Shown here: in pieces, positions 1 through 64,000 of the stretch
Layout: the number at the start of each line of letters is the position of its first letter
How positions within the stretch are numbered: position 1 is the stretch's first letter
DNA from: Syntrophales bacterium
GTDB taxonomy: Bacteria > Desulfobacterota > Syntrophia > Syntrophales > UBA2210
Length of the DNA stretch: 64,000 nucleotides
NCBI GenBank assembly: GCA_963666365.2
Contig: CAXXNF010000001.1
Location: 1,152,001 to 1,216,000, forward strand
Direction: 5' to 3'
Notes under the pieces: model-generated
What the model was told of the DNA's origin: nothing
Seen by the model: only the letters and a program-made list of their open reading frames with translations
Databases searched by the model: none
Program-made: the position numbers and the translations under genes

Positions 1-2
1 AG

Positions 3-272
3 CTGTCACCCCGGTCACGCTGGCTATACCGTGAGGACGGTGAGCCCTTTCACTACCCCCAGGGTTGCCGCTGGACACAATACGTTAACGCCTGGAAAAA
101 GATTGCCCAGCGATTTGATGGACCTGTAAGCGCCGAGGGGGTCCCTGTTCAAAATGAACATGAAGAGGCTGCATATTATGCGCTAGGGTTGGATAAAATT
201 CAAAAATTAGAGCCCCTTAGAAAACCGGGGCAAGTGTTTGGATGGGCAAATAGCCGGGCAAATGACAATTAG
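3..272 (+). CDS. Hypothetical protein, 3' fragment running off the window start
   Basis: Frame 3 is open from the window edge (LSPRSRWLYREDGEPFHYPQG...WANSRANDN) to TAG at 270-272. Not in the ORF track because the start is missing. Confidence 0.55.
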   Translation: MSPRSRWLYREDGEPFHYPQGCRWTQYVNAWKKIAQRFDGPVSAEGVPVQNEHEEAAYYALGLDKIQKLEPLRKPGQVFGWANSRANDN

Positions 273-277
273 GGGCT

Positions 278-348
278 GAGGGGTGCCTGTGCTTGACGCC
301 CACCGGGGGAAAGCCCGACCCCTTAAACACGTCAAGCACCAACCCCTC
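278..348. repeat. 71-bp imperfect palindromic (hairpin) element, copy 1
   Basis: GAGGGGT..GTGCTTGACG (278-298) pairs with CGTCAAGCAC..ACCCCTC (330-348). A homologous copy lies at 456-526. Confidence 0.85.
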
Positions 349-377
349 TTCTCCTTGATACAGGATGAGGATCATCA

Positions 378-428
378 ATGATTAAAGTCGATTACAAAAA
401 TAATGGTGTGCAAATCACCTTTATATAA
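378..428 (+). CDS. Possible 16-aa small ORF (MIKVDYKNNGVQITFI) between the two hairpins
   Basis: ATG at 378 preceded by AGGATGAGG; TAA at 426-428. Too short to verify. Confidence 0.2.
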   Translation: MIKVDYKNNGVQITFI

Positions 429-455
429 AAAGCGGCGGGGTTTTCGATCAGGCTT

Positions 456-526
456 GAGGGGTGCCTGTGCTTGACGCCCGCCGGGGGGCACTTGGACCCT
501 TTTTTCACGTCACGCACTAACCCCTC
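456..526. repeat. 71-bp imperfect palindromic (hairpin) element, copy 2
   Basis: The first 24 nt (GAGGGGTGCCTGTGCTTGACGCCC) are identical to copy 1. The 3' arm is CGTCACGCACTAACCCCTC. Same length, 178 bp downstream. Confidence 0.85.
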
Positions 527-636
527 CCTCCCTTCTTTCCTTGAAGGAATATGGTTTACAGTAACACATTGTAATGATAGATAAATAATTCAGTTGTAAA
601 AAAATACACGCCCGCAAAGAAAGAAGGTGGCGGATT

Positions 637-924
637 ATGAATAAAACACTCTTCAAAGAACGATACGAAGCGCTTTACCCTCTCCCCGATGCGGGCTGGG
701 ACACAACCTGGGTGGACCGTCTGCGGAGCTGGGATGATTTTGTTGAAAACGGCGCCACTGTTGCCATGCAACTGCGCCGTCTCCAGGCGTGCGCCGGCGC
801 GTACGAAAAAGATTTTCGCAGCCTGGCGCCTATGCTCCACGATCTCCTTATGGAGGCATTTACCATGACTCCCGAACAGCAGGCCGAGCTCGATGAGTGG
901 AAGGCGGAACTCGGTTTTATCTAA
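637..924 (+). CDS. Hypothetical protein (95 aa)
   Basis: ATG preceded by AAGGTGG; protein-like helical composition; no recognised family. Confidence 0.6.
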   Translation: MNKTLFKERYEALYPLPDAGWDTTWVDRLRSWDDFVENGATVAMQLRRLQACAGAYEKDFRSLAPMLHDLLMEAFTMTPEQQAELDEWKAELGFI

Positions 925-1033
925 TGATCTGTGCATTAATCTTTCTTCTCTTTGAATACACACTAAACGTAGTCAAGGAGAAGAATGATATATAAAATAA
1001 GGCATAACAAAAGATGCGAGAAAGGGCCTAAAC

Positions 1034-1279
1034 ATGAAAGGGAAAAATATCGAAAATAAAGCCCCCGAGATGCGTTTGTGCGCCGAGTGCGGGAAGAAAC
1101 CCACAATAACGGAAAAATCCCCGTATTGTGCATCCTGCATGGCTCGGAGGGCCAACGACAAAAAACGTCTTCAAAAGGCACAGACACGCACAAGCGGTAG
1201 TGATATTAGTATAAACACCAGCCGCCAACCATTAAATATTATCGTTCGCATTGATTTTTCGGTAGTAACCGCTCTATAA
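1034..1279 (+). CDS. Small hypothetical protein with a putative C4 zinc-binding motif
   Basis: CAEC-x12-CASC motif followed by a basic segment. Confidence 0.55.
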   Translation: MKGKNIENKAPEMRLCAECGKKPTITEKSPYCASCMARRANDKKRLQKAQTRTSGSDISINTSRQPLNIIVRIDFSVVTAL

Positions 1280-1355
1280 AATCTCCAAGTACGTGCAAAA
1301 AACTCCGCCTAACCATCCTGAATAAGTCAAAACAATTCTCATAGCGTTTGACGCG

Positions 1356-1394
1356 TTGGGACAAACCATCCGATAAATTGGGACAAACCATCCG
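1356..1394 (+). repeat. Two perfect 17-bp direct repeats TTGGGACAAACCATCCG with a 22-bp period
   Basis: Copies at 1356-1372 and 1378-1394; the AACCATCC core also occurs at 1311-1318. Confidence 0.85.
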
Positions 1395-1462
1395 GCTAAC
1401 TATACCGATGCCGCGCTAACCGCTTCTTCTCCTTCAGCTTTTCCAAAAAAATGAAAAACTTA

Positions 1463-1517
1463 TTGACTCCCACTACATGTTGTGGTCAAATGCCAGAACA
1501 CCTCCAACATATAGTGT
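1463..1517 (+). promoter_or_regulatory. Tandem NrdR boxes overlapping the nrdJ promoter
   Basis: CCACTACATGTTGTGG (1470-1485) and CTCCAACATATAGTGT (1502-1517) match acaCwAtATaTwGtgt and are 32 bp apart. A TTGACT -35 lies at 1463-1468, upstream of an RNR gene. Confidence 0.85.
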
Positions 1518-1563
1518 TTTTTAATTCTGAAGGAATCCAAAACGTACAAGGAGACAGTGCATC

Positions 1564-3792
1564 ATGAATCAGAAAACTTCCCCCAGGATCGCACAATTAA
1601 GCCCCAATGCGATGACCGTGCTGGAACGAAGGTACCTCAAGCGAGACACGGAGGGGAAGGTCCTGGAAAGGCCGGTCGACATGTTCAGACGGGTGGCCGA
1701 AACGATCGCCGCCGCCGATGCCCTTTTCGATAAAAGCGCCGACACAAAAAAACTCGCCGATGAGTTTTTTTCAATGATTGCGGGCCTCGAATTTATGCCC
1801 AATTCTCCCACCTTGATGAATGCAGGACGTGAGTTGGGCCAGCTGTCAGCCTGTTTCGTCCTCCCCGTGGGGGATTCGATGGAAGAGATCTTCGACGCAG
1901 TGAAATTTACCGCCCTTATCCATAAATCGGGAGGCGGCACGGGGTTCTCCTTTTCCAGGCTTCGTCCTGCCAGTGACGTGGTAAAGAGCACGACCGGCGT
2001 ATCCAGCGGCCCCATTTCCTTCATGCGGGTCTTTGATGTGGCCACGGAGACCATCAAGCAGGGCGGAACGCGCCGAGGCGCCAATATGGGGATTCTGCGG
2101 GTGGACCATCCCGACATCATGGATTTTATCATGTGCAAGGCAGACAAAAAGCAACTCAACAATTTCAATATCTCTGTAGGGGTTACCGAGGCCTTCATGG
2201 ATGCGGTGAAGCATGATGAAAATTACGATCTTGTCAATCCGCGCAACGGTGAGCGGACAGGAACGCTGAATGCGCGAAAGGTCTTCAACCGCATCGTCAC
2301 GCAGGCCTGGGAAAACGGCGAACCGGGCATCGTGTTTCTCGACCGCCTGAACCGTGATAATCCGACTCCTCATGCGGGCATGATCGAGTCGACAAATCCC
2401 TGCGGCGAGCAACCGTTGCTTCCCTACGAATCATGCAACCTGGGTTCCATCAATCTGGCGGCTATGGTCGAAAAGGGGCAGATCTCATGGGCGCGTCTCA
2501 AGAAAACGGTCCATCTTGCCGTACACTTTCTCGACAATGTGGTGGAGGTAAATCGGTACCCCCTCCCGGAGATTGCCGCCATGACCTTCGGCAACAGAAA
2601 GATAGGGCTCGGCGTGATGGGCTGGGCCGATATTCTCATTCTTCTGGGCATTCCCTACAATTCGGAAGAAGCGATTGAGCTGGCCGGAAAAGTAATGAAG
2701 TTTATCACCGACGAGGGGCACAATGCCTCGAAGGATCTCGCCGCGCAACGGGGTCCCTTCCCGAATTTCAACGGTTCACTTTTCGATCAGCGAGGAGAAC
2801 CGCCGATCAGAAACGCCACGGTGACCACCATTGCCCCGACGGGGACCATATCGATTATCGCCAGCGCGTCATCCGGGGTGGAGCCGCTTTTTGCCGTGTC
2901 CTACGTCCGCCAGGTCATGGACGATGACATTCTGGTCGAGGTGCACCCCTATTTCGAAACACTCGCGCGGGAGCGGGGATTCTACTCGGCTGAACTGATG
3001 CAGCGCATCGCCGAAAGAGGTTCCCTCAAAGATATTGACGAGGTGCCCGAAGATATTCAGAGAATTTTTGTGACGGCTCACGACATCACTCCGGAAGACC
3101 ATATAAAAATGCAGGCTGCCTTCCAGAAATATACCGACAATGCGGTCAGCAAGACGGTAAACTTTTCAAACGGCGCCACCGTCGACGATGTGGCCACTGT
3201 CTACGAGCTCGCCTATCAGCTCGGGTGCAAGGGCGTGACCATCTATCGCGACGGGTCAAGGGACAAACAGGTGCTTTCGACAGGAAAGGGTGCCCCCGAA
3301 GCGCCGAAGACCGTCATTGCCGAGAAACAAAAGGTGGTAAAAAGACAGCGGCCCAAAGTGCTGCAGGGATGGACCTATCAGATGCAGACGGGGTGCGGCC
3401 CCCTCTATGTGACCGTCAACCAGGATTCAACGGGCCTTTTTGAGCTCTTTACCACCATGGGAAAAGCGGGGGGCTGCGCGGCTTCGCAGAACGAAGCCAT
3501 CGGCCGCATGGTGTCCCTGGCCTGGAGAAGCGGCATACAGCCCCGGCAGGTCATCAAACAGCTCCAGGGCATTTCATGCCATTCCCCCGCCGGATTCGGC
3601 GACAACAAGATCACCTCCTGTGCCGACGCTGTGGCCAAGGCGATTCAGTCGCACATGCTGGAGCATGGCTTTGAAACAGTGCGCGAAAAAGTGTCCTTTG
3701 TGAAGGGTGCCTGCCCCGACTGCGGCGGCATCATGGAGCACGAAGGGGGCTGCGCCGTCTGCCGGCTCTGCGGCTACAGCGAATGCGCGTAG
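1564..3792 (+). CDS. nrdJ: Class II adenosylcobalamin-dependent ribonucleotide reductase
   Basis: PNSPTLMNAG, LSACFVL, GGGTG, TNPCGEQ and TIAPTGTIS motifs; C-terminal TSCAD-type domain and CPDC..CRLC zinc finger; no beta-subunit gene adjacent. Confidence 0.95.
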   Translation: MNQKTSPRIAQLSPNAMTVLERRYLKRDTEGKVLERPVDMFRRVAETIAAADALFDKSADTKKLADEFFSMIAGLEFMPNSPTLMNAGRELGQLSACFVLPVGDSMEEIFDAVKFTALIHKSGGGTGFSFSRLRPASDVVKSTTGVSSGPISFMRVFDVATETIKQGGTRRGANMGILRVDHPDIMDFIMCKADKKQLNNFNISVGVTEAFMDAVKHDENYDLVNPRNGERTGTLNARKVFNRIVTQAWENGEPGIVFLDRLNRDNPTPHAGMIESTNPCGEQPLLPYESCNLGSINLAAMVEKGQISWARLKKTVHLAVHFLDNVVEVNRYPLPEIAAMTFGNRKIGLGVMGWADILILLGIPYNSEEAIELAGKVMKFITDEGHNASKDLAAQRGPFPNFNGSLFDQRGEPPIRNATVTTIAPTGTISIIASASSGVEPLFAVSYVRQVMDDDILVEVHPYFETLARERGFYSAELMQRIAERGSLKDIDEVPEDIQRIFVTAHDITPEDHIKMQAAFQKYTDNAVSKTVNFSNGATVDDVATVYELAYQLGCKGVTIYRDGSRDKQVLSTGKGAPEAPKTVIAEKQKVVKRQRPKVLQGWTYQMQTGCGPLYVTVNQDSTGLFELFTTMGKAGGCAASQNEAIGRMVSLAWRSGIQPRQVIKQLQGISCHSPAGFGDNKITSCADAVAKAIQSHMLEHGFETVREKVSFVKGACPDCGGIMEHEGGCAVCRLCGYSECA

Positions 3793-3878
3793 GGAAACTT
3801 CCCTATGTTTCGTCTTTAAGTATCTGATATAATAATGGAAACACGTTGTTTCCCACAAAAAAAAGAGAAGGTGTCCCC
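3791..3878. repeat. ~90-bp REP/MITE-like palindromic element, degenerate copy A
   Basis: AGGGAAACTTCCCTAT...TGATATAA..TGGAAACACGT...AAGGTGTCCCC aligns along its length with the reverse complement of 10293-10384. Confidence 0.7.
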
Positions 3879-4108
3879 AGAACTACAAAATACTTGATTC
3901 GTTACATTCCTTCGCGATATATACACCTATTATCAGCGTACACGTTCTCCTGTTCTTGAAGGGCGCTCCATTCTATCATACGTATATGCATAAGCGGACC
4001 TGTTGTTCCTGCTGATCTTCCCGTTTCTTTCGGAAAGCTGTGAAGTAATACAGGCGGTTCGTGGTCCCGATTCACTCAGAACCCATGTGTCGGCGACGGA
4101 GGTGCACC

Positions 4109-7100
4109 ATGACGAATTACTCAGGACATTTTACGATACGCAATGGTTCCTGCGGAAAATCTCTCTATTACAGAGGGATCTTTTTAACACTTATTATTAG
4201 CCTCGTTGTATTTTCCGCACCTTTATGCGCCTGTGCCGACGACCCCTTTGCCCCATGGATCCAGGTGAGCCCCCTGGAATTTTCCGATGTCGCCTATGGC
4301 AATGAAAAATTTCTCCTTGTGGATCGCCACGGGGCGATATTCACGTCACCGGACGGCACGGCGTGGACACGACAGGAGTCGGGAACGTCGAAGGAGCTGC
4401 GCGGCGCCGCCTGCGGCCCCGACCGCATGGTCGCAGTGGGTGCGTCGAAGACCATTCTCCTCTCCTTCGACGGCAGCACCTGGCGCCCCCAGGAACAGAT
4501 TTCCGGAGGACCTGCCTACTTTTCGCTCAATGCAGTCGCCTACGGCAACGGCCTCTTTGTGGCCGTGGGCGAAACGTTGCAATCGGGTGCCGGCGTGGCG
4601 CTCACGTCTCCCGACGGCGAGGCGTGGACATTTTACAGTCCGAATTCTTCCTATCTCCATGATGTGACCTACAGCAGCACCCTGGGTCTGTTTGTCGCCG
4701 TGGGTGATTCGGGGGCGATTGTTTCCTCACCCGACGGAATCACATGGACCCAGAGGAATTCAGGCACTTCTCACACACTGCGGGGCATTGCCGAAGGCAA
4801 CGGAACATTCATTGCTGTGGGCGACGCCGGCACGATACTCGGCGCTCTCGATGGAGGCATTGATCAGTGGCGTCAGAAGACATATTCCTCGTCGTTGCCC
4901 CTTTACTCCGTCACCTACGGGAGCGGTTTCTTTATCGCGGCTGGCTATGACTGGGAATGGAACCGAGGGCTTCTTGTCGCCTCCGCCGACGGGGAAGTAT
5001 GGACGAGAACGGAAACGACGGCCACCGACGGCACGGCGCTTGCGTGCATCACCTATGGAAACGGGCGCTTTGTGGCAGTGGGCGGTGAAGAGGGCAATAT
5101 TCTGGCGTCGGATGACGGCGTCGAATGGTCACGGGCAAAAAAGGGGGTTTCCGGATGGCTTACCTCCATCGTCTGCGGCAATAACGGAACGCTTGCGGCA
5201 GTGGGCTATGAAGGAAAAATTGTGGTGTCTTCGGATGAGCTGACATGGGAGGATCGTGCGTCGGGCACGTCGGAAACACTCCTGGACATCACCTATGGGA
5301 ACGGACGTTTTGTGGCTGTAGGAACCGCGGGCATCATTCTGACCTCTCCCGAGGGAGACCAGTGGACAGTACGGTCGGAGGATGTCTTTTATACGCTCAA
5401 CGGCGTCACCTATGGACAGGATTCCTTTATCGCCGTGGGAAACGGGGGGACCGTCGTTGCCTCCGCCGACGGGAGACTGTGGGAAGAACGAGTTTCCGGC
5501 GTCGATGAGGATCTTCTGGATGTCGTCTTCGGCGGGGGGGTGTATGTGGCGGTCGGCATGCTGGGTGCGATCTATACCTCGCCTGACGGTCGTACCTGGA
5601 CAAAAATCGAATCGGGTATTTCCACAACGCTTCTCAGCATCACACGGGACAGAGGCCTCTTTGTGGCCGTGGGCGACGGGGGCACGATTCTCACCTCTTC
5701 CGACGGCGAATCATGGGATCAACACACATCAGGGTTTACCAGCACCCTTCACGCCGTGACCTCAAGCGGCAACCGCTTTGTGGCGGTCGGCGACGACGGC
5801 GTGATGCTCACCTCGGCCGATGGGGCAGAGTGGACACCGGCAGCGGTTATTACCACCCCGATAGTCATATTTCCCACCGACGAAGACCTGTACGGCATTG
5901 CCCAGAGCGATCACCTGATTGCAGCGGGCCGTTTTGGAACCATTCTGAGGTCTTCACGGATGGGATATTCCATTACGGGAAGCATTCTTGATTCATCCAT
6001 ATTGCCGATCGCAGGGGTGGAGGTCAACCTGTTCGATATGGACGGAAACCGCCGTGCCGGCGCCGTAACCCCCGAATCGGGATACTACCGCATTGCCGGC
6101 GTGCCTGCCGGTGAATATCGGATCACCTTTACCAAGGCAGGATACCGCTTCGATCCTTTCTCAACCGTCGTGACCGTCACGGATGGCAATGTGGAACACC
6201 TCGATATCATGGGCGCTTATCCCTATAAAGGAACCGCCATCTGGCCCACCTTTCGTGGCGAGAACCGCCATAGCGGCGCCAGTCACTATGGCGGCCCGGA
6301 AGGTCTGATCCCCCTGTGGAACAGGGACACGGGACATGACGATGCCTGGCACTCATCCGTCCCCCTTCGATCCTCTCCCGCCATCGACGCGAGAGGAATG
6401 ATATACGTCGGCTCCACCAAGGGAATTCTCTACTGCCTTGATCCTCTGGGAAGGGTGAACTGGCGCTATCCCGCCGATGATGTGGACGGGGGCATCGGCG
6501 CAATCGTCTCTTCTCCTGCAATAGGCACCGACGGCTCCGTGTATGTGGGTTCACAGCGCGGCCTCTACGCCTTCAGGCCTGACGGAACACCAAAATGGTG
6601 TTTCGATCTCGCCCAGGGGGCCATCGATTCACCGCCCGTTATCGGGCCTTCGGGCATCGTCTATGCGGGATCCGTCAACGGCCACCTTTACGCCGTCAAT
6701 TCCACCGGGACATTACGGTGGATGTACCCGGCACAGGGAGAAAGCGGGACCATGGGCGCGATTGCGTCGTCTCCCGCAGTAGGAGACGACGGTACCATCT
6801 ATGTGGGATCACAGGACGGCTTTCTCTATGCCGTTACATCGACAGGTTCACTACGATGGCGTTTTCAGACCGGCGGCGCCGTGGATTCCTCCCCCGCCGT
6901 AGGAAGCGACGGCACGGTCTATGTCGGATCGACCGATTGCAACGTCTATGCGATCAATTGCAGCGATGGATCGCTTAAATGGAAATACGCCACGGGGGGG
7001 GCGATAATCGCCTCCTGTGCCCTGGGCGCGGATGGAACTGTCTATATAGGCTCCAAAGGATTTTATGCACTCGGAACCGATGGCGCGCTTCTCTGGCGGC

Positions 7101-10100
7101 ATGACGGTGAAGGGACAAGCTTCTCTTCCCCCGTTGTGGACGCGGCGGGTATGATCTATGCCTGTGGCGATGACGGTACACTATACGGGTTCAACTCCTC
7201 AGGCGATGTACTCTGGTCGCGGCCGGCGGGGAATTGTGTCGCCGCGTCTCCCGCCATCGGTGCTAACGGCATGATATACACGGTATCGGACGACGGCACG
7301 GTATGTGCCTTCGCACGGAACTACACCGAATCCGATGCCGCCCTCCTTGCAGCCCTGTTCATGAAACATTCGGAAAACAGCGAAGCTGCCCGCCAGTTCC
7401 TTCAGCTTCTTGCCGCCGCCTACGGCTTCGACCGGCTCGCAATCCCTGATGTGTCCACGGAACAGGAAGCATATGTACAGTGGATAGAAGACTTCCGATA
7501 TCATCTGGCATGCCGCCCTGCGCCCGATGGCCTGCAGGTGGTGCTTGAAAGAATTCTTCCTTCCCTGAACACCTATATACAGACGATCACCTCGGCCTAC
7601 GGCGAAGATCTCAGCGGCGGAGGAGAGGGGCCGGAACTGCTGATACAACTCACGGCCGGAACCGACAGAACGCCGACTTCCGTTGAATGGCGACTCTTTG
7701 TAAAGACTCCGACGATTGAAGAGCCGAGCCTCCTTTTTGTGGTCGATCCGGTCATGGGCGGCGTGGAAGGGGATATCGGCGCCCTCTACGGCATCGTCAA
7801 TCTCGTCTCCGTGGGGATGGGATTGTATGAGAAATATTCACAGATTACCCTGTCCCTGGAAAACCGCGACATCAACGGTGTACTCGAATACTCCCTTTCG
7901 CTCGTCGCCGAAGAGGGTACGGAGTTCCTTTCAAGCGCCATCGGCCTGGGAACACTTTTTTCCGATGCCTATATGCATTTTTACCACCGATGGCAGGCGA
8001 TCAAAAATGCCGATCCTTCGCCGGGCACCATCGTGCAGGTGGAGAAACTCAGCGACGACTTTACGGCAACAAACAGATACATCAGCCAGGTGGACGAAGG
8101 AGACCATGTGCTCATCGACGTTTCCAGCGAAGAGGTCAAGATGCTCAAGCTGGATGAAGCCGTCGCCTTCCTCGACTCCCTGGGAGAAGCCTTCGACATG
8201 TTCGGCCTGATCTGCGACAGCATGGACCTGGGAGGACTCATTTACGAGCAGGCAACCGATCCCGAGGTGCCGGTGTTTCTAAACTACAAACTCTGGGCCA
8301 CGTCCCTGCAGGTCGCCGGCGGCGTAGTGGCGCTGGCCGGGGTAACTGCGCCGATCGGTATCGGGCTCGCAGTGCTGGGGACCGGAATCGATTATTTCGG
8401 CGGCAGAATCTACGAAATCCAGGCGGATCGCGCCCAGAAAATCAACTTGCTCAACAACCTTGCCCTTACGATGGAAACGCTGATCAGCCAGCGGAATATC
8501 CTTACATCAATGGATACGGAATGGGCTGACCGTCTTGCCGCGAAGTCGCTTGAAAGCGGCGCAGCCTGCGAGCAACTGCTCAATGCCCTTGCCCCGTCGG
8601 AGACGGACACGACAGCCGCCCGGACACTTAAGGTAGGCGCCTATGCGGAAAGTTTCAAGGAATATCTGGCAGACAGAATCGATTACTACAACTACCTTGA
8701 TCAGAAGGCCGCCAATTTTAAAGGCATCGTCCAGACCGCCGTGGATTTTATAGAACTGGCCATGATCCACGCCCTCGATTACAGCGGCGTCGACAATGAA
8801 GGCGTTCCCTTTACGCTCAGGGCCCACATGTGGGGATTTGAGGTAACTCCTCTCGTAGAGTATCTCGACGATCCCGAGTACATATTTCATGCGCTTCCCC
8901 GGAACGGTACGGTGGGACGCCGTTTTATGGTTGAAGACGGCGTCCTGGTTCACGAATGGTGGGACGAGGGCCCCCTCGAGATATCGGAGGATTCCAACTG
9001 GCTGACTTTTCCTGAGGATTTGGGGCTTGATTCGGACCGGCTTTGGGAGCGGCCCGCCACCGGGAAGAAAGCCTGCCTGAACCGATGGCCCTTCTACCCC
9101 GTTTCCGAGGGAGCGGTATTCGGGGACGATGAGGAGATCATCGTCCCCGTGATCGACCGCACTCCCGGAGGAACAGACTGGGTCGCCTATTACGGCATCA
9201 CGCCCGGCGAGGGAGTGGACCCCTCAAAGGGACAGATTCATCTGGGGGGAGACGCCATGGGTAATTATTTACAAAGTCTCCTCATTGTGAACGATGAGGC
9301 GACGGGCGCCCCTCTGAAGAAATTTCATTACAAATATGTACTGGACAAAGAAACGTCCATCGCGCATGCCTTTGATCTGGATTCGTGGCGCTATTCCGAT
9401 GCCTGGGTGTCCACATTCAACGTCAAGGTTCAGGATGCCCTGGCCGGGATCCAGGCGGTGCAGGCCCACTACGAAAGCATGAAATTCATCCAGACGGCAA
9501 AAAAGGGCTACTACCGCCCCGAGATTCCGTCACTCCCTTATGAAAGAGGCTGGTATACACTGCCCTCGCCGATCACCTGGTTTCAGTGCGACCTGGATCA
9601 TCTGGAGGGAGGACCCACGACGACCGCGCTTGAAGGCTGGCAGGAAGTGTACGGGAGCGGTGTGTCCGTTCCCGTGGATATCCCCTTCGTCCGGACGGTG
9701 TATGTCTATTGGAATGCACGAAACGCCGATCCTTCGGGCGATGTGACGCTTTATTTCGGGGACGGGTCGACCTATACAGTGCATATTGAAAACAACATCA
9801 CCATCCGCCATTACAGCGCCGCCGGTTCATCGGACTGGCTGGGCGAGGGCGCAGGCGGCGGTCTTCCCTATCCGCCGCCGGCGGGCACCCATGCCGAGCC
9901 CTGCCTGATCTATCGCTATTTCGACGAGGGCCTCCCCTACTGGCATCGCATCGACCTTCTCATTATTCATATTCCCGAGGCACAGCAGGGCGGTCAGTTG
10001 AAGCGGATCGATTTCGATCCCGATGTCGGCAGCACTCTTCGTCTTTTCGATATCGCCGTCTATGCGGAAGAAACCGTTCCTGCCCTGTCATCCTATCCAC

Positions 10101-10294
10101 TGGGCGATATAAACGGAGACTGGATCTGTGACCTGGCCGACGCCGTGCAGGCACTGAAACTCTTATCACACACAAAAAGCGGAATAGAACTGTTCGCCTA
10201 TGGCAACTCGGGTGCCGATATAGACGGAGACGGCACGGTCGGATTGCCCGAGGCAACTTTCATTCTTCAATTGGCAGGAGGTATCAGGCCATAG
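4109..10294 (+). CDS. Very large secreted multidomain protein: repeated beta-propeller region, carboxypeptidase-regulatory-like domain, PQQ-type propeller, helical region, C-terminal dockerin-like domain
   Basis: ATG 4109 with GGAGG; N-terminal hydrophobic signal; many YGNGxFVAVG..G.I..S.DG..W repeats; SSPAIGxDGTVYVGS (PQQ/BamB-like) repeats; two DxDGD EF-hand-like repeats at the C-terminus. Confidence 0.85.
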   Translation: MTNYSGHFTIRNGSCGKSLYYRGIFLTLIISLVVFSAPLCACADDPFAPWIQVSPLEFSDVAYGNEKFLLVDRHGAIFTSPDGTAWTRQESGTSKELRGAACGPDRMVAVGASKTILLSFDGSTWRPQEQISGGPAYFSLNAVAYGNGLFVAVGETLQSGAGVALTSPDGEAWTFYSPNSSYLHDVTYSSTLGLFVAVGDSGAIVSSPDGITWTQRNSGTSHTLRGIAEGNGTFIAVGDAGTILGALDGGIDQWRQKTYSSSLPLYSVTYGSGFFIAAGYDWEWNRGLLVASADGEVWTRTETTATDGTALACITYGNGRFVAVGGEEGNILASDDGVEWSRAKKGVSGWLTSIVCGNNGTLAAVGYEGKIVVSSDELTWEDRASGTSETLLDITYGNGRFVAVGTAGIILTSPEGDQWTVRSEDVFYTLNGVTYGQDSFIAVGNGGTVVASADGRLWEERVSGVDEDLLDVVFGGGVYVAVGMLGAIYTSPDGRTWTKIESGISTTLLSITRDRGLFVAVGDGGTILTSSDGESWDQHTSGFTSTLHAVTSSGNRFVAVGDDGVMLTSADGAEWTPAAVITTPIVIFPTDEDLYGIAQSDHLIAAGRFGTILRSSRMGYSITGSILDSSILPIAGVEVNLFDMDGNRRAGAVTPESGYYRIAGVPAGEYRITFTKAGYRFDPFSTVVTVTDGNVEHLDIMGAYPYKGTAIWPTFRGENRHSGASHYGGPEGLIPLWNRDTGHDDAWHSSVPLRSSPAIDARGMIYVGSTKGILYCLDPLGRVNWRYPADDVDGGIGAIVSSPAIGTDGSVYVGSQRGLYAFRPDGTPKWCFDLAQGAIDSPPVIGPSGIVYAGSVNGHLYAVNSTGTLRWMYPAQGESGTMGAIASSPAVGDDGTIYVGSQDGFLYAVTSTGSLRWRFQTGGAVDSSPAVGSDGTVYVGSTDCNVYAINCSDGSLKWKYATGGAIIASCALGADGTVYIGSKGFYALGTDGALLWRHDGEGTSFSSPVVDAAGMIYACGDDGTLYGFNSSGDVLWSRPAGNCVAASPAIGANGMIYTVSDDGTVCAFARNYTESDAALLAALFMKHSENSEAARQFLQLLAAAYGFDRLAIPDVSTEQEAYVQWIEDFRYHLACRPAPDGLQVVLERILPSLNTYIQTITSAYGEDLSGGGEGPELLIQLTAGTDRTPTSVEWRLFVKTPTIEEPSLLFVVDPVMGGVEGDIGALYGIVNLVSVGMGLYEKYSQITLSLENRDINGVLEYSLSLVAEEGTEFLSSAIGLGTLFSDAYMHFYHRWQAIKNADPSPGTIVQVEKLSDDFTATNRYISQVDEGDHVLIDVSSEEVKMLKLDEAVAFLDSLGEAFDMFGLICDSMDLGGLIYEQATDPEVPVFLNYKLWATSLQVAGGVVALAGVTAPIGIGLAVLGTGIDYFGGRIYEIQADRAQKINLLNNLALTMETLISQRNILTSMDTEWADRLAAKSLESGAACEQLLNALAPSETDTTAARTLKVGAYAESFKEYLADRIDYYNYLDQKAANFKGIVQTAVDFIELAMIHALDYSGVDNEGVPFTLRAHMWGFEVTPLVEYLDDPEYIFHALPRNGTVGRRFMVEDGVLVHEWWDEGPLEISEDSNWLTFPEDLGLDSDRLWERPATGKKACLNRWPFYPVSEGAVFGDDEEIIVPVIDRTPGGTDWVAYYGITPGEGVDPSKGQIHLGGDAMGNYLQSLLIVNDEATGAPLKKFHYKYVLDKETSIAHAFDLDSWRYSDAWVSTFNVKVQDALAGIQAVQAHYESMKFIQTAKKGYYRPEIPSLPYERGWYTLPSPITWFQCDLDHLEGGPTTTALEGWQEVYGSGVSVPVDIPFVRTVYVYWNARNADPSGDVTLYFGDGSTYTVHIENNITIRHYSAAGSSDWLGEGAGGGLPYPPPAGTHAEPCLIYRYFDEGLPYWHRIDLLIIHIPEAQQGGQLKRIDFDPDVGSTLRLFDIAVYAEETVPALSSYPLGDINGDWICDLADAVQALKLLSHTKSGIELFAYGNSGADIDGDGTVGLPEATFILQLAGGIRP

Positions 10295-10384
10295 AGGGAC
10301 ACTTCCCTATTTTTTAGCGGCAAGCTACGTGTTTCCAGATTTATATCAATAATTTACGGCACAAAAATAGGGAAGTGTCCCTCT
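10293..10384. repeat. 92-bp element with perfect 22-bp terminal inverted repeats and an internal IHF-consensus site, copy B
   Basis: AGAGGGACACTTCCCTATTTTT (10293-10314) and AAAAATAGGGAAGTGTCCCTCT (10363-10384); TATCAATAATTTA (10344-10356) fits WATCAANNNNTTR. It lies between convergent genes. Confidence 0.85.
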
Positions 10385-10388
10385 GACC

Positions 10389-11087
10389 TTAATCGGGAGG
10401 AAGAAAGCGTATCGCCAGGGCGGCTCGTGCCTTGAATTCTTCCATCATTTTTTTCTGGCTTATCGAATGTTCTTCCACAGGAAACCACTCGCGGGGATTT
10501 TTGTAGAGATTATCCTCCGTGTAGATATTTTCATAATAGGTCACCATCAAGAGAGAGCGGCCATTATTGAAAATATCACTATAGGACTTGGCCAGATAAA
10601 GCCGGGACCCCTTGAGATTCAGCTTTTTAAGATATTCGTCATTGTGTAAGGAATGAAGACATATCACATATCCGTGGTCCGAGCTTTGAATGGCTTCCCG
10701 CCCCTTCTCAAGTATGCACGGGAACCGTTCAAACTGGTCCGGTTTCCAGCACACCATTTCTTCGTGCATATCAAGCATTGAAACAGCACATCCCCTCTTT
10801 ACAACTCCCTTCGGGTCTTTTTCGGCAAGCAGAAAAGTCTTGCATGACACCAGAATTCCCAGGGATGTCGAATATTCGGTCATTGCGAACGTTGAAGAAT
10901 GGGTCCCGTCGATTTCACCAAGGTATTCAAGGTTGCGATCTATTTCCATCTTGAAAAGGGGTTGATGGGGATAAATAAAAAGGGTTCCTGTTGGGGTCGG
11001 TTGAATGGCCGGTTGCGGAGTGGCGCATCCGCCGAGCAGAACGGACAATATGATGAATAAGGAAACCCACAGTGCGTTACTCTTCAT
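10389..11087 (-). CDS. Putative lipoprotein of unknown function
   Basis: Start moved to ATG 11087 (AGGAG RBS); signal peptide MKSNALWVSLFIILSVLLGG|C with lipobox. Confidence 0.75.
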   Translation of the reverse strand: MKSNALWVSLFIILSVLLGGCATPQPAIQPTPTGTLFIYPHQPLFKMEIDRNLEYLGEIDGTHSSTFAMTEYSTSLGILVSCKTFLLAEKDPKGVVKRGCAVSMLDMHEEMVCWKPDQFERFPCILEKGREAIQSSDHGYVICLHSLHNDEYLKKLNLKGSRLYLAKSYSDIFNNGRSLLMVTYYENIYTEDNLYKNPREWFPVEEHSISQKKMMEEFKARAALAIRFLPPD

Positions 11088-11404
11088 AGCAATTTCTCCT
11101 TTCCAGCGAACTAATTCACAAAGAGCATTCAGATTGAATTTTCCAGTCAATTAGAAATGTATCGGATGTGCGGATATTCAATAGTAAAATACGATAGATT
11201 GCAATACTGAATTACTACGTACAAAATAGCGATCAAAACAGGTAGAATGGAATTGAGAAAATGAATTACGTAGGGCTAAATATTCTGAGGGTTGTGTGGT
11301 GAGGGATATTTTCTCCTTGACTTTACCTGCATGGAGGTGCATGAATCAATCACGTATCATTCCCGTAACGATTTAATATACTAGCAGTTTTGGGAGGTGT
11401 GAAT

Positions 11405-11806
11405 TTGAAAAGGCATTCTACTTTCATGCTTACGGCTGCACTGTTAGTTGTGCTTCCACTGTTATGTGTTCCACCTGCAGAGGCATTCAACGTGAATATC
11501 ACGAATGGAAGCCTGATTAACGTCTCGGTTTACATACCTGTGTACGACAGCCCGGGCTCGGATTCGCAAAGTAGTCTAATCCATGCCAATCTTGCACCAA
11601 ATGAGACCCTCACAAAAACAATGCCTACTAAGTATCATAGCTTTATAGCTGTAATCCCGCGCTTCTGCCCCAACCAATGCAACACAATATACATTTGCAC
11701 CTCGGGTCAAATTGCATCAAGCCCTGCCGATTGTTATTTTCGTCAGTTTGATATACAGGGCACTATTATTTACAATTGCATTTCCTGTACCTGTACGTTC
11801 AAATAG
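11405..11806 (+). CDS. Small secreted cysteine-rich hypothetical protein
   Basis: GGAGG 7 nt before TTG at 11405; signal peptide ending AEA; seven Cys in the C-terminal half; AT-richer than its neighbours. Confidence 0.6.
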   Translation: MKRHSTFMLTAALLVVLPLLCVPPAEAFNVNITNGSLINVSVYIPVYDSPGSDSQSSLIHANLAPNETLTKTMPTKYHSFIAVIPRFCPNQCNTIYICTSGQIASSPADCYFRQFDIQGTIIYNCISCTCTFK

Positions 11807-11863
11807 CATTATTATACCGGCGACGTATAAAACGACGCCGCAGATGTACACGTTTCAAAAGCT

Positions 11864-12148
11864 TCAAGTGTCCCCTTTTTTCCCGCAGCAACGGTCAAGC
11901 AGGGACTTCGTTACCGAATGCTCCCGTTTCAGCAGTTTCGATCCTCTGGTGATTTTACAGAGACTGATATGATGCCTCTTGGCGATTACGCGCTGGGGGT
12001 TCCCTTCATAAAGTTCTTTCAACAGCTGCCACCGCATCGCCATATCTGACAGTTCCCTAGGGGTAAATATTTCACTGAAAAAGGTTTCCATTTCTTCCGG
12101 ATCATTGATGCGGGTAAACAACGTGATAAGCTCGCGGTAACTATCCAT
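11864..12148 (-). CDS. TrpR-like (Trp repressor/YerC-YecD family) regulator
   Basis: FTPRELSDMAMRW and QRVIA..ISLCKITRGS match the TrpR-family HTH; start at ATG 12148 with GGGGAGG. Confidence 0.85.
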   Translation of the reverse strand: MDSYRELITLFTRINDPEEMETFFSEIFTPRELSDMAMRWQLLKELYEGNPQRVIAKRHHISLCKITRGSKLLKREHSVTKSLLDRCCGKKGDT

Positions 12149-12370
12149 GGCCCCTCCCCGTTTCTGTAAATAGAAACACATAGACGACGAAAGATAAGAT
12201 GTCAAATATATTTTATGTGCATCCCCGAAGCCACGCAACGTTACGGTGAAGGCTTTCACGCCGGAATCGCTGAAATTCATTGACCTGGCGGCGTTCTTGT
12301 AATAAACGTGGGGGAATTCGTAACGGATTTATACATACAAACCAGAAAAGGAAATGAAAGGAGGACAGCT

Positions 12371-12640
12371 ATGAACAAGGTGGATTTAATCAATGAAGTG
12401 GCACAGGTAGTGGGAACAAAGGCAAAGGCGCAGGAGGCCATTGAGTGTGTTCTTTCCTCCATTACAACGGCGCTTAAAGACGGTGAAACGGTTTCTCTTG
12501 TGGGGTTCGGAACTTTTAAGGTCGTCGATCGCGCAGCCCGGAAGGGACGAAACCCCCAAACCGGCGAAGAAATCGACATTGCTGCATCGCGGGTTCCCCG
12601 TTTTGTGGCGGGGAAAGCACTCAAGGACGCGCTGAAGTAA
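12371..12640 (+). CDS. hup: DNA-binding protein HU
   Basis: MNKVDLI...[20 protein letters not shown] signature; GGAGG RBS. Confidence 0.95.
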
Positions 12641-12672
12641 CTACATGCCCTTTGATTAATGTTGCTGCTTTC

Positions 12673-12704
12673 CGTGTCCGGCCCTTTTACGAGGGCCGGA
12701 CACG
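12673..12704. terminator. 13-bp stem hairpin between convergent genes (likely terminator)
   Basis: CGTGTCCGGCCCT-TTTACG-AGGGCCGGACACG; no long U tract. Confidence 0.65.
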
Positions 12705-12733
12705 TCAGTCATGGTTTACTATTCTCTCTCGCG

Positions 12734-15700
12734 TTATCTCAAGGCGGCAATCTTCTGAAGAATATAGACGATCTCTTCCAATCCCAGGCAGTTGTCATTA
12801 TTTACTGATGCCGTAATGAGAGTCCCTAGTAACGCACTATCCGTACACACCTTTAAAGACAGGACAGCATCTGAAAGATCAACGGCGCCGCTGTTGTCTA
12901 CATCTCCCATAATCACAAAGGTAGCAGTAACTGTCTTGTCCGAATCCATGCATATGCTGCATAATCCCGTTCCCGTGCACCCGTCACCGGACCAGCCTGA
13001 AAAAAACGCATCCATGCCGGTAATTGCCGACAGGGTAACACTCTGACCGGGAGAGTAGGTTTCGCTGCAATCGCTCCCGCCGCCGCAATCTATTTCTCCT
13101 CCCTGACTTAACACGGAACCGCTCCCTTTCCCTGCCACATGAACCGTCAACACCGGTTCGCGAAGCGTAAAGTAGGTCGGCGCGCTCCATGGCGACCACT
13201 GCCCGAAAGAGTCCTGGTACCGTACCGTCCAGCTATAGGTTGCAGGATAGTCGTTGTCGCAGGTCAGGACGCCTTCCGGCACGGTGTAGATCCAGCTGTC
13301 GGTGCCAGAAAGAATTCCCGTGTTGTGCACAATAACCTCCTGGATGGCGCCATCCACTTCCGTAATCAGACGGATGACGAACCAGCTTGCCGCAAGCGCG
13401 TCGCCGTCGGCATCAACAAAAAGGGGGCCCATAAGCTGCGGAGCCGTTGAGAATGCAACCCCTGAAGGACTTCCTCCCGAGGAATCCGGCACTGAGGGCG
13501 CCCTGTTTGCCTCGATAAGGGCGTGTGCCGATGCCCTGTTGCCTGCTCCGTCTCTCACTTCACAGAAAAGCTCATACTGTGATGGAAGGGGAAGTGGCCC
13601 TTCAAGGGACAGCCTGTGTTTACCCGAGGCAATCGTCTGCCATTCCGCCCATGTGCCGTCGGAGAATCGATAGCGCATGGAAAGAGGACCTATCGCGTCG
13701 TAGGCATCCAGATGCATGACAACCTGTGAAGAGGTGGTCACCGGAGCGCCCGCAACGCTTGTGAGATAACAACTGGTAATGACCGGCGCGGTGCGGTCCA
13801 GGATAATCGCCGCCTTGCATGCGGGCGACAGGTTTCCCGCACTGTCTTCAGCAATTCCGTAAAAACGGTAGGTTCCATCAAGGATGACATTGTTTTCACC
13901 GATGACAAAAGGCGGAATGCTGACGGAACAATCGTTCACATAGGATTCCTTGGACATTGCCTCGACAGGATCGAAGACAGTCCCCGTGACCTCCTCGTAC
14001 CATTTAATGCGGGTGATGTCGAAATTATCGGTCACCTCTATATGCAATGTTGCCTCGGGGGTCCGGGTAAAGCCCGAACCGTCTCCTATGGTGAACGCTT
14101 TAATCGCGGGAGGGTAGATATCCTTATCTACGCCGACGGCGACAATGCGCTCATTTCCCGCGCTGTCGACAACCTTTATCTCAAGCGTTCTGCAAGGGGG
14201 AGGGTCTTCGATCTTCAGGGTATCGGAATAGGGAACGTACGGTGACCACTCCCCTCCGGCAACGCGCCAGGAGATCGCCTCCAGCCCCGATTCCCCATCT
14301 GATGCGGACAGGTGCAGATAGAAGGTATGGTTCTTCGCATCGATAGAACCAATGGCAGCCGTGACCGCGGGAACTGTGGCGTCCACACAGATCGCATCGC
14401 AATAGACGCCATTTTTTGCAGTATTCGATGCATTCCGATACTCAACGCAGACCGTATGGACGCCGCTTCCGGTAAAATCAACATACTGCGTTCCCATCGG
14501 GAATAGATAGGATCCCCATTCCTCCGTGTCCAGGACGCCATCCCGGGCAATCCGTATCTCTCCTGTGCTGCTGTCCCATATCTCGAAGGAAAGGGTCGGT
14601 ACCCCCTCTCCGACTACTGTTTCGGGGGTGATTCCCCAGGTGCCGTCCGTATACTCATAGCTCAGGGAGCCATGACCGCCGTATAGTGTGTTGGCGTTAC
14701 CGGCGCTGATTTCGTAATAATTATCGCCATCGCCGGATTCGGCATAGACGAGAAGAGAATAGGTCCCCGTCGCAAGGGCGATGGGGGTCTGCAGAAAGAG
14801 GACATATCTTCCGTTATAGATTCCCATCGAGTGCCTTACTTCGTCGACAGGTGCTGACCAGTGGGCGAGTTCATACTCTTCGCAGGAAGGATCAGCGTCG
14901 TCGCGTTCTGTCACCAGCTTTACGTGGAGGGATCCCGGGGCCCCCACGATATTAAAAATATTGAGTTTGATGACATTGAAGGATAGCGCCTCTGACAGAT
15001 CTATCTCCTGGGCACGGTAGAGGATGCCTTCCGAACCGCCCAGAACCAGGACATCCCCATAGGTATTTTCTACATACCGCAGGTTTCCGTCCGGAGGGGT
15101 AATATGTAGTTCAAGGGGAATCTGCGACGGGCTGTTGACATATGTGGCGCCCCGATTAAGCACAACGGCGCCGGTGGTATCTACCGATATAGAATCGCTT
15201 CCGGTCCCACGGTTGCCGGAAAGATCGGTGACCCTGGCATAGACTGTCTTGGCGCCCATATATACGTCATTTTCCAAGATCTTCCAGGAGGGGATGGTCA
15301 CGAATGTCCCCGTAAAGTATACGGGGTCACTCCAGTCCGCCTGATCGTTTGAAAGCTCGACGGCGAGACGGCCGGTCTCCGAATTATTTACAGTGATCTC
15401 CACATCAACGCGCTTGCATCCGGTGCTTTCTGCAGACCCGCTTGTCGGATCTTTAAGGACCACAGCTATGGAAGGCGCCGTCGTGTCTTTAACAAATTCG
15501 ATGGCTTCACTGGAGGCGACATTTCCTGCCCGGTCCTTCACATCCACCACCAGACTGTAGGCGCCGTCGGCAAGAGCGGCTACATCAGCCACAGCCGCGG
15601 CCATGTCTTCAGAATCGCCATGCTGAAAGGATACCCACGTACCGGATCCGACCTTAGTAATTCCCGAATAGATCCGGTAATTGTAAGATGCGGTAGCCCG

Positions 15701-17917
15701 GTTGCCGTCGTCGGATAGCAGATTGAATAAAAGGGTATTTCCGGTAAATCCTTCGCTTGCGAGGGGTGCCACAAAGAGAGAAGGCGGTGTGATGTCGAAA
15801 GAAAGGACAATTGGTCCGCTTTTATACTGCCGGTCCTGGGGATCCCAATAGGAGAAGTTCACCCATTGCTCGCTGGTATATGAATCGGAAACAGAGAAGG
15901 TATACTCTATCTCTTTCCATTCATAGAGATCGTGGTCAAAACGGATCGTCCGCGTACCTTTCGGTGACTCCCGTTCAAAGGAAAAGACGGCGGCCTCGGC
16001 GCCACCGGCCGTACTTTCGGGGACCGTCAAGGTCGATTTCACCGCCACCTCCCCCATCTCGACCCTCACATCTGTGAGGGGATCGCCCTTTTCATTCTGC
16101 ACGGTTCCTTTCAATAGCTGGAACTGTGTCAGGAACATGCCGCTCGGATTGGTGGCGTAGTTGAAGTCATCCGTGCGCGATCCGTCATGGTGGAAAAGGA
16201 AGCTTCGCGGCGCGTAGTAGGGCGCTCCCTTGTCCAGCTCTAGCTGCGTGGGAACGGGGGGGATATATTCGAGGCGGTAATCGCCTTCAGGCACATTCTC
16301 GAAACGATACACCCCATCGGATGTCCCGTCGTTTGCCGTATCTATGTAGCAGGTCAGCGACTCGCCGCTTGAGGTTTCCCCGGTCAGACGTACGCCTATG
16401 CCGTTTATGTAGCAGCCGGACCCGCAGGGATTGGTGATGACTCTGCCGATAACGGTCCCCCGCGGCGCACGAGCATACACCCTTTTTGTGACGACATTGT
16501 TTGAAGTATTGTAGTCTGCCAGGGCGTAAATGGAATTTCCGTATGAATCGGTTCCCCTGAGCTCTATATAGCCTACCCTGAACTCCAGAGTGTGCATCCC
16601 CTCCGTAAAGGGCCAGGAAAAGCTCCGCAGGGTATAACTTTCGTTGGGCGCCAGGACGATGAGATTTCCGTCGTTGTCTTCCAGCCGCCTGTCAAGAAGA
16701 TCCTCTCCGAAGGGGTCGTGGGCGTATTCTCCGTCGATCTTGATGGTGTAGACGAAAGAGACCGTGTCCTCCGATGCCCGTTCTCCCAGGTTGGTAATCA
16801 TAAAATTGACGCCGGACCACTCGCCGCTGTAAATGGTCCCTTCGGATCCGGGGCTATAGACGATATCGGTCACAGCCATGTCGGGGAGAAAGGGTCGATC
16901 CCTGATGGGCAGAGAGACGGAAAGGTCCTGATCGCCGCCTATCCTGAAATCGTCGGTGACCTTTTTGTAGAAATCCGGGTTGTGGAGCGTCTCCGGGGTC
17001 GGGCAGTTGTAGTTCAGTATGTTGTCTGCGGCGCCCTCGGCAGCGCTTACGGTGTTCGGCATTATGTCAAAGGCCAGCGGTCCCACCAGTGTCAGCTCTA
17101 TCCCCATGGTGCGGTACAGATTGAGACTGTAGTGCACTGTAGGAGAAAGGGTAATGACTTCGTTTCCCGGATCGTAGTAGGGGCTATCGTAAGGGTCCTG
17201 GGGTATGTATATAAAGAAGGGCTGGGCGTTTTCCACGCCGAAACCGGTAAACTGCACGGGGCCGTTGTCTCCCAGCGTCATCCGGACATAATTGCCTTCC
17301 ACCACAAGCTCGCCGGCCAGAGAAAGGCTGGCCATGTCGATGCCCTCCCCCAGGGTGCTTATGACCGAACTTGCCGCCTCTGATACCGTGCCAATCATTT
17401 CACTCAGGGGAAATGCCGAACAGTCCAGATAATCGATGCCGCACATCACCTCCGATCCAAGGGGCATGGGACCTTCCGTTGCGATATTCATACCGAAGTC
17501 ACTACCTATACCGGCGAATTCCTCTTCAAACCACCAGTCCCTGAAACTTATGCCGAAGGATAAGCCGAAGTTTGACGACAGCTCCGTGAAATCGGGATCA
17601 TCGTAGGTTTCGATCCATGCCCTTCCGGCGGCCTGATTGCCAGCATAGAGATCGGTGGAATTGCACTCCAAAATAAGTTTTGCCGAGTAGGAAAGGGCCA
17701 CCGGCGTGTCGCCGGCGCTCAGATATCCCTGCGCTTCCGTAACCAGGGCGATGATCGGGAACCACCCTGTACTCAGGTCAATCCCATTGGCATCGGCTCC
17801 CTGATAAATAAAGCGAAGGGGTATTTCCTTGTGGATGTCGTAGGCCTGTACACAGGGCGCAGAGATTATCAGGCCGACAAATACAAAAACCCATAGTCTC
17901 AGGCGGTAAAAGCACAT
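12734..17917 (-). CDS. Large secreted protein with CARDB-like and multiple Ig-like domains, an InlB-B-like repeat and a C-terminal dockerin-like domain
   Basis: Signal peptide ending VQA; LPDMAVTDI..NLGE..NNVVT (CARDB-like); repeated D.AGN..D.T.P Ig-like motifs; G.GSV..IDCG..FSGWSG..VTATF; GDVDNSGAVDLSDAV at the C-terminus. Confidence 0.85.
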   Translation of the reverse strand: MCFYRLRLWVFVFVGLIISAPCVQAYDIHKEIPLRFIYQGADANGIDLSTGWFPIIALVTEAQGYLSAGDTPVALSYSAKLILECNSTDLYAGNQAAGRAWIETYDDPDFTELSSNFGLSFGISFRDWWFEEEFAGIGSDFGMNIATEGPMPLGSEVMCGIDYLDCSAFPLSEMIGTVSEAASSVISTLGEGIDMASLSLAGELVVEGNYVRMTLGDNGPVQFTGFGVENAQPFFIYIPQDPYDSPYYDPGNEVITLSPTVHYSLNLYRTMGIELTLVGPLAFDIMPNTVSAAEGAADNILNYNCPTPETLHNPDFYKKVTDDFRIGGDQDLSVSLPIRDRPFLPDMAVTDIVYSPGSEGTIYSGEWSGVNFMITNLGERASEDTVSFVYTIKIDGEYAHDPFGEDLLDRRLEDNDGNLIVLAPNESYTLRSFSWPFTEGMHTLEFRVGYIELRGTDSYGNSIYALADYNTSNNVVTKRVYARAPRGTVIGRVITNPCGSGCYINGIGVRLTGETSSGESLTCYIDTANDGTSDGVYRFENVPEGDYRLEYIPPVPTQLELDKGAPYYAPRSFLFHHDGSRTDDFNYATNPSGMFLTQFQLLKGTVQNEKGDPLTDVRVEMGEVAVKSTLTVPESTAGGAEAAVFSFERESPKGTRTIRFDHDLYEWKEIEYTFSVSDSYTSEQWVNFSYWDPQDRQYKSGPIVLSFDITPPSLFVAPLASEGFTGNTLLFNLLSDDGNRATASYNYRIYSGITKVGSGTWVSFQHGDSEDMAAAVADVAALADGAYSLVVDVKDRAGNVASSEAIEFVKDTTAPSIAVVLKDPTSGSAESTGCKRVDVEITVNNSETGRLAVELSNDQADWSDPVYFTGTFVTIPSWKILENDVYMGAKTVYARVTDLSGNRGTGSDSISVDTTGAVVLNRGATYVNSPSQIPLELHITPPDGNLRYVENTYGDVLVLGGSEGILYRAQEIDLSEALSFNVIKLNIFNIVGAPGSLHVKLVTERDDADPSCEEYELAHWSAPVDEVRHSMGIYNGRYVLFLQTPIALATGTYSLLVYAESGDGDNYYEISAGNANTLYGGHGSLSYEYTDGTWGITPETVVGEGVPTLSFEIWDSSTGEIRIARDGVLDTEEWGSYLFPMGTQYVDFTGSGVHTVCVEYRNASNTAKNGVYCDAICVDATVPAVTAAIGSIDAKNHTFYLHLSASDGESGLEAISWRVAGGEWSPYVPYSDTLKIEDPPPCRTLEIKVVDSAGNERIVAVGVDKDIYPPAIKAFTIGDGSGFTRTPEATLHIEVTDNFDITRIKWYEEVTGTVFDPVEAMSKESYVNDCSVSIPPFVIGENNVILDGTYRFYGIAEDSAGNLSPACKAAIILDRTAPVITSCYLTSVAGAPVTTSSQVVMHLDAYDAIGPLSMRYRFSDGTWAEWQTIASGKHRLSLEGPLPLPSQYELFCEVRDGAGNRASAHALIEANRAPSVPDSSGGSPSGVAFSTAPQLMGPLFVDADGDALAASWFVIRLITEVDGAIQEVIVHNTGILSGTDSWIYTVPEGVLTCDNDYPATYSWTVRYQDSFGQWSPWSAPTYFTLREPVLTVHVAGKGSGSVLSQGGEIDCGGGSDCSETYSPGQSVTLSAITGMDAFFSGWSGDGCTGTGLCSICMDSDKTVTATFVIMGDVDNSGAVDLSDAVLSLKVCTDSALLGTLITASVNNDNCLGLEEIVYILQKIAALR

Positions 17918-18385
17918 GCCCCCTCCTTTTCATTCGATGTCCGAAAAGTCTCGCAGAACCCGTAATTTCGTGATACCGGCAAAAGTCGGTGTCCGGTGTT
18001 TTTTTAGAGCTGTTGTCGATCGCCCGTCGCCTGTCCGGATAGGAATTTTTACACGCGTTTAGAATATCCGGTGAAATAGCATATGATTTTTTTATACGCT
18101 CTGCAGTGTAGATCCGCAACAGCAAATACACGAAACGGCCGGGCACTGTGAACTATCTCATAGGGTCAATTCCCTCGACAAAAAGGGCATATCGATGCTA
18201 TTATCCAATTCCGCTGAACCTACCGGCATCTTTAAACGCACTACCAGCGCAATACCGGTCTGCCGCGACGCAACGCCATGATCAAAAGCCTCATGTGCCG
18301 CAGTGAGAGGAAAGGCACAGGGAACAGTGCCATACAATTGCAGCGGTAAAGAGATTTTGAATACTTGTAGGAAGCAATCGAAGAA

Positions 18386-20242
18386 ATGGACGAGCTGTCA
18401 TCGACATTTGATCTTTTGAGGGCAAGATTTTCAGACTACGAGGACAGGCAGGAACAACGTGAAATGGCTCTTGAGGTCATGCGGTGTCTCAGCGACGGAC
18501 AGGATCTTCTCGTCGAGGCGGGAACGGGCGTGGGAAAGTCTTTTGCCTATCTAATTCCTGCGATACTGTCCGGGCAAAAAACGGTGGTGTCCACCTCGTC
18601 ACTGGCACTTCAGGAACAGCTGGTGAAAAAGGATCTCGTCTTTCTCAAGAAGATGCTGCCGGGGCGCTTTTCCTTCGCCGTCCTCAAGGGAAGAAACAAC
18701 TACCTCTGCCTGAGAAAGGACCGTGAATTCGCCGGCCAAGGAAAACCCTATGAGCGGTTCTGCCGGTGGCGTGAGAAAACCAAAACCGGAGAGAAACAGG
18801 ACCTTTCCTTTAATCCTTCCTTCTGGCCGGAGATTTCCGGCGACGCGCGGGACTGCACCGGCAGGCTCTGCTCCTTTTTTGATGCCTGTTTCTATTACCG
18901 TCATTGGCGGCGGCTTTACCAGCGGGATATTGTCGTGGTGAATCATCATCTCCTTATCTATGACGTCCTGTCGGATTTTCACGTGCTCCCCTTCCATGAT
19001 CGTCTGATCATAGACGAAGCCTCCGACTTGGAAGAGGTCATCTCACAGGTATTCGGCAGTACGCTGAGTTTAAGCCGCACGTCATGGCTCCTATCCCGTC
19101 TCAAGAGTGTAAAGATCAACGTTGATAAACTTTTCCCGATGGCGGAAGCGTTCTTCACCGGGCCGCCTTCATCAGGAGAGGCTGTTGCACCTGTCCCTCC
19201 GCACTTGACAGAGGAACTGAAGCGTTTTCGTGAACGATTAGATTTGAAAAAGGTTATCTCCGCGCTGGAAACGCGAAGGGAATGGACCACTGACGAAGAA
19301 TTGCGCGAAGGGCTTGAAAAAATAATCAGCATCACGGCATCTTTTTCCGCCGATCTGGACGACTTTATCACCCAGAACGACCGCCAACGGGTATTTTATG
19401 TCCTGCCAAGGGGAAAAACCCTTGAATTTAAAAGCAGTCTTATCGAATCAAATCAGGCCTTTACCCATCTTTGCGCCGCCTATCAATCAGTAGTTCTGAC
19501 CTCGGCAACGCTGGCGTCGGGAGGCAGCTTCTCCTATATCAAAAAACGGCTGGGAATCGACGGGTTTGCGGAAAAGATCGTTGCATCTCCCTTTGATTAC
19601 AGGCACAAAGCCCTCCTCTACATCGACGGCACGCTGCCGGAGCCGGAAGGCGGCAGCGACGAAATTTTTCAGCACAAGAGCCTGGCCGTCATAGAAGAAC
19701 TCGTGGAGGCCTCACAGGGACGGGCGCTGGTGCTCTTCACCTCATACCGGCACCTTTACTATGCGGCCGCCCACACAGTTATGTCCTACCCCTTCAGGTC
19801 GCAGGGAGACATGCCGCCGGCCAAGCTTATCAACTGGTTCAAACAAACCCCCCACTCCGTTCTTTTCGCCACGGCCACTTTCTGGCAGGGGATCGACATC
19901 AGGGGAGACGATCTCAGTCTCGTGATTATCGTACGGCTTCCTTTCAGTTCGCCGGGAGATCCGCTCTACCAGGAACGCTGCAAACGGCTCGGGAACAGAT
20001 GGTTTCGAGAGCTTGCCCTTCCTTCGGCCATACTCTCGCTCAGACAGGGGTTCGGACGGCTCATTCGCAGTTATGAAGACAGCGGTGTGGTCGCCATTCT
20101 GGACAGGCGGGTGGTCAAAAGTTCCTACGGCAGGAAGATTCTGGAGTCCCTTCCGCCCGCACCCGTCACCTTTGCCATTGAAGAGGTGAAACGTTTTTTC
20201 GATACACTGCCGGAGGCGGTGAGAAAAAATTCCACACAGTAA
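18386..20242 (+). CDS. DinG/YoaA-family ATP-dependent DNA helicase
   Basis: EAGTGVGKS Walker A, KGRNNYLC, FeS cysteines (CTGRLC..AC), DEAS, TSATL, LVLFTSY and QGFGRLIR motifs. Confidence 0.92.
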   Translation: MDELSSTFDLLRARFSDYEDRQEQREMALEVMRCLSDGQDLLVEAGTGVGKSFAYLIPAILSGQKTVVSTSSLALQEQLVKKDLVFLKKMLPGRFSFAVLKGRNNYLCLRKDREFAGQGKPYERFCRWREKTKTGEKQDLSFNPSFWPEISGDARDCTGRLCSFFDACFYYRHWRRLYQRDIVVVNHHLLIYDVLSDFHVLPFHDRLIIDEASDLEEVISQVFGSTLSLSRTSWLLSRLKSVKINVDKLFPMAEAFFTGPPSSGEAVAPVPPHLTEELKRFRERLDLKKVISALETRREWTTDEELREGLEKIISITASFSADLDDFITQNDRQRVFYVLPRGKTLEFKSSLIESNQAFTHLCAAYQSVVLTSATLASGGSFSYIKKRLGIDGFAEKIVASPFDYRHKALLYIDGTLPEPEGGSDEIFQHKSLAVIEELVEASQGRALVLFTSYRHLYYAAAHTVMSYPFRSQGDMPPAKLINWFKQTPHSVLFATATFWQGIDIRGDDLSLVIIVRLPFSSPGDPLYQERCKRLGNRWFRELALPSAILSLRQGFGRLIRSYEDSGVVAILDRRVVKSSYGRKILESLPPAPVTFAIEEVKRFFDTLPEAVRKNSTQ

Positions 20243-20352
20243 ATACCCTGAGGATATGATATCATCATCCGTAAAGCGGCTTTTTCCCCTTCAGGAACTG
20301 TGATGCTATTTAGATGTTCATTCTTTGAATTGAACTTTGGAGTGTAATAGAC

Positions 20353-22149
20353 ATGTTTCGCATCCGTCGCATCTATGATGACACCCTTCCACGGGATCAA
20401 CGGGCCATCGTCCAGGTTCAGGCCATTCTTCGCACCCGTTTCAAGGCCCTCAACGAGCAGGATATCGCGAAAACCACCCGCCAGTTGAAGGACCCCCTTA
20501 AATATCGATTCCGTTCGATTCTCTTTGTGGCCGAAGACGCAAAGGGGGATGTGAAGGGCTTTGCCCTGCTTCAGCACGCCCCCGACGTGGGATTCTGTGT
20601 ACTCGATTATATTTCCATAGAATCGGAGCGGGCAGGCCGTGGGGTGGGCGGCGCCCTCTACGACAGAGTGCGGGAAGAGGCGGCCAGTCTTACCGAAATC
20701 GGGCTTTTTTTCGAGTGTCTTCCCGATGATCCGAAGCTCTGCAGGGACGAGGCGGAACGCGCACAGAGTCGACGGCGCCTGAAATTTTACGAACAGTACG
20801 GCGCCTATCCGATTATCGGCACGGCCTATGAAACCCCCTTTAGACCGGAGGATGACTGTCCACCCTATCTTGTCTTCGATCCCCTGGGAAGGATCGTGTC
20901 GCTTTCTGCAGATATCCTGCGAACCATCATTTATGCTATTCTCACGAGAAAATACGGAAAGTCCTGTCCGCCGGGATACATCGACATGATCCTCCACTCC
21001 GTTGTCGACGACCCCGTCCGTCTCCGTGCACCCCACTACAGGCGGACTAGTCCCGCGGCGCCTGTTCACACCACGAAATCGCTCGAAAAACGCATCGCCC
21101 TGGTAGTGAACGACAAACATCTGATCCACCATGTCCATGAACGGGGCTATGTGGAGGCGCCTGTGCGAATCGATCGCATCCTGGAGGGCATAAAGGATCT
21201 CAAGGTATTCGATCGGATCAATCCACGACATTTTCCAGAGCGTCATATCAAGGCGGTGCATGCAAACCGCTATGTGGAATATTTCAAACGGATGTGCATG
21301 CATATGAAGCCGGAGGAATCCGTCTACCCCTATGTATTTCCGATCCGGAACAATGCCCGCCCGCCGAAAGAGATGCCTGTCCGAGCGGGATATTACTGCA
21401 TTGATACCTTTACCCCCCTGAACCGAAACGCCTATCTCGCAGCCGTGCGTGCCGTGGATTGCACCCTGACGGCGGCCCATGCGATTCTGGAAGGCTATCG
21501 CCTTGCCTATGCCCTGGTGCGCCCGCCGGGGCACCATGCGGAACGGAGCGCCTTCGGAGGGTTTTGTTACTTTAATTCCTCGGCGGTAACGGCGCATTTT
21601 CTTTCTACCTATGGAAGGCTCGCCGTTCTCGATATTGATTACCACCACGGGAACGGAACGCAGGAAATTTTTTATGAGCGTCCCGATGTGCTGACGATTT
21701 CCATCCACGGTCACCCGCATTTCGCCTACCCCTACTTCAGCGGTTTCCCCGCTGAACGGGGAGAAGGGACAGGGAAAGGCTTCAATATAAATTATGCCCT
21801 TCCGGAAAGCCTTGAGGGTGCAGCATATACAAAGGTACTTGAGAAGGCATTGAAAAGAATCACGCGATTTCGGCCGCACTTTCTCATCGTTGCTCTGGGA
21901 CTGGATACGGCCAGGGGAGATCCTACGGGAACATGGAATCTGCTGCCGAAGGATTTTCATACAAACGGCCATCGCATCGGATCGCTCCGCCTTCCCACAA
22001 TTATCGTCCAGGAAGGAGGCTATCGGACCCGCTCGCTGGGGTTAAACGCCCGCGAGTTTTTACGAGGCCTCTGGGAAGGGTTTCAGGGCTTCTCTTCCGA
22101 AAAAAAAGATAAGCGGATACCCTCACCAGCACAGAAAGGATCACCATAA
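20353..22149 (+). CDS. GNAT acetyltransferase fused to a histone-deacetylase/acetylpolyamine amidohydrolase domain
   Basis: N-terminal LDYI..RAGRGVGGALY..FYEQYG (GNAT); C-terminal RPPGHHA, GGFCYFN, DIDYHHGNGTQ, GLDT..GDP and QEGGY. Confidence 0.9.
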   Translation: MFRIRRIYDDTLPRDQRAIVQVQAILRTRFKALNEQDIAKTTRQLKDPLKYRFRSILFVAEDAKGDVKGFALLQHAPDVGFCVLDYISIESERAGRGVGGALYDRVREEAASLTEIGLFFECLPDDPKLCRDEAERAQSRRRLKFYEQYGAYPIIGTAYETPFRPEDDCPPYLVFDPLGRIVSLSADILRTIIYAILTRKYGKSCPPGYIDMILHSVVDDPVRLRAPHYRRTSPAAPVHTTKSLEKRIALVVNDKHLIHHVHERGYVEAPVRIDRILEGIKDLKVFDRINPRHFPERHIKAVHANRYVEYFKRMCMHMKPEESVYPYVFPIRNNARPPKEMPVRAGYYCIDTFTPLNRNAYLAAVRAVDCTLTAAHAILEGYRLAYALVRPPGHHAERSAFGGFCYFNSSAVTAHFLSTYGRLAVLDIDYHHGNGTQEIFYERPDVLTISIHGHPHFAYPYFSGFPAERGEGTGKGFNINYALPESLEGAAYTKVLEKALKRITRFRPHFLIVALGLDTARGDPTGTWNLLPKDFHTNGHRIGSLRLPTIIVQEGGYRTRSLGLNAREFLRGLWEGFQGFSSEKKDKRIPSPAQKGSP

Positions 22150-22375
22150 GAATGGAGGAGTCCGTTGTGTCCAATGGTCGTGCCGCATCTTCCAACTTAT
22201 GTTTTTTTTAATTAAAAACTTGACTTTTTATCACTGCACATCTACAAATTAGCAAAGTTACTACGATATTAATCCTACACGAATACGAAGGCGGATCAGA
22301 ATCGCAAAGGGTTTTGTATCCCTTCGGCAACGTCTTAAGAAGTCGATTTTTTTCATTTTGAAAAATGCACAGGCC

Positions 22376-22405
22376 GGGGAATCTTTCATATTTGAAAGAT
22401 TCCCC
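22376..22405. promoter_or_regulatory. Perfect 13-bp inverted repeat in the adh-aor leader
   Basis: GGGGAATCTTTCA-TATT-TGAAAGATTCCCC. Confidence 0.5.
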
Positions 22406-22492
22406 TCTCCGAACAGCATGGTGGAAGCCACGTATCTTGACTGTATGAGATCATCAAATATGAGTTTCTGACCAAAGAAAGGGGGTAGATGT

Positions 22493-23764
22493 ATGAGCTA
22501 TTGGTTTCAGGATGAGGGTTTAAAGGGTCTTTTGCCTCTGGCGACATCCACTTCAATGAAAGGACTTACCACCTTCTTCAATATCCCGAGCCTCGTCATG
22601 GGAGCAAACGCCCTGCCCGAGGGCATGGTGATCGGGCCGTCGGTAATAGATTTTCTGGGTTCCGTCTGTACAAAGAAGAGGGCGTTCATCGTAACCGACG
22701 AAGTATGCGAAAAGTACACGAAAAAAGTGGTAAACTCCTTTTCAATGGGGGGATTTACCACCACTGTCTGGAACAAGGCGCTACCGGAGGCGCCCCTTGA
22801 CATCGTTCAAGAATGCAGTAAAGAGATGAATAAATTTGAGCCCGACCTCGTGGTTGCCGTCGGAGGGGGGTCGGTTATGGACGGCGCGAAAGGCGCCTGG
22901 GTGCTCTATGAACGGCCGGATATTACGGACCTTCGCACACAAATCAGCCCCCTTGAACTTATTGGGTTGAGGAAAAAGGCCTTTTTTGCGGCAATTCCCA
23001 CCACGAGCGGGACGGGATCCGAATGCACTCCCGTTGCGGTGCTTCATGATACGGAAACACATCGAAAGATTCCCATCGCAGGGGGAGAACTGGTGCCCGA
23101 TGCAGCCATCCTGGTGCCCGAGTTCACCATGGGAATGCCGCCGAAGATCACCGCCGGGACGGGCCTTGACGCCCTGGCTCACGCGATAGACGGCATTATG
23201 ACTCCCGCCGCCAACGAACTTACCGATGCCATGGGGCTGGGAGCAATCAAGCTGGTCTACAAATTTCTTCCCCGCGCCTACCGCAACGGAAAAGATCGCG
23301 AGGCCCGTCACAGGATGCAAGTGGCCGCCTGTATGGCGGGCATCGGTTTCGGCCAGAACAGCGCCGCCCTTACTCACAGCTTCGGCCATTCTCTCGGTTC
23401 CATGTTCGGAATCCATCACGGCCTTGCCGTGGGAATCTTCATTCCCTATTCGCTGCAATACTACAAGACGGTTTCTGACCGGCACCTGGAAATCTGCGAC
23501 GTCCTCAAAATACCCGAGGGCTCCGATGAGGCGCGCCTCGATATGCTGGTGGAGAAGATCCGTGCGCTTCTGCGTGAACTCGACACACCGCTCAGTCTGA
23601 AGGATCTGGGAATCCCGGCCGACAAATTCCGGGAAGTGATGGACGAGCTTGTACTGTTCACCACCGAGGATATCGATACCTTTTTCAGTCCCCGGCCGAT
23701 TACAGCGGATCAGTGTGTAAAAATCTTCGAATATGCCTATGACGGCAAGGACATAGATTTCTAA
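22493..23764 (+). CDS. Iron-containing alcohol dehydrogenase
   Basis: VGGGSVMDGAK, IPTTSGTGSE, GLDALAHA and HSFGH..HG metal ligands. Confidence 0.92.
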   Translation: MSYWFQDEGLKGLLPLATSTSMKGLTTFFNIPSLVMGANALPEGMVIGPSVIDFLGSVCTKKRAFIVTDEVCEKYTKKVVNSFSMGGFTTTVWNKALPEAPLDIVQECSKEMNKFEPDLVVAVGGGSVMDGAKGAWVLYERPDITDLRTQISPLELIGLRKKAFFAAIPTTSGTGSECTPVAVLHDTETHRKIPIAGGELVPDAAILVPEFTMGMPPKITAGTGLDALAHAIDGIMTPAANELTDAMGLGAIKLVYKFLPRAYRNGKDREARHRMQVAACMAGIGFGQNSAALTHSFGHSLGSMFGIHHGLAVGIFIPYSLQYYKTVSDRHLEICDVLKIPEGSDEARLDMLVEKIRALLRELDTPLSLKDLGIPADKFREVMDELVLFTTEDIDTFFSPRPITADQCVKIFEYAYDGKDIDF

Positions 23765-23775
23765 GGAGGGAAGCG

Positions 23776-25602
23776 ATGAAGGGATATCATGGACGTTTTC
23801 TGAACGTCGATTTAAAAAATACTACTACGAGCGATATGCCGCTTGCCGAGGAAGACCTCAGGCAGTTCATCGGAGGCGCGACTCTTGCGGCAAAACTGAT
23901 CTACGACCACGTCACAGGAGATATGGACCCGCTGGGGCCGGAAAACCCGCTGGTCTTTGCAACCGGACCCCTGACCGGTACACCGATTCCCATGGTAAGC
24001 CGGTTCGCTGTCTGCGGAATCTCGCCGCTCACAGGTCTCTGGGGAGAAGCCACAAGCGGCGGTTCGTTCGGGTTTCGCCTCAAGGGTTCTGGCTACGACG
24101 GCATCTTTTTCACGAATGCCTCCGATGCACCGGTGTACCTCTATCTCGATAAAGATGTAGCGGAACTGCGCGATGCATCGCACCTTTGGGGAAAAGACAG
24201 TTATGAAACACAGAAGATTCTCTTCGAAGAAGTGGGTGAAAAAGGTGTCAGCATTGCCTGCATCGGTGTGGCGGGCGAAAAGATGGCGAGGACGGCAAGT
24301 ATCCTTAATGACGAAGGACGTGCCGTGGGACGATGCGGCATCGGCGCTATCATGGGTTCGAAAAATCTGAAGGCGGTGGTGGTTGCGGGAAACCAGCGGG
24401 CGCAGATCGCCGACCAGGGAGCGCTGAGAGCGGTGATTAAGGAGGTTATGGATGTCATACGGGGCAATTTCATCTCCGTTGCCTTCCGTGAATACGGAAC
24501 CCTTATGTACATGGACATGGGCATGACGCTCGGTGACGTGCCGGTCAAATATTTTCAGAAAAGCATTTTCCCCGTACAGAAATTAACCGGACATGCCCTG
24601 AGGCAGAACTATGTCGTGGAGAACTATGCCTGCATGGGCTGTCCCGTAGGATGCGGCCGCACGATCAAGGAATTTCACGGGACGGAAACGATCGACGGTC
24701 CTGAATATGAGACGGTGGTCGCCTTCGGACCGCTCTGCATGAACTTCGACTGGGATTCGATCATCCGCGCAAACCAGATGTGCAACGCCCACGGCATTGA
24801 TACCATATCGGCGGGCGTCGCCATCGCCTACGCCATGTATCTCTTCGAAAAAGGGGCCTTGACGCGGGAAAGGGCCGGTATGGACATCAACTGGGGCGAC
24901 AGTGAAGCCATTGTAAAACTTCTTGATATGACTATCAAGCGCGAAGGCATAGGCGACCTTCTGTCCCAGGGAACCCTGGCCATGGCGAAAGAATTCGGCC
25001 GCGATCCCGGTGAAGCGGCGCAGGTCAAGGGCATGGAAATGCCCATGCACGACGACCGGGCCTTCCACGGCATGGCAATCTCCTATGCCACCGGTCCGCG
25101 GGGCGCCTGTCATCTCAAAGGAGATTATTACAACATAGAGCTGGGAAGCTTCATCGCAGAGTATATGCTGCTGCCAGGCGATCGCTTCTCATCGGTGGGC
25201 AAAGGAGAAGCAGCGGCAAAATACCAGAGTTTCAAAGACTTGTTCGATTCCCTCACGCTCTGTAAATTCTCACCCATGACGCCGACGCAGATCTGCAAGG
25301 CATTGACGGCGGTGACGGGTGAGAACATCACGCCGGAAGAGCTGCTTCAGGCCGGCGATCGTTCGATCAACATAAAACGAGCGATAAGTAATAAACTAGG
25401 GCTTACCCGGGAAGGGGACAGGGTGCCGAAGATCTGTCTTGAACCGCTCGATGAGGGAAGCGCCGCGGGATCCGTTCCCGATATGGATCTCATGCTCAAG
25501 GACTATTACGCCTATCGGGGCTGGGACTGGGAAACGGGACGGCCTTCGAAGGCGAAGCTGGAAGAACTGGGACTGAAGCAGGCGGCATCGGATCTGCATT
25601 AG
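23776..25602 (+). CDS. aor: Aldehyde:ferredoxin oxidoreductase (W/Mo-pterin AOR family)
   Basis: GPLTG..SPLTG, GRCGIGAIMGSKNLKA, CMGCPVGC, GPEYET, GIDTIS and RGACH motifs. Confidence 0.92.
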   Translation: MKGYHGRFLNVDLKNTTTSDMPLAEEDLRQFIGGATLAAKLIYDHVTGDMDPLGPENPLVFATGPLTGTPIPMVSRFAVCGISPLTGLWGEATSGGSFGFRLKGSGYDGIFFTNASDAPVYLYLDKDVAELRDASHLWGKDSYETQKILFEEVGEKGVSIACIGVAGEKMARTASILNDEGRAVGRCGIGAIMGSKNLKAVVVAGNQRAQIADQGALRAVIKEVMDVIRGNFISVAFREYGTLMYMDMGMTLGDVPVKYFQKSIFPVQKLTGHALRQNYVVENYACMGCPVGCGRTIKEFHGTETIDGPEYETVVAFGPLCMNFDWDSIIRANQMCNAHGIDTISAGVAIAYAMYLFEKGALTRERAGMDINWGDSEAIVKLLDMTIKREGIGDLLSQGTLAMAKEFGRDPGEAAQVKGMEMPMHDDRAFHGMAISYATGPRGACHLKGDYYNIELGSFIAEYMLLPGDRFSSVGKGEAAAKYQSFKDLFDSLTLCKFSPMTPTQICKALTAVTGENITPEELLQAGDRSINIKRAISNKLGLTREGDRVPKICLEPLDEGSAAGSVPDMDLMLKDYYAYRGWDWETGRPSKAKLEELGLKQAASDLH

Positions 25603-25636
25603 TAAGCCGACAGATCACAGAGAACGCTACCGGCCG

Positions 25637-25676
25637 TGCCGGGCATGTGGAACGCACCACTGCCCGGCATTTTTTT
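25637..25676 (+). terminator. Intrinsic terminator of adh-aor
   Basis: TGCCGGGCA..GTGG-loop-CCAC TGCCCGGCA followed by a T7 tract. Confidence 0.8.
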
Positions 25677-25814
25677 CTGTGTTCACACGAGAAGAGTATG
25701 GTAATACTCACCGTAATACATCCGGGTATCATCACTACCATGGTTTTTGAATGACATCCCCGGTTTTATTAAGTTTCTGCCGCTGCGACCCTGAAGGGAA
25801 ATGCTGCCTTTGCT

Positions 25815-28085
25815 ATGAACACCACTCACACTACCCACACACTCGGCACCTTTCTCGGTGTTTTCACGCCCACCATCCTGACGATTCTCGGTGTCATCAT
25901 GTACCTGCGCGTCGGCTGGCTGGTGGGACATCTGGGGTTGTACCGCATTATTATTATCGTCATACTGGCAAACGCCATCACGCTCATCACCACAATTTCC
26001 TTTTCGTCGGTGGCCACGAACATCCGGGTGGGAGTGGGCGGCGCCTACTATATTATATCGCGAAGCCTGGGACTCGAGATCGGCGGCGCTATCGGACTCC
26101 CTCTCTTTTTATCGCAAGTGTGTTCCGTTACGCTCTATGCCTTCGGTCTTGCTGAATCGCTTCGCTTTGTCTGGCCCGATATTCCCATCAAGACAGCCGC
26201 GTTCATTATCGTAATCGCCGTAGGGGTTCTCTCGATGGCCGGGGCGAGGCTTGCCCTGAAGATACAGATACCCATCATGGCCCTGATTGTGCTTTCGATT
26301 ACGGCGCTTACCGCCGGCGCCCTTTCCCAGGGCTGGGGGAAACCCTTTCCTCCGGATTATCATTCCGGCGATGTCGGTTTCTGGATGGGATTCGCCATTT
26401 TCTTTCCCGCCGTAACAGGAGTGATGGCGGGACTGGGCCTTTCGGGAGATTTAAAGAATCCGGGAAGGTCCATCCCCATTGGGGCACTGTCCGCCGTGCT
26501 TGCAGGATTTGCGATCTACCTTACCGTTCCCATTCTGCTTTTTGTCGGTGCCTCCGGTGAAGCACTTAAAAATAATGTGCTGATATGGACCGAGCTTGCC
26601 CCTCTTGGGGCCTGGGTCATTCTTCCGGGGCTGTGGGGAGCGATTTTTTCCTCCGCCGTGGGATCAATGCTGGGCGCGCCCAGGACGCTTCAGGCACTGG
26701 CGAAGGATCATCTGGCCCCTCGTTTTCTGGGATGGGCGACGGGCGACTGGAAAGAACTTGTGCCGGGACTGATCGTATCACTGATCATTGCCCTGGGAGC
26801 CGTCTTTCTCGGCAATCTGAACGCCGTGGCGACCGTGGTGACGGTGTTCTTTCTTACCACCTACGGGATGATCAATATCGTCGCCGCCCTTGAGACCTTG
26901 AGCGGCGACACCTCATGGCGGCCGAAACTGAAGGCGCCCTGGGCCGTCAACCTGGCCGGAGGCATCGCCTGTCTGGCAGTCATCTTCCTTATCAATGCCC
27001 CGGCCGGCGTTATTGCCATCCTTTTTGAGGTCATGCTCTGGCTTCTTCTTTCAAAGCGGCAGACAACGGCCCGCTGGGGCGACGCCCGGAGGGGAATTTA
27101 CGAATCCCTGGTGCGATGGGCGCTGCTCCGTCTGGCCCGGCGCCCCATGAGCGCCCGGAATTGGCGGCCCCATGTACTGGTCTTTGTATCAGACCCCCTG
27201 CAAAGTCTCGACCTGGTCCGGTTCGGCAACTGGTTCAGTCAGGGACGCGGCGTGGTCACCGTCTGTCACCTCATGGTGGGCGATCTTGTCCATGACGACA
27301 TTGATGTGATGGAAAAGCACGAGGAAATTCAACAACTCCTCGATGATGAGGGGCTTTCGGTATTCGCCGAGTTCAACCTGGTCAACAATATCGTCGAAGG
27401 CATCACCAATGTGTCTCAGGCAAACGGCATTGCAGGGATTGAGAGCAATACCATACTTGTGGGATGGCCACAGGAACGTCATTTCTTCGCCGATTTTCTT
27501 CGGGTCATGCGCCGTCTGGAAAAAATGAAAAAATCCTTCATCATCGGACGGATCAAACCCCGATATCTTTTCCCCCGTGAAGGGGTGGAGCGGACCATCC
27601 ACGTCTGGTGGGGCGGACTGAAATACAATGGCGATCTTATGCTGCTCCTGGCCTATCTGCTCACTCTCAATCAAGAGTGGCATGAAACAAAAATCGAGGT
27701 TCTCAGCATCGCCTCCAATGAGATGGCAAAGAGCGCAACCGAAAGTTATCTGGCAAAGCTGCTTGCTGAAATCCGCATCAAAGCGGACGCAAAAGTATTC
27801 GTGAAATCACCGGATACAACCATTCGCGACATGATTCACGAAAAAAGCACGGACGCCGAAGTCGTCGTATTCGGTCTCGCCGTCCCGGAAGAAGGAAAGG
27901 AAGACACCTACGTGGAGCGGCTGGAAGAACTGGCCGGAAACATTCCCGTCGTATTTTTTGTCAAAAATTCCAGCGTATTCATAGGCGAGCTGCTTCAGCC
28001 GAACGGCGAAGAGGAAACGGAGGGAGTCATTGTGGAGGAGTCTTCACCCACTGGCAGCGATCCGGGTCCCGAGAGTACAGATTGA
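25815..28085 (+). CDS. SLC12/cation-chloride cotransporter-like amino-acid-permease-family protein
   Basis: GVFTPTILTILGVIMYLR, GGAYYIISRSLG.EIGGAIG, FFPAVTG and NWRPHVLV motifs; C-terminal cytoplasmic domain with VWWGG..NGDLMLLLAYLL. Confidence 0.88.
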   Translation: MNTTHTTHTLGTFLGVFTPTILTILGVIMYLRVGWLVGHLGLYRIIIIVILANAITLITTISFSSVATNIRVGVGGAYYIISRSLGLEIGGAIGLPLFLSQVCSVTLYAFGLAESLRFVWPDIPIKTAAFIIVIAVGVLSMAGARLALKIQIPIMALIVLSITALTAGALSQGWGKPFPPDYHSGDVGFWMGFAIFFPAVTGVMAGLGLSGDLKNPGRSIPIGALSAVLAGFAIYLTVPILLFVGASGEALKNNVLIWTELAPLGAWVILPGLWGAIFSSAVGSMLGAPRTLQALAKDHLAPRFLGWATGDWKELVPGLIVSLIIALGAVFLGNLNAVATVVTVFFLTTYGMINIVAALETLSGDTSWRPKLKAPWAVNLAGGIACLAVIFLINAPAGVIAILFEVMLWLLLSKRQTTARWGDARRGIYESLVRWALLRLARRPMSARNWRPHVLVFVSDPLQSLDLVRFGNWFSQGRGVVTVCHLMVGDLVHDDIDVMEKHEEIQQLLDDEGLSVFAEFNLVNNIVEGITNVSQANGIAGIESNTILVGWPQERHFFADFLRVMRRLEKMKKSFIIGRIKPRYLFPREGVERTIHVWWGGLKYNGDLMLLLAYLLTLNQEWHETKIEVLSIASNEMAKSATESYLAKLLAEIRIKADAKVFVKSPDTTIRDMIHEKSTDAEVVVFGLAVPEEGKEDTYVERLEELAGNIPVVFFVKNSSVFIGELLQPNGEEETEGVIVEESSPTGSDPGPESTD
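27717..27778 (+). repeat. 62-bp segment of the cotransporter gene, duplicated at 33192-33253
   Basis: 60/62 identity by direct comparison. Confidence 0.9.
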
Positions 28086-28338
28086 ACCTCACAATCAATT
28101 CGGTCGAAACAGCTTCCATTCTTCTAAAAAGCTCCCCATACCGACGGACCGGCATTACAGTGGAACGTACATGATGCCGGTATCACTTTTCTCGGCTGCA
28201 TTCTTTTTCAGTTGGCGCTGTTGAGAGGGATGGGGTGGTCCCCGGCTCAGACCGGTGTTCCGACCATGCAGCGTCTCGCGAAGCGGTCCCGGCGAGCTCG
28301 CCCTTCGCGCTCGAACAGCGTATCGGGAAAAAAGATTT

Positions 28339-28418
28339 TCGCGCAGAGGCGCAGGGGCGCTGAGGACAAGAGGAAATAAAAATTTTCTGCCTCTTGGCGT
28401 CTGCGGGAGAAAATGAAT
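28339..28418 (+). repeat. ~80-bp CGCAGAG-type intergenic repeat, copy 1
   Basis: TCGCGCAGAGGCGCAGGGGCGCTGAGG...CTGCCTCTTG..GCGGGAGAAAATGAA matches the reverse complement of 45090-45167. Confidence 0.75.
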
Positions 28419-28824
28419 CTGTTGTGCAGAAGCCACTTGTGGATATTGCGATTGAGGCCCCTCTTCGCTCTCTACGGCGTCAATGAATTCCTGACCGGAA
28501 ACATCACATTCAGTGCCCACGACAGAAGTAAAATATCTCTTGCATCTACAAAAATTGAGAATAAAATATTAGTTATTCAAGCTGATTACAATCAGAGAGG
28601 TATCAAAGCTGCTCGGTGCCGGCAAGACCACCTTACAGTGACGTGCGCAGTGGCAAATGGATTTCTGAAAGGGCCGCAGCTACACTATGCATAGGATAAT
28701 ACTACTGCACTTACGTACTATGTATCGGGGAAGAAATCATTTATTGCGGGGACCTTTGGATTCAAGAAAACAAGGTCGATCATTTTTTGTCTTGACAGGT
28801 GTAACCAACCGTAAGAGGTGATGT

Positions 28825-31800
28825 ATGAAGACCACAACGCATACCTTCATAGTCGCATGGGTTATTACGGCGCTCCTGTTGGTCCACTCCTTGGCCTCCG
28901 GTGCGGTGTTGAACGCCCCGACGGGTCTGGCAAAGGTTGTGGGAAACGGTGAGATAAGTCTGGTCTGGGAGCCGGTTTCCGGGGCAACGGGCTATATTGT
29001 CTATAGGGGCGAGGCCAGCGCTGGCCCCTTCACCTTCGTCGCCCAGCCCCGTGGATCAGGGTTTACGGATCGAAACGTCAGCAACGGCTCCGCTTACTAT
29101 TACGTCGTCACGGCGCTCAACGCGGACGGCCAAAGTGCCTTTTCCCCGCCCCTGGAGGCGACCCCGACGACGTCGGTACTGAGGGCCCCCGGTAGCGTTG
29201 CCGCCATCGCCGGCAACGGCCGGATCTCGCTGACCTGGAGCCCTGTGACCTCCGCCGCCGCCTATAATGTCTACCGCGCATCGGCAAGCGGCGGTCCCTA
29301 CATACTGCTGACGACGCCCGCACTCGGCCCTTCTTACACTGACAGGGATCCAGCCAACGGAACGACCTATTTTTACGTGGTTCAGACCTGCAAGGCGAGC
29401 AGTTGCATCGCCGGCTCCGTCGGCGCCTATTCCGAGGAGATGCGTGCCACTCCGTCCTCGAAACTGCCCTCCGCGCCATCCGGACTGACCGCGATCCCTG
29501 GCAGCACCTGGGTAAGCTTGGCCTGGGACCCCCTGGAAGGCCTCACTGCACTGAACGAAGGTTCACCCCTCAATGCTCCCTCCTATGTGGTATCGGACGG
29601 CGCCTTTCTCTATGTGGTGACCGACAACGGCGCCAGGATACAGTCGCTCCCCATGGAGGGCGGCGCAGCCACAGTGCTGTACACGACCTCGGGAGCCCTG
29701 GCGCTCACCGTCCTGGACAATGACCTGTTCTGGATCGATCCCAACTCCGGTCCCTCTACGGACACCCAAATCTGGAAAGCGCCCAAGGACGGCAGCGGCG
29801 CTCCGACAGTTATCTACACTGAATCGGCGACGGGAAGCGGCTGGCTGGACAATGATGTGATCGACGGGACCGGAATCTGCAACGATGGCACCCGGCTGTA
29901 CGCGGCCGATGAGGTCCAGGGCCGTGTCGTGGCCTTCAACCAGGATGGCAGTGGCATGGTGCGTCTGGATGCGGGCCGCTACACCGGCGGTTTCGACACC
30001 GAGCGCCTCAACACCATCGCCTATGCCGACAACGGCCTCTATATCGCCGATAGCGGCAGAGAGGGGGTGGCCTCGCCGGGGGTCTATTTCCTCCCGGCGG
30101 CGGGCGGCGCCTTCGCGACGCTTCATTCGGGCGCGCCGCTCGTGACCCCGGTTGATATCGCCGTCGCGGCCGATTTTCTCTACATTGCAGACAGCGGGAT
30201 TAACACGATCTGGAAACTGCCCCGCAGCGGCGGAACTCCCACTGCCCTGCTTCCAGCCGGCACCTTCGTACAAATCGGCGGAATCACCCTTGCGGGCGAT
30301 ATCCTCTACGCCTCGGACAGGATTACCGGCCTGATCCACCGGATCGACACGATCACAACGGCGAACGGGGTCTCCGGCTATGCGGTTTACAGGGGAAACG
30401 CGAAGGGAGGACCCTACCAGTTCGTCGGCCTGTCGGAGACCACCCGGTTCGAGGAGATGGGCCTGACCAACGGGATTACCTATTATTACGTGGTGGCCGG
30501 GGTCAACGCCGACGGCCGGGGCGCCTTTTCAAACGAGGCCAGCGCCCTGGTCTCGGCGATCGAGCGTCCCCATACCCCCGCCTTGAACGCCGTCTGGGGG
30601 AACAGCGGGGCGGTGTGGCTTTCCTGGGACAGCCCCCCGGGGGCGGTCTCCTACAAGCTTTACCGGTCACAGACCCCGGACGATGGAAACCCCACCCTTC
30701 TGACCACTACGACCGAGCACGGCTATGACGATACGGGCCTCACCGACGGCGCCACCTACTATTACACGGTGGATGCCCTGAACGCCGCCTCCCCGCCGCT
30801 GACGGCCCGCTCGAACGTGGTCGCCGCCACGCCCGTAGCACTGCTTTCGGCACCGGGAGGCCTGCGTGTCACACCCGGCAACACCCAGGCCACCGTGACC
30901 TGGAACCCAGTTGCTGGCGCCTCTTCCTACTACGTGACCGTGGCGACCTCGTCTGGCGGCGAATGGACCGCAGCCAGCGGGCAGACCGCCAGCGCCCATT
31001 TCACGCTCCAGAGCTTGACCAACGGGCAGCCCTACTACATCCGGATCCAGGCAGGGGGAGGCAACTGGTCCGGCTACTCCGGGGAGGTCGTCGTCACTCC
31101 CGAGGACACCCGACCCCTCGCCCCCGCTAATATCTCTGCGACGGTGGGCAATCGTCAGGTTAGCGTCCGCTGGGACGCCGTGCCTCAGGCTACCGGCTAT
31201 CGCATCTACCGTCGGGCCTCCAACAGCGCCTGGCCGGTCGAGCCGATCGGCACCGCCACCGGGACTCTCTTTACCGATACGGGACTTGCCAATGGGATCC
31301 AGTATGATTATCTCGTCAGCGCTGTCAACGACACCGGCGAAGGAGCCTCTTCACCCTCCTATGCCTCCGCCGTTCCCAGCACCGCCTGTCTGACCCGGCC
31401 CGTCAATGTTCGGGTGATCCCCGGCACCACGGAGGCCACCGTAATCTGGGATCCCGTGGTGGACGCCACCAGCTATTACGTGACGGTCTCGACCTCCTCC
31501 GGCGGCGCCTGGGAGCCCTCCAGCGGACAGGTGAGCTGCACCCACTTCACCGCCGAGAACCTCACCAACGGCCAGACCTATTATTTCCGTGTCCAGGCAG
31601 GAGGCGCCAACTGGTCCGCCTTTTCCGAAGAGGTCAGCGCCACCCCCGCCTATGAACGCCCCCAGGCACCCACCAACCTGACGATAGATCTGGGCAACAC
31701 CCAGACCAGTATCCGATGGTCCGCTGTGGACGGCGCCTCGGACTACCAGGTGTTTCGCAGAATCAGCGGCGATCCCTGGCCGAGCGAACCGATCGCGGTC

Positions 31801-33132
31801 GTCACAGGAACACTTTTCACCGACACGGGGCTGATCAACGGTACGGTTTACGACTATGCCGTCGCCGCGGTCAATGACATCGGTGCAGAGGCCAGTGTCG
31901 GTGCCTGGTCCACAGTTCAGGTCTCCCTCTCCCCGACCGTCACGATGACCGACGCCCCGGTCAATGTGAAGGTCGTTCCCGGTAACACCCAGGCGACCGC
32001 CACCTGGGACCCAGTCCCCGGCGCCACGCTGTACGGATTGACCGTCACTGCCACCCCCGGGGGCACCGCTCTCGACTGGGGATCGACGACCGGGTGCCAT
32101 TACACCGTCGAGAATCTGGCCAACGGCCAGACCTACTATTTCCGCGTCCAGGCGGCAGGAGGCGACTTCTGGTCCGCCTGCTCCGACGAGATCAGCGCGA
32201 CCCCGACGGAGGCACTGCCCCCGGCCCCCACGGGACTGTATTTCGTTCCCGGCAATAGCCGGATCAGTCTCCTCTGGAACGCCATGGACGGGGTGACCTC
32301 CTATGCGATCTACCGCCGGACCGCCGCTGATCCCTGGCCGGTTGAACCGACCGCAACCACGACAGGAACTCTGTTCAACGACGCAGGGCTCGTCAACGGC
32401 ATCGCTTACTTCTATGCTGTCACTGCCGTGAACGAGGCCGGTCCTGGAGCCTGGTCCCTGAATGAGCCCTCTTCCACCCCGGTGGATACCGCCCCGGCTG
32501 CCCCGGTCAAGGTCACGGTCGTCCCCGGCAACACCCAGGCGACCGTCACCTGGGACCCCGTCCCCGGCGCAATCCAGTACGGACTGACCGTCGCTGCCAC
32601 CCCCGGGGGCAACGCTCTCGACTGGGGATCGACGACAGGGGTTCATTATACCATCGGAAACCTAGTGAACGGCCAGACCTACTATTTCCGCATCCAGGCA
32701 GGAGGCGACGTCTGGTCCGCCTACTCCGACGAGGTAAGTACTATCCCCAATCCGGATGCCCATATCGGCAATCTGTCCGGCAGGATCGCTACAAACCTCG
32801 CCGGTCATGCCGGCCTCGGGGTCGCCAATGCCACGGTTAGCCTCCAGGGTACGGCCTATTCTGCCCAGACCGACGCCAACGGGGACTTTATTATGCTCAA
32901 CGTTCCCTATGGGAATTATACGCTGGTGGTCACGGCCGCCAACATGGAAACCAGAATGGAGACCATCTCTCTGAACTCTGCGAGTCTGGCGGTCGCGGTG
33001 GCGGATCTGGCGCTGCCGACGTGCCCCGCCTGCGTCAGGGGTGATGCCAACAACGATCAGCGGGTCGGATTGGAGGATGTGATCTACGATCTCCAGGTGA
33101 CATCCGGCATCAGGCCGGCTGAGACACCGTGA
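28825..33132 (+). CDS. Secreted fibronectin type III repeat protein with an inserted beta-propeller, a carboxypeptidase-regulatory-like domain and a single C-terminal dockerin-like repeat
   Basis: Signal peptide; about 11 FN3 repeats (AP.GL..GN...L.W..V.GA..Y.VYR...NG.TYYY.V.A.N); NHL/SMP-like LYIADSG repeats; GDANNDQRVGLEDVIYDLQ. Confidence 0.88.
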   Translation: MKTTTHTFIVAWVITALLLVHSLASGAVLNAPTGLAKVVGNGEISLVWEPVSGATGYIVYRGEASAGPFTFVAQPRGSGFTDRNVSNGSAYYYVVTALNADGQSAFSPPLEATPTTSVLRAPGSVAAIAGNGRISLTWSPVTSAAAYNVYRASASGGPYILLTTPALGPSYTDRDPANGTTYFYVVQTCKASSCIAGSVGAYSEEMRATPSSKLPSAPSGLTAIPGSTWVSLAWDPLEGLTALNEGSPLNAPSYVVSDGAFLYVVTDNGARIQSLPMEGGAATVLYTTSGALALTVLDNDLFWIDPNSGPSTDTQIWKAPKDGSGAPTVIYTESATGSGWLDNDVIDGTGICNDGTRLYAADEVQGRVVAFNQDGSGMVRLDAGRYTGGFDTERLNTIAYADNGLYIADSGREGVASPGVYFLPAAGGAFATLHSGAPLVTPVDIAVAADFLYIADSGINTIWKLPRSGGTPTALLPAGTFVQIGGITLAGDILYASDRITGLIHRIDTITTANGVSGYAVYRGNAKGGPYQFVGLSETTRFEEMGLTNGITYYYVVAGVNADGRGAFSNEASALVSAIERPHTPALNAVWGNSGAVWLSWDSPPGAVSYKLYRSQTPDDGNPTLLTTTTEHGYDDTGLTDGATYYYTVDALNAASPPLTARSNVVAATPVALLSAPGGLRVTPGNTQATVTWNPVAGASSYYVTVATSSGGEWTAASGQTASAHFTLQSLTNGQPYYIRIQAGGGNWSGYSGEVVVTPEDTRPLAPANISATVGNRQVSVRWDAVPQATGYRIYRRASNSAWPVEPIGTATGTLFTDTGLANGIQYDYLVSAVNDTGEGASSPSYASAVPSTACLTRPVNVRVIPGTTEATVIWDPVVDATSYYVTVSTSSGGAWEPSSGQVSCTHFTAENLTNGQTYYFRVQAGGANWSAFSEEVSATPAYERPQAPTNLTIDLGNTQTSIRWSAVDGASDYQVFRRISGDPWPSEPIAVVTGTLFTDTGLINGTVYDYAVAAVNDIGAEASVGAWSTVQVSLSPTVTMTDAPVNVKVVPGNTQATATWDPVPGATLYGLTVTATPGGTALDWGSTTGCHYTVENLANGQTYYFRVQAAGGDFWSACSDEISATPTEALPPAPTGLYFVPGNSRISLLWNAMDGVTSYAIYRRTAADPWPVEPTATTTGTLFNDAGLVNGIAYFYAVTAVNEAGPGAWSLNEPSSTPVDTAPAAPVKVTVVPGNTQATVTWDPVPGAIQYGLTVAATPGGNALDWGSTTGVHYTIGNLVNGQTYYFRIQAGGDVWSAYSDEVSTIPNPDAHIGNLSGRIATNLAGHAGLGVANATVSLQGTAYSAQTDANGDFIMLNVPYGNYTLVVTAANMETRMETISLNSASLAVAVADLALPTCPACVRGDANNDQRVGLEDVIYDLQVTSGIRPAETP

Positions 33133-33137
33133 TGGGG

Positions 33138-33168
33138 CGACAGGGGCCCCCATCAGGGCGCCCTGTCG
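33138..33168. terminator. GC-rich hairpin after the FN3 gene
   Basis: CGACAGGG...CCCTGTCG stem; no adjacent U tract. Confidence 0.4.
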
Positions 33169-33191
33169 ATCGCCAGCGGACGGTTTTCAAT

Positions 33192-33253
33192 AATGAAATG
33201 GCAAAGAGCGCAACCGAACGTTATCTGGCAAAGCTGCTTGCTGAAATCCGCAT
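33192..33253 (+). repeat. Orphan 62-bp copy of an internal part of the cotransporter gene
   Basis: AATGAAATGGCAAAGAGCGCAACCGAACGTTATCTGGCAAAGCTGCTTGCTGAAATCCGCAT versus 27717-27778. Confidence 0.9.
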
Positions 33254-33351
33254 AATCGGGAATCAGGAAGTCACTCTGAAGTAATGATATTTGATTAACT
33301 GTCAAATTTTCATTTCTTCCATCCCTTGCAAAAAAAGATAAATCATATTAA

Positions 33352-33368
33352 ACTGGTCTGAAACCAGT
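33352..33368. promoter_or_regulatory. Putative TA autoregulatory operator
   Basis: ACTGGT-N5-ACCAGT palindrome just upstream of the antitoxin RBS. Confidence 0.55.
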
Positions 33369-33381
33369 CTAAGGAGCAGCT

Positions 33382-33621
33382 ATGAAAACGGTAGGCGCCT
33401 ACGAGGCAAAAACGCATTTGCCCAAACTTCTCGAGAGGGTTGCAAAGGGGGAACGGATAGCAATCACGAAGCACGGTGTTCGTGTAGCTGTCCTACAGCC
33501 TCCGGACCTTGAAAATTCCGTTGATGTGAGAGCAGTCATTGCCGAACTTCGCAAATTGAGAAGCAGGCACGGCCTGGGAGGACTCACCATTCGTGAATTG
33601 ATAGAGGAGGGAAGGCGATAA
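33382..33621 (+). CDS. Phd/YefM-family antitoxin
   Basis: VGAYEAKTHLPKLLERVAKGERIAITKHG signature. Confidence 0.92.
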   Translation: MKTVGAYEAKTHLPKLLERVAKGERIAITKHGVRVAVLQPPDLENSVDVRAVIAELRKLRSRHGLGGLTIRELIEEGRR

Positions 33622-34044
33622 ATGAGTGATCCTTTTGTGGTGGATAATTCCGTCGTGATGTCGTGGTGCTTCAAAAATGAAACAAACGAGTATGCCGATG
33701 CCGTGCTTGATCTTCTTTGCGAAACTACGGCCTTCGTCCCTTCAATCTGGCCTTTGGAGGTTGTTAATGTATTGGTGACGGCGGAACGAAGGGGACGGCT
33801 GAGCGAAGCGGACACGGTGCGATTCATCACGCTTTTGTCTCAGCTGCCCATACATGTTGAACAAGAGCGGCCGGAACGAATTATGAAGGATCTGACGGCC
33901 TTGGCCAGGGAGCACAATCTGTCCAGCTACGACGCTTCATATCTCGATCTTTCGATGAAAAGAGGACTTTCAATCGCCACGCTGGATGCGCGGCTGATGG
34001 AAGCAGCAAAAAAAATAAATGTTTCACTTTTGTCTGTCTCGTAA
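33622..34044 (+). CDS. vapC: VapC-family PIN-domain toxin
   Basis: VVDNS, EVVN, LSSYDASYL and ATLD acidic PIN residues; abuts the antitoxin stop codon. Confidence 0.92.
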   Translation: MSDPFVVDNSVVMSWCFKNETNEYADAVLDLLCETTAFVPSIWPLEVVNVLVTAERRGRLSEADTVRFITLLSQLPIHVEQERPERIMKDLTALAREHNLSSYDASYLDLSMKRGLSIATLDARLMEAAKKINVSLLSVS

Positions 34045-34084
34045 AAAACTAACACGGAGAAGGCATTAAAATCAGGAGGTCCCG

Positions 34085-36217
34085 GTGACTAACGACCTGC
34101 CCCCCAGTCCGAAAGCGGATTCCTCGCTCATTGCCCGTCTGCGCAACAGGGCGTTCAAGGTGGATATTGTTTTTCTCTTCTGCGCCATTATCATCCCCAC
34201 CGTTCTTACCGTCACGACCTTCAGTTACCACCAGAACAGCAAGGCGGCCCTGGAAATGACCCACGATCTGGTGAAGAAGATCACCGACTCGGTCATGGAC
34301 GCGACCATTAATTATCTCAGACCCGCGCAGATATATTCGGAAATCACCGCAAATGTAATGGCCCATGCCCCCGAGGACCTTTCCACGGCGCCACATCTGG
34401 ATCGCTATCTCATGGGCGTGGTGCGCAGCAGACCCCACATCAGTCTCGCCTACTACGGAACAGATCAGGGCGATTTCCTGGCGGCGGTCCGCCTGAGACC
34501 TGAAGACCCGGTAATGACTCGTCTTATCAATAGACATGCCGACCCGGCTGTCATTATTGAAAGGATCTATGATGACCGTTTCACCGCAATAAAGGAAACA
34601 CATTCTACTGAGGTTGTCTACGATCCCCGGCAACGCCCCTGGTATAAGGGATGTAAACAGACCGGAGAGACCTATTGGACCGACCTGTACGTGTTTTCCT
34701 CCACGGGGAAACTGGGCGTCACCGCCGCCGCACCGGTAAAAGGACGGGAGGGAACTCTCCGGGGAGTCGTGGGAACCGATATCACCCTGGAGGGACTCTC
34801 GACCTTTCTCAAACGCACAACCATCAGCAAGGGGGGTACAATTTTTATCATGACCCGCAAGGGGCAGCTGGTGGCCTTTCCCGATCCCGACCGGATGGTC
34901 AGGCTCGAGGGAGGAAAGATTGTGTCGGTGCAGGCCTACGAACTCAATGACAGGCGCATAAACGATGCGGTGCACCACCTTGAAAATACAGGCGAATCCA
35001 TGTTCACGATTGAAGTAGAACACCAGAGAATCATGGCCTTTTTTACTCCCTTTCCAAAGGATTTCGGAAAGGACTGGCTTATCGCCGTCATTGCCCCGGA
35101 AGATGATTTTGTGGGCCCTGTCAAGGCGACCCATACAAAGACTCTCATTATGTCCGGGTTTATCCTTCTTCTTGCTGTGGGGTGCGGATTCCTCTTTGCG
35201 AGGAACCTTTCGCGGCCCATAGAAGCGCTCACCAGCGAACTTCGCGGGATTAAAGGGTTTGACCTTGCTCGAAGACCGCCGGTCGTCTCGGCCATTTTTG
35301 AAATTCAGATGATGGCCGAGGCAGTTGAATCAATGAAAAACGGGTTGCGGGCCTTCGGCAGGTATGTGCCTACCACGCTGGTCAGACAGTTGATAGAGTC
35401 GGGAGAAGAGGTTACTCCCGGCGGACGGGAGCGAGAAATCACCCTGTTTTTCTCCGATGTGGCCGATTTTACCTCCATATCCGAACAAATTCCCGCCCGT
35501 GAATTAATGGTCAATCTATCGGAATATATGGATGTAATGACCTGCGCGATCAACGAAGAAAAGGGAACCGTGGATAAGTACATCGGAGATGCGGTAATGG
35601 CATTCTGGGGAGCGCCCGTGCCGGACGATCTGCACGCCCTTCATGCGTGCAGGGCTGCACTCAGGTGTCGGTGCGCGCTTGATGAACTCAATGTCCGGTG
35701 GCGAACAGAAGGCAAGATCCCCTTCATAACGCGGATAGGAATCCATACGGGATTTACCATAGTGGGAAACATGGGGTCCACCGAACGGCTCAACTACACG
35801 GTACTGGGAGATAATGTCAACCTGGCAAGCAGATTGGAAGGGGTCAACAAGGTGTACGGCACATCAGTGATCATAAGTCAGGCAACGCACCGCTATGTAA
35901 GAAACGACTTTATAATTCGCCCCCTGGATATCATTGCCGTGAAGGGCAAACTTACCAGCGTAGTGATCTATGAGCTTATGGGAGATCGGGAATCCGCCGA
36001 TGCCCAGAGACTGGACACACTGGCCCGAGAATTCTCCCGCGCCTTTGATCTGTATCTGCACCGTCAATGGGATCAGGCCGTGGAAATCCTGGAACATCTC
36101 AAGTCAGACTTCCCTCACGACGGGCCGGTTACGCTACTTCTGGAACGATCCCTCCATTGCCTGCAGAACGACCCGGGACCCGAGTGGAGCGGTAGTGTAA
36201 GACTCGACTCCAAATAA
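34085..36217 (+). CDS. Membrane-bound class III adenylate cyclase (TM-Cache-TM-HAMP-cyclase, TPR-like tail)
   Basis: YDPRQRPWY Cache motif; FSDVADFT, DKYIGDAVMAFW and NYTVLGDNVNLASRLE (Lys/Thr ATP-specifying residues). Confidence 0.9.
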   Translation: MTNDLPPSPKADSSLIARLRNRAFKVDIVFLFCAIIIPTVLTVTTFSYHQNSKAALEMTHDLVKKITDSVMDATINYLRPAQIYSEITANVMAHAPEDLSTAPHLDRYLMGVVRSRPHISLAYYGTDQGDFLAAVRLRPEDPVMTRLINRHADPAVIIERIYDDRFTAIKETHSTEVVYDPRQRPWYKGCKQTGETYWTDLYVFSSTGKLGVTAAAPVKGREGTLRGVVGTDITLEGLSTFLKRTTISKGGTIFIMTRKGQLVAFPDPDRMVRLEGGKIVSVQAYELNDRRINDAVHHLENTGESMFTIEVEHQRIMAFFTPFPKDFGKDWLIAVIAPEDDFVGPVKATHTKTLIMSGFILLLAVGCGFLFARNLSRPIEALTSELRGIKGFDLARRPPVVSAIFEIQMMAEAVESMKNGLRAFGRYVPTTLVRQLIESGEEVTPGGREREITLFFSDVADFTSISEQIPARELMVNLSEYMDVMTCAINEEKGTVDKYIGDAVMAFWGAPVPDDLHALHACRAALRCRCALDELNVRWRTEGKIPFITRIGIHTGFTIVGNMGSTERLNYTVLGDNVNLASRLEGVNKVYGTSVIISQATHRYVRNDFIIRPLDIIAVKGKLTSVVIYELMGDRESADAQRLDTLAREFSRAFDLYLHRQWDQAVEILEHLKSDFPHDGPVTLLLERSLHCLQNDPGPEWSGSVRLDSK

Positions 36218-36398
36218 TATCACAGAAACCGCTCGTTCGAAGTTGCAGATACGCGGGTATCGACAGTCCGGTCACCACATACCTGTACTCACCGGTTCAA
36301 CTATATTTTTTTCTATTGATTTTCCCGCAGAGAAGGCGTAGTGATCCGTTCCGCTCAGATCGATTTCTTTATGGCGAGGTAGGACCTGTGTCCAGCTT

Positions 36399-37628
36399 AT
36401 GATCCCTGTTGTGATTGTGGCGGTTGTGTTCGTAATGATTGCCCTGCGGCGCATCGGCAAATTGCCGGTGAAAATATGGCACATAATGCTGGGGGGAGCG
36501 CTTGTATCGCTTGCAACCGGTTCAATCTCACCCGCAGGCGCCGTTCGCGCCATACAATTCGATATCATCCTCTTTCTTTTCGGTATGTTTGTGGTCGGTC
36601 AGGCGCTCGAAGAGAGTGGATCGCTGGCCTGGCTTGCCTATCAGCTATTTAAGAAACTACAATCACTGGATCTGCTGGTTCTTGCCATCATGTTCGGCAT
36701 GGGGTTTGTGTCGGCCTTTCTCATGAACGATACGGTGGCCGTGATCGGCACCCCCATCATGCTGTATCTTGCACGACAGCATTCCATTGCTCCCAGGCTT
36801 CTCCTGTTTGCCCTGGCCTTTTCCATCACCATAGGCAGCGTGATGAGTCCTATAGGAAATCCACAGAACTTACTCATTGCGATTTATGGAAACATTGACA
36901 ATCCTTTCGTCACGTTTCTGCGCTATCTCTTTATCCCTACAGTACTAAATCTTCTGGTCTGTTATTTGCTGTTACGATGCGTTAACGGCAGACATTTCCG
37001 CCGCAGTCCTCTGAATCACAAACCTGAAACAATCAGAGATCTGCATCTCGCCCGGCTTTCCTTTGCAGCGCTCATTATGATTGTTGCCATGGTGACGTCA
37101 AAAATAATTCTGGTCTTTCTTGGATCCTCCTTCGATTTCAGATTAACCTATATCGCACTTGTGGCTGCCGCGCCTATTCTCATTGTGAGCCCGAAGCGAT
37201 GTGGTATTGTCCGTCATATCGACTGGACAACCCTCGTTTTTTTTGGGGCCCTTTTCGTCCTGATGCAAAGCGTCTGGGATGCCGGTTTTTTTCAATCGAT
37301 TATCGCGCAGATCCCTTTCGATATGACCTCCGGATCCATGATTTTTGGTGTCAGCGTGCTCTTGAGCCAGCTGATTTCAAATGTTCCTCTTGTTGCGCTT
37401 TACCTTCCACTCATAATGGAAAGCGGTGCTTCAACGGAACCGATGATGTATCTTGCCGCAGGAAGCACTATCGCCGGGAATCTCTTTATTCTCGGGGCGG
37501 CCAGCAACATAATCATCATTCAAAACGCCGAAAAACACGGCGGCGCAACCCTGGGTTTTTTTGAATTTGCCGCCGTCGGCATTCCTCTGACGGTAATCAA
37601 TGTGGTGATCTATTGGCTTTTCATATAA
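36399..37628 (+). CDS. ArsB/NhaD/CitMHS-superfamily anion permease
   Basis: FLMNDT, SPIGNPQN, ISNVP and GSTIAGNL..GAASN motifs; polytopic membrane protein. Confidence 0.85.
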   Translation: MIPVVIVAVVFVMIALRRIGKLPVKIWHIMLGGALVSLATGSISPAGAVRAIQFDIILFLFGMFVVGQALEESGSLAWLAYQLFKKLQSLDLLVLAIMFGMGFVSAFLMNDTVAVIGTPIMLYLARQHSIAPRLLLFALAFSITIGSVMSPIGNPQNLLIAIYGNIDNPFVTFLRYLFIPTVLNLLVCYLLLRCVNGRHFRRSPLNHKPETIRDLHLARLSFAALIMIVAMVTSKIILVFLGSSFDFRLTYIALVAAAPILIVSPKRCGIVRHIDWTTLVFFGALFVLMQSVWDAGFFQSIIAQIPFDMTSGSMIFGVSVLLSQLISNVPLVALYLPLIMESGASTEPMMYLAAGSTIAGNLFILGAASNIIIIQNAEKHGGATLGFFEFAAVGIPLTVINVVIYWLFI

Positions 37629-37724
37629 AGGAACAGGGAGGCATCCTAAAGCGGTCGGCGCCGTCAAGGCGGCGGGAGTCTTCACTCCGTGGTGAAGCAA
37701 CGGCGACGGCGAGCGACTGCACGC

Positions 37725-39572
37725 CTACAGAGGCCACACCAGCAATAACAGGGGAACGGCGACGGCAACAACCAGGGCTTCCAGCGGCAGGCCCAGCTTC
37801 CAATAGTCGCCGAAACGGAACCCGCCCGGCCCGAGGATCAGTGTATTGTTTTGATGACCGATAGGCGTGAGAAAGGCACAGGAAGCCCCCACCGCCACTG
37901 CCATCAGAAAGGGGTCCGCACTGACTCCCAGATACCCGGATGTACTGATCGCTATGGGACACATCACGGCAGCGGTGGCGGCATTGTTCATCATGTCGGA
38001 AAGGAACATGGTAACAATCAGGATCACGGCCATACCCACAACGGCCTGCCCCTGGGCGAAATACTCAATCAGAAACCGGGCCATCATATCGGCGGCGCCG
38101 GTGTGCTCCATCGCCCCGGCCACCGGAAACAATGCGCCAAGCAGTATTATTACGGGCCAATCAATCGCATGATAGACCGTTCGAAGAGATACCGTCCTCA
38201 GTGCCATGGAGGCCAGTACGCCGGCGGTGAAGGCAATGGCGGCCGGTACGAGGCCGAAGGCTGCCCCGCCGACGGCAAGCGCCATAATGACCACGGAAAT
38301 AAAGGCCTTGCGTTTATTTGGAATACGAAGCGCCCGTTCCGCCAGTGGAACACAGCCGGAATTTTCGGCGAATTCGGACAGTGCGTCAGCTGCCCCCTGC
38401 ATCAGCAGTAAGTCGCCGGGGCGGAAGATCATCTTCCGCAGCCGTGATGTGGAGCGGCGCCCCTGACGGGACAGCGCAAGAAGGTTAACGCCGTAGCGGG
38501 TGCGCAGCATGATGTCGCTTGCCGAGAGACCCGTCAGATCAGAGCCGGGGAGAACCGCGTACTCTCTGAGCACGATCTCCTGTGCCGTGAGGGGTTTTTC
38601 TTCACGTTCTTTACCGTCCTCTGAATTTTCTTCCTGCCCCTCTCCTTCTTCCCCATCCGGCTCTTTTGGTTTTGGACGCTTTGATTCTTCGAGCTTTAAC
38701 CCGAGACCGGACAGCGTTTCGGCCAGGGCGTCCGCCTCAGCTTCGATTACCAGGATGTCGCCGGTATAGACCATACGACTTTGACTGGGAGGTGTAAGGC
38801 GCACTTCGTTTCTCACCAGCCCGATGACCTGGGCACCGCCTCCTGCATCATCCAGAAGCGCTTCAACTTCCCGAAGTGTGAGGCCCGCGGCCTTGCTCCC
38901 CTTCTCGACGCGGGCTTCAGTGAGATAGGCTTCCGTATCGAAACCTTCCGATGCGGCCTGCTTTCTGATGGGAACGAGCCTCCAGCCGATGAGCGCTACA
39001 AAAAGAATGCCCGAGGCGGCCACCGCCAACCCTACCGGCGTAAAGTCAAGCATGGCAAAATTGCTCCCGCCGTTTTGGGCGCGGAAGCCCGATACGATCA
39101 GATTGGGTGGTGTTCCGATCATGGTGGTCATGCCGCCCAGGATCGATCCGAAGGCCAGGGGCATGAGGACGCGCCCGGGGGGAATTTCCCGGCGCGAGGC
39201 AACCTGCAGGGCAATCGGCATCATAAGCGCCAGTGCACCGACATTGTTCATAAACCCTGAAAGCACCGCAGCGACTCCCGTGAGTGCGGCAATGGTAACA
39301 GTGGGGCCCGCCGACGCCGGCATGATGCGACGCACCAGCACATCGACGGCGCCCGAATTCTCAAGCCCTTTGCTCAGAATCAGCACACAGGCCACCGTTA
39401 TGACTGCAGGGTGGGCAAAACCGTAAAATGCATCCCCCGTTGATACCAGTCCGGTGAAGACACAGGCAAGCAGGGCCCCGGTCGCCACCATGTCATGGCG
39501 CCATCTCCCCCACAAAAACATGGCCATCGTAGCCGCCAGAATGGAAAGGATAACAATCTGTGGGCCTGTCAT
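37725..39572 (-). CDS. SLC13/DASS-family permease with two TrkA-C domains
   Basis: FMNNVGA, IGTPPNL, MNNAATA and FLTPIGHQNN motifs; start moved to ATG 39572 (GGAGG). Confidence 0.9.
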   Translation of the reverse strand: MTGPQIVILSILAATMAMFLWGRWRHDMVATGALLACVFTGLVSTGDAFYGFAHPAVITVACVLILSKGLENSGAVDVLVRRIMPASAGPTVTIAALTGVAAVLSGFMNNVGALALMMPIALQVASRREIPPGRVLMPLAFGSILGGMTTMIGTPPNLIVSGFRAQNGGSNFAMLDFTPVGLAVAASGILFVALIGWRLVPIRKQAASEGFDTEAYLTEARVEKGSKAAGLTLREVEALLDDAGGGAQVIGLVRNEVRLTPPSQSRMVYTGDILVIEAEADALAETLSGLGLKLEESKRPKPKEPDGEEGEGQEENSEDGKEREEKPLTAQEIVLREYAVLPGSDLTGLSASDIMLRTRYGVNLLALSRQGRRSTSRLRKMIFRPGDLLLMQGAADALSEFAENSGCVPLAERALRIPNKRKAFISVVIMALAVGGAAFGLVPAAIAFTAGVLASMALRTVSLRTVYHAIDWPVIILLGALFPVAGAMEHTGAADMMARFLIEYFAQGQAVVGMAVILIVTMFLSDMMNNAATAAVMCPIAISTSGYLGVSADPFLMAVAVGASCAFLTPIGHQNNTLILGPGGFRFGDYWKLGLPLEALVVAVAVPLLLLVWPL

Positions 39573-39748
39573 ATCAATCCGCGCCTCCATAATTGCCTGC
39601 GGCATACCATTAATTTGCAGACATCAACCGGCGACGAGGGCGCCATTTCACTGAGCATTTGGATTATCCAACAGCATGTATTCGCATGGGTGATTGCAGT
39701 TTAATAGGACATGCGTGCCGGTGACACAATTTCCTACTGAACGCCTGT

Positions 39749-40708
39749 TCAGCTTCGATCCTCAATCTCTATCCCCCGGCGTTTGACTGCCTCGGCATGC
39801 TGGAGAAGTCTTTCCGCCGCGGCTCGGTCAAGGACATAGATCATGCGGCCGCCCTTTTCGGCGTAAATCTTCCCGTAGGATATGGGAACCAGCGGCGTGG
39901 GATCATTCAGCAGTGATTCGGCGATCGGTTCCGTTTTGCGGCTGCCGTTGGCAAGGAGAATCACCGTGCGGGCCCTGTACACCAGTTCCGCACCCATGGA
40001 AACGGCATAGGAAGGACTTTCCTCCCGGCTGGTGAAATGACCGTCGGCAACGGCGTTCTCAATCGTGTTCTCATCCAGTTTGACCAGCAGCATCCGGTTC
40101 CCCTCAAAGGGAATGCCCGATTCATGAAAGGCCACGTGGCCGCGTCCGCCGACGCCGATTATGTGCAGATCGATGCCGCCGCATTGAAGAATCTTCCGCT
40201 CGTAGGCATCCAGGATGGAAGTGCGCACCCAGCGCAGATACTCGGACTTCGCATCGGGCTTTATCACCACCGCCTTTCCCCTGTCGGCGCCCTCTTCCCG
40301 CCAATCCCCCGGATTTGCCTCAAGCTCCCGGATCAAGGTTTTCTGATCGATCAGGGTTCCCCAGGGAACATTCGTTTCTTTAAATTTTTTATTGAGCAGC
40401 CCGAACAGTTCCTGAATCATAAAAAAACTGTAACTTTCAGGATGGAGCGCCCGCTGCTGAGCGTTTTCTCCGGGAAGACCGACATATTCATCCAGATTGA
40501 AACTCTGAATTCGGGCGCTGTCAACGAGACCATCATTGGCCGCCCGGGCCAGATGTTTGTAGAGCCCCGTGGGCGAATTGCCCGTGGCCAATCCCAGCGT
40601 AAAGGTGTCTTTGTCAGCCAGCGCCGCACTGACGGCGTCTATTGCCAGCCCTGCGGCAACCTCGCTCATGTGTTCAAAATCTCTTGTGACGATCACATTG
40701 AAGGACAT
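39749..40708 (-). CDS. nagB: Glucosamine-6-phosphate deaminase/isomerase-like protein
   Basis: LGLATGNSP, FNLDEYVGL and GGIDLHIIGVGGRGHVAFHE motifs; longer than canonical NagB because of an internal insertion. Confidence 0.78.
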   Translation of the reverse strand: MSFNVIVTRDFEHMSEVAAGLAIDAVSAALADKDTFTLGLATGNSPTGLYKHLARAANDGLVDSARIQSFNLDEYVGLPGENAQQRALHPESYSFFMIQELFGLLNKKFKETNVPWGTLIDQKTLIRELEANPGDWREEGADRGKAVVIKPDAKSEYLRWVRTSILDAYERKILQCGGIDLHIIGVGGRGHVAFHESGIPFEGNRMLLVKLDENTIENAVADGHFTSREESPSYAVSMGAELVYRARTVILLANGSRKTEPIAESLLNDPTPLVPISYGKIYAEKGGRMIYVLDRAAAERLLQHAEAVKRRGIEIEDRS

Positions 40709-40739
40709 CCTGTTTTCCCCCTGTCTGTAATATGCCGGA

Positions 40740-42089
40740 TCAACCGATTGTTTTTTTGACCACCTCGGCAATCTGTGAGCAGTACTGAAACGTTTCCTCC
40801 CGGGTGGGGCCTTCCACCATCACGCGGCACATATTTTGCGTGCCTGAGTAGCGAACGAGGACCCGACCACTTGTTCCCAGTTTTTCCTCGACCGATTTGA
40901 TGACGGCAACCATTTCCGGCACCGTCGATATCTCGGGTCGTGATTTTGTATCCACATTGATCAGGGACTGAGGGAACACATCCATCACCTTGGCCAACTC
41001 GGACAGCGGCTTCCCCTCTTTTCTCATGGCGGCAATCACCTGAAGCGCCGTAATGATTCCGTCGCCTGTGGTGTGATGCTGAAGAAATATTACATGACCC
41101 GAGTCCTCTCCACCGATTGAGGCGCCCCTGGCCTGCATCTCTTCCAGCACGTAGCGGTCGCCCACCTTGGTCATGACGGAGTCGATTTTTAGTTTTTCAA
41201 AGGCCGCGGAGAGGCCGATATTACTCATTACCGTTCTCACCACAAGATTGTTCGTCAGCGCCCCTTCTTTTTTCATAACGTCGGCGCAGACGGCAATGAT
41301 CTGATCCCCTGTCAGGACGTTTCCTTTCTCATCGACAGCAATGAGGCGGTCGCCGTCGCCATCGAAGGCAAAGCCCACATCGGCACGCTGCTTCAGCACC
41401 TCGGCTGCCAGGGTTTCCGGATGCTGGGAACCGCAATTGACATTGATGTTCTTTCCATCGGGATCATCAAAAAGGGTCGTCACCTCCGCCCCCAGTTCCT
41501 CGAAGGTCTCCGGCGCCACCCGATAGGTCGCGCCGTTGGCACAGTCGAGCACCACGTTATTGCCTTCCAGGCTATGCTCGCGGGGGAATGCATGTTTTAA
41601 AAAGACTACGTACCGACCCCGGGCGTCGTCCATGCGAAAGGCCTTGCCCAGTTCAGCGGGAGGGGGAAGCATTTTTTCCATTTTGTTTTCCAAGATCATC
41701 TCTTCAATGGCTGCCTCCGTCTCATCAGGCAGCTTGAAGCCTTCGTGCGAAAAGATCTTGATCCCGTTATCCTGGAAAGGGTTGTGAGAGGCCGATATGA
41801 CGATGCCGGCATCGGCTCGCATGCTGCTGGTCAGAAAGGCGATACCCGGCGTGGGGATGACGCCCACGAGAATGGCATCGACTCCCATGGAACAGATGCC
41901 CGACACAAGGGCATTTTCCAACATATAGCCGGAAAGGCGTGTGTCTTTCCCAATCAGTATTTTGGGATGATGGCCCTTGCGCTTGAACATGTACGCGGTT
42001 GCTCTTCCTACACTAAAGGCCATTTCCGCCGTCATCGGATATTCATTCGCCACGCCTCGTATTCCGTCGGTTCCGAACAGTGTGCCCAT
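40740..42089 (-). CDS. glmM: Phosphoglucosamine mutase
   Basis: FGTDGIRG, ISASHNP, DGDGDR, GGEDSGH and VRYSGT motifs; ATG 42089 with AAGGAG. Confidence 0.93.
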   Translation of the reverse strand: MGTLFGTDGIRGVANEYPMTAEMAFSVGRATAYMFKRKGHHPKILIGKDTRLSGYMLENALVSGICSMGVDAILVGVIPTPGIAFLTSSMRADAGIVISASHNPFQDNGIKIFSHEGFKLPDETEAAIEEMILENKMEKMLPPPAELGKAFRMDDARGRYVVFLKHAFPREHSLEGNNVVLDCANGATYRVAPETFEELGAEVTTLFDDPDGKNINVNCGSQHPETLAAEVLKQRADVGFAFDGDGDRLIAVDEKGNVLTGDQIIAVCADVMKKEGALTNNLVVRTVMSNIGLSAAFEKLKIDSVMTKVGDRYVLEEMQARGASIGGEDSGHVIFLQHHTTGDGIITALQVIAAMRKEGKPLSELAKVMDVFPQSLINVDTKSRPEISTVPEMVAVIKSVEEKLGTSGRVLVRYSGTQNMCRVMVEGPTREETFQYCSQIAEVVKKTIG

Positions 42090-42178
42090 ATACAGCTCCT
42101 TTGCAGTAATGTATACAAAATAACGCAGATATCTACTACAGCCGCAGCTGTTTTGCAATACGAAAGCCGGTCTATTTT

Positions 42179-43165
42179 TTATGGAAAAATGATCTTCTGA
42201 ATGAGCGCGGCCAGTTTTTTCGAATCATGACGGGCAATGCCGCCCACCATGCTCAATAAATCGCCGGCATGCAGCACCCGTTCGTTCCAAAAGGAATCGT
42301 CTCCATCGAGTGACACAAACTCCGCCTGTTCCTGTTCCCGATACTGTTTCAGGAGGGCGGGTTTTGGCTTTGCCGTGTTGTAGAGGACGCCATCGACGTA
42401 ACGGCCGATAAAAAACTCGATATTTTTTACGAAGTCATAACAGTCAAAGCCGTCGGTTTCTCCGTATTTAGTCATTATATTCACCACGTAGAACACTTGC
42501 GCCCCCGTGCCTGCGATCGCCTCTTTCACTCCGGGCACCAGCAGATTGGGAATGATGCTGGTATAGAGATCGCCGGGCCCGATAATGATGAAATCGGCCC
42601 TGCGAATCGCATCGATGACAGGCGGATAGGGGGACACATCATCTTGATGGTGCGGGACAAGGTAGATATCCTTGATCCTCGCCCGCTGAGTGTTATGGGG
42701 CGCATTGATCGCCCTTTGTCCGTAAATGCGGCTTCCGTCGGTCAGCTCGGCCACAAGCGTGGCCTTGTCGATGGTCACCGGCAGGATGGTCCCGCGGGCA
42801 TCAAGAATTTCCGAAAGGGCATTAACGCCGGTGGCAAAACTGCCCGTGTATTCCGCCAGCATGGTCAGAAGCATATTGCCTGCATTGTGCCCCTGCAGTT
42901 TTCCGTTCCCGCCCAGCCTTTTCAGCAAGATCGCACGGACCATCTCCCGTTGAGGAGAAAGAGCCAGCACACATTTCAGCACATCGCCGGGAGGCAGAAT
43001 GCCCAGCTCATCACGAAGCCGACCCGTGCTGCCCCCGCTGTCCGCCATGGACACAACGGCAGTTATATTGACGTCTTCCAGATCACGGAGCCCCGAAAGC
43101 AGCGCAAATTGGCCGCTTCCGCCACCAATGGTGACTACTTTCGCCGCGCCTTCGCATGTCTTCAC
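42179..43165 (-). CDS. yvcK: YvcK/GlmR (CofD-like, UDP-GlcNAc-binding) family protein
   Basis: IGGGSG, DSGGSTGRLR, PPGD, GHNAGN, GPGDLYTSIIPNL, NIMTKYGET and RHD motifs; exact start uncertain. Confidence 0.88.
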   Translation of the reverse strand: MKTCEGAAKVVTIGGGSGQFALLSGLRDLEDVNITAVVSMADSGGSTGRLRDELGILPPGDVLKCVLALSPQREMVRAILLKRLGGNGKLQGHNAGNMLLTMLAEYTGSFATGVNALSEILDARGTILPVTIDKATLVAELTDGSRIYGQRAINAPHNTQRARIKDIYLVPHHQDDVSPYPPVIDAIRRADFIIIGPGDLYTSIIPNLLVPGVKEAIAGTGAQVFYVVNIMTKYGETDGFDCYDFVKNIEFFIGRYVDGVLYNTAKPKPALLKQYREQEQAEFVSLDGDDSFWNERVLHAGDLLSMVGGIARHDSKKLAALIQKIIFP

Positions 43166-43367
43166 CGGGGAACCCCCCACTCTCTTGCAGTGCCATGTGT
43201 CACGGTATGATCATCCCTCTCCAATGGCAGCGAATATATCAGACATCGCGGGAGTTTCAAAGTCATAAATAGGGTACCATGCATCTTCGCTTTTTTTATT
43301 GACATCCAGGAAACCTCCACTTAGATTCCGGGTATGCAAAGCAATCTGTAAATAAACAGACAAGGAG

Positions 43368-45059
43368 GTGTTCGTGTCTCGATGGGTTATCGTCATGGGC
43401 ATTGTCATACTCACGGGGATGTTGTTCACGCCGGCCCATGCCGGCGATTTCGGAAGAACCGCGCCCCTCAATCCTGCCTTTGAGGCATGGCGCGCAAAAG
43501 TCAGGGCAGACAGAGCGGTCTGCGTCACAGCAAAAACCCGCCGCATTTCCGGTAGGCGTCCTTCTCCGGTCAACCTCAGTCACCTGTTCAATCGATCCAT
43601 CGTGCCCCCGTCAAGAACGGTTCAGAATGCCGCAGGCGCCTTCCCTTCACGATACGATCTCAGGAACACCGGGAAGGTTTCACCGGTGAAGGATCAGGAT
43701 CCCTGGGGGAGCTGTTGGACCTTTGCGACCATGGGTTCCGCTGAATCCTCGGCTCTCGGAAGGGGATGGCAGTCACCGGACTTCTCGGAAAAACATCTGG
43801 CCTGGTTCGGTTACACCGATGTCAGCCCCGCCCTGGTGGGATTTGATCGGGTGAAGGAAAAAAACATATACGATCAGGGAGGCTCCGCCACTATTGCGGT
43901 GGCCCTGCTGAGCCGTTGGACGGGCATTGTGGGCGAGGGCGATGTCCCCTATGCGGATTTCACGACGCCTCCTCCGGCAGATGCGAAGAATGCCGCTCTT
44001 TTGAATGCATGCCGCATAGCCCCGGCGGGGGTATATTTTCAGAAAAATGTCAAATATTTGGTCCAAAACTACGGCGCTGTCAATATCGATGTCTATATTG
44101 ACGGCGAGGGGGAAGAGGACGAGGATGAAACCCTCAACTCAAGCTATAATCCTGAGAGGGCGGCCTTTTATTATGCGGGCGAGTCAGCGGAAAGTAACCA
44201 CGCCGTATTGGCGGTAGGCTGGGACGATGCCTATTCCAGAGAAAATTTTCTGATAGAACCGCCCGGAGACGGTGCATGGATCGTGCGAAACTCCTGGGGG
44301 GATGACTGGGGCGACGAGGGGTACTTTTATGTGTCCTATTACGATAACGTCACAGGCGCACTGGAAGACGAGGATGCCTTCGCCTTCGAGGTCGTCCCGC
44401 CGCAGGCGTATGACGGATGTGATTTCCATGATCCCCTCGGCGTTACCGGCGCCTATGCGGTCGGAAACAACGACGGCGATCAGTGGTTCAGCAATGTCTT
44501 CACTTCGGACAAAACGCAGAACCTGCACGCCGTCGGCCTCTTTGCAATGAATCCGGATACCACCATGACTATTTTCGTCTATACCGATATCGATGCATTC
44601 AATCCCCGGTCAGGGGCCCTTGCGCTGAGTCCATGGACCGTCGCCTGCGCGATTCCCGGATACTACGTCTTAAACCTCGAACACACCGTTCCCGTCATGA
44701 AAAACCAGCAATTTTCCATAGTCGTCAACACTCGGGCGCCCGATGCGGAATTTCCCATCGCAATCGAAAGTCCGGAAGGTGAATTTTCCAGCAAGGCGAA
44801 GGCTTCGAAGGGGCAGAGTTTTGTCAGCGCCGACGGCGCCTCATGGAAAGACCTGACGGAAGAAAAACCCAACGCCAATGTATGCCTCAAGGTCTTTTTC
44901 ACGGCGGGACTGGAACAGGTGATAGGGGCGCTCCAGGTCATGCAGGGAATGGCGACGCCCTCCACGGACGGGGGTGTCATCAATGATGTGGACAACGACG
45001 GGAAAATTGGATTTGCCGAGGCGCTCTACACCCTTCAGGTCAATGCCGGATTACGGTAA
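43368..45059 (+). CDS. Secreted papain-family (C1A) cysteine peptidase with a lectin-like domain and a C-terminal dockerin-like tag
   Basis: Signal peptide ending AHA; QDPWGSCWTF, NHAV and WIVRNSWG catalytic motifs; DVDNDGKIGFAEALYTLQ at the C-terminus. Confidence 0.9.
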   Translation: MFVSRWVIVMGIVILTGMLFTPAHAGDFGRTAPLNPAFEAWRAKVRADRAVCVTAKTRRISGRRPSPVNLSHLFNRSIVPPSRTVQNAAGAFPSRYDLRNTGKVSPVKDQDPWGSCWTFATMGSAESSALGRGWQSPDFSEKHLAWFGYTDVSPALVGFDRVKEKNIYDQGGSATIAVALLSRWTGIVGEGDVPYADFTTPPPADAKNAALLNACRIAPAGVYFQKNVKYLVQNYGAVNIDVYIDGEGEEDEDETLNSSYNPERAAFYYAGESAESNHAVLAVGWDDAYSRENFLIEPPGDGAWIVRNSWGDDWGDEGYFYVSYYDNVTGALEDEDAFAFEVVPPQAYDGCDFHDPLGVTGAYAVGNNDGDQWFSNVFTSDKTQNLHAVGLFAMNPDTTMTIFVYTDIDAFNPRSGALALSPWTVACAIPGYYVLNLEHTVPVMKNQQFSIVVNTRAPDAEFPIAIESPEGEFSSKAKASKGQSFVSADGASWKDLTEEKPNANVCLKVFFTAGLEQVIGALQVMQGMATPSTDGGVINDVDNDGKIGFAEALYTLQVNAGLR

Positions 45060-45089
45060 CCGTTCACCAATAGACGTTTCACGTGACAT

Positions 45090-45167
45090 ATTCATTTTCT
45101 CCCGCAAGAGGCAGAGAAAAATTTTTTTATTTCTTCTTGCCCTCAGCACCGCTGCGTCTCTGCGCGA
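45090..45167 (-). repeat. ~80-bp CGCAGAG-type repeat, copy 2, overlapping the 3' end of the radical SAM gene
   Basis: Reverse complement TCGCGCAGAGACGCAGCGGTGCTGAGG...CTGCCTCTTGCGGGAGAAAATGAA. Confidence 0.75.
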
Positions 45168-46413
45168 TATTCTGTTCTTTTTTTTCCCCGGTACGATGCT
45201 CAAGATTCCACACTCCGGCGATAGGCGTCCCGCAGAAGGCGCACCGGCCCTTTTCCACATGCAGTTCCCTTATAAGATACCCCTCGCGCACTACCAGCGT
45301 GCGCGTGCAGCCGGGGCAATAGGTGATGCTCGAATCGCCCGGTCCTATATTCCCCACATAGACATAGTGCAGTCCCATGGCCATGGCTGTCCTTCGCGCC
45401 TCTTCGAGAAAGGAGATCGATGTGGGGGCGAGGGTTGTCAGTTTGTACCGGGGGAAAAACCTTGAAAAGTGAAGGGGGCAGTCGGGGCCGATCGTCTCCA
45501 GCATCCAATGACACATCCGCTTGATCATCTCGATATCATCGGTATAGGTCGGCACGATAAGGGCGGTGATCTCGAACCAGACGCCGTTCTTCTTCAATAT
45601 TTCCAGGGTGCGAAGCACCGGTTTCAGGCGCCCCGCATTCAGCCTCCCGTAAAGCTCTTCCGAAAAGCTCTTTACATCCACATTTGCGGCGTCGATGACC
45701 TTGCAGAGCTCGTGCAGGGGCGTCTCGTTGATGTATCCGTTGGTAACCCAGATGTTGCGGATGCCTTTCAATCGTGCCTGCCGGGATGTATCCAGCATAT
45801 ACTCGAAATAGGTGGTGGCCTCGGAGTAGGTATAGGCGATGGACGGGCAGTTCGCCTTGCAGGCCTCGTCGACGACCGCATCGGGAAACATATCGTAAAA
45901 ACGAACCTCCTCCGGCTTGACCTGCGATATTTCCCAGTTCTGGCAATTGAGGCAGTGAAAACTGCAGCCTGTGGTGGCGATGGAAAAGACGGTGGACCCG
46001 GGAAGAAAGTGATAGAGCGGCTTTTTCTCTATGGGGTCGATGTGGACGGCACAGGGATTTCCGTACACCAGGGTATAGAGTGTGCCGTCCTTGTTCACAT
46101 GGGACTTGCAGCGACTGCGGGCATTGGGAGGCAGTATACACCTGTTGGGACAGGTCAGGCAGCGAACGGTTTCTGCCGCCAGTTCTTCCTTGAAATAGAC
46201 CTCCTTCGACCATTTCCAGAGCCTCTCCGGCGCATCGTTGAGCGTAACCCTTTTCATGTTTTTCCCGGGAAGGGAGGATGATGCGGAAAGGACCCTCAGA
46301 GGATCGAAAAAAAGGACCGTCGACCCGGCCATGCCCGCCGTCAGGAGTTCCCTTCTTGTCATCATGAAGGGAGTTCGTTGTTTTTCACCTTCCATCTTCA
46401 TACTCTCCCTCAC
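45127..46413 (-). CDS. amrS: AmmeMemoRadiSam-system radical SAM enzyme with a twin-arginine-like N-terminus
   Basis: CLTCPNRC, DPIEKKPLYHF.PGS, CSFHCLNCQNWEISQ, IAYTYSE and YVYVGN motifs; TRRELL plus a hydrophobic stretch; start uncertain. Confidence 0.88.
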   Translation of the reverse strand: MRESMKMEGEKQRTPFMMTRRELLTAGMAGSTVLFFDPLRVLSASSSLPGKNMKRVTLNDAPERLWKWSKEVYFKEELAAETVRCLTCPNRCILPPNARSRCKSHVNKDGTLYTLVYGNPCAVHIDPIEKKPLYHFLPGSTVFSIATTGCSFHCLNCQNWEISQVKPEEVRFYDMFPDAVVDEACKANCPSIAYTYSEATTYFEYMLDTSRQARLKGIRNIWVTNGYINETPLHELCKVIDAANVDVKSFSEELYGRLNAGRLKPVLRTLEILKKNGVWFEITALIVPTYTDDIEMIKRMCHWMLETIGPDCPLHFSRFFPRYKLTTLAPTSISFLEEARRTAMAMGLHYVYVGNIGPGDSSITYCPGCTRTLVVREGYLIRELHVEKGRCAFCGTPIAGVWNLEHRTGEKKEQNIAQRRSGAEGKKK

Positions 46414-46430
46414 TTGTCCTCGCGTTCCTT

Positions 46431-48584
46431 TCAGGACAGGCGTCCTAGTGTACCAACTAATCCAAGAACGATCAACAGCTTACAGAGAAGCACAAGCAGG
46501 CAGGTTCCCACGATCCCCAAAATCGGAACCAGAAGAAGACTTACCGCAACGGCGCCCAGACTTCCACCGATCAGATCAGCAGCATACAGTGACCCGGCCG
46601 CCTTTTGCGGGACCATCCCAAGGAGTCGTGCGGCAACGGGAAATTCGGCGCCTGTCAGCGCCCCCGCAATGATCGTGAGCAGCGCAAGCGTCCCGGGCGC
46701 AAGCACAGCCACACCCCAGCGAAGAAGGCATATCAGCATCACAAGGTAGCATAGGGTGACCACTTCGATGGAGAGCAACGAACGGAGCTGCACCGATTCC
46801 CGCCGGTTCGCGCACCAGCTTCCCAGGGCGAGACCGCACATAAAAGCGGCAATGATCAGACCGATACCGGTATAGACGCTCCCGTGCAGAATCTGATAGC
46901 AGAGGAGGATGATCACCTCGATCGACGAGGCGGCAAAACCTGTGACAAAGATGGTCTTCTGAATCATTCCGATACGATACAAATAGAGGGCGCACAGGAT
47001 CGCCGCCACGAGAAGTCCCGTGCCATGGCGTTCCTGGAACTGGGCCAGCCATCGCCTCATCTGATAAAGATAGGCCCAGGGATGAAAATCATCATTTGCC
47101 GGAACCTGCGGCATCAGGCTCTCCCGAAGAAAGGCTGCCCGTTCCTCCGTCACGCGCCCTCTCAAATAGCGTTCGTTCACATAGGCCGTCTCGATGCCCC
47201 GCCTTTCCGCATGTGAGGCGATATCGGCGGAGAGAGGATGATCGGAGGCGATACAGACGATCCGCTCCCCCGGAATGAAGAGGACCTGCCCCCACACTTC
47301 CTTCAGGGCATTTCCGATGGTGGAAAGAAACAGTGCCAGATCGGGGCTTATGTAATGCTCGGCGCCTGAAACCGAAAATGAGAAGACGCCTCCCGGTGTG
47401 AGAATACGCCTGACCTCACGGAAAAACTGAACGGTATAAAACCGATTCAGTTGAAGCGAAAGCGGATCGGGAAGGTCCACAATCACGGCATCGTATCGAA
47501 ACTGCGTGGTGCGTACAAATCGGCGCCCGTCCTCCGCGTGAAGATGCACCTCCCCGGGAAAGGAGTCCCTGAGATGTCGCGAGGCGGCATCGATAATCTC
47601 CGGGTCGAGTTCCACATAATCGAGCCGGACCGGACGGTATTTCATTATCTCGCGCACCGTGCCGCCGACGCCTCCCGCCACCAGCAGGACCTCATCGATA
47701 TTTTCCCTCTGCAGCAGAGCGAAGTGCACCGCTTCTTCGCTTTCGACAATATTGGGAGTTGAAAAGAGGTGTCCCCCGTTTTCGAAAAAGGATATCTGTT
47801 CGCGGTCCTTCGTCACAACGATGCGCCCGTAAGGCGATTCCCGGTAATCGAGGATTGTCTGTTCCGGATAGAGCCACTTGATTGTCGTTGCATCGAGGGG
47901 AATCAGCCACATCACACCCATAAGGACAAGCATGCCCGCAACGGCGGGGGCGCTGCGCCGGACGCGCCGGGACGGCCCGTCACACCCGATGAAAAGGGCG
48001 GCTGCCAGGCAGAGAAGGGCAGGAACAAACAGAAGGTCTAAATTTGTCATCCATCGGACCAGCAGAAAGGTAAAGAGAAGTCCTCCCAGAATATCGCCGA
48101 TATTGTCAAAGAAATAGACCTCTCCGACGCTTCTGCCGTCCGCTTCGCGGGAAGGCAGCACGGCACAGGCCAGGGTCAGAAGCCCCCCGGTGACGAGACA
48201 GTAGGGGGCAAGGAGGAGGGCGGCCCAGAGAAACAGTGCACCCGGCGCCGGCAGTTCCCCCGGAATAAATGCGACATTCCGCACGAGCCTGATCAGGACA
48301 ATATGTGCGATGGGAAAGAGGGCAACCAGGGGAAGGGAAAGGCGAAAGAGGGTCATCTGAAGTGCAGGCGCGGTCACAAAACGGCCGAGCCATGCACCCA
48401 GACCGGAAAAGAGGAGCCAGAGTGAGATGAGGATCCCCAGGACGAGTTCATTCCCCGCAAAACAGTTGATGAACTCCCGAATCACCGTAATCTGGGTGAT
48501 TACGTGTGAAATCCCCAGGGCCGTCACGGCACAATAGAGGGGAATCGACGCATTTCGATACCGCACCGGAAAGACCTCCGCCAC
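46431..48584 (-). CDS. Polytopic membrane protein with a central spermidine-synthase-like (class I SAM-binding fold) domain
   Basis: N- and C-terminal TM bundles; ESPYGRI, VLLVAGGVGG, VELDPEII, EDGRRFV, YDAVIVDLPDP and NRFYT..FF motifs. Confidence 0.85.
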   Translation of the reverse strand: MAEVFPVRYRNASIPLYCAVTALGISHVITQITVIREFINCFAGNELVLGILISLWLLFSGLGAWLGRFVTAPALQMTLFRLSLPLVALFPIAHIVLIRLVRNVAFIPGELPAPGALFLWAALLLAPYCLVTGGLLTLACAVLPSREADGRSVGEVYFFDNIGDILGGLLFTFLLVRWMTNLDLLFVPALLCLAAALFIGCDGPSRRVRRSAPAVAGMLVLMGVMWLIPLDATTIKWLYPEQTILDYRESPYGRIVVTKDREQISFFENGGHLFSTPNIVESEEAVHFALLQRENIDEVLLVAGGVGGTVREIMKYRPVRLDYVELDPEIIDAASRHLRDSFPGEVHLHAEDGRRFVRTTQFRYDAVIVDLPDPLSLQLNRFYTVQFFREVRRILTPGGVFSFSVSGAEHYISPDLALFLSTIGNALKEVWGQVLFIPGERIVCIASDHPLSADIASHAERRGIETAYVNERYLRGRVTEERAAFLRESLMPQVPANDDFHPWAYLYQMRRWLAQFQERHGTGLLVAAILCALYLYRIGMIQKTIFVTGFAASSIEVIILLCYQILHGSVYTGIGLIIAAFMCGLALGSWCANRRESVQLRSLLSIEVVTLCYLVMLICLLRWGVAVLAPGTLALLTIIAGALTGAEFPVAARLLGMVPQKAAGSLYAADLIGGSLGAVAVSLLLVPILGIVGTCLLVLLCKLLIVLGLVGTLGRLS

Positions 48585-48684
48585 GAAAATGGATGGACTT
48601 GCCTGATTCGCTCATTGAACTCCTGCAGAATATCTCTAATACCGGATTTTATCAACACCGGACTGGCACATAGCCAGCGGACCG

Positions 48685-49806
48685 TTACTGAAATAACCGC
48701 CGGTATTCCCCGTAGCCTTCCTTTTCCAGATCCTCCAGGGGAATGAACCGAAGGGCCGCCGAATTGAGACAGTATCTCCTTCCCGCAGGGGGTGGGCCGT
48801 CGGGAAATACATGCCCCAGATGCGAGTCGCCCCGCCTGCTGCGCACTTCCGTCCGCAGCATCAACAATGTGCGATCCTCCCGCTCCACGATATTGTCCGG
48901 CTCCAGCGGCCTGGTAAAGCTGGGCCAGCCGGTGTTCGAATCATACTTGTCGAGCGAACTGAAGAGGGGCTCTCCGGAAACAATATCCACGTAGATTCCC
49001 GCTTTCTTGTTGTTCCAGTACTCATTGTCAAATGCCCGTTCCGTCCCTTCGCGCTGCGTTACCTCGAACTGGAGCGGGGTGAGCCGTTTCCGCAGCGCCT
49101 CATGACTCGGTTTGGCGTAGCCGTCCGATCCGGACGCACATTCCGGGCGCGGGCGCTCGTCGCTCCATGCCTTTTTCAGAAAGGCATCCCGGCCGGAACC
49201 GCTGCGGTAGTTTCTGTAGCGAATCGCCTGTTTCTTGTAAAAATCCTGATGGTACTCTTCAGCCTTGTAAAAAGTGGTGAATTTTACTATCTCCGTGGCA
49301 ATGGGTTTCGTAAAGAGACCTGTTTTTTCAAGGGCCTGCTTCGATTCTTCCGCCAGGCGCCTCTGCTCCTCGTCATGGTAAAATATCGCACTTCGATACT
49401 GCGACCCCCTGTCGACAAATTGACCCGACCCGTCGGTAGGATCGATATGACGCCAGAACACATCGAGCAGTTCCCTGTAGGAAATTCTGCGGGGATCGTA
49501 AATCACCTGCACCGCCTCGGCATGCCCCGTGGCGCCGCCCGCTACCTCCTCATAGGTTGGATGTTCCCTGTGACCGCCGGTATACCCCGATATGGCTTCG
49601 AGCACACCCTCCACTTTCTCAAAATCGGACTCTACACACCAGAAACAGCCCCCCGCAAAGGTCGCCACGGCAGTCTCTTCAGCTTGTACGTTCATGATAT
49701 CCTCCTTCTTTTTTTCAGTCCCTTCATCCGCAAAGGGATACAGTCTCACAATAAAAAGCCCCATGATCAGGATAACTGCCACAAGGGCCATTCGGTTCCT
49801 TTTCAT
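48685..49806 (-). CDS. msrAB: Bifunctional peptide-methionine sulfoxide reductase MsrA/MsrB with an N-terminal signal or anchor
   Basis: AGGCFWC and AEEYHQ (MsrA); GWPSF, HLGHVF and RYCLNS (MsrB); ATG 49806 with GGAGGAGG. Confidence 0.93.
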
Positions 49807-50124
49807 CGTGTTCCTCCTCCATGAAAGACGGGGATGGTGTGCACAGGCGCCCATCATACCGTTCCCTGTTTTTTCTTTCACCTTAATATAATCACCCTTT
49901 GCGTCATTGCATAATCACAACACCCGTATCAGGTTCTTGCGCACTTCCTGAAGGAAGAATCGCCATCGCCATGGGTGTTCGTCCTGATGGGGAAACTGAC
50001 TATTTCTAAAATGCCGTTGACATCATAATGGTCATCATCTATAGTTCACGGCAAGGTTCTATTCATCAATTCAAAGAGATATAAAAATACGTTGACATGA
50101 CCGGGTTGGCATATTTTTTCACCA

Positions 50125-50826
50125 TTGAAGGACATTGAGAAACTGGTGCTTGGCGAAGCGGCGGAACGGATGGTTCCTGCGGGGGACGCCGGCGATAGGG
50201 GAGTGCTCATTCATCCCGATGTGCTGGATGCCTTTCAGCTCCTGCGCAGTGATGCGGGAAAAGAGGGATTCGATCTCAGAATCCATTCAGGGTTCCGGTC
50301 GTTTGACGGGCAGCTCACCATCTGGAACCGGAAAGTCCGTGGAGAACTGGCGGTTCTCGATGATCATTCAAAAAAGATACCTGTCGACACCGTACACAAA
50401 AAGGATTTACTGTTTTACATTCTGCGCTGGTCGGCATTGCCGGGTGCAAGCAGGCACCACTGGGGGACGGAAATCGACTACTACGAATTTAACGGGTGCG
50501 CGGCCGGCAGAAAAATCGATCTTATTCCCGAAGAATATCGAGACAGCGGGCCCTGTGCACGAGCCGACCGCTGGCTCAATTCCTGCATTGCCGAAAAAAA
50601 GGCGCACTCCTTTTTCAAACCCTATGCCCGTGACAGGGGAGGAGTGCACCCCGAACCGTGGCATCTGAGCTGGGCGCCTCTGGCCGACCACTGTCAGAAC
50701 GCACTGAAGGCCGATCTTCTCCTTGCAAAACTGCAGGCCTCTCCCATTCTGCTGAAAGAGTTCATTGTCGACGCCTATCCTGAAATATGGAACAGGTTCG
50801 TCATCAATGTGGAAAGTTCCGGATGA
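50125..50826 (+). CDS. M15-family (VanY-like) D-Ala-D-Ala carboxypeptidase
   Basis: SGFRS, PGASRHHWGTEID (HxxxxxxD) and EPWH (ExxH) motifs. Confidence 0.88.
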   Translation: MKDIEKLVLGEAAERMVPAGDAGDRGVLIHPDVLDAFQLLRSDAGKEGFDLRIHSGFRSFDGQLTIWNRKVRGELAVLDDHSKKIPVDTVHKKDLLFYILRWSALPGASRHHWGTEIDYYEFNGCAAGRKIDLIPEEYRDSGPCARADRWLNSCIAEKKAHSFFKPYARDRGGVHPEPWHLSWAPLADHCQNALKADLLLAKLQASPILLKEFIVDAYPEIWNRFVINVESSG

Positions 50827-51518
50827 TGCTGACCAGTACACTGCCCTACCCTTCAAAAATATTCGGCACGACTCGCACCGGTCTGCCGCTGGAATATTTC
50901 ACCGGATCGGCACAGGAGAACCGGAAGGGCGGCCTGCTTCTCATCGCCGGGACTCACGGTGATGAAGCTGACGGCGTGTTCGTGCTGAGCAGAGCGCTGC
51001 GGGCTTGCGCCGCTCTGAGAAATTGCACGGTGGTGCTGTGCACCAATCCCGAAGGCCTATTGAGGGGAACAAGGGCAAACAGAAGGGGCGTGGACCTGAA
51101 CCGGAACTTTCCGTCACGAAACTGGAGATCGCAGCCCGTGATGGTGCGGTCCTTTGCCGACGGACCGAGAGATCTCGCCCACTCTCCCGGAGACAGTCCC
51201 TCGTCGGAACCCGAAACGCGTCATCTGCTGGCACTGTTGAGCGAACTCAAGCCCAACCATATCATCTCTCTCCATTCGCCGCTGGGCTGCGTCGACGCGC
51301 CGAAAGAGAACCGCCTGGCCGATTTTCTGGCAGCAAAAACCGGTTTACGGCGGGTCTATGAAATCGGATACGAAACTCCCGGATCCTTTGGAAGCTGGGC
51401 CGCTGAGAACGGCCACAGGCTCGTCACCTTCGAGCTGCCGAAACAAGGCGGTGAAGATCTGGTCAGAAACTATTCACCGGTGTTCGCCGGATTAATGGAA
51501 AATGGAATGGATGGCTGA
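50823..51518 (+). CDS. mpaA: Murein tripeptide amidase MpaA (M14 family)
   Basis: GTHGDE, TRANRRGVDLNRNFP, SEPET, SLHSPL and GYETPGSFGSW motifs; ATGA overlap with the upstream gene. Confidence 0.85.
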   Translation: MMLTSTLPYPSKIFGTTRTGLPLEYFTGSAQENRKGGLLLIAGTHGDEADGVFVLSRALRACAALRNCTVVLCTNPEGLLRGTRANRRGVDLNRNFPSRNWRSQPVMVRSFADGPRDLAHSPGDSPSSEPETRHLLALLSELKPNHIISLHSPLGCVDAPKENRLADFLAAKTGLRRVYEIGYETPGSFGSWAAENGHRLVTFELPKQGGEDLVRNYSPVFAGLMENGMDG

Positions 51519-51519
51519 C

Positions 51520-52752
51520 ATGGCACTCAATTACATTTGGGTCGGTTTTTTCATAATCGCCTTCGTGACGGCCTTGATCAAACTCATTTTCCTGGGCGAC
51601 CTGCAGGTTTTCTCCGAGATAATGAATGCAACCTTTTCGATGTCTAAAACGGCCTTTGAGATTGCGCTGGGCCTGACAGGCGTGCTGACCTTCTGGATGG
51701 GGATAATGAAAATCGGTGAAGCCGGCGGCGTAATCGGCCTGTTGACGAAACTTGTTCGGCCCTTTTTCAGCCGGCTCTTTCCCGGAGTCCCGGCGGACCA
51801 TCCCGTACACGGTTCGATGGTGATGAATTTCGCGGCGAACATGCTGGGTCTGGACAACGCCGCGACACCGATCGGGCTCAAGGTCATGCAGCAGCTTCAG
51901 AAACTGAACCCCTCGCGGGTCGAGGCCTCGGATGCGCAGATCATGTTTCTCGTTCTGAACACTTCGGGCCTGACGCTGATACCTGTCGGCATTATGGTCT
52001 ATCGGGCACAGGCCGGCGCTGCAAATCCCGCTGATATCTTTATTCCGATACTGCTCGCGACGTTCTTTTCGACACTGGCCGGATTGCTGGCGGTCGCGGC
52101 ATACCAGAAGATCAATCTTTTCGACCGGGTACTCATGGCGTATCTGTTAGCCGGGTGCGCGGTGATCGGCGGTCTGTTATGGTATTTTTCATCCCTTCCG
52201 CAGGAGCAACTGTCGCTCCTGTCGACCGCCGTCGCCAGCGTGATTCTTTTTTCGGTCATCTCATTGTTCATTCTGACGGCAGTCGTGAAAAGGGTCAACG
52301 TCTACCAGTGCTTTGTGGAAGGTGCGAAAGACGGTTTTTCCATCGCCGTCAAGATAATCCCCTATCTGGTGTCGATGCTGGTCGCGATCGCCGTCTTCCG
52401 TGCTTCCGGCATCATGGATGTGCTCCTGGAAGGGGTAAAGGGGTTCGTGAATCTCTTCGGATTCGACAGCAGATTCGTCGATGCCCTGCCCACGGCGATG
52501 ATGAAACCACTTTCGGGCAGCGGCGCACGCTCAATGATGGTCGATGCAATGACGGTCCACGGTGCGGACTCTTTCGTCGGCCGCCTGGCTTCGACCTTTC
52601 AGGGGGCGACGGACACAACGTTTTATATCATCGCCGTATACTTCGGATCGGTCGCTATCAGAAAAACACGTCACGCGGTCGTCTGCGGGCTCATAGCCGA
52701 TGCCGCAGGCATCATCGCTGCGGTTTTCATCGCCTATCTGTTCTGGGGATGA
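51520..52752 (+). CDS. Fused SpmA-SpmB (nucleoside-recognition Gate domain) membrane protein
   Basis: ANMLGLDNAATPIGLK (SpmA) and KPLSGSGAR..TDTTFY..AVYFG (SpmB) in one chain. Confidence 0.9.
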   Translation: MALNYIWVGFFIIAFVTALIKLIFLGDLQVFSEIMNATFSMSKTAFEIALGLTGVLTFWMGIMKIGEAGGVIGLLTKLVRPFFSRLFPGVPADHPVHGSMVMNFAANMLGLDNAATPIGLKVMQQLQKLNPSRVEASDAQIMFLVLNTSGLTLIPVGIMVYRAQAGAANPADIFIPILLATFFSTLAGLLAVAAYQKINLFDRVLMAYLLAGCAVIGGLLWYFSSLPQEQLSLLSTAVASVILFSVISLFILTAVVKRVNVYQCFVEGAKDGFSIAVKIIPYLVSMLVAIAVFRASGIMDVLLEGVKGFVNLFGFDSRFVDALPTAMMKPLSGSGARSMMVDAMTVHGADSFVGRLASTFQGATDTTFYIIAVYFGSVAIRKTRHAVVCGLIADAAGIIAAVFIAYLFWG

Positions 52753-52927
52753 AGAGGCCGGCCGGCTTTTTATCCATGTACAGCGGTTGCGCAAAAAAAT
52801 TAAATCCGGCGCACATTTTACCCCATTTCGCAATTCCCGCGCTTCTCCTTGACAGACCTGCGGCAATCCCATATATTTTCACCCATTATTACTTATGGTT
52901 CAGACATGCCTGACGGGATGAAGACAC

Positions 52928-53686
52928 ATGGCCAAAATCACCGCAATTCATTCGTTTCGCGGCGGCACGGGAAAATCGAACACCACCGCCAATATCGCCG
53001 CACTGATTGCCGCACAAGGCATGCGGGTAGGCGTGGTGGATACGGATATCCAGTCCCCCGGCATCCACGTACTGTTTCGCTTCGATCCGAACCGGGCAAC
53101 CTATTCCCTGAACGACTATCTCTGGGGGAAGTGTGATATTATCCATACGGCCCATGACGTAACGTCGCTGGTGGACAGCCGCATGGAGGGGAAAATTTAT
53201 CTTATACCCTCCAGTGTAAAAACAGGCGATATCGCGCGGGTTCTGCATTACGGCTACGACGTGAATCTGCTGCGAGAGGGCTTTCTGAAACTGATCGACG
53301 CGCTGGCCCTCGACTATCTTTTTATCGATACGCACCCGGGACTGAATGAGGAAACACTTCTGTCGATCGCGCTTTCCGATACCATGATTATCATTCTCAG
53401 ACCGGATCAACAGGATTATCAGGGAACGGCGGTAACCGTCGAAATATCGAGACAGCTCGATCTTCCCCGGATTTTCCTTGTGCTCAACAAGGTTCCCCCT
53501 GCCTGGAGCAGGCAGACCTTGGCTGCAAAGGCCGCTGAAACCTACGGCTGCGAGGTGGCGGGCGTGCTTCCTCACAGCGATGACATGATGACACTGGCAA
53601 GCGCGGGGATATTCATAACAAAGTACAGGGATCACACGCTTACGCGGGAATTTGAGGCCATCGCCCGCAAAATAGGAGAGGCATAA
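52928..53686 (+). CDS. MinD/ParA-family ATPase
   Basis: HSFRGGTGKS deviant Walker A, VDTDIQSPG, IDTHPG and LNK motifs. Confidence 0.9.
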   Translation: MAKITAIHSFRGGTGKSNTTANIAALIAAQGMRVGVVDTDIQSPGIHVLFRFDPNRATYSLNDYLWGKCDIIHTAHDVTSLVDSRMEGKIYLIPSSVKTGDIARVLHYGYDVNLLREGFLKLIDALALDYLFIDTHPGLNEETLLSIALSDTMIIILRPDQQDYQGTAVTVEISRQLDLPRIFLVLNKVPPAWSRQTLAAKAAETYGCEVAGVLPHSDDMMTLASAGIFITKYRDHTLTREFEAIARKIGEA

Positions 53687-53770
53687 CGACATCGGGAAGT
53701 AAATCCGCCGTCATTACAGGACGGCGGCACCGTTCCGGAACGCACAGATTTGTGAAAAACGTGACATACT

Positions 53771-54832
53771 ATGATTACACCGGCAACACTCATCGGGTTC
53801 AATAATGACAACTCCCGCAAAACCCTGTTCGCGGCGGGTCTCACCTGGGCCTGCCTGTATGGTTTCCTGAACCTCCTGTCAAACACGTTCGTCCTTCCCG
53901 CCGCTCCGGTTATTGCCCTGCGACCTCAGATTGCCATTCCCATGACCGTAGGAATTATTTTCGGCCCTGCGGCGGGGTTTCTGACCGGCTGCCTGGGGAA
54001 CATACTGGGGGACGCGCTTTCCGGATACGGAATTATGACCTTCTGGAACTGGCATATCGCCAACGGTCTTATGGGATTTGTACCCGGCCTCATCCGTTAT
54101 CTCAAAGTACAGGACATTTGCACCGTCTGGGATTTTGCGATACTGCAGATTGCCGTCGTCGGCGCCAGCGCCTTTGCCGTGGGCGCCGCCGTAGTGCTGG
54201 ATATATGCTGTATTCACGTGATGAAGTTTCCCGAGTCGGTAAATTCGTGGATACTTCCTGCGTTCATTACCGATGCCGTCAACGGATTCGTGCTGGTCCC
54301 GCTCCTGCTTCTCGCACTGCGACGGGTCGTCGTCACGCTGGAAATCCGCACAATCCTCATGGTAAGCTTCCTGCTGGTAGCAGCCATACTGAGCACATCG
54401 ATGGCCATTACCTGGTCCGTGTGGGATATACTGATTTCAAAGGCTGCCATGATCGATACGTTTTACTTCGCCGGCATCCTTTCGGTAGTGCTGCTCAGTG
54501 CCGGATTTACCGCGGCGGTGTTCTTTGTGCGGCGCATTACCCTGCCCATCAAGGGACTCACCCGGACAGCGCAATCGGTGGAAAAGGGGAACTATGACAC
54601 GGAGCCGCTTGATTCCCTTTCTCAACGCTCCGACGAACTGGGACATCTGTCGAAGGTGTTTCAGCATATGATCGAAGAAGTACACGGCCGGGAGGAAAAA
54701 TTGCAGCGCCAGGTTGAAGAGCTGCAGATCGAAATAGACAGGAAGCAGCAGGCCCGGGATGTTGCGGAAATCGTGGATTCCGATTATTTCCAGCACCTGC
54801 GAAAGAAGGTAAAAGAATTCAGAAAACCCTGA
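53771..54832 (+). CDS. ECF S-component-like membrane domain fused to HAMP and a coiled-coil tail
   Basis: FGPAAGFLTG..GNILGDAL..WNW..GLMGF.PG (S component); ITLPIKGL..GNYD..DELGHLSKVFQHM (HAMP); about 50-aa tail with no catalytic domain. Confidence 0.8.
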   Translation: MITPATLIGFNNDNSRKTLFAAGLTWACLYGFLNLLSNTFVLPAAPVIALRPQIAIPMTVGIIFGPAAGFLTGCLGNILGDALSGYGIMTFWNWHIANGLMGFVPGLIRYLKVQDICTVWDFAILQIAVVGASAFAVGAAVVLDICCIHVMKFPESVNSWILPAFITDAVNGFVLVPLLLLALRRVVVTLEIRTILMVSFLLVAAILSTSMAITWSVWDILISKAAMIDTFYFAGILSVVLLSAGFTAAVFFVRRITLPIKGLTRTAQSVEKGNYDTEPLDSLSQRSDELGHLSKVFQHMIEEVHGREEKLQRQVEELQIEIDRKQQARDVAEIVDSDYFQHLRKKVKEFRKP

Positions 54833-54848
54833 AAAGGAGTGCAGAGCA

Positions 54849-55805
54849 ATGAGAGCAGTCCTATTTGACGGCGCCCTTCGCTATGAACCTGACCATCCGA
54901 CGCCATCGGCGCCACCGGGATGGGCACTGATCCAGGTCAGAACGGCGGGCATCTGTAAAACGGACATGGAACTGACAAAGGGGTACATGGGATTCAAGGG
55001 TATCCTGGGGCACGAATTTATCGGCACGGTTGCACAGTGCGACGACCCGCAGTGGATCGGAAAATCGGTGGTGGGAGAGATCAACGCCGCCTGCGGCTCC
55101 TGTGAATGGTGCGCCCGCGGACTGGGGCGCCACTGCCCCCATAGACGCACACTGGGGATCGACCGCCTTGACGGATGCATGGCCGATTACTGTATACTGC
55201 CGGTGGCCAATCTTCTCGAAATTCCGTCCGAGCTCTCCGAAAACCGCGCGATATTGACGGAACCGCTTTCCGCTGCCTGCGAAATCCTGGAGCAACTGCC
55301 ACTGAGCGGCACGGAACGGGCGGTGGTGCTCGGAGACGGACGCCTCGGCATTCTCTGCGCCTGGGTGCTGGCCACGATGCTTTCCGATGTCGCCATTATC
55401 GGACATCACCCGGAAAAACTCGCCCTGGCGGCCTGGCGTCATATACAACAGGCATCTTCCCCCGATGAAATTGCCGGGAATGTCGATATCATCGTCGAAG
55501 CCACCGGTTCGGGACAGGGCATTGTGGAGGCGATGGCCTTGTGCCGTCCGCGGGGAACGATTGTGCTGAAATCAACGGTCGCTCTTCAGGGCGACGTCAA
55601 TCTCGCGCCGATAGTCATCAACGAACTGACGGTGCTCGGCTCCCGTTGCGGACAGTTCAAGGATGGGCTGCAGGTGCTGGCTGACTACCCGGATATGCCG
55701 GTGGAGCGGCTCATCACCGCACGATATCCCATCGAAGAAGTCGAAAGGGCCTTCACTCGGGCCACCGAGCGTGACGCTCTGAAGGTGCTGCTGGATCTTA
55801 CATAG
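54849..55805 (+). CDS. Zinc-dependent medium-chain dehydrogenase (MDR)
   Basis: GICKTD, GHE, CGSCEWC.......C and GDGRLG motifs. Confidence 0.9.
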   Translation: MRAVLFDGALRYEPDHPTPSAPPGWALIQVRTAGICKTDMELTKGYMGFKGILGHEFIGTVAQCDDPQWIGKSVVGEINAACGSCEWCARGLGRHCPHRRTLGIDRLDGCMADYCILPVANLLEIPSELSENRAILTEPLSAACEILEQLPLSGTERAVVLGDGRLGILCAWVLATMLSDVAIIGHHPEKLALAAWRHIQQASSPDEIAGNVDIIVEATGSGQGIVEAMALCRPRGTIVLKSTVALQGDVNLAPIVINELTVLGSRCGQFKDGLQVLADYPDMPVERLITARYPIEEVERAFTRATERDALKVLLDLT

Positions 55806-55829
55806 AGGACTGGTATCTACAGGACAAGG

Positions 55830-58415
55830 ATGACGGCTATGGCAGGCAATGTGGGCGACCTCCTGCAAAAACTGATTCGGGAAGAGCGGCAGGGTGAAAA
55901 GACGCTGTCGGGGACTTTCTCCGCTCCGGGACATCTTACCACCCTGGGCGCACCGCTCATCCCGGTGGCGGAAGGACGCTACAGGATAGATATTACGGGA
56001 ATACGGGTATTGAGAAACCTTTCGACCTTTATTCACCTGCTGACCGGCGAGGTGCTCGAGCAGTGCGGCTTCGGCGTCACCGATATCATGGTAAAAAGAA
56101 AAGTGGATGCCCATCTGACTCCGGAACTCTCGGAGGCCGGAGTAGATTGGGTGATGGTCTACGCCAGACTCGACGCCGCAGAGCATCTGCCGCGTTATCA
56201 CAATTCATTCAACCGGGACATGCAGCTCATCTTCAGCATGCTCCAGACCGTCCGATGGGGCGGACTTCTTTTCCCGGATTTCTTCAATCTCGATGCCGGC
56301 GCGAAAGACGCCCCTCTCCCGGCCCTCCTTTTTCCTTTTCACCTGGATATCGCCGACAGGGAAGAAAGCCATTACATGCTTCTGGAGTTCAACCGTCCGG
56401 GACGGTTTCTTCGTGTGACAATCGAGGATGCCCCATCGTCACGATTGCAGTTGAAGCATATTTCTCACCGGGTCGTCGACAATATACATCGTGCGGCCTA
56501 TCTCCCCCCCGATATGCACCATATTGCCGGACAGATTCACCAGGGCATTCTGAGAGAATGCTTCAACAATCGGACCGAATACAAGGAAACGCCGGATCGG
56601 CAATCGGCGCTCTTTGACCACCTTCGACAGGGGGGGTTGGACAGGCTGGGATCACTCTATTTTCGATGGACCATCGAAGATATTCAACCGCTTATTCTCA
56701 GGGAAAATGAGGGCCCATCCCTCAATGAAGCGCAGGCGCTTCTGCACAAAGAACTCATGCTCCTCCAGGACCCGGATGTGCGTTTCCAGTTGCACGAGGG
56801 ACACATCATCGAAATGCAGGCCGATCAGTATCGTGTCTTTTTCTCCCTCTCCCGTCGTCACACCTGTCTCAACATCAGCCTGAGCGAAGAACCCCATTTC
56901 ACTACCCTGAACGATTATTTCGAGAAAATGCCCCTCCTGAAAGAGGCAGCCGTCCAGCGGGAAGGATCACTTCATGGTGTGCGTCTTTTTCTGATTCATC
57001 ATATTACGGCGGAGGTGCTCGGGCTTATCAGGGCCTTTCAAAAAGCCGGATGTGAGTTCATCACCACCCTGTTTGTAAAATACGCCGGCGTCGTACCCGA
57101 CGAGTACTTTGAAACAATCCTTTCCCTCCCCGACGATTCCTTTCGGTTCTGTGGAATTCACAGGATAGAAACGCCGCGCACCATGGAAAGCCGTTATGTG
57201 ATATCACAGCAGTATTCCGATATTTCAGACCTGCAGTTCCTCGACACAATACTGTGGGAGGAACGACGCGATTTCAAGGATGCCATGCGTCTGGTAGCGG
57301 GTCATCTCTTCTTTGAAGAGGCGATTCGCTGTAGAAAAGCGGGAATCACCCTTCTACTGGTGGAGGACGGCGGATATCTGTCGCCTCTGATCAACAGATT
57401 CTGCCTGGAACAAAAGACGCTGGGCGACGTGCTGCGCGCTTTTCACGTTGATGCCGCCGCCGAGGGGAATCCCGATCTTGCATTGCCGGAAGAAGACTGT
57501 GAGGCGCCCGTGGCGGAGTGGCTGGCTGAAATATTTGCAGGCACTGTCGAACACACAAAAAACGGTCACGACGAGAACGCAGAGGTAATGCATGAATACG
57601 GAACACTTCGCTTTCCTCTTGCGAGCATTGCCGTATCCCGTCTCAAACGGGGCCCGGAGGCAAAGGAGTGTGCGATTGCCATACTCAACGCCGTCGAAAA
57701 CATCCTGCACCGTCAGGGATTGCTCCTGTCTCGGCGGCGGGCCCTGGTGATCGGTTCATCAGGCGCAATCGGACGGCGCCTTATAGATGAGCTCTCCCAT
57801 CGCCTGATCGAAGCACCTCCCGCCGGCGTCGACATCGCCGCATCAGACATCGCTACAACGCACCTGGAAGTCAGGACCCTTGAAGAACTTGACAGAAGTA
57901 TCCTTTATGGCATCGATATGATAATCGGCGCCGCCGGCAGGTCCGTGATGACGGCAACGACACTTGCGGATATGCTGATAGAGGGCGCGCAAGAATTCCT
58001 CTATTTTGTGAGCGGTTCGACGAAAACGGTGGAATTCACCGAAGTGGAAACGTGGCTTCACTCGCTGATGGCGCAAAAAAATCCCCGCATTGCAGGTCAT
58101 CATATCGAGATCGCCCACGCACCGCTGCGGGACCTGCAGACATCGGCACTTCTGGGACATGAGGTACGGATCGCATTTTCCGACGGCGCCATCCCGCCCA
58201 AACGGCTCTACCTTCTGGGCGAACTGACGCCCATTAATTTCCTCTACTACGGAATCCCCAGAGAGATTCTCGATGACGTCATGCGCCATCTCTTCCGGGT
58301 ATCCGTCGGGTTGATAGAAAGAAAAAAAGCGGGGGAACCGCTTCCCCGCCGGCTCCTCGCCGTCGATCACGACATCGATATGGATGCACGGCGGATCGAC
58401 GCCCCGTTCTCTTGA
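55830..58415 (+). CDS. Protein with an unknown N-terminal region and a divergent S-adenosylhomocysteine-hydrolase-like C-terminal region
   Basis: HITAE (HxTxE), EDGGY, VEHTKNG, SRLK and Rossmann VIGSSGAIG occur in AhcY order. Confidence 0.62.
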   Translation: MTAMAGNVGDLLQKLIREERQGEKTLSGTFSAPGHLTTLGAPLIPVAEGRYRIDITGIRVLRNLSTFIHLLTGEVLEQCGFGVTDIMVKRKVDAHLTPELSEAGVDWVMVYARLDAAEHLPRYHNSFNRDMQLIFSMLQTVRWGGLLFPDFFNLDAGAKDAPLPALLFPFHLDIADREESHYMLLEFNRPGRFLRVTIEDAPSSRLQLKHISHRVVDNIHRAAYLPPDMHHIAGQIHQGILRECFNNRTEYKETPDRQSALFDHLRQGGLDRLGSLYFRWTIEDIQPLILRENEGPSLNEAQALLHKELMLLQDPDVRFQLHEGHIIEMQADQYRVFFSLSRRHTCLNISLSEEPHFTTLNDYFEKMPLLKEAAVQREGSLHGVRLFLIHHITAEVLGLIRAFQKAGCEFITTLFVKYAGVVPDEYFETILSLPDDSFRFCGIHRIETPRTMESRYVISQQYSDISDLQFLDTILWEERRDFKDAMRLVAGHLFFEEAIRCRKAGITLLLVEDGGYLSPLINRFCLEQKTLGDVLRAFHVDAAAEGNPDLALPEEDCEAPVAEWLAEIFAGTVEHTKNGHDENAEVMHEYGTLRFPLASIAVSRLKRGPEAKECAIAILNAVENILHRQGLLLSRRRALVIGSSGAIGRRLIDELSHRLIEAPPAGVDIAASDIATTHLEVRTLEELDRSILYGIDMIIGAAGRSVMTATTLADMLIEGAQEFLYFVSGSTKTVEFTEVETWLHSLMAQKNPRIAGHHIEIAHAPLRDLQTSALLGHEVRIAFSDGAIPPKRLYLLGELTPINFLYYGIPREILDDVMRHLFRVSVGLIERKKAGEPLPRRLLAVDHDIDMDARRIDAPFS

Positions 58416-58468
58416 CACGCGAGAAACTGTTGCAAGGCGCATCAAAAAAAGAAAAGGATAAAATCGCC

Positions 58469-59539
58469 ATGAAAAAAATTACATTGGTCGTTATCGTGTG
58501 CACTGTGCTTTCGCTCCTCTATGTCGCCTCCCCTGTCCTTGCCGCCGAAAAAATCGTCTGGCGGGCCCAGTCCAGCTATTCGGCGGGACTTCCCCAGCTT
58601 TACTCGCCTGCCGCCTATTTTGCTAAAAATATAGAAAGGCTGACCGATGGACGTCTCGTGGTCCGGCTCTCGCCGGGAGGAGCCGTCGTCCCCGCCCTGA
58701 AGGTGTTCGACGCCGTCAGCGCCGGTACCCTCGATATAGGGTTTACCTGGGCCGGCTGGTGGGTGGGTAAATTTCCCGCCTCGGTCCTCTTCGCCAACTC
58801 CTATCCCAACGGTCTTCAGACGCAGGAGATGCTCGGATGGATCTATACGGGAGGGGGACTTGATCTCTGGAACGAGCTGTACCGGGGGCATGGTGTGAAG
58901 GTGCTTCCCCCCTACGGCATGCTGGGATCGGAAAATTTCTGCTGGTCCCACAAGCCGATCAGATCACTGGAGGATTTCAAGGGCTTGAAATTCAGGACCG
59001 TGGGCATCTGGGGACAGTGTCTTGAACGCCTGGGCGCCCGTGTGGTCACGCTTCCCGGCGCCGAAGTCTATCCCGCGCTGGAACGCGGAGTTATCGATGC
59101 CTGCGAATTCGGCACCCCGGCCATCGACAAAAAGTTCGGCTTTGAGGAAATCTGCACATATCTCCTGCTCCCGGGCATTCATGAGCCCTGCGCCCCCCTG
59201 GAAACGCTGGTCAACAAAAAGTCATGGGAAAAACTCCCCCCCGACCTGCAGTACAAGGTACAGATCCTGCTCCGCGAATCCTGTTTCCAGGCAATGAATC
59301 GCGCCCTGAAAGAAGACGCCGAAGCTATGGAGTATTTCAGGAACTACAAGGGGCTCCATGTTTCGAAACTCTCGCCTGAAATGCTTGCGGGAATCACCCG
59401 TATCGGTGATGCGGTACTAAAGGAACATGCGGAAAAAGATCCCCTCTTCGCCAAAATTTTACAGTCGCAGATCGCCTTCAGAAAAAAGGTGGAACCTTAC
59501 GCGGAACTGGTGCGAATCCCCTATCCCTATGCAAAGTAA
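58469..59539 (+). CDS. dctP: TRAP transporter solute-binding protein
   Basis: Signal peptide; PIRSLEDFKGLKFR and EVYPALERGVIDA motifs. Confidence 0.92.
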   Translation: MKKITLVVIVCTVLSLLYVASPVLAAEKIVWRAQSSYSAGLPQLYSPAAYFAKNIERLTDGRLVVRLSPGGAVVPALKVFDAVSAGTLDIGFTWAGWWVGKFPASVLFANSYPNGLQTQEMLGWIYTGGGLDLWNELYRGHGVKVLPPYGMLGSENFCWSHKPIRSLEDFKGLKFRTVGIWGQCLERLGARVVTLPGAEVYPALERGVIDACEFGTPAIDKKFGFEEICTYLLLPGIHEPCAPLETLVNKKSWEKLPPDLQYKVQILLRESCFQAMNRALKEDAEAMEYFRNYKGLHVSKLSPEMLAGITRIGDAVLKEHAEKDPLFAKILQSQIAFRKKVEPYAELVRIPYPYAK

Positions 59540-59545
59540 GATAGT

Positions 59546-60052
59546 ATGGCCGTTATCGCAAAATGTATTGACCATGTAAGCGCCCTGTCGGGAAAAATCG
59601 CGGCATGGCTCTGCCTTGTCCTGATAGGAGAACTCGTCTACGATACAGTTGCCCGCTACGGATTCAACGCCCCGACCGAGTGGTCCTATGACATTTCCTA
59701 CATGTTCTGTGGAACACTCTTTATGATCGGCGCCTCCTGGACCCTGCTTCAGGGTGAACATGTGCGCATAGGTATTTTCTATGACCGGGCGTCGCCTCGC
59801 GTCCAGGCGGCACTTACCATTGCCGGGTATATTGTATTCTTTTTCCCCTCGATGGCAGCGCTTCTCTGGTATGGGGCCGACTTCGCGCTCGCCTCCTGGC
59901 GGATGCAGGAACATGCCGGCGTCAGTATGTGGTCGCCGCCGATTTATCCTTTCAAGACCATCATTCCGATCGCCGCGCTGCTGTTACTGCTTCAGGGATC
60001 GGTGCTCTTCGCGCGCACAACAGTCCGGCTCGTGAAAGGCGAACCCTCATGA
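59546..60052 (+). CDS. dctQ: TRAP transporter small permease
   Basis: RYGFNAPTEW and HVRI motifs; four TM segments. Confidence 0.9.
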   Translation: MAVIAKCIDHVSALSGKIAAWLCLVLIGELVYDTVARYGFNAPTEWSYDISYMFCGTLFMIGASWTLLQGEHVRIGIFYDRASPRVQAALTIAGYIVFFFPSMAALLWYGADFALASWRMQEHAGVSMWSPPIYPFKTIIPIAALLLLLQGSVLFARTTVRLVKGEPS

Positions 60053-61377
60053 GCCTCAGCCCGGGAATGCTTATCATCATGCTCTTTGCCGGCCTGATTA
60101 TCGGTCTTGCGATGGGATTTCCCGTACCCTTCGTCATGCTCGGCGTTTCAATGGCCGTGGGAGTAGCGGGGACCGGAACGGCATATTTTCCCATGATGAT
60201 TCTCCGCATTTTCGATACCATGCAGAACTACATCCTGATCGCCATCGTGCTGTTTGTCTTCATGGGCATTATGCTGGAGCGGTCGGGCGCGGCGGAACGC
60301 ATGTTCTCGGCGGCCCATATTCTTCTGGGCGGTCTGCGCGGCGGTCTTGCCGTCGCCGTTGTGCTTGTCTGTACGATTATGGCGGCCGCGACGGGCATCA
60401 TGGGCGCCCCCGTGATCATTATGGGACTCTTTGCGCTGCCCGAAATGTTGAAACGCGGATACGATCCCACCCTCAGCTCCGGAACCATCTGTGCGGGAGG
60501 CACCCTGGGCATTCTCATACCGCCCAGCATCATGCTGGTTGTCTACGGGCCCATGGCCGGTCTTTCGGTAGGAAAACTCTTCATGGGCGCGGTCATTCCC
60601 GGCTTGGTCCTGGCAGCCCTCTATACTGTATATATTCTGGGAGTGTGTCGGCTGAACCCGGGAAAAGGACCGGCGCTGCCGCCGGAATTACGCAGAACCC
60701 CGGCAAGAGCGAAGATTTTCATGACCGTCACATCGCTCTTCCCGACGCTCATCCTTATCTTCTCCGTACTCGGAACGATTTTCTTCGGCATCGCGGCGCC
60801 TACGGAAGCGGCCGCCGTTGGGGCGGCGGCCAGTCTGCTTCTGGCGCTTGCCTATGGAACACTCACCTGGCAGACTCTCAGAGAGGCCCTGTACCGAACC
60901 GTGACCGTATCGAGTATGATCATGCTGATCGTGGCCGCCGCCTTCGTCTTCACGGGAACGTTCATGCTTGTGGGCGGCGGCGATCTGGTGAAGGAAGGGC
61001 TTATGGAGCTGCCCATAGGGCGCTGGGGCATCTTTCTCGTCATGGCTGCGGCCTTCTTTGCCTTCGGTCTCTTCATGGAGTGGGTCGGCATCGTGCCGAT
61101 CCTGGTGCCTATTTTCGCCCCCCTTATCATCGAACTGGACTTCAACCCCCTTTGGGCAGCTGTTATTTTTTGCGTGGTGATGCAGACATCCTTCCTGACG
61201 CCCCCCATGGCGCCGGCCCTCTTTTATCTCAAGGGGGTCGCCCCGGAGAACATCGGATTCGGACGTCATATTGTGAAGGGTGCGGTCCCCTTTATCGCAC
61301 TGCAGCTCATCGGCATCATGCTGCTGATCCTCTTTCCAGAGCTGATCCTGTGGCTCCCGGAAATGATGTTCCGATAA
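60049..61377 (+). CDS. dctM: TRAP transporter large permease
   Basis: GTLGILIPPS, APTEAAAVG and SFLTPP motifs; ATGA overlap with dctQ. Confidence 0.92.
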   Translation: MSLSPGMLIIMLFAGLIIGLAMGFPVPFVMLGVSMAVGVAGTGTAYFPMMILRIFDTMQNYILIAIVLFVFMGIMLERSGAAERMFSAAHILLGGLRGGLAVAVVLVCTIMAAATGIMGAPVIIMGLFALPEMLKRGYDPTLSSGTICAGGTLGILIPPSIMLVVYGPMAGLSVGKLFMGAVIPGLVLAALYTVYILGVCRLNPGKGPALPPELRRTPARAKIFMTVTSLFPTLILIFSVLGTIFFGIAAPTEAAAVGAAASLLLALAYGTLTWQTLREALYRTVTVSSMIMLIVAAAFVFTGTFMLVGGGDLVKEGLMELPIGRWGIFLVMAAAFFAFGLFMEWVGIVPILVPIFAPLIIELDFNPLWAAVIFCVVMQTSFLTPPMAPALFYLKGVAPENIGFGRHIVKGAVPFIALQLIGIMLLILFPELILWLPEMMFR

Positions 61378-61418
61378 AATTCCATTATTGAACATTCACC
61401 ATCGTTATGAACGGCCTA

Positions 61419-61450
61419 TTCAGCCGCCCGTTTTTTTTGCATCGGCTGAA
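61419..61450. terminator. Hairpin after dctM
   Basis: TTCAGCCG...CGGCTGAA stem enclosing a T8 run; not a canonical terminator. Confidence 0.35.
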
Positions 61451-61460
61451 GCAACGAGGC

Positions 61461-61513
61461 GGTAATATTACATTGACAATCATTACCATGCGCATTAGTA
61501 TTACCGTATTACC
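61461..61513 (+). promoter_or_regulatory. Sigma70 promoter with repeated ATTAC(C) operator motifs for the TA operon
   Basis: TTGACA (61473-61478)-N17-TAGTAT (61496-61501); GTAATATTAC palindrome and three ATTACC copies around it. Confidence 0.7.
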
Positions 61514-61534
61514 TACATATGAGAGGAGCACATC

Positions 61535-61765
61535 ATGCAAACAGTCATAAGCAAACTTACCACTAAGTATCAGGCTACTGTTCCTAAATCAGTGAGAAAA
61601 AAACTGAATCTCAATTCTGGCGACATCATTGCCTTTGACATCGATGGCGATATTATAAAACTCAGAAAAGCAACTCCCACGGATGTTGATTTTTTCAATG
61701 CCCTGGTTCCTACGCTCAATGAATGGAATTCAGAAAACGATGAGGATGCATACCATGACCTATGA
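61535..61765 (+). CDS. AbrB/MazE/PrlF-family antitoxin
   Basis: SKLTTKYQATVPKSVRKKLNL.SGD motif; acidic tail EWNSENDEDAY. Confidence 0.88.
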   Translation: MQTVISKLTTKYQATVPKSVRKKLNLNSGDIIAFDIDGDIIKLRKATPTDVDFFNALVPTLNEWNSENDEDAYHDL

Positions 61766-62096
61766 ACCGTTTGATGTGGTGATTGTGCCATTTCCATTCA
61801 CTGATGCAGCTCAGACAAAAAGAAGACCGGCCCTGGTACTGTCGCAAAATACGAATTTAGGAAATAAAATCGGGCACTCCATATTGGCCATGATTACAAG
61901 CCTGAAAAACGCTCCTTGGCCATTGGACTGCGAAATCAAGAGCAGAGACCAGTCGGGATTGACCGCACCTTCGGTTGTCAGGATGAAGCTATTTACCCTC
62001 GACAATAGGTTTATAATTAGAAAAATCGGACACTTATCTAAAGACGATCAAAAACAAGTTAAACAAAGCCTCTCACAAATTTTCGATTACCTGTGA
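61755..62096 (+). CDS. PemK/MazF-family toxin
   Basis: FDVVIVPFPFTD..KRRPALVLS..AMITS motif; overlaps the antitoxin. Confidence 0.9.
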   Translation: MTYEPFDVVIVPFPFTDAAQTKRRPALVLSQNTNLGNKIGHSILAMITSLKNAPWPLDCEIKSRDQSGLTAPSVVRMKLFTLDNRFIIRKIGHLSKDDQKQVKQSLSQIFDYL

Positions 62097-62248
62097 TTTT
62101 AAAATCCAGCACGCCTTTCCCGAAATTGCGAAAGGTTGTTTTACATATCAGAGAAGATGGGGTATTAGTGTTTGATATCGGAGAGATCAAAGAGAATACG
62201 CGGGCCTTCGAACGCTGCGTGAAAGAGCCCCCGGGAGTCACAAGATAG

Positions 62249-63160
62249 ATGAACAAACTCGTGATGTTTTTTCTGTGCTGCGTCCCGCTTGCGGCGGGTA
62301 TGCTCGCATCCGGCGCCGACCGTGCATGGGCGGAGGGGACGGCTCGTTATTCAGTTACGATGGCGCCCCTTCATCAATTCAAGACAGACCTTGATCAGGG
62401 CGGATCCTATGAGATGTCGGGCTTTCTTCTTCATTCGTCGCTCACAGAGCCGATGAGCGCGCGCGTTGATGTCGGCGTCGCCCTGCGGTATGCCTACGAA
62501 GAGTACAGGTTCGAAAATCCTGTCTTTACCGGCCAGGCGCGACCCTGGTCGGAGGTTCATACCGTTCAGGGAGCGTTCTTCTATGTCCGCACTATGGATA
62601 ATGGCTGGCGCATGCGCCTTTCACCGTCCCTCCGCTTTTCCGGTGAATCAGGGGCAAAAACCAGTGACGCTGTTGCCTGGGGAGGTTCGCTGTCCTTTTC
62701 CCGCCTGGTGAAGCCCGGCTTGATGCTGGGAGCGGGGATCGCCTACGTTGACGATATCGACAGGCGATCGGTGCTTCCCATCGTGATGGTCCGGTGGGAT
62801 ATTACCGATCGTATGACGCTGGGGACGGCGCCCGGATCGGGTCCGGCAGGCCCTGCGGGAATGGAACTTACCTATAGGATTGACGACAAGTGGACCATGG
62901 GGACGGGCGCTGCCTGGCGTTCACAGAAATTCAGGCTTGACCGGCATGGATTTTTCTCCGATGGCGTGGCGCGATCCCGCTGTCTGCCGATCTGGGTGCG
63001 TGCATCCCGCTCCCTTACCGGCAATGTCAGTTTTGATTTCTACGGCGGCGCCCTGCTCGCGGGAAGTCTCCGCATTGATAATGCCGGCGGCAACCGAATC
63101 GCCGACGACGATTACGCAAGCGCGTTCTTCCTGTCGTGCATGCTGTCGGCGCGGTTTTGA
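62249..63160 (+). CDS. Putative outer-membrane beta-barrel protein
   Basis: Signal peptide, alternating amphipathic beta strands and a C-terminal Phe. Confidence 0.75.
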   Translation: MNKLVMFFLCCVPLAAGMLASGADRAWAEGTARYSVTMAPLHQFKTDLDQGGSYEMSGFLLHSSLTEPMSARVDVGVALRYAYEEYRFENPVFTGQARPWSEVHTVQGAFFYVRTMDNGWRMRLSPSLRFSGESGAKTSDAVAWGGSLSFSRLVKPGLMLGAGIAYVDDIDRRSVLPIVMVRWDITDRMTLGTAPGSGPAGPAGMELTYRIDDKWTMGTGAAWRSQKFRLDRHGFFSDGVARSRCLPIWVRASRSLTGNVSFDFYGGALLAGSLRIDNAGGNRIADDDYASAFFLSCMLSARF

Positions 63161-63231
63161 GGGATAATTCGCAGGCAGTGATGGGGCAGTGAGGCTTTGC
63201 AGAACCTCATACTGCACACCGGTGATGCGTT

Positions 63232-63729
63232 ATGACCCGATTTTCAAGGCAGAAACAATTTATCGGACTTGTTGCATGGCTCCTGGTCGCCTACAGTGCC
63301 TCCGCCATCGGCGGTATCGCCTCGGTCAGCGCGGGGGAGTTGTACGCGCAGCTTGTTCGGCCGGCATGGACACCGCCGCCCTATGTCTTTGGCCCTGTGT
63401 GGATGACACTTTACACCCTCATGGGCATTGCATCCTGGCTGGTGTGGCGTGTCGGAGGATTTGCCGCGGCATCGAGCGCGCTTACCCTCTTTCTTCTACA
63501 GCTGGCGGCAAATGCCCTGTGGACATGGCTGTTTTTCCGATGGCGCCTCGGCGCGACGGCCTTTGCCGACGTACTGCTTCTCTTAGCCTTGATCATGGCA
63601 ACGATCGTCAGCTTCCGGCGCGTAAGCGCACCGGCAGGCATACTAATGATTCCCTATCTTTTGTGGGTAGCTTTTGCCTCAGTACTGACGTACAGCCTCT
63701 GGCACATGAACCCCCGGATTCTGGGCTAA
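63232..63729 (+). CDS. tspO: TspO/MBR tryptophan-rich sensory protein
   Basis: [28 protein letters not shown] and PYLLWVAFA motifs. Confidence 0.93.
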
Positions 63730-64000
63730 TTCCGGGGACAGTACAGGCGCTTTTTCAGTTTCATGATTCTTGTATACGATTGGTCGATTCGTTCCGCCCG
63801 CACCCTCCCGCCATGGACCAGCTTCCTGATGATTGCACCGGCGCGGGTGGCGATGTCCTCTTCATAGACGGAGTTATTGCCGAAGATGAGGATATCGCAG
63901 CCGGCCGTGATGGCCCGTTCGATTGCCATTTCAAGGCCGTAGTGCAATCGTATCGCTCCCATCTGCATGTCGTCGGAAATGACCACCCCCTCATAGCCGA
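63726..64000 (-). CDS. Glycoside hydrolase family 3 (NagZ-like), 3' fragment
   Basis: [29 protein letters not shown]; runs off the window end. Confidence 0.85.

Follow-up and report, generated by a model that had tools for sequence, protein, structure and literature searches.

Background

The MinD-MinE, ParA-ParB and McdA-McdB systems are built on ATPases of the same superfamily, and partners of the MinE, ParB and McdB type control the ATPase by means of a short helical peptide. Members of this class can also serve purposes other than division. In FleN/FlhG with FleQ/FlrA, a MinD-like ATPase regulates another protein in the manner of a switch, and in TadZ/CpaE a receiver-like input is coupled to a MinD-like ATPase, which shows that this class can take its input from sensory domains. 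In BY-kinases of the CapA-CapB type, an adjoining MinD-related P-loop protein is activated by the C-terminal, cytoplasmic portion of a membrane protein. To our knowledge, no sensor tail feeds into FleN.

Herein we describe a locus in which an ATPase of the MinD/ParA superfamily (P0001) is encoded directly ahead of a membrane sensor (P0002) that ends in a distinctive tail. The locus lies in a stretch of 64,000 nucleotides, referred to as the window. A signalling module that runs from the sensor to the ATPase is the best explanation of the data, with a probability of roughly 0.6; the module itself is real and probably new, and its mechanism is putative. No description of the tail or of this ATPase type was found in the literature searched (at the abstract level, with subscription journals and bioRxiv supplements outside the search), and the strings RGGTGKS, ITETDYF and similar ones are absent from the text covered.

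An ATPase subfamily marked by Arg at the signature Lys position

The features of the ATPase gene are as follows.

52849..52877, + strand: promoter-like sequence TTGACA-17-TATATT (11/12), about 50 bp 5' of the ATPase start
52928..53686, + strand: MinD/ParA-superfamily ATPase of the Arg-type subfamily (P0001), 252 aa, from the open reading frame and Pfam
52952..52978, + strand: Walker A motif SFRGGTGKS, residues 9-17, with Arg11 for the signature Lys and the P-loop Lys16 retained

By Pfam, P0001 belongs to the ParA/MinD superfamily of deviant Walker A P-loop ATPases, with scores of 62.3 (PF10609), 58.9 (PF13614) and 54.5 bits (PF01656) against cut-offs of 27.1, 27 and 25.4. The signature Lys of KGGxGK[ST] is missing: as the initial annotation had noticed in FRGGTGKS, an Arg stands there, and it aligns onto the Lys of A. 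fulgidus MinD-1 (1hyq). The motif [FY]RGGTGKS was present in 121/121 subfamily sequences (the query and the best 120 matches listed). Arg at this position is thus a trait of the subfamily and no local quirk, and its invariance makes it interesting with regard to dimerisation and ATP hydrolysis in this ATPase class. The nearest match in a PDB profile search was 1hyq itself (E 4e-17), and no solved structure of a family member was found in that search.

Models of the described families fit P0001 poorly. The MinD equivalog models gave 55.9 bits against a cut-off of 212.9 (minD_bact) and 66.3 against 201.75 (minD_arch), and ParA_partition gave 48 against 180, so that P0001 does not qualify as a partition ParA. 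It also falls outside NF047398, a variant AAA ATPase model with a KGGVGR motif (76.4 bits against 90), the motif here being RGGTGKS. Unlike MinD, P0001 has no extension past the core, the ATPase profile covering the MinD core to position 248/251, and a genome-wide search did not find MinE (PF03776) in the 94%-complete genome. The annotated lack of an obvious C-terminal membrane-targeting helix is accordingly right as to an extension, but less secure as to the last helix, which is amphipathic (muH 0.8) and may allow the ATPase to bind membranes. The further statement that minC, minE, parB and flhF are not nearby agrees with our scan, which detected no MinC-, MinE-, ParB- or FlhF-related ORF among those scanned within 46431-61377.

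The PDB search also returned FleN chains (E 3e-9), but FleN keeps the signature Lys and is part of flagellar regulons, whereas no flagellar genes lie near P0001 among the ORFs scanned. A CpaE-type NCBIfam model matched only at E 1.6e-4; in TadZ/CpaE, however, input and ATPase are one fused protein that serves pilus assembly, whereas here the inputs are on separate proteins that share a tail. As to BY-kinases, the PDB entries 4jmp and 3bfv matched weakly (E 5e-6), the similarity being limited to the P-loop region, and P0001 has no C-terminal tyrosine cluster. The promoter-like site is weak if taken alone, since it is a consensus match only, with 4 such sites found against 3.6 expected from shuffles.

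A sensor with an S-component-like domain and no output domain

The second gene follows the ATPase after 84 bp, and both reading frames lie where they had been annotated.

53705..53727, no strand assigned: G+C-rich hairpin of 8 pairs within the 84-bp ATPase-sensor gap, with no T-run after it on the + strand
53771..54832, + strand: sensor P0002, 353 aa, with an S-component-like domain, two further membrane segments, HAMP and tail
53879..54322, + strand: ECF S-component-like domain PF07155, residues 37-184, the sole PF07155 domain in the genome
54521..54685, + strand: HAMP domain, residues 251-305, from Pfam, with TM-HAMP matches to NarQ, Af1503 and HtrII
54686..54829, + strand: C-terminal tail, residues 306-353 (48 residues), of the pattern RE..L......L.IEID, then V.EI...DYF..L..K....R

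The annotated fusion of S-component-like domain, transmembrane helices, HAMP and tail is well founded. PF07155 scored 65.4 bits against a cut-off of 26.7, as in ECF S components; P0002 has about eight hydrophobic segments, and the HAMP domain follows a transmembrane helix, as in HAMP receptors. A PDB profile search with the sensor family returned TM-HAMP matches only, with no solved S component at E<=1. No kinase, cyclase, phosphatase or MCP output was found after HAMP in P0002 or its relatives with Pfam and NCBIfam.

P0002 could be an ordinary vitamin transporter subunit, namely a group-II ECF S component with a shared energising module encoded elsewhere, to which HAMP and the tail are accessory. 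The PF07155 score speaks for this, as does a match to a RibU-type NCBIfam model below its cut-off (50 bits against 99). While P0002 has PF07155 in common with S components of the RibU type, it adds two membrane segments, HAMP and the tail, and HAMP and the tail are retained in about 90 relatives. Moreover, EcfT (PF02361) was not found in the 94%-complete genome, the same search being positive in 11/14 reference genomes; on this EcfT search, the EcfT/EcfA energising module is lacking, and the annotated absence of EcfA and EcfT genes holds in its EcfT part. Together with the co-occurrence of tail and ATPase described below, these observations led us to reject an ordinary S component, which is very improbable.

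It is less credible still that the gene has decayed from a histidine kinase, phosphatase or chemoreceptor through truncation and loss of the output. Models of kinases and of SiaA in NCBIfam do match, but over the HAMP region only and far below their cut-offs. The reading frame is open, and about 90 relatives share the sensor architecture with a stable length of 325-381 aa, common termini and strong conservation of the tail, so the truncated-kinase reading was rejected. A search for longer relatives of the sensor yielded none, which is weak evidence in the same direction.

The tail is a shared C-terminal module

The tail matches no Pfam or NCBIfam model, and its residues D323, I334 and R351 are invariant. 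It is present in 96/111 sensor relatives. Of 1.84 billion searched, its profile matched 2478 cluster representatives (clusters at 50% identity) at E<=1e-3, of which 1409 reached E<=1e-10. In 138/149 of the best tail proteins, it ends no more than 30 residues from the C-terminus. The inputs that precede it are diverse. In 50 proteins from ATPase loci, these were cNMP-binding (14), HAMP only (13), GAF (9), receiver (7), S-component with HAMP (5) and none (2); in 93 representatives, they were HAMP (63), GAF (15) and dCache_1 (14), plus receiver, CHASE2/3, nSTAND and others. Thus, the tail is a real shared C-terminal module across many sensor types, and the occurrence of such tails on varied sensors of Cyanobacteria and Chloroflexi, given in the initial annotation, is real. 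An Atlas search with the tail alone gave unnamed clusters, at <=0.80.

In two proteins, P0235 (six matched stretches) and P0234 (three), the second half of the tail recurs without the first. The repeated unit is about 20 residues long and has an invariant Arg. These repeats suggest that the second half may be the part that binds, and the unit is similar in size to the peptides of the MinE, ParB and McdB type. In those systems, however, the peptide resides on a dedicated partner, whereas here it is C-terminal on sensors.

The S-helix is a described element that connects an input domain with the signalling domain after it and carries an ERT signature in its central heptad (PMC1592074; Anantharaman, Balaji, Aravind 2006). 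The tail resembles it as a helical coiled-coil of about 40 residues after HAMP, GAF or PAS-type domains, but has IEID and DYF signatures instead of ERT and is terminal. We rejected an S-helix identity on the absence of ERT and the terminal position.

The tail is also a charged helical stretch, part of which may serve dimerisation only.

Tail and ATPase are linked across genomes

In the genome studied here, the tail profile matched 1/52,695 six-frame ORFs (E 2e-22; runner-up E 0.8), and that ORF starts 84 bp past the stop of the genome's sole Arg-type ATPase. Co-occurrence was surveyed in 603 genomes of three phyla (301 of the same phylum as this genome, 151 Chloroflexota and 151 Cyanobacteria). 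Tail and ATPase were found together in 52/603 genomes, one without the other in 3, and neither in 548. Within its own phylum, the same 4/301 genomes carry both, adjacent in all 4. Among the Chloroflexota, 28 genomes have the tail and 27 the ATPase, 27 having both and one the tail only; among the Cyanobacteria, each was found in 22 genomes and both in 21, with one tail-only and one ATPase-only genome. Genomes inside one phylum are kin, so these counts overstate independence.

Gene neighbourhoods point the same way. In 80 ATPase loci gathered with the ATPase alignment, a tail ORF lies within 8 kb of the ATPase in 42, and in 23/32 of the loci with full flanks; 23/52 tail ORFs have a same-strand Arg-type ATPase no more than 110 bp away. 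Against this, 25/58 Chloroflexota tails are not near an ATPase. All five genomes tested that have no tail at the ATPase locus have 1-4 tails elsewhere, and the single tail in the 6.8 Mb of Herpetosiphon lies about 4 kb from the ATPase. Moreover, tail variants track ATPase paralogues. Beside paralogue A (58-65% identical to P0001), 12 tails have the aromatic pair Y-F or F-F, and beside paralogue B (48-55% identical) the pair is F-Y in 10/11. The tail is therefore tied genomically and phyletically to the Arg-type ATPase subfamily. Two of the three refuting conditions named in the initial annotation were examined, and both results speak for it: the tail recurs on many sensor architectures, with co-occurrence, adjacency and paralogue-specific variants all supporting its link to the ATPase, and the relatives show a stable architecture in place of a truncated kinase.

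Such a link might also arise if the ATPase were a ParA-like positioning motor that gripped sensor proteins by the tail in order to cluster or segregate them. PpfA with TlpT and ParC with chemoreceptor arrays are parallels for the positioning of cargo, and ParA-type ATPases commonly bind short terminal peptides of cargo adaptors. Several tail proteins per ATPase, with up to 4 tail matches per genome in Chloroflexota and up to 7 in Cyanobacteria, fit this idea. However, if positioning were all, the tail proteins would be without effect, since they lack any other output domain; many are soluble and single-input (receiver or cNMP-binding plus tail), the genome studied here has one sensor and one ATPase, and the ATPase showed no extension that would bind DNA or membranes. 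We consider positioning of cargo unlikely.

A proposed signalling route

In the signalling module that we favour, the S-component-like domain of the membrane protein would act as a small-molecule receptor. The signal would pass through the two further membrane helices and HAMP to the 48-residue tail, and the tail, as the output, would engage the neighbouring MinD-type ATPase by direct binding. It may thereby set the ATP-bound or ADP-bound state of the ATPase, as the MinE, ParB and McdB peptides do with theirs. The ATPase would in turn act on a client. At this locus the leading candidate is an 861-aa protein of the same apparent operon, described below, through its extra N-terminal peptide of residues 1-25 and together with a Zn-dehydrogenase. 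We infer all of the binding of the tail to the ATPase, its effect on ATP turnover, the ligand of the S-like domain and the identity of the client.

More tentatively, and with rather less confidence than for the module itself, the locus may exemplify a general, unrecognised route of bacterial signalling, from sensor tail to MinD-like ATPase to client, beside one-component, two-component and second-messenger systems. In Chloroflexota, Cyanobacteria and Desulfobacterota-like bacteria, many HAMP, GAF, Cache, receiver and cNMP-binding proteins that seem to have no output might signal to a dimer of the Arg-type ATPase by way of one shared helical peptide of 20 residues. The ATPase would then control varied clients (enzymes, winged-helix proteins, membrane carriers) bearing short terminal peptides of their own, and the ECF S-component fold would here have been recruited as a receptor. 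If so, thousands of output-less sensor proteins would gain a function, as judged from the cluster representatives counted above, a MinD-type ATPase switch would join the known bacterial signal relays, and a vitamin-transporter fold would have been reused for reception.

The apparent operon and its candidate client

Two genes follow the sensor on the same strand.

54849..55805, + strand: Zn-dependent medium-chain dehydrogenase, 318 aa, 16 bp past the sensor
55830..58415, + strand: 861-aa protein with no family assignment, after a 24-bp gap, kept directly 3' of this sensor type
55851..55877, + strand: peptide motif VGDLLQKLI, N-terminal in the 861-aa protein

The ATPase, the sensor, the Zn-dehydrogenase and the 861-aa protein form an apparent operon, the gene order of which recurs in relatives. 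The full order is found in two loci (L076, L027), and in two others (L047, L080) the 861-aa protein follows the sensor without the dehydrogenase. Likewise, in two genomes (G240, G296), ATPase and tail are followed by a gap of about 1 kb, the size of the dehydrogenase, and then by an 861-aa match, which in another (G108) follows the tail with no gap. The module is thus larger than the ATPase and sensor pair. The annotated phrase 'no enzymatic output' remains apt for the sensor protein, but is perhaps untrue of the operon, given that the dehydrogenase and the 861-aa protein follow the sensor.

The 861-aa protein has no Pfam match and nothing in a PDB profile search. As to an S-adenosylhomocysteine hydrolase-like fold, comparison with the genome's own hydrolase of that kind (SAHH) gave an hhalign probability of 2.7%, and the Atlas yielded leads only, at 0.89. 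PADLOC, run on the four proteins, returned generic P-loop matches only for the ATPase and no match for the other three; a reading of the locus as a defence system was rejected.

The motif VGDLLQKLI occurs in 8/8 versions of the 861-aa protein beside an ATPase-sensor pair and in 0/4 uncoupled versions. Since the uncoupled versions are confined to two genera of one family, this pattern is a lead and no proof. It can also be read differently, in that tail and ATPase might both act on a third component without contacting each other, the candidates being the 861-aa enzyme at this locus and, in Chloroflexota, a small winged-helix-like protein encoded beside the ATPase. In P0294 and P0366, the tail is fused to that small protein, so that it might act on this partner, whereas no fusion of tail to ATPase was seen among the 149 best tail proteins. 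Many loci also have, next to the ATPase, a small protein with the C-terminal sequence G[IV]W..LD. On the other hand, the tail variants follow the adjoining ATPase paralogue, and the pair persists in the present genome, from which the winged-helix-like protein is missing (best E 1e-3). The 861-aa protein, for its part, is found in only 4/80 ATPase loci compared and not in the other 76. An indirect link of this kind is improbable, if somewhat less so than positioning, and direct signalling from tail to ATPase is preferred. The 861-aa family also occurs in 8/301 genomes of the phylum that lack the tail-ATPase pair, and is thus independent of the pair.

Results and discussion

An Arg-type ATPase beside a sensor with a C-terminal tail

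The features considered first are the following.

52849-52877: promoter-like site upstream of P0001
52928-53686, + strand: MinD/ParA-type ATPase P0001, 252 aa
53771-54832, + strand, as the ATPase: sensor P0002, 353 aa
P0002 residues 37-184: ECF S-component-like domain (PF07155)
P0002 residues 251-305: HAMP domain
P0002 residues 306-353, after HAMP: tail of 48 residues
54849-55805: Zn-dehydrogenase, 3' of the sensor
55830-58415, + strand: 861-aa protein, after the Zn-dehydrogenase

P0001 matched ParA/MinD superfamily models above their cut-offs and reached none of the named NCBIfam equivalogs, whose cut-offs lie far above its scores (MinD, 55.9 bits against 212.9; ParA, 48 against 180), nor the KGGVGR-variant model (76.4 against 90). 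The ORF lies where the initial annotation had placed it, with the Arg-for-Lys exchange described there: in its Walker A motif, SFRGGTGKS, the Arg aligns onto the signature Lys of MinD-1 from A. fulgidus (1hyq), which is the nearest of the solved sequences (E 4e-17). This alignment extends to position 248 of 251, and P0001 therefore lacks a C-terminal extension like that carrying the MinD membrane-targeting helix; the initial observation of no obvious such helix holds for the extension, and the last core helix is itself amphipathic.

All 8000 candidates scored in the family search were significant, and [FY]RGGTGKS was found in 121 of 121 sequences, namely P0001 and the best 120 of the 8000 (F in 120, Y in one). 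Members source-named Syntrophales, Smithellaceae, Anaerolineae or Chloroflexota still share 62-70% identity with P0001. The subfamily is distinct and highly conserved. With each species represented by one genome, a scan gave at least 605 confirmed matches, those listed being mostly from Chloroflexota, with others from Cyanobacteria, Desulfobacterota-like MAGs, Acidobacteria and further groups. P0001 is the sole Arg-type ATPase of its genome, where five other MinD/ParA-like ORFs carry KGG (E 5e-10 or worse). Neither this subfamily nor the tail has a Pfam, NCBIfam or PADLOC model.

P0002 has the anatomy first proposed for it, with the S-component-like domain, about eight hydrophobic segments overall, HAMP and the model-less tail. 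Its PF07155 domain would suit an ordinary ECF subunit, a very improbable reading; that domain is the only one in the genome (4.0 Mb, 94% complete), from which EcfT and MinE are both absent. The initial annotation had also allowed for homologues betraying a truncated kinase or phosphatase. About 90 relatives of 325-381 aa share the domains and ends of P0002, so that a kinase decayed by truncation is scarcely credible. A search for longer relatives, of 619-2000 aa, gave none, which points weakly the same way. The tail motif is present in 96 of 111 relatives, and 12 of the 15 without it (P0100, P0102-P0112) are S-component-only proteins; in P0101, dCache_1 and HAMP are followed by the same tail.

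The tail is found on many types of sensors

In its own genome the tail profile matched one of 52,695 six-frame ORFs (E 2e-22; runner-up, E 0.8). Of 80 ATPase loci, 42 held matches, 52 ORFs in all, each with the tail close to its C-terminal end. Fifty of these ORFs were scanned with Pfam, leaving out that of L037, a duplicate of L035, and in L073 a 48-aa fragment at a contig edge.

Input domains preceding the tail in 50 locus proteins
cNMP-binding: 14
HAMP only, behind membrane segments: 13
GAF, with or without Cache, CHASE3 or HAMP: 9
Receiver: 7, three with HisKA
S-component plus HAMP: 5
No family: 2

A profile of 51 rows built from the window and locus tails (A4) was searched against 1.84 billion sequences; at E<=1e-3 it matched 2478 representatives, and the stricter E<=1e-10 left 1409. 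In 138 of the 149 top-scoring proteins, at most 30 residues follow the tail. Domain counts for the 93 of these with at least 180 aa, covering the 25 most frequent among 89 matched families, were HAMP 63, GAF 15, dCache_1 14, receiver 4 and S-component 4, with a few each of PG_binding, HisKA, CHASE2/3, nSTAND1, WD40 and a T6SS domain. Conservation of the tail on varied sensors, as the initial annotation had it, is borne out, and by these matches it is a shared C-terminal module of many sensor types. Cargo positioning instead of signalling appears unlikely.

The S-helix, according to PMC1592074, is defined by an ERT signature and connects an input domain with the signalling domain that follows it; compared with that description, the tail lacks the signature and is terminal rather than between domains.

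The second tail helix, in which an Arg is invariant, is likely the functional unit, because P0235 and P0234 repeat that half alone (6 and 3 matched stretches, respectively, of EI..DYF..L..KA...R). Among P0235, P0234 and P0233, the tandem second-half repeats are carried by a CHASE2 protein and an nSTAND NTPase; P0233 has two whole tails.

The tail and the ATPase occur together

Identical genome samples were searched for both.

Co-occurrence of tail and Arg-type ATPase
Own phylum, 301 genomes: tail 4, ATPase 4, both 4
Chloroflexota, 151 genomes: tail 28, ATPase 27, both 27
Cyanobacteria, 151 genomes: tail 22, ATPase 22, both 21

Both were found in 52 genomes, one alone in 3 and neither in 548, counts that are not independent trials, genomes of one phylum being kin; the pattern recurs in three phyla. 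The exceptions are G391 (Chloroflexota) and G457 (Cyanobacteria; a weak match, 3e-7) with the tail only, and G583 (Cyanobacteria) with the ATPase only. The predicted linkage to RGGTGKS-type ATPases is thereby upheld, and adjacency is frequent. In all four own-phylum genomes that have both, the two matches share a contig, about 0.9 kb apart. Of 58 Chloroflexota tails, 33 have an ATPase no farther than 12 kb away and the other 25 do not; where the flanks of an ATPase locus were complete, 23 of 32 loci held a tail at a distance of up to 8 kb. Five of five tested genomes with a tail-less ATPase locus carry 1-4 tails elsewhere. Because tails are few per genome (one or two in each of five genomes spanning 4.4-8.7 Mb, including the unpublished G305), yet often near the ATPase, their proximity is far from chance. 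What was observed here is anatomy and genomic coupling only.

Of 52 tail ORFs, 23 have an Arg-type ATPase on their own strand no more than 110 bp away. Fusion to the ATPase occurs in none of the 149 top-scoring tail proteins. That the link runs through a third protein seems rather unlikely. The aromatic pair of the tail is Y-F or F-F in 12 tails beside paralogue A (58-65% identity to P0001), and F-Y in 10 of the 11 tails, all on cNMP-binding proteins, beside paralogue B (48-55%).

The unit extends to an 861-aa protein

Gaps of 84, 16 and 24 bp separate, in this order, the ATPase, sensor, Zn-dehydrogenase and 861-aa genes; no convincing + strand terminator was seen in them. The unit is larger than ATPase and sensor, and includes the two following genes. 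The 84-bp gap holds a strong 8-bp G+C hairpin (53705-53727) with no + strand T-run, which may be a processing or attenuation site. The order of these four genes recurs in L076 and L027, and without the Zn-dehydrogenase in L047 and L080. By their coordinates in G240 and G296, the ATPase is followed by the tail and, after about 1 kb that could by its size hold a dehydrogenase gene, by the 861-aa match; G108 has no such gap between tail and 861-aa match.

The 861-aa protein has no Pfam, NCBIfam or PDB sequence match. A likeness to SAHH is an unconfirmed lead: the comparison gave an hhalign probability of 2.7%, and Atlas leads stood at 0.89. The family occurs without the ATPase-sensor pair in 8 of 301 genomes. 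Of two such loci inspected, L082 has it next to genes for a sugar epimerase and ROK kinase, and L081 next to a Zn-dehydrogenase-like ORF. Because the family is also found in pair-less genomes, beside enzyme genes, it looks like an enzyme unit to which the pair became attached. All eight coupled versions have an extra N-terminal peptide of about 25 residues with [VI][GA][DS][ILM][LI]..L[IMK], found in none of four uncoupled versions, which come from two genera of one family; this peptide is a lead to how the ATPase might recognise its client. Motifs conserved in the C-terminal half of the protein are EDGGY, EHT.NG and GS.G.IG (a Rossmann-like stretch), and the association with the Zn-dehydrogenase is conserved even without the sensor pair.

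MinE, ParB and McdB peptides set the nucleotide state of their partner ATPases. By analogy, the S-like domain would sense a small molecule, HAMP would pass the signal on, the tail would engage the ATPase and set its nucleotide state, and the ATPase would act on the 861-aa enzyme as its client, the most likely reading, to which we give a probability of 0.6; tail-ATPase binding, the direction of control, the ligand and the client are what we infer. The module would be a switch of the MinD/ParA type under the control of a partner peptide, here the putative common output of sensors. No description of a tail-ATPase system was found in titles and abstracts.

Neighbouring genes in Chloroflexota and in the window

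Frequent neighbours of the ATPase in Chloroflexota include a class III cyclase-like ORF (assigned by eye), a sigma factor and the following kinds of protein, listed with ATPase loci from the set compared.

L023:8788-9159, L035:8777-9106 and 40 more (clusters 2 and 6): small winged-helix-like proteins ending G[IV]W..LD, with sub-threshold MarR/TrmB/Penicillinase_R matches
L005:8749-9540, L022:11892-12689, L004:8757-9536 and others: adjoining ATPase paralogues with degenerate P-loops (SFRPGTGKS, SFRRGAGKS, HQGAGVS)
L011:8782-10173, L045:1190-2551 and 17 more (cluster 5, 19 loci): TLC/MFS-like carriers of about 450 aa, directly downstream

The degenerate paralogues are possible pseudo-ATPase partners, and the conserved K.[IL]F..[VIM]F.L peptide with which the carriers begin may be a client peptide. 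The tail is fused to the winged-helix-like domain of these small proteins in P0294 and P0366 (E 4e-24 and 1e-20). The small winged-helix-like protein was not found in the genome of the window (best E 1e-3), and the window carries the module in its simplest form.

ORFs around the ATPase-sensor unit encode a membrane spermidine-synthase-like protein, MsrAB, VanY, an M14 peptidase, a Gate-domain protein and a TRAP transporter.

46431-48584, - strand: polytopic membrane protein, 717 aa, with an embedded spermidine-synthase-like methyltransferase domain
50125-51518: VanY-type D-Ala-D-Ala carboxypeptidase and M14 carboxypeptidase, with a 40-bp overlap

The overlapping VanY and M14 genes are probably a cell-wall peptide recycling pair.
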